A stretch of 26,671 bases of DNA from a virus (Duplodnaviria > Heunggongvirae > Uroviricota > Caudoviricetes): the IMG/VR virus record IMGVR_UViG_3300021168_000019, positions 1 through 26,671 of that record; one strand, 5' to 3'. Below, piece by piece: positions 1 through 26,671 of the stretch. The notes beneath the pieces were generated by a model, which did no database searches, was not told where the DNA came from, and saw only the letters and a program-made list of their open reading frames with translations. A program made the translations under genes and the position numbers. The stretch's first letter is position 1, and each line of letters opens with the position of its first letter.

Positions 1-150
1 GCAAAAGAATTGGGCGATGTGCTTTGGTATATCGCAGCACTGGCCGAGGAGCTACGGATTCCCATGAGCACGATTGCTGGCATGAATATTGCAAAGCTTC
101 GTGACCGTAAGGACCGAGGCGTCATTAAGAGCGAAGGAGACAATCGATAA
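1..150 (+). CDS. MazG-like NTP pyrophosphohydrolase, C-terminal part (5'-truncated by window)
   Basis: Manual translation of frame 1 gives AKELGDVLWYIAALAEELRIPMSTIAGMNIAKLRDRKDRGVIKSEGDNR*. ELGDVLWY and N..KL..R are typical of phage MazG/NTP-PPase proteins. Confidence 0.85.
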   Translation, partial: AKELGDVLWYIAALAEELRIPMSTIAGMNIAKLRDRKDRGVIKSEGDNR

Positions 151-154
151 ACCC

Positions 155-187
155 AAGTCAAGGAATTAGCCCCTTGACTTTTTCTTT
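155..187 (+). terminator. Putative intrinsic terminator after the MazG-like gene
   Basis: Inverted repeat AAGTCAAGG(155-163)...CCTTGACTT(172-180) followed by TTTCTTT. Confidence 0.55.
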
Positions 188-208
188 GGTCTGTGAGAGG
201 ATATAACC

Positions 209-364
209 ATGTTGACGATAGAAGAGAAGAAGATGATTGCAGCCGTGAAGGCTAACTGGGATGACCGGAGTGTACCGGGTCAGTTAGTTAAGATTATCGA
301 GCGGCTGACAGCAGTTGAGCCTAGACCGGCGCGTAGCGAACGGGCATGGCCTCCCGTGGAATAG
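209..364 (+). CDS. Small hypothetical protein (51 aa)
   Basis: Not in the ORF track. Manual translation MLTIEEKKMIAAVKANWDDRSVPGQLVKIIERLTAVEPRPARSERAWPPVE*. GAGAGG SD-like sequence upstream, and it fills the gap before the next gene. Confidence 0.6.
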   Translation: MLTIEEKKMIAAVKANWDDRSVPGQLVKIIERLTAVEPRPARSERAWPPVE

Positions 365-377
365 GAGAGATGGGAAA

Positions 378-1211
378 ATGATTCACATTCTTAACAAAAA
401 CTTGCTCATTCCGTATAAGAGTTTCACATTCTCCGGTGGCGAGATTCAGGTAAAGCTTACGCCTGCTAACTTGGAGTACAGTCCTGACTGTCCGGTAGAC
501 TTTCATGCTACTATTACATCTGCTAGTGACCTGATGGAACTGGCGTTGCTGGTAGACGCAATTGACCGTTGGTTTTTGGATAAGTTCTATTCCAAGCCTG
601 TCAGAAAGAACTTGCACCTTCCTTATATGCCATATGCGCGGCAGGACCGAGTGTGTGCGCCCGGTGAAGCGTTGGCCCTTAAGGTGGCAGCTAACTTTAT
701 CAATTCATTGAAATTTGACGAGGTACACATTTCAGACCCTCATAGTGATGTAACCGTGGCTTTACTTGACCGGGTACTAGTACAGGATTTGATTAGCATC
801 TTCAAAGATAGGATGCCTACTACAGCTTTCATGGGTGGTACAGTTCTCATTGCGCCCGATGCTGGAGCTAGTAAGAAGGTTTTCAAGCTAGCACAATATC
901 AGAATGTTCGGATGGTACAGGCTGAGAAAGTCCGTAATCCTCTCAATGGGGAGATTACCGGGACGGTGGTTCACAGCAATGGGCTAGGAGCTAGTCCTGT
1001 CCTAGTAGTCGATGATATCTGTGATGGTGGGCGAACGTTCATAGAACTTGCCAAGCCATTGTCTGAGATAACTACCGGGAAGCTTTCCCTATACGTGACA
1101 CATGGTATCTTCTCAAAGGGACTGACAGATTTGCTGGAATGGTACGATTATATCTACTGTCCCTATGTGTTCCCTAACGTTGAACAAGATGAAAGGTTGA
1201 TTCGTATATGA
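378..1211 (+). CDS. prs: Ribose-phosphate pyrophosphokinase-like protein; in this context probably ADPR-pyrophosphate synthetase (Adps) of NARP1
   Basis: Motifs FSGGEIQV, PYMPYARQDR, DPHSDV, IAPDAGA, VVDDICDGGRTF and VTHGIFS. Start moved from 315 to ATG 378 (GGAG SD; avoids overlap with 209..364). NARP1 call rests on the adjacent NAMPT-like gene. Confidence 0.9.
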   Translation: MIHILNKNLLIPYKSFTFSGGEIQVKLTPANLEYSPDCPVDFHATITSASDLMELALLVDAIDRWFLDKFYSKPVRKNLHLPYMPYARQDRVCAPGEALALKVAANFINSLKFDEVHISDPHSDVTVALLDRVLVQDLISIFKDRMPTTAFMGGTVLIAPDAGASKKVFKLAQYQNVRMVQAEKVRNPLNGEITGTVVHSNGLGASPVLVVDDICDGGRTFIELAKPLSEITTGKLSLYVTHGIFSKGLTDLLEWYDYIYCPYVFPNVEQDERLIRI

Positions 1212-1477
1212 GTAAAGCTACACTCTTCGAGACGCATGAATCTTCAATGGTGCTAATTGTAAATGATGGTAACTTGGCGTATCCTAATACATCAGTAACT
1301 ATTGAAGGTTGTAATAGGAGTGCTATTGCAAACGGAATCGTCCGTATGATAAATGAAAATCAATGTTCAGAATGCGGTAAGTTTAATGGACTCCACGGAG
1401 AGGTTTTCCATGTAACGGATATGGATAACGGAGAAGTCAGAGGTAAATATTTGATGTGCTCGAAAGGAATAAAGTGA
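1208..1477 (+). CDS. Hypothetical protein with CxxC (possible Zn binding), between the two NAD genes
   Basis: 89 aa ORF with ATGA and GTGA overlaps to both neighbours (translational coupling). Contains CSECGKFNGLH...C. Confidence 0.65.
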   Translation: MSKATLFETHESSMVLIVNDGNLAYPNTSVTIEGCNRSAIANGIVRMINENQCSECGKFNGLHGEVFHVTDMDNGEVRGKYLMCSKGIK

Positions 1478-2949
1478 ACATTTTTCCACTACACGCAACG
1501 GACTTCTACAAGACCGGCCATCCGTCACAGTACCCAAAGGTGACAGAGTTTATCAATGAGAACTTTACTTGCCGGTCTTCGAAGTTCCTCAACGCTGGAC
1601 CCGGCTACGATGGCAAGGTGGTATTCTTTGGTCTGCAATATGTCCTGAAGAATCTCCTCATCGATACGTGGAATAAGAATTTCTTTGACCTTCCTGAAGA
1701 GGAAGTCATTGCCAAGTACAAGCGTAGGATGGATATGGCTCTAGGGCCGAATGCCGTGGACATGGAGCATGTCAAACAGTTGCACCGTGTTGGGTACCTG
1801 CCTATCGAGATTAAGGCTCTCCCGGAAGGCTCCCGTGTCGATATCCGGGTTCCGCTCTTCACCATGAAGAATACCATCTCAGGCTTTGCGTGGGTGGTCG
1901 GTTATCTGGAGACGGCAATCTCTGCGGAACTCTGGCAGATTATCACATCGGCAACCGTGGCCTATGAATACAGAAAGCTGTTCACAGACTACGCTCTTAT
2001 GACTGGAGCACCTTTGGAATTCGTTCCGTGGCAGGGACACGACTTCAGCGCCCGTGGCATGGTAGGAACAGTCGGTGGGGCCACGAGCGGGATGGGCCAT
2101 CTCACTAGCTTCACTGGTACTGATACGATTCTGGCCTTGGACTTCCTTGAAGAGTATTACCACGGAGCAGACACGTTCCTTGGCGGTAGTGTACCGGCTA
2201 CAGAGCACTCAGTCATGTGCATGGGAACTCAGGACAGTGAGATTGAGACATTCCGGCGCTTGATTGAAGATGTTTATCCCAAAGGAATCGTCAGTATTGT
2301 ATCTGATACGTGGGACTTCTGGGAAGTTATCACTAGCTTTGCTCAGTATTTGAAGCCTCGAATCCTTGCCCGTTATGGGAAGGTGGTATTTCGGCCTGAC
2401 TCCGGGGACCCTGTAAAGATTATCGTAGGTGACCCCGATGCTAGGTTTGGCTCTCCTGCTTATAAAGGAGCAGTTGAATGTCTCTGGGAAATCTTTGGCG
2501 GGACTAGGACTCCGTTTGGGTATAAGGTTCTCGATTCACACGTTGGCCTTATCTACGGAGATAGCATCTCATTGGACCGCGCACAGCGTATCCTTGAAGG
2601 ATTGAAGACTAAGGGATTCGCTTCTAACAACATTGTCTTTGGAATCGGTAGCTACACGTATCAGTACGTTACCCGTGACACTCTGGGGACCGCTATTAAG
2701 GCCACATGGGGACAGGTAAACGGTGAGGCGCGTAATCTGTTTAAGAAGCCCAAGACGGACAACGGCATGAAGAATTCGGCCTGTGGGTTAATCCGAATCG
2801 AATTTGAGAACGGTCACTATGTTCTCTACGACCAACAAACCCTTGAGCAAGAACAGCAGGGCCTCTTGACAACCGTGTTCAAGGATAGTAAGATTGTACT
2901 TGAGCACACAATCGCGGACATTCGCACTAGACTTTTAACGGGCGCGTAA
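1474..2949 (+). CDS. nadV: Nicotinamide phosphoribosyltransferase-like protein; probably Namat of NARP1
   Basis: Motifs TDFYKTGH, HDFSARG, HLTSFTGTDT, VPATEHSVM, VSDTWD, RPDSGDP, IYGDSI, FGIGSYTYQ and TRDT. GTG start at 1474 overlaps the upstream TGA and has an AAGGA SD. Confidence 0.93.
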   Translation: MNIFPLHATDFYKTGHPSQYPKVTEFINENFTCRSSKFLNAGPGYDGKVVFFGLQYVLKNLLIDTWNKNFFDLPEEEVIAKYKRRMDMALGPNAVDMEHVKQLHRVGYLPIEIKALPEGSRVDIRVPLFTMKNTISGFAWVVGYLETAISAELWQIITSATVAYEYRKLFTDYALMTGAPLEFVPWQGHDFSARGMVGTVGGATSGMGHLTSFTGTDTILALDFLEEYYHGADTFLGGSVPATEHSVMCMGTQDSEIETFRRLIEDVYPKGIVSIVSDTWDFWEVITSFAQYLKPRILARYGKVVFRPDSGDPVKIIVGDPDARFGSPAYKGAVECLWEIFGGTRTPFGYKVLDSHVGLIYGDSISLDRAQRILEGLKTKGFASNNIVFGIGSYTYQYVTRDTLGTAIKATWGQVNGEARNLFKKPKTDNGMKNSACGLIRIEFENGHYVLYDQQTLEQEQQGLLTTVFKDSKIVLEHTIADIRTRLLTGA

Positions 2950-3015
2950 CTCAGAAGGAAGAGTCAAGGATTTCTAATCCTTTGGTCGCAGGTTCGAGTC
3001 CTGCCGTGCTCTCCA
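2940..3015 (+). tRNA. trnR: tRNA-Arg(UCU)
   Basis: GGGCGCG TA ACTC AGAAGGAA GAGT C AAGGA TTTCTAA TCCTT TGGTC GCAGG TTCGAGT CCTGC CGTGCTC T CCA: full 76-nt cloverleaf with encoded CCA. Confidence 0.93.
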
Positions 3016-3460
3016 AATTATCATGTTCCCAATGGCAATTGGGACACAAACGTAGAAGATTGAACCTATCGTTGACTACTGAAAGTTTGGTATCAAGTGG
3101 AAAGGTTGAAATAGCCCGGATGTGACAGACTTCAGTATGTTTGTTATATCCGCAACGTTGACAAGGGCAATCTGGAAACGATGCTCTAGCTCTTGTTCTA
3201 ACCAAGGCATAAGCTGAAGACTTGTGCTGGTGTTCGTAAATGGCTTCTTGTAGGGTTATGTCTTTCATTTCAAAGCGTTTAACCCTACATGGTGGACAAT
3301 AGTGATGGCTTTTTGGAATTAGTACGTTACATGCTTTACAGCGCTTAGTTAAGAGTTTAGGTCTAGGCGAACGTTCTCTACCACGGTTAGCACAAAGACG
3401 TGAGCAGAAAGCCGGATTGGTGGTAGTAGTGCCACATGGGCAAACGGTAGTGGGAATCAT
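2951..3460 (-). CDS. HNH endonuclease with N-terminal Cys-rich Zn-binding region
   Basis: CQRCGYNKHTEVCHI...NLLRLCPNCHWEHD HNH core, and CPCG/FCSRLC/CKAC/CPPC at the N-terminus. The last 21 codons are the antisense of tRNA-Arg. Confidence 0.85.
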   Translation of the reverse strand: MIPTTVCPCGTTTTNPAFCSRLCANRGRERSPRPKLLTKRCKACNVLIPKSHHYCPPCRVKRFEMKDITLQEAIYEHQHKSSAYALVRTRARASFPDCPCQRCGYNKHTEVCHIRAISTFPLDTKLSVVNDRFNLLRLCPNCHWEHDNLESTAGLEPATKGLEILDSSF

Positions 3461-3471
3461 AATGTATTTCC

Positions 3472-3500
3472 ATTATACCATAAATTTTGTAGAAAGTCAA
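3472..3500 (-). promoter_or_regulatory. sigma70-type promoter driving the HNH gene
   Basis: Minus strand reads TTGACT(3500-3495)-17 nt-TATAAT(3477-3472) with an extended -10 TG. The ATG at 3460 is 11 nt downstream of the -10 box. Confidence 0.85.
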
Positions 3501-3510
3501 GAAAGGGAAT

Positions 3511-4671
3511 ATGACACAGACAGCAATTACATTCTTTAAGAAGGGCGATGCGTTCTTCCAAGGTGTTGACACTCCTAGCCAACGGTATGAGAAGCTTCCC
3601 GGTGGGATTTATCTCGTAAGCGTGTCAATGGAAACTGGGTTCTTTGTGAGAGAACTCCCTAACTTCGATTTGCCGAAGCGTCTCTACGGAGACATCAAGA
3701 AGCAAGCTATCCGTATCTTGGATACCTTTGCTGACCGTCCAGCTACTACCGGTGTGCTTCTGTCCGGGGAAAAGGGCAGCGGTAAGACTCTTCTGACGAA
3801 GACGATTTGCAGCACTGCGGCTAAACTCGGCATCCCTACGCTGGTCGTAAACAACTCCTTTGGCGGGGATAGCTTCAATACCTTCTTGCAGAGCATTACA
3901 CAGCCTTGCATTCTTCTGTTTGATGAGTTTGAAAAGGTGTACGACGCCGACTCGCAGCAGGGCTTGCTGACACTGTTTGATGGTATCTTTACCACGCAGA
4001 AGCTTATCCTGTTGACTAGCAATGACTACGGCAAGATTAACAGTCACCTTCAGAACCGTCCGGGTCGTATCTATTACAATCTGGAATTCAACGGTTTGGA
4101 TAACGACTTCATTATGGAATACGGCAAGGATAACCTGAAGAACCCGGCGCACGTAAATGGTCTGGGAGTTGTTGCCTCAATGGTCAAGCCGATGAGTTTC
4201 GACATTCTACAGGCAATCGTGGAAGAGTGCAACCGGTACGATGAGTCGCCAGTCAAGACGATGGAGATTCTGAACGTTAAGGAATACTCTAGCTTCGCTG
4301 ATACTTACCTTGTTTCCATCGTGTCCAAGAAGGGCAAGAAGATTAGCCTGAAGGCCGGTGAACCGGATGAAGACGGAGATTTTGAGGATAACTCTGAGGT
4401 TCGTTGCAATCCATTTAAGGCATTCCGGTGCGATTACTACCTTCACGTTCCAGCTACTACCAAGGCCGGGAAACCAAAGAAGGCAACGGCACAGTACGTT
4501 GGTAACATTCTCAAACCGGAACAGTTGACTTCCTTCGATGGAATCCACGGTATCTACAAGTTTGAGACTGAAGACTTGCTGGTTACCCTGACGCGTAAGC
4601 CTCTGGACAGTCAGACGAAGTTTGAGAAGTACGAGCATCTGGCCGTTACGGAGGATAGAAAGGACCTGTAA
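3511..4671 (+). CDS. AAA+ family ATPase
   Basis: Walker A GEKGSGKT, Walker B ILLFDEFEK, sensor region LTSND and Arg-finger region NRPGRI. GAAAGGGA SD. Confidence 0.88.
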   Translation: MTQTAITFFKKGDAFFQGVDTPSQRYEKLPGGIYLVSVSMETGFFVRELPNFDLPKRLYGDIKKQAIRILDTFADRPATTGVLLSGEKGSGKTLLTKTICSTAAKLGIPTLVVNNSFGGDSFNTFLQSITQPCILLFDEFEKVYDADSQQGLLTLFDGIFTTQKLILLTSNDYGKINSHLQNRPGRIYYNLEFNGLDNDFIMEYGKDNLKNPAHVNGLGVVASMVKPMSFDILQAIVEECNRYDESPVKTMEILNVKEYSSFADTYLVSIVSKKGKKISLKAGEPDEDGDFEDNSEVRCNPFKAFRCDYYLHVPATTKAGKPKKATAQYVGNILKPEQLTSFDGIHGIYKFETEDLLVTLTRKPLDSQTKFEKYEHLAVTEDRKDL

Positions 4672-4673
4672 AC

Positions 4674-4710
4674 AAAAAAAAATAGGCTCCCGTTTATAGG
4701 GAGCCTTTTC
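4674..4710. terminator. Bidirectional intrinsic terminator between convergent genes
   Basis: A-run, then AGGCTCCC(4684-4691)-GTTTATA-GGGAGCCT(4699-4706), then TTT. Lies between the + strand ATPase and the - strand HNH gene. Confidence 0.85.
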
Positions 4711-5182
4711 TGTATTCTAATACCGCTTTCATTGCTACTAGCATTTCATCATGGGTGAGTAAATCTCGTTTAATCATATTACAACTGGTACAACACACAA
4801 CACAATTTTCCTTGGAATATCCTAGTGAGTTATCCTTCCTATCCAAAAAGTAGGCCCTAGATGTATACTCTCCTCCTACGGTAGAATACGGAATCCACGG
4901 TATAAGACAGGAGCAGTAACAGCAGTTTGGAACTTTAGTGAAGTCTAAAAACTCTTCATAAGTTATTGTATTACCCAGCTTGCGCCAATCATTCAGAAAG
5001 CATTTATAGATACTTTCATAGGGCCGCTTCTGATGAGAATGGGTCTGACACATGCCGGAGTGAGACTTATTATCATCCCGAATTCTGACTTCAGTGGCGC
5101 ATCCGGGTGCAGCGCACTTGTACACCCGGATAGTTTTACTAGGTTTGCTATTATATTCTACACGAATTAGCGAATCGGACAT
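4694..5182 (-). CDS. HNH-type homing endonuclease-like protein
   Basis: CCYC...LDRKDNSLGYSKENCVVCCTSCNMIK His-Me finger pattern. Start moved to ATG 5182, preceded by GGAGGAG inside the last nrdJ codons. Paralogous to 11331..11888. Confidence 0.8.
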   Translation of the reverse strand: MSDSLIRVEYNSKPSKTIRVYKCAAPGCATEVRIRDDNKSHSGMCQTHSHQKRPYESIYKCFLNDWRKLGNTITYEEFLDFTKVPNCCYCSCLIPWIPYSTVGGEYTSRAYFLDRKDNSLGYSKENCVVCCTSCNMIKRDLLTHDEMLVAMKAVLEYRKGSL

Positions 5183-7035
5183 ACTCCTCCCTCGCATTCC
5201 ATCCCTTCAATCATGCGGCCTTCGCCGATGTCTTCTATTTGGATAGGCTTAATCTTGCTAGATAATTTCTCATATTGCTCACGAGTAATTGCCTCTTTAG
5301 GAGCCTGTTTGAATCCGTGATCCCCGTGACATAGAAAACTAATGGACTTGACAAATTGTAAATTCTGTGCTACCCATTCTTTCAGTTTCGGGATATCTTC
5401 ACGTTTATAATACACCGTTACTGATACCGCCTGATCTGACCAATGTTTCTGCGCCATCTTTAGTACATCCAATTGCTTCCATGTATCCCAATCTTCATCT
5501 GCGACGGGGCTTCCTTCAGGAGCGGCTACGTAGAAGTCTACTACTAAAGTCTGCTGGTCTAACGTACCATCAAATCTTATCACAGGTTCAATGTGATGTC
5601 CAGCGGCTCTCAATTTCGGCACCAACGGGTCGTTAGATGCTACTCGGATGCGCTGGACAATATACCGACTCCATGCCGCATGGATTCCCTCATACCCGTT
5701 ACAGTCTAGAACTTTTGACATCGTACCGGAAGGTTTGACTACCGTAGTTCTCTTGCTCAAAGGCAATCCTAGCTCTTTGGAGTACTTTGCATCCTCATCT
5801 TGAATGGCGGCATAGGCCCGGTCTAGTGTTTCAGGTAAGAACAGCCCAGAAGCTAGACAGCCGGTGATGCCGTTCCCTGTGCGCCTATTACGGGCGATTA
5901 CAGCCTGTGAGAGAGGATGATGATATCTTTCCATAGTCACGCGCTTTGCATAGCGCTGCATGAGCCTAGAGGCGTCAATGAACTCCTGTTCTGACTCCAT
6001 GTTGCACAGGGCCATCTCGGTTAAGTTGCATGGCTCACCGTTCTCAAGAGTCGCTTCTGCGCAAGGGTTGACGCCTATCGCGCTGTCAGGTTTTAGTTCT
6101 CCCATGCGCCCATACTTCTGAATGGCAGTACGGTTTACAATCCCGAATGGCTCTCCTTGCTCATACGTCTTCCAGAATAGAGGGTGGAAGTCATCAGTAT
6201 CATCACAGACGACTGAGTAATTAGCGCAGCTACGATGAGTAGGAATAGGTCCTAAATCCCATCTCTTAGCCCTGAGATAATCTTTATCCCATACATCTCC
6301 AAGAATAATAATAGCAGATCGACGCACGTTGCCTGCTACAACCATCTCTCCTGTAGCCGTTAGAATATCTGCTGCGTCAATGGGTCGAACTGGCTTTCCT
6401 GCTCTTGGTAGAAGAATGGACAGTAAGGTATCAATAAATTTAATCAATGGCAGCGGTCCACTTGCTACTCCTCCAAATCCAACAATCGGCTCTCCGTATC
6501 CTCTTAGGCAAACTGTAGAGTAAGTAAATGACTTACCGGTTTCAAATAAACTCTCTAATACACGTCTAGTAAGTTCGCACCATCCTTCACGAGAATCGGG
6601 CACGATGAAATCAGCATCTTTGGTAGCTTTGTGCGTAATGTATACATCTTTCTTAATCCTAGGAAGTTTACTGGTAAATTGATGCTCAACAGATAACCCT
6701 ACTCCTCCTCCTAGCATTAGTAAATCTTGTGCTATAACAAAATGATTGTAATCTGCTGCCGTTAGAAACCAACAGTTATTTAAAGCTGCTCCACCAAATC
6801 TCTCATGGGCCGGTGCTCCCGAGAACCAATAGCCTCTCCCTGCCGGTCCTGCCTTACGTTCGTTAGCTAGTCTAAGTAGTTCCTTGATTTCGGCTTCTGG
6901 AACATTCTTTCCTTTGACGTTACCCATAATGGCACGTTCTACTGTTTGGTTCCAATTTTCTAACTGCCCATGATCTTTCCGCGCATAAGTTCGGCGGTAC
7001 ACAATACTTGCGAGATTACTGAATTCCTTTGACAT
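5167..7035 (-). CDS. nrdJ: Class II (adenosylcobalamin-dependent) monomeric ribonucleotide reductase
   Basis: Motifs YRRTYAR, PAGR, NNCWF, VVAGNVRRSA, GVNPCAE (thiyl Cys), CNLTE, TTVVKPSGT, and C-terminal redox pair CEGGVCPIR. Start taken at MSKEF (ATG 7035). Confidence 0.92.
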   Translation of the reverse strand: MSKEFSNLASIVYRRTYARKDHGQLENWNQTVERAIMGNVKGKNVPEAEIKELLRLANERKAGPAGRGYWFSGAPAHERFGGAALNNCWFLTAADYNHFVIAQDLLMLGGGVGLSVEHQFTSKLPRIKKDVYITHKATKDADFIVPDSREGWCELTRRVLESLFETGKSFTYSTVCLRGYGEPIVGFGGVASGPLPLIKFIDTLLSILLPRAGKPVRPIDAADILTATGEMVVAGNVRRSAIIILGDVWDKDYLRAKRWDLGPIPTHRSCANYSVVCDDTDDFHPLFWKTYEQGEPFGIVNRTAIQKYGRMGELKPDSAIGVNPCAEATLENGEPCNLTEMALCNMESEQEFIDASRLMQRYAKRVTMERYHHPLSQAVIARNRRTGNGITGCLASGLFLPETLDRAYAAIQDEDAKYSKELGLPLSKRTTVVKPSGTMSKVLDCNGYEGIHAAWSRYIVQRIRVASNDPLVPKLRAAGHHIEPVIRFDGTLDQQTLVVDFYVAAPEGSPVADEDWDTWKQLDVLKMAQKHWSDQAVSVTVYYKREDIPKLKEWVAQNLQFVKSISFLCHGDHGFKQAPKEAITREQYEKLSSKIKPIQIEDIGEGRMIEGMECEGGVCPIR

Positions 7036-7076
7036 TATTTTCCCTTGTAAATGATACAGGCACAAAAAGTGCAATG

Positions 7077-7107
7077 AAAAGGAGGCAAGCCGGTTAGGGC
7101 CTGCCTC
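7077..7107 (-). terminator. Intrinsic terminator between the endolysin gene and nrdJ
   Basis: Minus strand reads GAGGCAGGCC-CTAACC-GGCTTGCCTC (10 bp, one GU) then CTTTT. Confidence 0.8.
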
Positions 7108-7147
7108 TTTAGCTGCTCGTTATTGATACCCACGAGTCAGGGGTAGT

Positions 7148-7567
7148 TTATTTAAAGAAAGTGTGGTGACCGATGGTAGCCGTCACGGGATGCTCGGCGG
7201 GGTTGTTAACAATGTTTCTAAAGAACCAACCGCTTGTGGTGTTCTTGAGGTTGGCATAATAGTGAGCGCCTTTGGTAACGTCCTCGTCACTACCGGCTAG
7301 TACTAGAAGCGCCAGAGCGTGACAGGCTATAAAGATCGCATCGTTGGGACTAGGGACAAGGTTGAACTCTGGATCAGAGGATACGGACATACTGGTAAAT
7401 TGGTTCTTACCATAGATCACATCATGGAGAGTATGAGCGAAGCCGGGGTGTCCTACACGGTTAGTAATGACGTGCATCACTGCGCGACATCCTTCCATGC
7501 CTTCCCCTCTAGCTTCCTTCCAAGTGACAAGAGCAAGGTTATCTACATCTGTTTTATCGAACGTCAT
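7148..7567 (-). CDS. SleB/Hydrolase_2-family cell wall hydrolase (probable endolysin)
   Basis: LALVTWKEARGEG..G..AV.HVITNRV, NQFTS, TKGAHYY and IGHHTFF. The catalytic Glu of the EARGE motif is present. Confidence 0.88.
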   Translation of the reverse strand: MTFDKTDVDNLALVTWKEARGEGMEGCRAVMHVITNRVGHPGFAHTLHDVIYGKNQFTSMSVSSDPEFNLVPSPNDAIFIACHALALLVLAGSDEDVTKGAHYYANLKNTTSGWFFRNIVNNPAEHPVTATIGHHTFFK

Positions 7568-7776
7568 ATCAATCCTCTATATGAGAATGTAATCGCATCT
7601 GCTAGTATATTTGATTCGCCAACTGGCAGAGTTACACTAGCTGTCTCTCCGCAACTACCATCTTCTTTAGCTGGATTCCGAACAGTCACACTAAGATGCC
7701 CATCCTCAAAGTTGATAGATATGTACTCAGGATAGTTAACTCCCGGTGCAGTATATGCAAATAGATTGCGTCTCAT
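7564..7776 (-). CDS. Hypothetical protein (70 aa)
   Basis: AAGGA SD and an ATGA overlap with the hydrolase start. Confidence 0.65.
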   Translation of the reverse strand: MRRNLFAYTAPGVNYPEYISINFEDGHLSVTVRNPAKEDGSCGETASVTLPVGESNILADAITFSYRGLI

Positions 7777-7789
7777 GTGTTCCTTAATT

Positions 7790-7863
7790 TGGCATGGGAC
7801 AGAGGACTTGAACCCCTAAGTACCGGGTTGGAGCCGGTCAGTTTGCCATTAGCTTAGTCCCAT
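7790..7863 (-). tRNA. trnW: tRNA-Trp(CCA)
   Basis: ATGGGAC...ACCGG CTCCAAC CCGGT...AGGGG TTCAAGT CCTCT GTCCCAT G CCA. Confidence 0.9.
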
Positions 7864-7929
7864 GTGTATAGCCGACTGTTAACTTTTTTTGTGTATTTGT
7901 TCCGTGGAACGGAATCGACTAGCTTAAAT

Positions 7930-8005
7930 TGGAGCGCCCAAGGTTACTCGAAAACCTACGCTTTCGCTTACAAGGCGAATGCTCTGCCACTTGAGCTATA
8001 GGCGC
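7930..8005 (-). tRNA. trnT: tRNA-Thr(UGU)
   Basis: GCGCCTA TA GCTC AAGTGGCA GAGC A TTCGC CTTGTAA GCGAA...AGGTT TTCGAGT AACCT TGGGCGC T CCA. Confidence 0.92.
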
Positions 8006-8007
8006 AA

Positions 8008-8114
8008 TCCTCTAATCTTGTCAGCGTTTCTACAGATAGGTCAACTTCTCCCTGTAGAGTACGTAGAGGCACGTTTCATATACTAGCGCCTTGACCCGGC
8101 TACGGTATAGAGGA
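8008..8114 (-). ncRNA. Candidate structured ncRNA (multi-stem with long-range pseudoknot) between tRNA-Cys and tRNA-Thr
   Basis: Stems TCCTCTA/TAGAGGA, CGTAG/CTACG, GGCGC/GTGCC and TCTACAG/CTGTAGA, plus loop-loop GGTCAA/TTGACC. No ORF in the spacer. Family not recognised. Confidence 0.5.
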
Positions 8115-8136
8115 AGAACGTGGACGCACTTCAATT

Positions 8137-8216
8137 TGGACTACCCAAAGGGATTCGAACCCCTGATATATAGGTGGGTTGCAGCCACCCGCGTTGAACC
8201 ACTTCGCCATAGGTAG
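8137..8216 (-). tRNA. trnC: tRNA-Cys(GCA), 8-nt variable loop
   Basis: CTACCTA TG GCG AAGTGGTTCAA CGC G GGTGG CTGCAAC CCACC TATATATC AGGGG TTCGAAT CCCTT TGGGTAG T CCA. U73 discriminator as in Cys tRNAs. Confidence 0.9.
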
Positions 8217-8224
8217 ACAAGTAT

Positions 8225-8275
8225 TGCACCCCATTGCCTACAAACGCCTATTAGTAGGTGCATCTAAGGCGTAGG
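8225..8275 (-). ncRNA. Candidate H-type pseudoknot in the tRNA-Gly 3' trailer
   Basis: ACGCCT(8272-8267)/AGGCGT(8249-8244) interleaved with TGCACC(8262-8257)/GGTGCA(8230-8225). CCTAC/GTAGG can extend either stem. Confidence 0.35.
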
Positions 8276-8280
8276 AAAAC

Positions 8281-8356
8281 TGGAGCGGAATAAGAGAGTT
8301 GCACTCTTACCTAGTGGGTGGAAGCCACGTATGCTGCTATTAAACACTAATCCCGC
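8281..8356 (-). tRNA. trnG: tRNA-Gly(UCC) with non-canonical D- and T-loops
   Basis: GCGGGAT TA GTGT TTAATAGCA GCAT A CGTGG CTTCCAC CCACT AGGT AAGAG TGCAACT CTCTT ATTCCGC T CCA. G1-C72, C2-G71 and U73 fit Gly identity. Confidence 0.85.
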
Positions 8357-8725
8357 TTAACTCCCGTGTATGCCTTTCATATTGCGACGTTCTTCAGGAG
8401 TAGCAAAGTACTCTACTTTCAAATTCTGTTCCTGCATCATGGCGTCTACTCTAGAATCGATGCCGTCAAGTTGGCCCAATCTTCGCATAGTCTCCAGCTT
8501 ATGCCACGCTCGAAACTTATCTGATTCGCAGCATTTACGGAACGCCTCTTGTCTATTCTTATACTGCTCACGTCCGTCTCTATGTTCCCCGACTGCGCCT
8601 GAAGCAGTGTGAATGCATCGTACACCATTTTGTTTAGCGTTTCGATGCTGTCCACCGTTACCTCCGGTACAGAAGGTTTGAAATTCGAAGTCTTTGGCGG
8701 TTAACGAAAATAGTAACTGCTTCAT
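8357..8725 (-). CDS. Stand-alone class I release factor GGQ-domain protein (ArfB/PrfH-like peptidyl-tRNA hydrolase)
   Basis: FCTGGNGGQHRN...GVRCIH.ASG......GREQYKNRQEAF matches the RF-1 domain pattern (GPGGQ.VNK..S.VR..H.PSG......RSQ..N...A). No stop-codon recognition domain. Strong AAGGAGG SD. Confidence 0.88.
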   Translation of the reverse strand: MKQLLFSLTAKDFEFQTFCTGGNGGQHRNAKQNGVRCIHTASGAVGEHRDGREQYKNRQEAFRKCCESDKFRAWHKLETMRRLGQLDGIDSRVDAMMQEQNLKVEYFATPEERRNMKGIHGS

Positions 8726-8834
8726 ACTCCTCCTTACAGACTTTCCTATATATCCTAAAGATCATAGTGAGTGCCATAAGTACTAGCACTAATATAATTG
8801 CGTGATACTGCGGTGCAAGTAAAATCCAATCCAT
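8658..8834 (-). CDS. Small single-pass membrane protein (58 aa)
   Basis: Start moved to ATG 8834 (AAAGGTGAG SD). MDWILLAPQYHAIILVLVLMALTMIFRIYRK has one hydrophobic helix followed by basic residues. Overlaps the RF-like gene by 68 nt. Confidence 0.5.
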   Translation of the reverse strand: MDWILLAPQYHAIILVLVLMALTMIFRIYRKVCKEEYEAVTIFVNRQRLRISNLLYRR

Positions 8835-8849
8835 ACTCACCTTTCTTAC

Positions 8850-8925
8850 TGGCGGGAATAGCGGGATTCGAACCCGCACCTTTCACCTTGACAAGATGGC
8901 ATCATCACCATTAGACCATATCCCC
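8850..8925 (-). tRNA. trnD: tRNA-Asp(GUC)
   Basis: GGGGATA...CCATC TTGTCAA GGTGA...GCGGG TTCGAAT CCCGC TATTCCC G CCA. G73 discriminator. Confidence 0.9.
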
Positions 8926-8930
8926 TAATT

Positions 8931-9005
8931 TGGCACGGGGTCATGGATTCGAACCACGATGAGCAGAGTCAAAGTCTGCCGTCCTAGCCGTTGAACGAAC
9001 CCCGT
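8931..9005 (-). tRNA. trnQ: tRNA-Gln(UUG)
   Basis: ACGGGGT TC GTTC AACGGCTA GGAC G GCAGA CTTTGAC TCTGC TCAT CGTGG TTCGAAT CCATG ACCCCGT G CCA. Confidence 0.9.
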
Positions 9006-9006
9006 G

Positions 9007-9228
9007 TTAAAACTTCATGTGACGTGTGTTCCACAAAATAGTGTAAACTATCTTGCACCTACAGCCGCGTACATTATCCTTACCAGTTCCGAAGCATTGG
9101 TCATTCTTACCCGGTTGGCATCTTTCTCCATCGCAGAACGAATCGTCACAATCTGCTACATGATTGGCCGGGTCATGGTCACACCACGGAGCGCACTCGT
9201 CATGGTCCATTGCGCCTAACTTCCGCAT
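9007..9228 (-). CDS. Small Cys/Asp/His-rich hypothetical protein
   Basis: 73 aa with 8 Cys, filling the gap between the previous ORF and tRNA-Gln. The start could be the second Met. Confidence 0.5.
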   Translation of the reverse strand: MRKLGAMDHDECAPWCDHDPANHVADCDDSFCDGERCQPGKNDQCFGTGKDNVRGCRCKIVYTILWNTRHMKF

Positions 9229-9446
9229 AATTCCTTTTCAATTGTAGCGTCAATTAGTTTCACTAAAATAGCTAACTCTTCAATTGTCAGACAACTATGC
9301 TTTAGCTCAAACCCAAAGGGGCATTTTGTGTGAACAGGTTGCGTGTGATATTTATAAACCATACCTACTTCATCTGCATAACCCGGTCCTGACTCTTTCC
9401 AAATCGAAAAGTTTCCTTGAGAATTCTTATAAGATACTAACGGCAT
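9216..9446 (-). CDS. Hypothetical protein (76 aa)
   Basis: The track start (9470) lies inside tRNA-Gln(CUG). ATG 9446 (MPLVSY) has AAAGGA upstream. Confidence 0.6.
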   Translation of the reverse strand: MPLVSYKNSQGNFSIWKESGPGYADEVGMVYKYHTQPVHTKCPFGFELKHSCLTIEELAILVKLIDATIEKELCGS

Positions 9447-9460
9447 TTCTTTTCCTTTCT

Positions 9461-9534
9461 TGGCACCCACGCGATGAATCGAACATCGGCCTGCTGAGTC
9501 AGAGTCAGCGGTCCTGCCACTAAACGAAATGGGT
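9461..9534 (-). tRNA. trnQ: tRNA-Gln(CUG)
   Basis: ACCCATT TC GTTT AGTGGCA GGAC C GCTGA CTCTGAC TCAGC AGGC CGATG TTCGATT CATCG CGTGGGT G CCA. One mismatch at 7:66. Confidence 0.88.
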
Positions 9535-9535
9535 G

Positions 9536-9721
9536 TTACTTAGGCCGATGAGTGGAATCGTATTCAAAATCTTTAACCTTAGAAGGGTCAAATGCGCCAC
9601 TCTCTACCAATGAGATAGCTCTTGGTAAAAATAAATCCCTAATAAGTTTTAACTGTTCAAGGTTAACAGTCCAAGAGGCGCTAGTAACATCTCCATCGAA
9701 GATTATTTTAAAATCATTCAT
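9536..9721 (-). CDS. Hypothetical protein (61 aa)
   Basis: ATGA overlap with the upstream ORF. TAA lies 1 nt before tRNA-Gln(CUG). Confidence 0.6.
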   Translation of the reverse strand: MNDFKIIFDGDVTSASWTVNLEQLKLIRDLFLPRAISLVESGAFDPSKVKDFEYDSTHRPK

Positions 9722-9882
9722 GCGTTTTCAAACTCCGGTACATTCGGCTTACTCGGCCATGCAAGTGTTGGACCAATCTCCTTCGCCAGCTTGTGATAGT
9801 CGTCATAGTTAGTTGCCAAATCCCGGTAATACTCCCCGAGAATCCTACGCTGTTCAACTCGCGCTGCTCTAGTAGATTCCAT
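9718..9882 (-). CDS. Hypothetical protein (54 aa)
   Basis: Start moved to ATG 9882 (MESTRAAR) because of the AGAAAGGAAAC SD. Confidence 0.6.
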   Translation of the reverse strand: MESTRAARVEQRRILGEYYRDLATNYDDYHKLAKEIGPTLAWPSKPNVPEFENA

Positions 9883-10042
9883 GTTTCCTTTCTTTGCAGT
9901 ATGGACCTTCATGATTATCAGCACAGGGTTGTGAAGCTTCTAGTTCTTCTGCGCTGGCTTTCGATAGCCATTCTTCTGTTTCGCACGCTAGGCAAACTCT
10001 GCGCCGTTCTGCCATTTGTTTGCGCCATTGCATGTAATCCAT
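9869..10042 (-). CDS. Hypothetical protein (57 aa) with CxxC and C/H residues
   Basis: Not in the ORF track. Manual translation MDYMQWRKQMAERRRVCLACETEEWLSKASAEELEASQPCADNHEGPYCKERKHGIY*. AGAAAGGAAAC SD. Confidence 0.6.
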   Translation of the reverse strand: MDYMQWRKQMAERRRVCLACETEEWLSKASAEELEASQPCADNHEGPYCKERKHGIY

Positions 10043-10053
10043 GTTTCCTTTCT
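9878..10053. repeat. 16-nt direct repeat covering the RBS and start of two adjacent small ORFs
   Basis: Minus strand AGAAAGGAAACATGGA at 10053-10038 and 9893-9878. Confidence 0.75.
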
Positions 10054-10102
10054 CGGCTCGGATGTTTTCGCAAGACCCCGATAGTTTTACTTGACACCGA
10101 CT

Positions 10103-10177
10103 TGGTGGGGTATCAGAGATTCGAACTCTGGTTAACGGATTGAAAGTCCACTTTCCTAACCACTGGAAGAATACCCC
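10103..10177 (-). tRNA. trnE: tRNA-Glu(UUC)
   Basis: GGGGTAT TC TTCC AGTGGTTA GGAA A GTGGA CTTTCAA TCCGT TAAC CAGAG TTCGAAT CTCTG ATACCCC A CCA. Confidence 0.88.
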
Positions 10178-10242
10178 ATAACTTAATCGCTCGGTTAGGT
10201 TGCGCTCAATTCAAACCGATAGTTTCTGGAGACACGACATTT

Positions 10243-10317
10243 TGGTGGACAGTGAGAGAATCGAACTCTCAACTTCGGCTTGCAAAGCCACTATTTTCCC
10301 GTTAGAACTAACCGCCC
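10243..10317 (-). tRNA. trnA: tRNA-Ala(UGC)
   Basis: GGGCGGT...GTGGC TTTGCAA GCCGA AGTT GAGAG TTCGATT CTCTC ACTGTCC A CCA. G3:U70 and A73 Ala identity elements are present. Confidence 0.92.
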
Positions 10318-10319
10318 AC

Positions 10320-11042
10320 TTAAAACAAATGTAACAAAGCGCCACTGATAACGCCAGCTACGTATCCAATACCGAAAGCCTTCAGTTTCCCTACACGGGC
10401 CTTAGCCTTCTCAGCGTTCAAATCAATAGTACACTGTTTCTGTGTATCTGTCAACTGCAACTGCAAACCGCCTACAAGAGTCTTGCCCTGATCGATCAGA
10501 CCGTTTGCCTTATCGACATCGGCCTGAAGATTGGACTCCTTTACTTTCTCATCACTCAAGTCTTTTGTCAAGACCGGAACAGATTCCAGTTGGATGACCG
10601 TTGCCACGGCTGCGGATTCTGTAACAGCGTATCCTCCGGCTGACGGCCCAACTCCCTTATCATTTACAAATGTGCTCCAACGAAATGCTAGATCACTTGG
10701 TGCAAGAGTTGAATCTGTCTTTTGCTGTACGGATAGTTGACTGTCACGAGCGCCGATAGCAGTTGCTAGCTTTTGGTTAGCCTCTGCGAACACTGTTAAC
10801 TGTTGCTGATATGATTGTAACGTTTGCTGTGCTTGTGTCAGCGATTCTTGGTTCTTAGCAGCTTGCGCGGCTGTTACAGCGGCAGCTTCAGTTGCTTTGT
10901 GGCCTTCATACGTTGACACAATGCCCAGACCTTTATTAACGGCAAAGAATGAAACCCCAACTAATAGAACCGTAATGATAAGACGTTCATGAACCTTAAG
11001 CCACGATTCCGTAACCTTAAGTTCGTTTGTTGGCTCGTTCAT
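10320..11042 (-). CDS. Membrane-anchored coiled-coil protein, possibly spanin-like
   Basis: N-terminal TM (LIITVLLVGVSFFAV), long Ala/Gln heptad region, and C-terminal hydrophobic segment (AFGIGYVAGVISGALLHLF). Function is inferred only. Confidence 0.6.
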   Translation of the reverse strand: MNEPTNELKVTESWLKVHERLIITVLLVGVSFFAVNKGLGIVSTYEGHKATEAAAVTAAQAAKNQESLTQAQQTLQSYQQQLTVFAEANQKLATAIGARDSQLSVQQKTDSTLAPSDLAFRWSTFVNDKGVGPSAGGYAVTESAAVATVIQLESVPVLTKDLSDEKVKESNLQADVDKANGLIDQGKTLVGGLQLQLTDTQKQCTIDLNAEKAKARVGKLKAFGIGYVAGVISGALLHLF

Positions 11043-11202
11043 GTGTTATCTCCTCACTACATGGTGGGAGCAATGGTTCATTACTAAACCAATCCATCCC
11101 GGCCCACTCCTGAAATTGACTCCATCCATTAGTAGGTTTTGTTTCCGGCTTAGGGTGTAGTCTATCTTCAGTAGTCTTTGGGTTTAATCTATCCTGTGCC
11201 AT
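11017..11202 (-). CDS. Hypothetical protein (61 aa)
   Basis: Start moved to ATG 11202 (MAQDRL), right after the upstream TAA, with GAGG upstream. Confidence 0.5.
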   Translation of the reverse strand: MAQDRLNPKTTEDRLHPKPETKPTNGWSQFQEWAGMDWFSNEPLLPPCSEEITHERANKRT

Positions 11203-11203
11203 A

Positions 11204-11347
11204 TTACCTCGCGTGTTTCTTAGCTTTCTTAGGAAGTTTCTTTCCCTTAGAAGCTGCGTTCCATTCATTTACATCAACGCCTTCTTTCTCAAGTTTCTTC
11301 TTGTTAGCGTTGAAGAATGCTGCTTGTGCTTTACTTTTGTACGGCAT
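11204..11347 (-). CDS. Small Lys-rich basic protein (47 aa)
   Basis: Not in the ORF track. MPYKSKAQAAFFNANKKKLEKEGVDVNEWNAASKGKKLPKKAKKHAR*, with a GGAGAGAGG SD. The MPxKSxAQ start is a pattern I recognise from small phage proteins. Confidence 0.7.
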   Translation of the reverse strand: MPYKSKAQAAFFNANKKKLEKEGVDVNEWNAASKGKKLPKKAKKHAR

Positions 11348-11888
11348 CCTCTCTCCATGTTCTAATTACATCACCTAGTTGCTTCCACTCTTTATAAGTA
11401 AAATGAGTATTCTTCCCGATATTGCACCGTTTGCAGCATACAACTACATTATCCATTGTGTATGGAAGTGCACTATCTTTTCTATCTAGATTAGTAGCTG
11501 ATGAGTAGTCCTTGCCTCTTTGTCTAAATTTTGCCCAAAGAATCCTAGCTCCACAATAGTGACATTCATGTACAGTTGTGAATGTTAGAAACTCTTCATA
11601 ACTTATAAACACACGATGGTTGTCCAGTTTATCAAGTCTATTTTTCCATCCATTGTATAGGGCTTCATAAGGGCGTTTTCTCCGATATGGACGAATTGCT
11701 TTTAAACCCGGACTGCAATTACGACACGGGCCTCCTCTTTTTAAGTCTTGAGATAAACAAGTAAATTCTCTACCGCAGTCACATTTGACATTCCATAAAG
11801 GACGACTGCCAACGTGACTGTGTAAAGACAAGACAACTCTCTTATCGAATCTTTGCCCAGATAGATCAACCTTTAATCCCTTGTTCAT
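11331..11888 (-). CDS. HNH homing endonuclease
   Basis: N-terminal DLSGQRF...WNVKCDCG (typical homing endonuclease DNA-binding module) and CHYCG...LDRKDS...YTMDNVVVCCKRCNIGK nuclease core. Confidence 0.85.
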   Translation of the reverse strand: MNKGLKVDLSGQRFDKRVVLSLHSHVGSRPLWNVKCDCGREFTCLSQDLKRGGPCRNCSPGLKAIRPYRRKRPYEALYNGWKNRLDKLDNHRVFISYEEFLTFTTVHECHYCGARILWAKFRQRGKDYSSATNLDRKDSALPYTMDNVVVCCKRCNIGKNTHFTYKEWKQLGDVIRTWREDAVQK

Positions 11889-12279
11889 GCTTTTCGATCC
11901 TTGTTTTTACCCAAGCTTCAAGTTTACTGGCTACCTTAGAAAACGGCCCTTTGACTCTATCATCGATAAGATTTCCATTCTCTTGCGCATCCAGTAGAAT
12001 TCCAAGACATGCCCTAGCGTGTCCTAGATGGTGAACTCCGCTGTCACTTGCTACGTCTTCACCTTCTAACCATGCACTAAGATGGCGCTGTGCGGCGTCT
12101 ACATAGATACGCGCTTTAACGTCTTTCTGACGCCAATTACGAAATCCATATTTCAAATCTCCATCTAACATAGCACAAGCTTCATGCGCTATAGCTGCGG
12201 GGCAGACTTCTCCCATTGGAACCTTCTTAATTCCAAGAAGGTCTTTCGGATTGTTACTTTCCTTTGTAGCGGTTGACAT
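11866..12279 (-). CDS. dATP/dGTP diphosphohydrolase-domain protein (DUF5664 / dGTP_diPhyd_N-like)
   Basis: NPKD..G.KK.P......AM..G..KYG..NWR......Y.DA..RHL..W..GED...DSG.HHL.HA.AC..IL pattern. Confidence 0.85.
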   Translation of the reverse strand: MSTATKESNNPKDLLGIKKVPMGEVCPAAIAHEACAMLDGDLKYGFRNWRQKDVKARIYVDAAQRHLSAWLEGEDVASDSGVHHLGHARACLGILLDAQENGNLIDDRVKGPFSKVASKLEAWVKTRIEKHEQGIKG

Positions 12280-12460
12280 TCTTTTTCTCTCCTTTAAAGA
12301 ATCTCTTTACTATATCCCACCAAGTTTCCCTTCCAACTACGCAATGAATAATGTTTCGCTGTAAAAGAACGTACCAACGTCCGTCATTCTTTAGTCTAAA
12401 CTCTTGACCAATTTCGACATCACAAAGGTTCTCACCCGGCTTGAAGATAAAGTATTTCAT
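12254..12460 (-). CDS. Hypothetical protein (68 aa)
   Basis: TAATG coupling to the upstream ORF, with GAGG SD. Confidence 0.6.
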   Translation of the reverse strand: MKYFIFKPGENLCDVEIGQEFRLKNDGRWYVLLQRNIIHCVVGRETWWDIVKRFFKGEKKNVNRYKGK

Positions 12461-12639
12461 TATTTCCTCATGTACTTGTCGTAAAGTTCATCCCACCAAT
12501 AGTAACGTGTGATTGCACAAGCCGTGGTAGTCTTCTTATCTAATCGATATCGCTTACCGCGAACAGTAATGATATCTCCTACCTTTGCGGCATGAATTGT
12601 TTCCATAGCCTCTTCGGACTCTTCCCAACAAGCAGGCAT
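12460..12639 (-). CDS. Hypothetical protein (59 aa)
   Basis: Not in the ORF track. MPACWEESEEAMETIHAAKVGDIITVRGKRYRLDKKTTTACAITRYYWWDELYDKYMRK*, with AGGAG SD and TAATG overlap downstream. Confidence 0.7.
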   Translation of the reverse strand: MPACWEESEEAMETIHAAKVGDIITVRGKRYRLDKKTTTACAITRYYWWDELYDKYMRK

Positions 12640-12647
12640 GTTATCTC

Positions 12648-13925
12648 CTAATCAATTTCTGTATGAATGAATTCAGCAATACGTCCTTGTTCTTTATTCC
12701 AGACGATTGCCTCAGCTTGACGTAGATTGCCAACAAAGTGTTCAGCACTGTGCCAAGCATCGGGTGGACAGAGGGCCGCAAATGTTCGCACTCTAACGCC
12801 GAACTTTTCATCTACCTTTAGCCCATGTGTATGCCCGATATGAATTTCACGGAACTTAGTCTCACCAAAGTCTTGTGGACGTTCTGTTGCCATCCATAGG
12901 CCGTAGTCAGCTTTTTTTCCTTTGTCCCCGTGCGTGAAGCCTAGTAACACTCTGCCCCAACGATAGAACTTGTGTGGGCTAGGACCATTATCAACTTCAA
13001 CGTCATCGTAGTTATGGAAGTAACATTCAAGTGAATCACCCAGTGTGAACGTACTCTGTGTATCGTGGTTACCGGGGATTACCTTTACCCGTACTACCTT
13101 ACAATGTGACCTTAGCTTCTCGATGGTTCTGCATAGCATTTCACGGACAGCTTTGTATGTCTTCTGATAGCGCGTGTCACTATTAACCAGTGTGCCTTTA
13201 GTTGTCTGACTGTTATAGTCATCAGAGTTTAGAAGATCATTTCCGACTCCTAATAGAATCTCGTCAAACACATAACCCTTTGCTCTACCTAGAATCGTAT
13301 CAATGGCACGTTCATAGGTTTCGATAGCGGTTGGCGTGTCATAATCTTGGTGACCGGTTTCCTTGCCCCATGCAAATTTACCAGCATGAAGATCAGGTAC
13401 AAGTAGCTCTAAGCTATTACCTGTTATAGCAATTGGCTTGCTAGCTTTCTTCGGCCAATGCGCCGATTCCTTGTACAATGCCTTCAGGTCTTCAAGTTCT
13501 TGGCGTGCTGCAATGATCGCCTTGCGCTTAGTTAGTGTAGCCTTTACTTGAAACAGTTGGTGAGACTTTGCCATGCGGTCTTCACCGACATTGGTTACAT
13601 ATCCCATGTCCCATTTGTTTACAATGAAACGTTCAACTTCCCAAATACCAAGGTCTACCTTGCAATGCTCCAGTAGTTCAGGTAACGTACTAATCGTAGT
13701 CTTTAGTGAGATGTCCCACTTGTCGCCGTGGAACTCGTGTTCCTCTGGCATATCCGGCACGCCTGTAGCAGCGGCTAGGAATGACTTAAACGTCGGAAAG
13801 TGCGCTGTCCATTGCGCTTCAGTGAATGCGCCTTTATCTCTGTAAAAGTCTCGGCTTACTTCCCCATACAGCCACAAAAGATTCTGTAAATCCACGATCA
13901 GTTGTTCTTTAGTTACGGCTTCCAT
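12648..13925 (-). CDS. Calcineurin-like metallophosphoesterase (Mre11/SbcD-type motifs) with N-terminal extension
   Basis: All five motifs: PDLHAG, GNDLLN, PGNHD, FTHGD and IGHTH. Strong GGAGGAG SD. Confidence 0.85.
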   Translation of the reverse strand: MEAVTKEQLIVDLQNLLWLYGEVSRDFYRDKGAFTEAQWTAHFPTFKSFLAAATGVPDMPEEHEFHGDKWDISLKTTISTLPELLEHCKVDLGIWEVERFIVNKWDMGYVTNVGEDRMAKSHQLFQVKATLTKRKAIIAARQELEDLKALYKESAHWPKKASKPIAITGNSLELLVPDLHAGKFAWGKETGHQDYDTPTAIETYERAIDTILGRAKGYVFDEILLGVGNDLLNSDDYNSQTTKGTLVNSDTRYQKTYKAVREMLCRTIEKLRSHCKVVRVKVIPGNHDTQSTFTLGDSLECYFHNYDDVEVDNGPSPHKFYRWGRVLLGFTHGDKGKKADYGLWMATERPQDFGETKFREIHIGHTHGLKVDEKFGVRVRTFAALCPPDAWHSAEHFVGNLRQAEAIVWNKEQGRIAEFIHTEID

Positions 13926-13954
13926 TCTCCTCCATAGGTTTCGATTTCATTACT

Positions 13955-13983
13955 ATAGTAACACATCTATTTCCTTTTGTCAA
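13955..13983 (-). promoter_or_regulatory. sigma70-type promoter for the phosphoesterase-to-tRNA operon
   Basis: Minus strand TTGACA(13983-13978)-17 nt-TACTAT(13960-13955). The -10 lies in the perfect palindrome TTACTATAGTAA (13950-13961). Confidence 0.8.
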
Positions 13984-14320
13984 CTGCCCGTTTACGGGGC
14001 TTGGCTCTCGCGGGGGCCGGTTGCTGTGTCTGCTGCATGGCCCAAAGTGTGGGAGCGTAAAAAGTACGGAAGTCTTGGCGCTGCTCGGATAGAGCCGCCG
14101 CAATTGTTGCTGTTTGGGCTTTAACGTCCTCGCGTAACCCCGTAATATGCGTATCCATGCTATTCTTTAATTCTACCACATTAGCATCTATACTAGTAAA
14201 CTTATTCTTGATCCATGTAATCACTTTGAAGACTCCAAAGATTAAACCTAAACCAGATACTACACCGCTGGCAACTTTTATTCCACCAAGTACTGCTACT
14301 GCACTAATAGGATCGACCAT
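13967..14320 (-). CDS. Membrane protein with coiled-coil C-terminus (holin/antiholin-like)
   Basis: Hydrophobic N-terminal 35 aa, then a heptad segment and basic tail. Directly follows the SleB paralog. AAGGAG SD. Confidence 0.6.
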   Translation of the reverse strand: MVDPISAVAVLGGIKVASGVVSGLGLIFGVFKVITWIKNKFTSIDANVVELKNSMDTHITGLREDVKAQTATIAAALSEQRQDFRTFYAPTLWAMQQTQQPAPARAKPRKRAVDKRK

Positions 14321-14330
14321 TACTTCTCCT

Positions 14331-14738
14331 TTAACGGAACAACATCAACGAATTCATATCAGCTACTTTTGGATGATTCGTGAGGTTGTTTAGAATCTTC
14401 TCTTGAAACCACGGATTAGTAATCGGTTTAGATGTATCGGCCCAATATACTGCACCCTTTGCATAATCTTTTGAACCATCATAGATCGCTTCAACTTCAT
14501 GAAGTAATCGTACAAAGTTCGGTTCCCATACTGACGGGGTTCCCTCCGGCTGCTCTATAGTGGCAGCTTTCGTGGGAATCCCATCAATAATCTCTAACCA
14601 GCTTCCCCATCCTAAACGCTGACGGTTAGCTAAACAGGACATCACCATACAACTCCCAAGGTGACCCCCAAAGTCTTTACCATGTTTCCAACCAGCTAAT
14701 ACTAGTTGGGCTTTTTGAAAGTCATCTTGTCTAAGCAA
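14331..14738 (-). CDS. SleB/Hydrolase_2-like paralog lacking the catalytic Glu
   Basis: Aligns by eye over its whole length with 7148..7567. WKHGKD replaces WKEARG. TTG start with AAGGAGAGG SD. Confidence 0.7.
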   Translation of the reverse strand: MLRQDDFQKAQLVLAGWKHGKDFGGHLGSCMVMSCLANRQRLGWGSWLEIIDGIPTKAATIEQPEGTPSVWEPNFVRLLHEVEAIYDGSKDYAKGAVYWADTSKPITNPWFQEKILNNLTNHPKVADMNSLMLFR

Positions 14739-14747
14739 TTCCTCTCC

Positions 14748-17369
14748 TTATTGCAGACTGCTTTGCGTTCCCATGATAGCATGACGTAGAGCATTGGCTG
14801 TTTTACCAGCGGCTACTTTACTTACAATTCCAGCCCCAGTTGCTACTGAACTAGATGCCGCTTTATTGGCAGCTTTCAAAGTGGCCCATGTAGCCGGATG
14901 GTTCGCAATGTGATCTAGAAATTCCCGTGCTGCGGTGAATCCGTTAGCACCCTCGGCTGCAAATGCTCCTAGTAATGCCGTAGTTATACCGTGTCCTACT
15001 GCTGCTCCACCTACCGCGCCGAGTGCTGGAGTGATTACCCCAAACTTCACAAGGTTCTTAACGCCATTTACGTTCTGTACATCCTTCAGTAGTTTATCAT
15101 AAGCTGCTGCACGTTCAGGAGTAGACTTGAACAAGGCATCCACAACTTCAGGAGAATCCTTTAATGAGCTAACAAACTTCATCAGCTTATCTGTGTTGAC
15201 ACTTCCCAATGCTCCTTTATCATTCGTGGCAGCTTCACGTAGTTGGTTCTGAAGAACTGAATTACCAAGTTCACCCATTGCTTCCGGTCCTACTGTTTGT
15301 GATAGTTGCTGCACACGTTCAGGATCGCCAAGTAAGGACTTCACACTTCCATTGCCCATCAAATCTGAGATAGTCTTAGTCGTATCCTTGATAGTTGCCT
15401 CAGCGCCGGGTATTACTCCAGACCCGTTAATCTGTTGAGCCTGCTTAATAGCATTTTCAACAGCACCGCCGTTCAATGATTCTTGAAACATAGTCTGTCT
15501 GACTTGAGGAGGAATACGAGTCCAGTTATTGAAAAACGTCTTGAAGTTAAACTGTCCTGTAGCTTTGTCTACTGCATCTGCTGCCATGCGCTGTACAGAT
15601 GAATCAGCTAGTTGCTTGAATGCGTCTTTGCCAATAGCATCGCGTACTGTGTTAATGTCAGAGATACTTGTGCCGCCGCTCATCAACCTCTTAGCCACGT
15701 CATTATCACCGCCCTTGAGCAATGCTTTGACATCTGTATTCTTAAACCGTGCAATACCAGTCTTGTAGTCTGCATTCATTTTCTGCAACGTTTGCATGGT
15801 TTCAGGCGGTGCTCCGCTCTGCTCGGCTAGTTGTTGAATAGAATCATCGACTCCGTTGATAAGCTTGTGGTAGATATCTCTATCTGCTCTTTGCTCATCC
15901 GTTGCCCATCCTGTCTTTCTGATACGCTCGTTAAGAAGTTTACGTCTATCGAGCAGTTGTTCCATGTTCAAAGTGATCGGCTCGTCTTCTTTCTTCTGAG
16001 CAATCTTAGCAAGTTCGTCCTGTGCTTCTTGCGCCGAAGGTGTAGGAGTTTCAACGCCATCTGCACCGGTAGTAGTTTCCTTAGCAGCTTCTTGCAGTTC
16101 CTTTTCACCGTATGGATCAATTAGCTTATCCAACATAGTGTTAGCTTTATCAGAACCCGGACGGGTCTGACTAAAAGCTTCATCTAGAGGATGCGCTTCG
16201 TCCTTTCCAATTCCCATTACTTCTTTAGCTGTTTGATGTAGTGGGCTATTCTCATAGGTTAGTTCGTGTCCTTCTGTAGCAGCCTTAAGTGTATCACGTC
16301 CCTTCTCGAATTCGTTGCCCAAAGCTTCGTAGGCACTATGCGCGGCCTTCTGAGCAGCACTTGTAATAGCTGCATATTCAGGAGCATTAGCCGCCATCGT
16401 TGCTGGAGATTGAGCAGCGTTAGCTAGTCTTCCCTCAGCTTCATCCTTAGCAGCCTGTGCGGTATCAATCTGGGGTTGTAATGCGCCTTCTACATGTTGT
16501 CCTAGCTGTTTATTAAGTTCAGTTTCAGTGGGACCCGCTGCGGCTTTACTTGCCAATTCTTCAGCGGTGTTTGCAGCGTTAGCTCCCTTCTCAAGTAACC
16601 CGCCTGCTATTCCCATTCCTGCGCCAAGAACTCCCGATGTTACACCGGTAGTAACTCCGCTCTTCGCAGCTTCACCAAGATCGCCGCCAGTCTTAATTGC
16701 CGTCTGTGCACCTTGTACTACACCTTGACGGAGCGCTGCTAATCCGTGTCCTGCAAGACGAGCAAGGACAGGATACTTTTGCAAAGCTGCACGTTCTTCA
16801 GGACCAAGTTCTGTACCAGCCTTTCCAACGTTGATACCAAGTTCTAATGCCTTGGCAATTGCCGGTGACTTCTCAATGTATTTCATTACGCTGGAAACTT
16901 GTTTTAGCTTATCAGCCATTGATAGTCCCTTCAAGGCTTCATCGCCCATCATGAACTCAGCAATGTTTTCAATTCCTTGTCCGATATTTTGTGCCGTTCC
17001 GTGCGTAGCGTTATTATCACCGGCTAGCCCGTGGAGTGTTTTACTTACTACTCCCGGCTGACCATTACTTAATCCAAGGTGTGACCCTACTTTGTTAGCA
17101 ATATCGGCACCGCCAGCTAGCGTACCGAATACTCCTTCGCCGATGCCCTCTAGGGTACCGGCTCCAGCCTTAGCCGCTTTAGTTGCCCAACTATCATTTG
17201 GCCCTGACTGAATCTCATCAGACTGTGGCTTTCCGAAGTTTGGGTTATCTACGAAATCGCTAGAAGCATTCGCAAGGGGTGGTTGATAATTTGGGTTATC
17301 CACGAAATCAGGAGATGCAGGTACCGCACTTCCGGTTTGTGGAGTAGTACCTGCCTGTTGATTTTCCAT
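14748..17369 (-). CDS. Large internal virion (ejection) protein
   Basis: 873 aa, Ala/Gly/Lys-rich and helical, with Gly-rich hydrophobic segments. Last of three large genes after the nozzle and GNAT genes, as in podovirus ejection cassettes. Confidence 0.65.
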   Translation of the reverse strand: MENQQAGTTPQTGSAVPASPDFVDNPNYQPPLANASSDFVDNPNFGKPQSDEIQSGPNDSWATKAAKAGAGTLEGIGEGVFGTLAGGADIANKVGSHLGLSNGQPGVVSKTLHGLAGDNNATHGTAQNIGQGIENIAEFMMGDEALKGLSMADKLKQVSSVMKYIEKSPAIAKALELGINVGKAGTELGPEERAALQKYPVLARLAGHGLAALRQGVVQGAQTAIKTGGDLGEAAKSGVTTGVTSGVLGAGMGIAGGLLEKGANAANTAEELASKAAAGPTETELNKQLGQHVEGALQPQIDTAQAAKDEAEGRLANAAQSPATMAANAPEYAAITSAAQKAAHSAYEALGNEFEKGRDTLKAATEGHELTYENSPLHQTAKEVMGIGKDEAHPLDEAFSQTRPGSDKANTMLDKLIDPYGEKELQEAAKETTTGADGVETPTPSAQEAQDELAKIAQKKEDEPITLNMEQLLDRRKLLNERIRKTGWATDEQRADRDIYHKLINGVDDSIQQLAEQSGAPPETMQTLQKMNADYKTGIARFKNTDVKALLKGGDNDVAKRLMSGGTSISDINTVRDAIGKDAFKQLADSSVQRMAADAVDKATGQFNFKTFFNNWTRIPPQVRQTMFQESLNGGAVENAIKQAQQINGSGVIPGAEATIKDTTKTISDLMGNGSVKSLLGDPERVQQLSQTVGPEAMGELGNSVLQNQLREAATNDKGALGSVNTDKLMKFVSSLKDSPEVVDALFKSTPERAAAYDKLLKDVQNVNGVKNLVKFGVITPALGAVGGAAVGHGITTALLGAFAAEGANGFTAAREFLDHIANHPATWATLKAANKAASSSVATGAGIVSKVAAGKTANALRHAIMGTQSSLQ
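17239..17309. repeat. Two-copy 51-nt-period repeat encoding AS.DFVDNPN
   Basis: TTTGGGTTATC(T/C)ACGAAATC at 17239-17258 and 17290-17309. Confidence 0.8.
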
Positions 17370-17376
17370 ATTTCTC

Positions 17377-20247
17377 CTATTGAGCTAGTTGGCCTGTAGC
17401 AACTACGTACTTCTTACCATCGGCCCCTATGCCAAGTTTTCCATCTCTACTCAGTTGTCTATACTGGTTAGCATTCCCCGGCTTAGGTGCAAATGCTTGC
17501 TGACCGCCGCCTGTTCCGCTCTGCGAAGCATGTTCCGTGTTCCAAGGTGTCTCATAACCCATACGCTGATATAGTCTATCTGAAGACTTAGGAATCATAC
17601 GTAAATGTGCAACTCCTCCTGTGCCTTGACTATACTCTTCGTCAAGAGGAGCAACCTTACCGTGCATAACTCCAGTGTACAACTTTGCCAACGAATGAAT
17701 CTGTTGGTAGGAGTTATTAGGATTCATGTTCTTCATTAGAGCTTCGATTTCAGCCTTATCAGGAGCAAATCCGCCCGATAGAACCTTACCCATTTCACCG
17801 TTAACCGCGTTGGTTAAAGCGGATAGGTTCGAATATGTATTCCCGCCCATTTGATAATTAAACGCATTGGCGAGTTTGTTCATTGCAGGGAATTGTCCCG
17901 CAACACCTGATCCGCCATTATTTGCTTCTTCAGCGGCATCAAGTAACATATTCAAGTGGTTCGCAACGCCAGCAGAAGCCGTGATGGTCTTCATGTCAGC
18001 ACTATTCGGGTCTTGGAACTTCTTAAGGTTAGTGTATAGTGGTTCACTATAAGACGGATTTAGTTGTCTTACAATGCTGACCATTTCATCTTGAGTGACG
18101 CCATGATCCTTGTACCACTTTTTATTAGATACACTGCTAAGTGGCGCTTCATATCTTCCAATTGCTTTGGCGTCAATAAGAACAGAAGGAGGAAGAGTTA
18201 CTCCCTGCTTTGCTAGATTTGCTGTCAAATCCTTATCAGACATGTTCAGAGAATCTTTAGGAACATCTGCATTAATCAAAGTTCCAATCTTTTCCTGTCT
18301 ATCATCGTAAGCCTTGGCATCGGCCTGAGCGGATTGCGCTGCCTTATTAGCGGCACGTTCTTCTTGAGCATCAGTTGCGACTTGAGCCTTACGAACTTCA
18401 GCTTGAGTCTGCATATAATCATCGTGATTCTTAATGTTCTGTGCACTGCCAAGGTAGTTCTGGATCAAAGCTGAATCCTTACCGAATCCTTTTGATTCCA
18501 TATCCTTCAAAGCTGCACCAAAACTTCCATCAGTATGTCCTAAAGAAGCATTGAACTTTTCTACGGCAGATGGAAACGTTGGGTGTGCCTGAGAGAACTG
18601 ACCGATATCTGGAAGCTTAAACTGGTCGCCTTCCTTTACAGGAGCTACAGCTTGTAATCCAATGTTATTCGCAATAGACTGAGCATAGTTATTTGTATCC
18701 GCCGCTGTATGCAGTTGTGTATCCACAATCTTACCATTCTGAATGGCTCCGGGTCCGCTGTAATACGCGGCCAGTGCAAGCTTTGGGTCTTTGTATTGAT
18801 TCAATAACTGTGCAAAGTACTGTGTTCCGCCTTTAATATTTTGTTCAGCATTGGTTCTATCAGTAACTCCCATTTGCTTTGCAGTTGCTTGCGTAAGTTG
18901 CATGACTCCTGTAGCGCCGGTAGGACTTACAGCGTTTGCATCTCCACCGGACTCTTGATGAATAATACCATGAATAAGTGCTTGGAAATTATCAGGAGTT
19001 ACAACGGTCTTAACCTGTGGAGCTATAGCGGTTGCAGTAGAATCTGCCAAACTTTGAATCTGTGCATTTTTAATTGGAGGAGCCTTTAATGCGCCTTCCT
19101 GAGTAAGATCAGCCGTAGAAGTTCTGCCGCCTTGTTCTTCTTCCGCTTTGTTAAGCGTTGTTTCGAAGTCCTTGAAGTTAGTCTTAGCTACTCCCCACCC
19201 TGCTAGCTGTGACTTCTTATTCATCCACAAGCCTGCATTCATGGCCGTGTTACCAGTCATTGGAGGTAAATCCTGTCCAGTCATTTCCTTATAGTTCTTA
19301 CGCTCTTCATCTGTTGGCTCGAATTGTGCTGTAAACTTTGGATCAAGAACCATGTAGTCCATGTCCCATTGTGGGACGCCACTAGGGTCTGTAGCTTGTT
19401 GACCATTCTGGTCTAGACGAGGAACACGAGCATAGGGAATAGCAGTATCAGCGGTAGCGTTATACTTACCAAGATCAGCATATTTAACAATGCCCTTTAC
19501 CATGCCGGGATATTCTTGTTGAATTTGATCGATAGTTGGCTTATATTGCGAAAGATATTTATCAGTATCCTCTGCATCCATACGCCCAATATTACGAGCA
19601 TTTGCGTATAGACGCATGTTAGTCTCAGTAACTTGTGCGCGACGGGCAAAGTCATCCTGTGCTTGCTTTTTCGCCTGCTCGTCTTGGTCTTGTACTTTTT
19701 GATTACTCTGCGCCATAGCTGCGGCAGTTCCCTTAGCAATTCCGTTAGGACCTTGACCGTTTGCTAATCCAGTGATTCCACCTGTCAATGCTTCCATCGC
19801 TAGGGCGAGGGCAAGATGCTGACCACTGACGGGAACTTTTTGCTTCGTAGTATTACCATAAGCATCTACATCATACTTATAGCGCGGTCCACCGGCAAGA
19901 GTCTCAGCAATGTCATGGAACATACTAGCTTTAGCAGTAACCGGATTCTGGGTAGGAGCCGGGGCCGCTGCTGGAACTGGTTGCTGTCCTTTTGAAAGAT
20001 CAGGTTGTTTTCCTTGTGGTCCGTTACTTTGATCCTGTGGCTGTCCGGGAGCCTGCGCAGCTTGAGGAGCCTGTGGTGTAGGAGTCTGAGGACCCTTATC
20101 GGCTGGCGATTGCGGAGGCTGTTGCTGTGAGGCTACGGCAGTTTGTGAAACCGTAGCATCATTAGCTTCTGGGTTAGCAACGTCAGTGATGTTCCCGCCG
20201 TTAGGTGGGTTTGAAACGCCTTGCATATTCTGTGTATCGTCTGCCAT
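17377..20247 (-). CDS. Internal virion (ejection) protein with soluble lytic transglycosylase domain
   Basis: IIHQESGGDANAVSPTGATGVMQL...NIKGGTQYFAQL...ALAAYYSGPG (SLT motifs with catalytic Glu). N-terminal region is P/Q/A-rich low complexity. Confidence 0.85.
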   Translation of the reverse strand: MADDTQNMQGVSNPPNGGNITDVANPEANDATVSQTAVASQQQPPQSPADKGPQTPTPQAPQAAQAPGQPQDQSNGPQGKQPDLSKGQQPVPAAAPAPTQNPVTAKASMFHDIAETLAGGPRYKYDVDAYGNTTKQKVPVSGQHLALALAMEALTGGITGLANGQGPNGIAKGTAAAMAQSNQKVQDQDEQAKKQAQDDFARRAQVTETNMRLYANARNIGRMDAEDTDKYLSQYKPTIDQIQQEYPGMVKGIVKYADLGKYNATADTAIPYARVPRLDQNGQQATDPSGVPQWDMDYMVLDPKFTAQFEPTDEERKNYKEMTGQDLPPMTGNTAMNAGLWMNKKSQLAGWGVAKTNFKDFETTLNKAEEEQGGRTSTADLTQEGALKAPPIKNAQIQSLADSTATAIAPQVKTVVTPDNFQALIHGIIHQESGGDANAVSPTGATGVMQLTQATAKQMGVTDRTNAEQNIKGGTQYFAQLLNQYKDPKLALAAYYSGPGAIQNGKIVDTQLHTAADTNNYAQSIANNIGLQAVAPVKEGDQFKLPDIGQFSQAHPTFPSAVEKFNASLGHTDGSFGAALKDMESKGFGKDSALIQNYLGSAQNIKNHDDYMQTQAEVRKAQVATDAQEERAANKAAQSAQADAKAYDDRQEKIGTLINADVPKDSLNMSDKDLTANLAKQGVTLPPSVLIDAKAIGRYEAPLSSVSNKKWYKDHGVTQDEMVSIVRQLNPSYSEPLYTNLKKFQDPNSADMKTITASAGVANHLNMLLDAAEEANNGGSGVAGQFPAMNKLANAFNYQMGGNTYSNLSALTNAVNGEMGKVLSGGFAPDKAEIEALMKNMNPNNSYQQIHSLAKLYTGVMHGKVAPLDEEYSQGTGGVAHLRMIPKSSDRLYQRMGYETPWNTEHASQSGTGGGQQAFAPKPGNANQYRQLSRDGKLGIGADGKKYVVATGQLAQ

Positions 20248-20255
20248 TTGTCCCC

Positions 20256-21104
20256 CTATTCGCCTATCGTGTTGTTGCCAAGATCAGGACTTGTGGTTGA
20301 GATTCCTGAGCCATCTCCGGCATAGCCAGTAGCACCTTGAATCTGTGAACCACTCATGCCGTTAAACATGCTGCTACCACCGCCGCCGAATCCCTTTACT
20401 AATCCGCCAGTAGCAGCGCCAGCAACTCCACCAAGAATACCTCCAACTGCTGACATCCAGCTATTATTCTGTTGAGATATTTGGTTAGCTGTGTTAGCAG
20501 CAGCTTCACCTGCATTATTAGCGGCTCCGGCTGCACTAGTTGCCGCCCCAAATACATTAGGTGCTTGTGCTAATCCCGATACTGCTGTATCATAATTCTG
20601 TCTACCAGTTGCGTAGTTCTCTTCTTGAATCTGGTTAAGCTGATTGGCTGTATTGTTTGCGCCAGCATTCGCCAATTCTGTTGCTTCAGTTGCAGCGGCT
20701 CCGCTAGGCAATCCTGTGTTCCCGCCGCCCGTAGCTGCATTGTTCTCGCCCAAAGCAGCCTTGGCATTCTTATACGCCGTTCCTGCATTAGTGATCGCTT
20801 GTGAGTTTCTAACCGCCAGTTCTGCCGGAGAGAATCCTTGTTGATTAGGACCTGCTTGAACAGTTGGTGTAAATGTGTTTAAGAGGTTTTGGAACACAGT
20901 TGAAGATGCGCCGAAAACCTGTCCAGCTTGTGATTGCAACTGATTCATGAACGTTTGTTGAGACGCGCCAATATCCTTCTGTTGGCTGGATGCCCCGCAC
21001 ATCAATTCAATAATTCCATTATACTCAAAAGACTCTGATTTGTCAAGGACATAGGAATTCAGACTATCATCCCAATGATACTGCAATTTCGTATAGATTT
21101 TCAT
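20256..21104 (-). CDS. Small ejection/pilot (DNA transfer) protein
   Basis: Ala/Gly/Asn/Gln-rich with a C-terminal GGILGGVAGAATGG hydrophobic Gly zipper. Position matches T7 gp14 / P22 gp7. Confidence 0.7.
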   Translation of the reverse strand: MKIYTKLQYHWDDSLNSYVLDKSESFEYNGIIELMCGASSQQKDIGASQQTFMNQLQSQAGQVFGASSTVFQNLLNTFTPTVQAGPNQQGFSPAELAVRNSQAITNAGTAYKNAKAALGENNAATGGGNTGLPSGAAATEATELANAGANNTANQLNQIQEENYATGRQNYDTAVSGLAQAPNVFGAATSAAGAANNAGEAAANTANQISQQNNSWMSAVGGILGGVAGAATGGLVKGFGGGGSSMFNGMSGSQIQGATGYAGDGSGISTTSPDLGNNTIGE

Positions 21105-21517
21105 TATTCCCTCAATCTCTTAACGAGCACGCTCTCGCTGAATTCTTCAAACCCCAATCGCTTGACACAGAATTTTCTTAACAAAGGGACCTCACTGGAG
21201 AAGAAGAATCCAGTGAAGCCATTATCTTTGGCTTTAGCCTCTAGTTCTGGAAAGCCTTCTAGCATAGCTTTCATATTACGTTTAGCATCCATGTTGTTTA
21301 TATATTGGATGTCTAGTTGAATAAATTTGCACGATTCAACACCAAAGGCTTGACCACGTACGAAACAAATAGGCCCATTGCTATCTTCATACACTAAACA
21401 TACTGATCCTTCTTCATAGAAGAATTCTGGGGAAGTTTCTCTATGATATTCGTCAGATATAAGAGAATCTGCTAGTGTAGTGTAGTCATTCTCTGTAATT
21501 AATCTATTGGTTACCAT
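21104..21517 (-). CDS. GNAT-fold-like virion assembly protein (T7 gp13 position)
   Basis: 137 aa with pattern VYEDSNGPICFV...LEAKAKDNGFTGFFF......RKFCVKRLGF. Syntenic position directly before the first ejection protein, with a TAATG overlap. Confidence 0.55.
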   Translation of the reverse strand: MVTNRLITENDYTTLADSLISDEYHRETSPEFFYEEGSVCLVYEDSNGPICFVRGQAFGVESCKFIQLDIQYINNMDAKRNMKAMLEGFPELEAKAKDNGFTGFFFSSEVPLLRKFCVKRLGFEEFSESVLVKRLRE

Positions 21518-21524
21518 TTATTCC

Positions 21525-21773
21525 TTAGCTTCCTAGTTGTCTATTACCGGGAGCCATTACTCTATGTTGAGGAACAGTGCCGCCGTTAAAGAACGTTCTA
21601 AGGGAGTCTGATGTAGCTTGCCATACTGGAGGAATCGGAGTTCTCAAGAAGATACTTGTTCCCGGTTCCAAGTTGTTAGACAATGACCCGCCTCCGGGTG
21701 GAGTCGGCTTATCAACCGGCTCATACCCAGATAGGTCAAGATTTGATTGTAGCATTTCATTAAGTGCTGGCAT
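21525..21773 (-). CDS. Hypothetical Pro/Gly-rich virion-region protein (82 aa)
   Basis: TAATG coupling with the nozzle stop and AGGAG SD. Confidence 0.65.
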   Translation of the reverse strand: MPALNEMLQSNLDLSGYEPVDKPTPPGGGSLSNNLEPGTSIFLRTPIPPVWQATSDSLRTFFNGGTVPQHRVMAPGNRQLGS

Positions 21774-24508
21774 TATATCTCCTGTTGGTAACTGCCGAAG
21801 ATACTCAAAGTAAATAACTCATTCATCACGGTGTCGCTAGGTGAGAATATTACCTGAATCTGCATGTGCCTACATGCTGCTGCATCTTCTCTAAGTTGAG
21901 ATAGATAGAAACGCTGACTATATAACGATCTACTTTCTGGAAGATTAGGCGGATCAGATTCCCAGTTCTTGATGATATCAATTGGTCCTGTGTAATAAGG
22001 TAGCGCTTCATCTATTAGAAGTCCAATAGTCAAAGGAGAACCAAGTTTCACAGCATCCGTTACAATGTGATCTACAAGAGCAATCTGACCGGGTTGTGTC
22101 AGAACGGCAGACCCAATAACCGCATACGCAGAATATGGGGTTCCATCGTCACTAAATACACTCAAATCTCGTTTTGAAATAGGACCCGTTAGTGTAGGTC
22201 CAAGTAGCAACTGGTGAACGCCCGGTGATACTTCAATAGACTGAACAGCTTGCACGCCACCTACGATAGTAGCAAAAGGTGACCATGTGTATCCAGTTTC
22301 AGGAGCCGGTGTTGACATAAGTCGATACCAACCATTAACACCATCGGCTACATACCAAGCTGCATCTTCGCCTTGAACGTGCCACGCAACATATACGTTA
22401 TTGGGATTCCAACTTTGACCCGGAGTACCATTGTTTAGACGGAATTGGTCGCCGATTGGAAACCCTGCATAGCTTACGCCGTTAGAAGGATCAAGAATGA
22501 TAAATTGATTGTCAGTAGTAAATAGACCGATAATGGCCCCATTCACGTCCAATGCATTGTAGTTTAACAGTCCGATGCCGGGAAGTAATGGTTGTGATCC
22601 TTGTATGGGACTTGAGGCTGTACCTAATCCTTGAATGATGTAAACGTCTGATACAGTGAATACTAACATACCCGCAGTGGTCTTTACTAGACGTTTTACC
22701 AGTGATGGGCAATAATCGAAGTTCAAAGGATTGGAACCATTTAGTCCGTTGCCAGCCGGGTCATCCGGCCCCGATGTCCAATAAACCACATTACCTATGC
22801 TGTACCAATTTCTATTCAAATGGTATGTAAGGTTTAGTGCTCCTACAGGTGGAGGAGTGTTTTCATCGTTGATAGGAGCAGATATCAAATTGTCTAGTCC
22901 TGTATCTAATGTAGTATCAAGATATCCATTGTTTAAATAACTTGATAGCGATACGGTCCACGTTTGACCATTCTGTCCGGGAATTAAAAACGGCACTGAT
23001 TGTCCATCTGTGGTCCTAAAAATAGCAACATAGTCAGATTGCGTATCAATTACCGTGTTAGATAATGCACTATGAGGAGCACGCGTGATGGGAGGTAGTC
23101 CCGCACCGGGAGCAAGAAAAATACCCTGCGATCCGATGAAATTACCGGTTACTGCTGACATAGGAGAACCATTTGATACGGTATTGTCCAAAGAATTTAC
23201 CAACGCAACAGAATAACGATATCCGCCGTTCTGAGGACTTTGAGCCGCTAGATAGACTAACGTCCAAATTGTCGTGCCATCTGTCGTAGTTGCTCCTAGC
23301 GTTTGCGCCCAATTAGGTTCCGGTCCTGCCGGTGTGCCGCCTGTGGTTACTTCCTGCACATTGTTATTAGCATCTACTACAAACGATCCAGAGCCATAGC
23401 TAGTTCCTGTCTTCCAGAACTGAAGATTGTTGACATCTCCTAGATTACTAGAAGGGGAGAATTGCGGCACAACTGGAACATTATTAGTGTTAGCAATGCC
23501 CCAATTTTCAACAGGCGCTCCTCTGTTTACCCACACTACGGAGTTATCTATAGTGATTCCACCTTGGAAGCGAGTTGATACACTAGGGGTAACAGTGCTG
23601 AACGTCGGAATAGTCGATCCAGATACAGGTGTTCCCGCGTTGATTGCATAACAGAGCGCCGTGATAGTAGGACTAGTATATGGAAAGGTATAACCAACAT
23701 CTGTTGGAAATGGCCAATTCACAGTCATTGATGTCCCGGTTATGCTCAAAATAGTTACATCAGGAAACGGTATATTCGGATAAGCGTACGCTGTGGTAAA
23801 TATACCATGAGTTTCTAAAATGTCTCCAACAGCTACAATGTTACTTAATGTTACGCTTGAGTGTAATGTAACAATGGGTCCAGATGTGGAAGTAGGCCCT
23901 ACAATTGAGAACGAATTAATAGGGATATAAGTGCCATACAACTGCTGGATGTTTCCGTTGACATCTATGATATAAGTGGTCAGGAATGGGGTAGTTCCTA
24001 CTCCATAGCTATAGTTAGCTTGCCATGTGTTTAGAGTCTGTAGCCATTTCTTGTTGTCAATGCCGTCCGCGAAGTACAGAATGTTACCTACAGACTGCAT
24101 GTAAGTTTCGCCCGATCCTGTGCTTTTTGTAAATACGAGAGTCTTAGTTCCACTCTCTAGGGAGTACAAGGCATTAGACTGATCTACCATGATTATGATT
24201 TCTTCTGTGTTTTGATTAAACAGACGAAACTCATAGAAGCGGTCCACATTGGAGTAGCTATTGCTATCGAATACGGATGTTCCCGGTCTACGGGCTAGGG
24301 TTAGCTTGTTGGTAATTTCTACGTTCGAACCCGCAATAAGGGCATCTCCTGCCTGTCCGTAGAACTTTTCAGCAATACGACTTGTGGCCGCGTCTCTCAA
24401 CGGAGAACGATTAGTCCAAATACCACTGGACCATCTACCTGTGTAGAGCGGGGTAAACTTAGTTTGTTTTTGCGGCTGCGCTCCGGCTAGCCCTAGATTA
24501 TTAGGCAT
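21773..24508 (-). CDS. Tail nozzle / tubular protein B-like (T7 gp12 / P22 gp10 position) with inserted surface domains
   Basis: 911 aa, beta-rich, with N-terminal NVEIT..LTLARRPG and repeated blade-like segments. Synteny with GNAT and ejection genes. Confidence 0.65.
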   Translation of the reverse strand: MPNNLGLAGAQPQKQTKFTPLYTGRWSSGIWTNRSPLRDAATSRIAEKFYGQAGDALIAGSNVEITNKLTLARRPGTSVFDSNSYSNVDRFYEFRLFNQNTEEIIIMVDQSNALYSLESGTKTLVFTKSTGSGETYMQSVGNILYFADGIDNKKWLQTLNTWQANYSYGVGTTPFLTTYIIDVNGNIQQLYGTYIPINSFSIVGPTSTSGPIVTLHSSVTLSNIVAVGDILETHGIFTTAYAYPNIPFPDVTILSITGTSMTVNWPFPTDVGYTFPYTSPTITALCYAINAGTPVSGSTIPTFSTVTPSVSTRFQGGITIDNSVVWVNRGAPVENWGIANTNNVPVVPQFSPSSNLGDVNNLQFWKTGTSYGSGSFVVDANNNVQEVTTGGTPAGPEPNWAQTLGATTTDGTTIWTLVYLAAQSPQNGGYRYSVALVNSLDNTVSNGSPMSAVTGNFIGSQGIFLAPGAGLPPITRAPHSALSNTVIDTQSDYVAIFRTTDGQSVPFLIPGQNGQTWTVSLSSYLNNGYLDTTLDTGLDNLISAPINDENTPPPVGALNLTYHLNRNWYSIGNVVYWTSGPDDPAGNGLNGSNPLNFDYCPSLVKRLVKTTAGMLVFTVSDVYIIQGLGTASSPIQGSQPLLPGIGLLNYNALDVNGAIIGLFTTDNQFIILDPSNGVSYAGFPIGDQFRLNNGTPGQSWNPNNVYVAWHVQGEDAAWYVADGVNGWYRLMSTPAPETGYTWSPFATIVGGVQAVQSIEVSPGVHQLLLGPTLTGPISKRDLSVFSDDGTPYSAYAVIGSAVLTQPGQIALVDHIVTDAVKLGSPLTIGLLIDEALPYYTGPIDIIKNWESDPPNLPESRSLYSQRFYLSQLREDAAACRHMQIQVIFSPSDTVMNELFTLSIFGSYQQEI

Positions 24509-24517
24509 GACACTCCC

Positions 24518-24805
24518 TTATTGCGGCTTGTTGTTATCTTTATTCTTAGCCCAATCTGCCAACTTGTTAGCTCCATACAGAGGGCCGCATGTGCTGACGA
24601 TGAATGCGCTAGCTGATGCTAGGAATGAGTTGAACTGCTCAATGCTGAATTTCTTCTGATGCGTGGCTATTCCAAAGGAAATACCAACGCCTAGTACGAA
24701 TGCGATTAAAGCAGTAATGTGTATACGAGTAGAGGAGCCTGATCCGTCAGGCTCACTCCATATAGACTTTATCCAAGTCAGACTCTTTTGAATATTTGCT
24801 TCCAT
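24518..24805 (-). CDS. Holin-like membrane protein (2 TM)
   Basis: 95 aa with W..SEPDG..SSTR, two hydrophobic segments and a charged C-terminus. Confidence 0.6.
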   Translation of the reverse strand: MEANIQKSLTWIKSIWSEPDGSGSSTRIHITALIAFVLGVGISFGIATHQKKFSIEQFNSFLASASAFIVSTCGPLYGANKLADWAKNKDNNKPQ

Positions 24806-26671
24806 TTAATCTCCCATTATAATGTCTACAATAGGTTGGCCACCTGTAGATAATACCTTAATAGCTAATATACCTACGTTCATCAAACCACTGCTAGCTT
24901 GCGTCATTGTATCTGAAAAGGAACCAGATGTTGTCGCAAACTGTTCCCATGCTAATGTTATAGGTCCATGTGAGTATCCATAAGACCCAAAGTAAAATGG
25001 AGCACCTGAATCTGCAATGATGATAGCTGGACCTGCACCTAGATAGAACGATATGATTAACTCATTGGCCCCTGCTGTAGTAATGCTACCAGTTGGGGCG
25101 GATGTGCTAGTAACTGTTGCACCATTAGAAGTATCAATAGATGGATGTGTTCCGGCTATTTCGATAACTTGTAATGCCGCAAGATCAGTCGTAGTAAGGG
25201 TTACAGTATCGGCTCCGCTTGAACTAGCAGTTGTATACCATACGCCAAAACCATTCGTTCCTCCTCCGCGAAGCAGCGTCCATGAATTGCTAAGTGAGTC
25301 GGAAATTGTTCCCGTCCCAGACTGCCACGCCCCTATGACAACAAGTAAATGTCCTGATGTTATATTTTGAACAAGTGTAGCAGTTGGAGTATTTGCTCCG
25401 GCAAACGTTCCTCCGTTCATAGTCTGAACACGGTGAGGAACGGTTATGCTATTGTTAGCTGCTGAGAAAACTAACATTGTTGATAGATTGTTTGTAAAAC
25501 TTCCACTTGTTGCTACGTGACTAGAATAAGTTCCAGCCGTAACCGATTCGTCCCACACTTGCTTTAAAAAGTGCGAACCAATTGGATATCCGCGTTGCAC
25601 CCAACCAGATGAATTTGTATAAAAAAACTGAGATGTGTCGTTATCTCCGATCAAAGAATACAAATAATAATTACCAGAACCTAATGTAATTGAATCTGTC
25701 TGGGTATTTTGAGTGGAGTTGGGTTGCACATTACGGACAGCGACAAACGGACTTGCGTTTCCTAATCCTATTACTTCTGTTGCATTTAGATCGTAGGTTA
25801 CAGAAGGAGCACCAGTCTCAGTTACAGAAATGGTTGTAGCTCCTGCTGCTACGTTTGTAGCATAGAAGGTAGTCGTTGTTTGCGGAACGTCACCACTATT
25901 ATTTACATATGGAACAACGGTCCAAGTGTTTCCCTTGTTATCACTCACTATCGGATATGAACTGTTAGCTGAAGTAACAGCAAGTATAAGAGTATCTCCA
26001 GAAGTTACAGGAAATGGCAGAGTTAAAGTTTGAGTGGTTGCAGTTCCGCTTTTAAAAGCTGTTTGCATTTCACCAAAAGTAGGAGTTGCCGATCTAAGAC
26101 CTACAACCAAAAATCCAACATTAGTTACACCGGAGCCAAACCCACCTGAAGTAGTGAATGAAAAACTTGTAGGTGAGCTAATAACTTGGTCGTAGGCGTA
26201 TTCTTCGAACTGACTTCCAGCGTTAGTTTCAAGTCGGTAAATATAACTTCCGCTTCCGCCAGAAAATTGACCCTGACTACCAATCTGGTATGTACTGAAA
26301 AGAGATACGAGCACTTCGTTAGAGCCGGTTGTTGCAATGGCCCCGGACCCTGAGCCTACAGTCCATACATCAGGAGTGTAAGTAGTACTTACACCAGTAT
26401 ATTCCAGTAATAAATTACAGGCTTGAACAGATGATGTGTAACTGACAGTAGGAGCGCAAGCTCCCGCACTTACGTTAGTAGCATAGAAAACAGTTGCACT
26501 AGCATTGTTAATTGTAGAGGATAGCAAGTTCCAAGTTGCCCCACATCCACTGACAGATGGAGACGTGCCTCCCGTGGCTGATACTAAAAGTGTATCACCA
26601 GCGGTAACAGTTATGGATGGAAATGCCAAACTGCTAACCGCAGTGCTTGATGTTGCTCTGACTGCCTGAAG
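24806..26671 (-). CDS. Tail fibre/receptor-binding or decoration protein with tandem beta-sandwich repeats (5'-truncated)
   Basis: The frame stays open to the window edge (LQAVRATSSTAVSSLAFPS...), so the track start at 26629 is probably not the true start. Ser/Thr/Gly-rich with three ~200 aa repeats. Confidence 0.7.
   Translation of the reverse strand, partial: LQAVRATSSTAVSSLAFPSITVTAGDTLLVSATGGTSPSVSGCGATWNLLSSTINNASATVFYATNVSAGACAPTVSYTSSVQACNLLLEYTGVSTTYTPDVWTVGSGSGAIATTGSNEVLVSLFSTYQIGSQGQFSGGSGSYIYRLETNAGSQFEEYAYDQVISSPTSFSFTTSGGFGSGVTNVGFLVVGLRSATPTFGEMQTAFKSGTATTQTLTLPFPVTSGDTLILAVTSANSSYPIVSDNKGNTWTVVPYVNNSGDVPQTTTTFYATNVAAGATTISVTETGAPSVTYDLNATEVIGLGNASPFVAVRNVQPNSTQNTQTDSITLGSGNYYLYSLIGDNDTSQFFYTNSSGWVQRGYPIGSHFLKQVWDESVTAGTYSSHVATSGSFTNNLSTMLVFSAANNSITVPHRVQTMNGGTFAGANTPTATLVQNITSGHLLVVIGAWQSGTGTISDSLSNSWTLLRGGGTNGFGVWYTTASSSGADTVTLTTTDLAALQVIEIAGTHPSIDTSNGATVTSTSAPTGSITTAGANELIISFYLGAGPAIIIADSGAPFYFGSYGYSHGPITLAWEQFATTSGSFSDTMTQASSGLMNVGILAIKVLSTGGQPIVDIIMGD

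Follow-up and report, generated by a model that had tools for sequence, protein, structure and literature searches.

The window analysed here, the whole 26,671-nucleotide stretch of a Caudoviricetes genome (IMG/VR record IMGVR_UViG_3300021168_000019), carries an array in which tRNA genes alternate with small protein genes. On the plus strand, nadV, encoding a nicotinamide phosphoribosyltransferase (1456..2949; Pfam NAPRTase 4e-34 and NAMPT_N), runs into tRNA-Arg(UCU) (2940..3015; ARAGORN and Rfam, 61 bits), which is overlapped on the opposite strand by the 3' end of an HNH endonuclease ORF (2951..3460, minus strand; Pfam HNH_2, 2e-5). All other elements lie on the minus strand. Following its 5' to 3' direction, a conserved 240-aa protein gene (10320..11042; homologs in the relatives L007, L008 and L009) is succeeded by tRNA-Ala(UGC) (10243..10317), tRNA-Glu(UUC) (10103..10177), a 61-aa ORF (9536..9721; coding score 8.4, no homolog found in the fetched relatives), tRNA-Gln(CUG) (9461..9534), a 76-aa ORF (9216..9446) beginning 14 nt past the 3' end of that tRNA with a Shine-Dalgarno (SD) sequence between them, a Cys-rich 73-aa ORF (9007..9228; 67% identical to its L007 homolog), tRNA-Gln(UUG) (8931..9005) and tRNA-Asp(GUC) (8850..8925). 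Then come the gene of a stand-alone GGQ protein of 122 aa (8357..8725), tRNA-Gly(UCC) (8284..8356), tRNA-Cys(GCA) (8137..8216), tRNA-Thr(UGU) (7930..8005) and tRNA-Trp(CCA) (7790..7863), with an ORF (7564-7776) beginning 13 nt further on, and finally a terminator-like hairpin, the first one past the array (7082..7107; 10 bp with 7 GC pairs and a T tract). Nine tRNAs of the window were called by both ARAGORN and Rfam. The tenth, tRNA-Gly(UCC), is a variant scoring 27.2 bits against the Rfam gathering score of 29, with compensated T-stem changes and an altered T-loop (UGCAACU), and its orthologs at the same position in L007 and L008 are bona fide tRNA-Gly genes (47 bits).

An earlier note on this DNA had remarked that five of the ten tRNAs begin essentially at a stop codon, and a re-reading of the sequence confirmed it. 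The gap is 0 nt between the TAA of the GGQ gene (8359-8357) and tRNA-Gly, which starts at 8356, 1 nt between the 73-aa ORF and tRNA-Gln(UUG), 1 nt between the 61-aa ORF and tRNA-Gln(CUG), and 2 nt between the 240-aa protein gene and tRNA-Ala, while nadV overlaps tRNA-Arg(UCU) by 10 nt, its TAA stop (2947-2949) forming U8-A9-A10 of the tRNA. Wherever a tRNA of the window follows a CDS (five cases), the junction is flush, and the remaining five tRNAs come after another tRNA. That the abutting stop is TAA in all five cases carries no significance, TAA accounting for 56% of stops genome-wide. The same note had placed a GGQ-only release factor within the array, and the gene was indeed found there, between tRNA-Asp and tRNA-Gly. 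Because the minus strand holds no terminator-like site from 13000 down to the hairpin at 7107-7082, the array looks co-transcribed, and an RNase P cut at tRNA +1 would therefore leave upstream RNAs that end at their stop codon or lack one. Contigs from three metatranscriptome libraries span the GGQ/tRNA-Gly junction and the junction of the 73-aa ORF with tRNA-Gln, and may represent precursors or carried-over DNA. The runs used (X5, X6, X9 and X10) consist of contigs of depth 2-10, which reveal neither RNA ends nor strand nor level and in which a stretch without coverage is uninformative. A megablast search of the array against phage records gave no match.

Profile matches to Pfam RF-1 (PF00472; 1e-10, 42 bits for a cut-off of 35) and to phrog_3122 (1e-22 over residues 2-105) show that the GGQ gene belongs to the phage family of the 'RF-1 domain peptide chain release factor', which is large (822 clusters at 50% identity) and had been catalogued before. 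It shares with this family the domain, the length class and an intact GGQ motif (G24 G25 Q26), with nothing essential different apart from a slightly longer and non-conserved C-terminal end. This end counts 16 residues past the conserved core with a net charge of +1, against medians of 6 residues in close relatives and 13 in the broad family, with a net charge of about -1 to 0 in both sets. The protein is 70% identical to gp53 of phage Tunturi_4, 68% identical to its Tunturi_3 counterpart and ~40% identical to mycobacteriophage proteins such as Colt gp201. It consists of release-factor domain 3 alone, without a codon-recognition domain and without a basic tail. Its AF2 model (pLDDT 83) retrieved domain 3 of RF2, RF1 and mtRF1 as top Foldseek matches, and PDB sequence matches were confined to domain 3 of RF1, RF2, mtRF1 and PrfH. 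The GGQ and its surrounding loop are invariant in 25/25 close relatives and retained in 47/50 diverse family members. Three cysteines invariant in the close subfamily (Cys19, Cys37 and Cys65) were considered as a metal site and rejected, being unconserved in the broad family.

Comparison with characterized GGQ factors further defines what this protein is not. ArfB (YaeJ) and ICT1 are likewise stand-alone GGQ domains without codon-recognition domains, but they carry a linker and a helical, basic tail that binds in the mRNA channel, both missing from the phage protein. ArfB requires this tail in the channel, through residues R118, L119, K122, K129 and R132 of YaeJ (PMC3950681), and a further ArfB/ICT1 feature is an additional alpha-helix within the GGQ domain (PMC3985003). 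Residues 7-64 of the phage protein align gap-free to domain 3 of RF1 and mtRF1 with no insertion of the ICT1/YaeJ type, and ArfB or ICT1 chains appeared neither among the PDB sequence matches nor among the top 50 fold matches. The phage protein cannot reach the ribosome in the ArfB mode and, lacking a basic tail of the ArfB/ICT1 type, has no part able to detect a vacant mRNA channel. Class I factors RF1 and RF2 add domains 2/4 (bearing PxT or SPF) and domain 1, whereas the phage protein aligns at domain 3 only. In the PrfH-RtcB2 module, PrfH retains a remnant of domain 2/4 and sits beside an RtcB ligase, whereas the phage match is restricted to the GGQ domain (E 2e-4). Weak fold matches were also obtained to mtRF-R (C12orf65) structures 2rsm and 7a5h (E ~0.02). 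mtRF-R has a GGQ domain without the insertion and acts on split large subunits together with its partner MTRES1; the analysis identified no such partner for the phage protein. A bare domain 3 may by itself bind ribosomes poorly.

The tight packing is retained in the syntenic relatives L007-L009. In L007, the nadV/tRNA-Arg overlap is again 10 nt (the gap is 12 nt in L009), a 1-nt gap separates the homolog of the 240-aa protein gene from the tRNA-Ala behind it, and the homolog of the Cys-rich ORF likewise precedes tRNA-Gln(UUG). Throughout the clade of the window, the GGQ gene terminates either at or within a tRNA of the same strand (0, 0, -17, -15, +1 and +2 nt), a constant abutment that could be more than packing. 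Such an arrangement recurs in L012, L028, L034, L087 and L088 and, with same-strand tmRNAs counted alongside the tRNAs, was seen in 12 of ~35 contexts examined, the identity of the abutting tRNA varying from one locus to another (Gly, Trp, Gln, Ser, Pro, Ile). In L008, L009 and L012 the stop codon lies inside the tRNA, and processing would therefore make the GGQ mRNA stop-less. The GGQ gene is indeed found alongside tRNA arrays and tmRNA genes, yet many family members lie far from any tRNA: of 22 distinct loci from IMG/VR, ~10 lack a tRNA over 3 kb around them, and the gene is followed by CDSs in Tunturi_3, L010, L011, Colt and Nanosmite. DUF6915, whose gene comes right behind the tmRNA of this genome and which has a faint match beside the GGQ gene in L012, was tried as a partner and rejected, a tblastn search having found no homolog at any other GGQ locus.

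Over the whole 98.6-kb genome, gaps from CDS to tRNA or tmRNA are -22, -10, -1, 0, 1, 1, 2, 3, 4, 5, 7, 9 and 180 nt, 12 of the 13 thus falling between -22 and +9 nt. Gaps between CDSs (n=119) have a median of 8, with 66% of them at 10 nt or less, and the two classes do not differ significantly (Mann-Whitney p=0.30; Fisher, gaps <=10, p=0.06). Past the tRNAs, 7/12 tRNA-to-CDS gaps measure 9-15 nt. Equally short gaps exist in phages without the factor. PF00472 was not found in six frames in either T5 or FelixO1, whose CDS-to-tRNA gaps are -24, -23, -14, -6, 0, 4, 5, 9, 10, 15 and 20 nt (T5, as annotated) and -7, 1 and 8 nt (FelixO1). As in the window, the tRNA regions of these two phages set tRNAs among small ORFs, flush with or overlapping upstream stops, with HNH genes beside the tRNAs; they differ in the absence of an RF-1 domain gene, and the stretches viewed carry no tmRNA annotation. 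Tunturi_5, the third of only three factor-negative genomes compared, has loose junctions, as do the GGQ-positive loci L010 and L013. Because T5 and FelixO1 pack alike without an RF-1 domain gene, the tight tRNA packing is probably ordinary genome compaction, habitual in this genome as in other tRNA-rich phages, rather than a trait coupled to the GGQ gene.

The genome that holds this array also encodes 22-23 tRNAs in total, an Rnl1 RNA ligase and its own permuted two-piece tmRNA (74 bits), located 47 kb from the GGQ gene. The distance between the two genes is only 2.6 kb in L010 and 0.8 kb in L013, and in Tunturi_4 the tmRNA (79 bits) begins 4 nt past the stop of the GGQ homolog. The tmRNA tags of relatives end in LAA or VAA. 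A link between RF-1 domain genes of mycobacterial tRNA arrays and ribosome rescue was proposed earlier (Morgado and Vicente 2018, PMC5966550); those Mycobacterium array units, known from genomes, plasmids and phages, likewise combine an RF-1 domain gene, a tmRNA and HNH genes with tRNA arrays, and they differ from the present case, an Acidobacteriota-type soil phage in which the tmRNA is 47 kb from the GGQ gene. We consider it reasonably likely that the GGQ gene, the tRNAs, the two-piece tmRNA and the Rnl1 ligase form a translation-support set.

The explanation we favour, with some reserve, is that of a compacted and co-transcribed tRNA-mRNA operon standing beside this known kind of phage translation-support set, in an uncultured soil phage related to the Tunturiibacter phages Tunturi_3 and Tunturi_4. 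In this operon, tRNA genes replace intergenic spacers, their 5' ends lying 0-9 nt past the upstream stop or a few nucleotides inside it, and the SD sequence of the next gene 9-15 nt past the tRNA 3' end. Host RNase P would presumably cut at tRNA +1, yielding upstream RNAs whose 3' end coincides with the stop or precedes it; these stop-terminal or stop-less RNAs would be a by-product that any host rescue system can deal with. Most likely, the GGQ protein would hydrolyse peptidyl-tRNA on ribosomes that have paused or stalled, irrespective of the codon.

A rather unlikely reading, which overlaps the compacted-operon explanation rather than excluding it, treats the GGQ factor as part of a counter-defence kit, along with the tmRNA, the tRNAs and the RNA ligase(s). 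The kit would mainly sustain translation once host anticodon nucleases or other RNA-cutting defences have depleted tRNAs and stranded ribosomes, which the GGQ protein would free. The gathering of all these genes in one genome fits this view, as does the fact that a tail-less factor would need no empty mRNA channel, and tRNA array units have been described as putative anti-defence systems (PMC12803027). However, their co-occurrence equally fits plain codon-usage support, neither a defence system nor a target was identified in this analysis, and RtcB, PTH2 and SmpB were not found in the phage genome.

The earlier note went further, proposing that tRNA excision cuts the phage polycistron into mRNAs while a co-adapted GGQ factor rescues the ribosomes left on them and spares their products from SsrA tagging, while the end of the factor's own mRNA at tRNA +1 could give feedback, which may be compared with that of ArfA; we hold this to be quite improbable as a whole, the feedback by itself being conceivable. 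The conservation of flush junctions within the clade speaks for it, together with the recurrent ending of the GGQ gene at tRNAs of changing identity and the GGQ mRNAs that processing would render stop-less. There is also the precedent of ArfA, whose mRNA is cut by RNase III so that the protein is produced only when trans-translation is limiting (PMC3985003). Against it, a tRNA or tmRNA comes next after only 13 of ~143 called genes, most junctions being CDS-CDS, and excision therefore cannot be the general way in which this phage cuts its polycistrons. T5 and FelixO1 are equally flush without the factor, an outcome that the earlier note itself had named as contrary to its idea, and the GGQ gene often lies away from tRNAs. 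The phage brings its own tmRNA and the tags of its relatives end in LAA or VAA, which argues against an avoidance of tagging. The factor, moreover, is devoid of an empty-channel sensor. Animal mitochondria, on which the proposal was modelled, likewise combine tRNAs placed 0-2 nt from coding regions with GGQ-only factors (ICT1, mtRF-R); there, however, tRNAs flank most coding regions and their excision yields the mature mRNAs, whereas in the phage a tRNA follows less than 10% of genes, every stop codon is fully encoded in the DNA, the ICT1 tail is missing from the GGQ protein and processing is presumed.

A different form of control is suggested by a sister lineage, in which GGQ-only genes read YAT CTT TAA C and the family sequence resumes in the +1 frame, while the copy in the window is in frame. 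Judging from these reading frames, making a full-length GGQ protein would there require ribosomes to shift by +1 at CUU UAA C, and the level of the protein would therefore be tied to events at the stop codon. The known autoregulatory +1 frameshift of prfB (RF2) takes place at CUU UGA C near the N-terminus, whereas the present site lies at codon 56-60, inside domain 3, and unlike prfB it uses UAA, read by both RF1 and RF2, with no clear SD-like stimulator. A scan of IMG/VR for the pattern returned 39 stretches, of which only L046 and L047 (= L070) fall in GGQ genes; the others were discarded as chance matches. The prfB-like gating of a GGQ gene, as predicted for this sister lineage, is new here. 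One may combine these elements into a scheme in which RNase P excision regularly produces stop-terminal or stop-less mRNAs in the clade, the GGQ cistron included, the phage tmRNA and the tail-less factor being adapted to this load and the level of the factor being set by feedback, through its tRNA-defined 3' end (ArfA-like) here and through the CUU UAA C frameshift in sister lineages; we regard this scheme as very doubtful. Finally, that the GGQ protein would not be a hydrolase in vivo but a regulator or decoy, for instance an A-site occupant or a titrator of the GGQ methyltransferase altering termination, read-through or frameshifting in host or phage genes, is highly improbable: a bare domain 3 without evident means of selective ribosome binding and the replacement of the catalytic Gln in 3/50 diverse members are compatible with it, but the conservation of GGQ and its loop in the others is what catalysis would lead one to expect.

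If true, the original proposal would have given bacterial viruses an equivalent of the punctuation of mitochondrial mRNAs, complete with a rescue factor; the results point instead to ordinary compaction and to a known phage gene family. It is this family that deserves attention: its members are very common, consist of a release-factor domain standing alone, are encoded near phage tmRNA genes and tRNA arrays and have no visible means of selecting ribosomes, and they could reveal a mode of rescue or termination distinct from those of ArfA, ArfB and tmRNA.

Reading the sequence of the window bore out all five CDS/tRNA gaps put forward in the earlier note: the GGQ gene (8357-8725 (-)) runs straight into tRNA-Gly with a gap of 0 nt, ORF 9007-9228 stops 1 nt before tRNA-Gln, ORF 9536-9721 and ORF 10320-11042 stop 1 and 2 nt before their respective tRNAs, and nadV overlaps tRNA-Arg by 10 nt. 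The five remaining tRNAs each come after another tRNA, so that the CDS-to-tRNA junctions are flush in five cases out of five. Nine of these tRNAs were found by ARAGORN and Rfam, while the tenth, tRNA-Gly(UCC) at 8284-8356 (-), scored 27.2 bits, just below the Rfam threshold of 29. It nevertheless aligns with the bona fide tRNA-Gly(UCC) genes (47 bits) occupying the same position in the syntenic relatives L007 and L008, with compensated T-stem substitutions and an altered T-loop (UGCAACU). This tRNA and its orthologs are devoid of the usual G18-G19 of the D-loop and of the T-loop consensus. The spacers between tRNAs at 7864-7929, 8006-8136, 8217-8283 and 10178-10242 (-), 65-131 nt in size, are long for this genome and returned no Rfam match; they could provide room for other small RNAs, as the tRNA region of T5 does. 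The last 65 nt of an HNH endonuclease ORF (2951-3460 (-)) overlap tRNA-Arg on the opposite strand. As no full homolog was found at the corresponding place in L007 or L009, a third syntenic relative, this ORF probably represents a homing endonuclease of the free-standing type that inserted next to the tRNA.

The observation of flush tRNAs around a GGQ-only gene thus holds, but not the system built upon it, namely a mitochondria-style punctuation of mRNAs by tRNA excision coupled to a phage-encoded rescue factor, a model whose application to phages was not found in the literature searched. The flush arrangement is the normal density of this genome. Based on gene calls from a simple codon-bias model, the whole 98.6-kb genome, a single contig whose first 26.7 kb make up the window, carries 22 tRNAs detected by ARAGORN in addition to the variant Gly tRNA, as well as a single permuted tmRNA, with gaps from CDS to tRNA or tmRNA (n = 13) of -22, -10, -1, 0, 1, 1, 2, 3, 4, 5, 7, 9 and 180 nt. 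Same-strand gaps between CDSs (n = 119) have a median of 8 nt, 66% of them being ≤10 nt, and the two distributions did not differ (Mann-Whitney p = 0.30), so that tRNAs occupy the places that spacers would otherwise take. Downstream of the tRNAs, 7 of 12 gaps to the next CDS measure 9-15 nt, just enough for a Shine-Dalgarno sequence. The recurrence of the 10-nt overlap has its own origin: U8-A9-R10, which tRNAs conserve, spells TAA or TAG, and an ORF entering a tRNA in that frame terminates there, which explains the overlaps of nadV (window and L007) and of the GGQ gene in L012, another locus of the family.

The tight packing is best read as that of a compacted operon whose genes are transcribed together. 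No site resembling a terminator was detected on the minus strand from 13000 down to a strong terminator-like hairpin at 7107-7082 (-), located beyond the tRNA array, and promoter-like matches stayed at shuffle level. Soil metatranscriptome contigs from three libraries bridge the GGQ/tRNA-Gly junction (8260-8730 and 8187-8530), and further contigs bridge the junction between ORF 9007-9228 and tRNA-Gln (8929-9105 and 8853-9078). Blind to RNA ends, these contigs are consistent with unprocessed precursors, or alternatively with carried-over DNA. In E. coli, RNase P is known to process polycistronic transcripts that contain tRNAs (PMC7049720, PMC2190699), and we infer a similar action of RNase P on the transcripts of the window.

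Short CDS-tRNA gaps had been expected to depend on the factor, and phages without it contradict this expectation. T5, in which no PF00472 match was found in six frames, has annotated CDS-to-tRNA gaps of -24, -23, -14, -6, 0, 4, 5, 9, 10, 15, 20 and 189 nt, and FelixO1, also without PF00472, has gaps of -7, 1, 8, 87, 99 and 165 nt. Tunturi_5, a third phage without PF00472, is more loosely packed despite ~40 tRNAs (gaps ≤10 nt in 3 of 11). Among phages carrying the factor, the window's clade (own genome, L007, L008 and L009) is tight, with 20 of 23 junctions ≤12 nt, but L010 (0 of 2) and L013 (2 of 7) are loose. From this small and phylogenetically non-independent sample, to be read as an indication and not as a survey, tightness appears to track lineage and overall density rather than the presence of the factor.

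The GGQ gene belongs to an already known family of phage genes with links to tRNA arrays and tmRNA. Profile hits of its product are Pfam RF-1 and phrog_3122, the latter named ‘RF-1 domain peptide chain release factor’, and tblastn recovered homologs in 220 phage records, the best in Tunturi_4 (70%) and Tunturi_3 (68%), two Tunturiibacter phages, followed by ~205 mycobacteriophages at ~40%. In the protein databases, close relatives fall into 493 clusters, and the count at 50% identity is 822 clusters; most are of 105-130 aa. An earlier study reported RF-1 domain genes in mycobacterial tRNA arrays and tentatively proposed a link to rescue (PMC5966550). Every copy of the GGQ gene in the window's clade has its end at or within a tRNA on the same strand, with gaps of 0 nt (Gly) in the window and L007, -17 nt (Gly) in L008, -15 nt (Trp) in L009, +1 nt (Gln) in L046 and +2 nt (Gly-GCC) in L047. 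Abutment also occurs in L012 (-10, Pro), L028 (+6), L034 (-1), L087 (+2) and L088 (0). No tRNA lies within 3 kb of the gene in ~10 of 22 distinct IMG/VR loci, the only three tRNAs of Tunturi_3 are each >4 kb from its homolog, and CDSs come after the gene in L010, L011, Colt and Nanosmite. Searches over the full length of four contigs without abutment recovered 1-21 tRNAs at other places and, in one of them, a tmRNA.

The core of the proposal was a factor sensing an empty mRNA channel as ArfB and ICT1 do, through a linker and a basic helix that ArfB requires in this channel, tail mutations abolishing binding as well as hydrolysis (PMC3950681). This basic tail is missing from the GGQ protein: its conserved core ends at residue 106, and the stretch beyond it has a median length of 6 residues among close relatives (13 across the broad family) and a net charge of about -1 to 0. 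Its mechanism hence cannot be that of ArfB. The PDB sequence search matched only domain 3 of RF1, RF2, mtRF1 and PrfH, and the fold search with an AlphaFold model (pLDDT 83) agreed, adding weak matches to C12orf65 and no ArfB/ICT1 chain in the top 50. All 25 sequences of the close subfamily share cysteines C19, C37 and C65, which are not invariant in the broad family. A small hydrophobic ORF of 58 aa (8658-8834 (-)) runs into the GGQ gene, sharing 68 nt with its start in a different frame; in L007, conservation of this ORF is limited to the first 32 residues, and it ends before the GGQ gene.

The most telling neighbour of the family is the permuted two-piece tmRNA of Tunturi_4 (RF04321, 79 bits; L001:4344-4753, PP885687), starting 4 nt past the stop of the RF-1 gene in a phage that has no tRNA. 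Missing from the annotation of the record, it may account for the one ‘unknown’ tRNA that Tunturi_4 has been reported to carry. The distance from the GGQ gene to a tmRNA is 0.8 kb in L013 and 2.6 kb for L010, and the phage studied here has its own at genome positions 56015-56258. With this tmRNA, and with the tags of its relatives ending in LAA or VAA (ARAGORN), the phage adds trans-translation capacity rather than avoiding SsrA tagging, contrary to what had been suggested. Its genome encodes an Rnl1-type RNA ligase; SmpB, RtcB and PTH2 were not found in it. A DUF6915 protein (Pfam 2e-39; genome 56538-56924, L004:9867-10253) is encoded 108 nt past the tmRNA, and no homolog of it was found beside GGQ genes elsewhere.

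Feedback control of the GGQ gene as pictured in the earlier note has a low probability in the window's clade. The copy in the window is read in frame, but a split gene is present in L046 and L047, which encode the proteins nearest to it in IMG/VR (91-93% identical over the N-terminal half): frame 0 ends Y-L-stop within TAT CTT TAA C, and if a single T is skipped the sequence N-K-R-E-A-F of the family follows. N-terminal fragments of 56-60 aa form nine clusters, all ending GR(E/D)Q(Y/H)L, and YAT CTT TAA C AAR CG is common to five distinct loci (L046:1743-2067, L047:2184-2511, L087:3001-3331, L088:3001-3346 and L089:3001-3358), each with a +1 frame open to the normal C-terminus, although their C-terminal halves are only ~55-70% identical. 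Between L046 and L047, codon differences are 24 synonymous-only and 6 non-synonymous upstream of the site, and 15 and 16, respectively, downstream in the +1 frame, the other frames being full of stops. Together, these results show that the split is not an error, and GGQ-only genes of the sister lineage would need a +1 frameshift for full length. The slippery pattern is that of prfB, but UAA replaces its UGA and no obvious SD-like stimulator was seen. In L044:3001-3365 (identical in L045), a TAG follows the His codon after GGQ, then an insert of 20 nt that contains a GGTC-GGGA-GACC hairpin, and the frame resumes at CAC AGA AAC (H-R-N); the matching take-off and landing His codons resemble a short gene-60-type bypass, although a broken gene may also be at hand. 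The +1 shift site gives a feedback route other than that of the earlier note, and ArfA is an earlier example of control of a rescue factor through its own message (PMC3985003). With such a site, the yield of full-length GGQ protein would depend on how quickly a UAA is dealt with, which fits an auxiliary role of this protein in termination or rescue.
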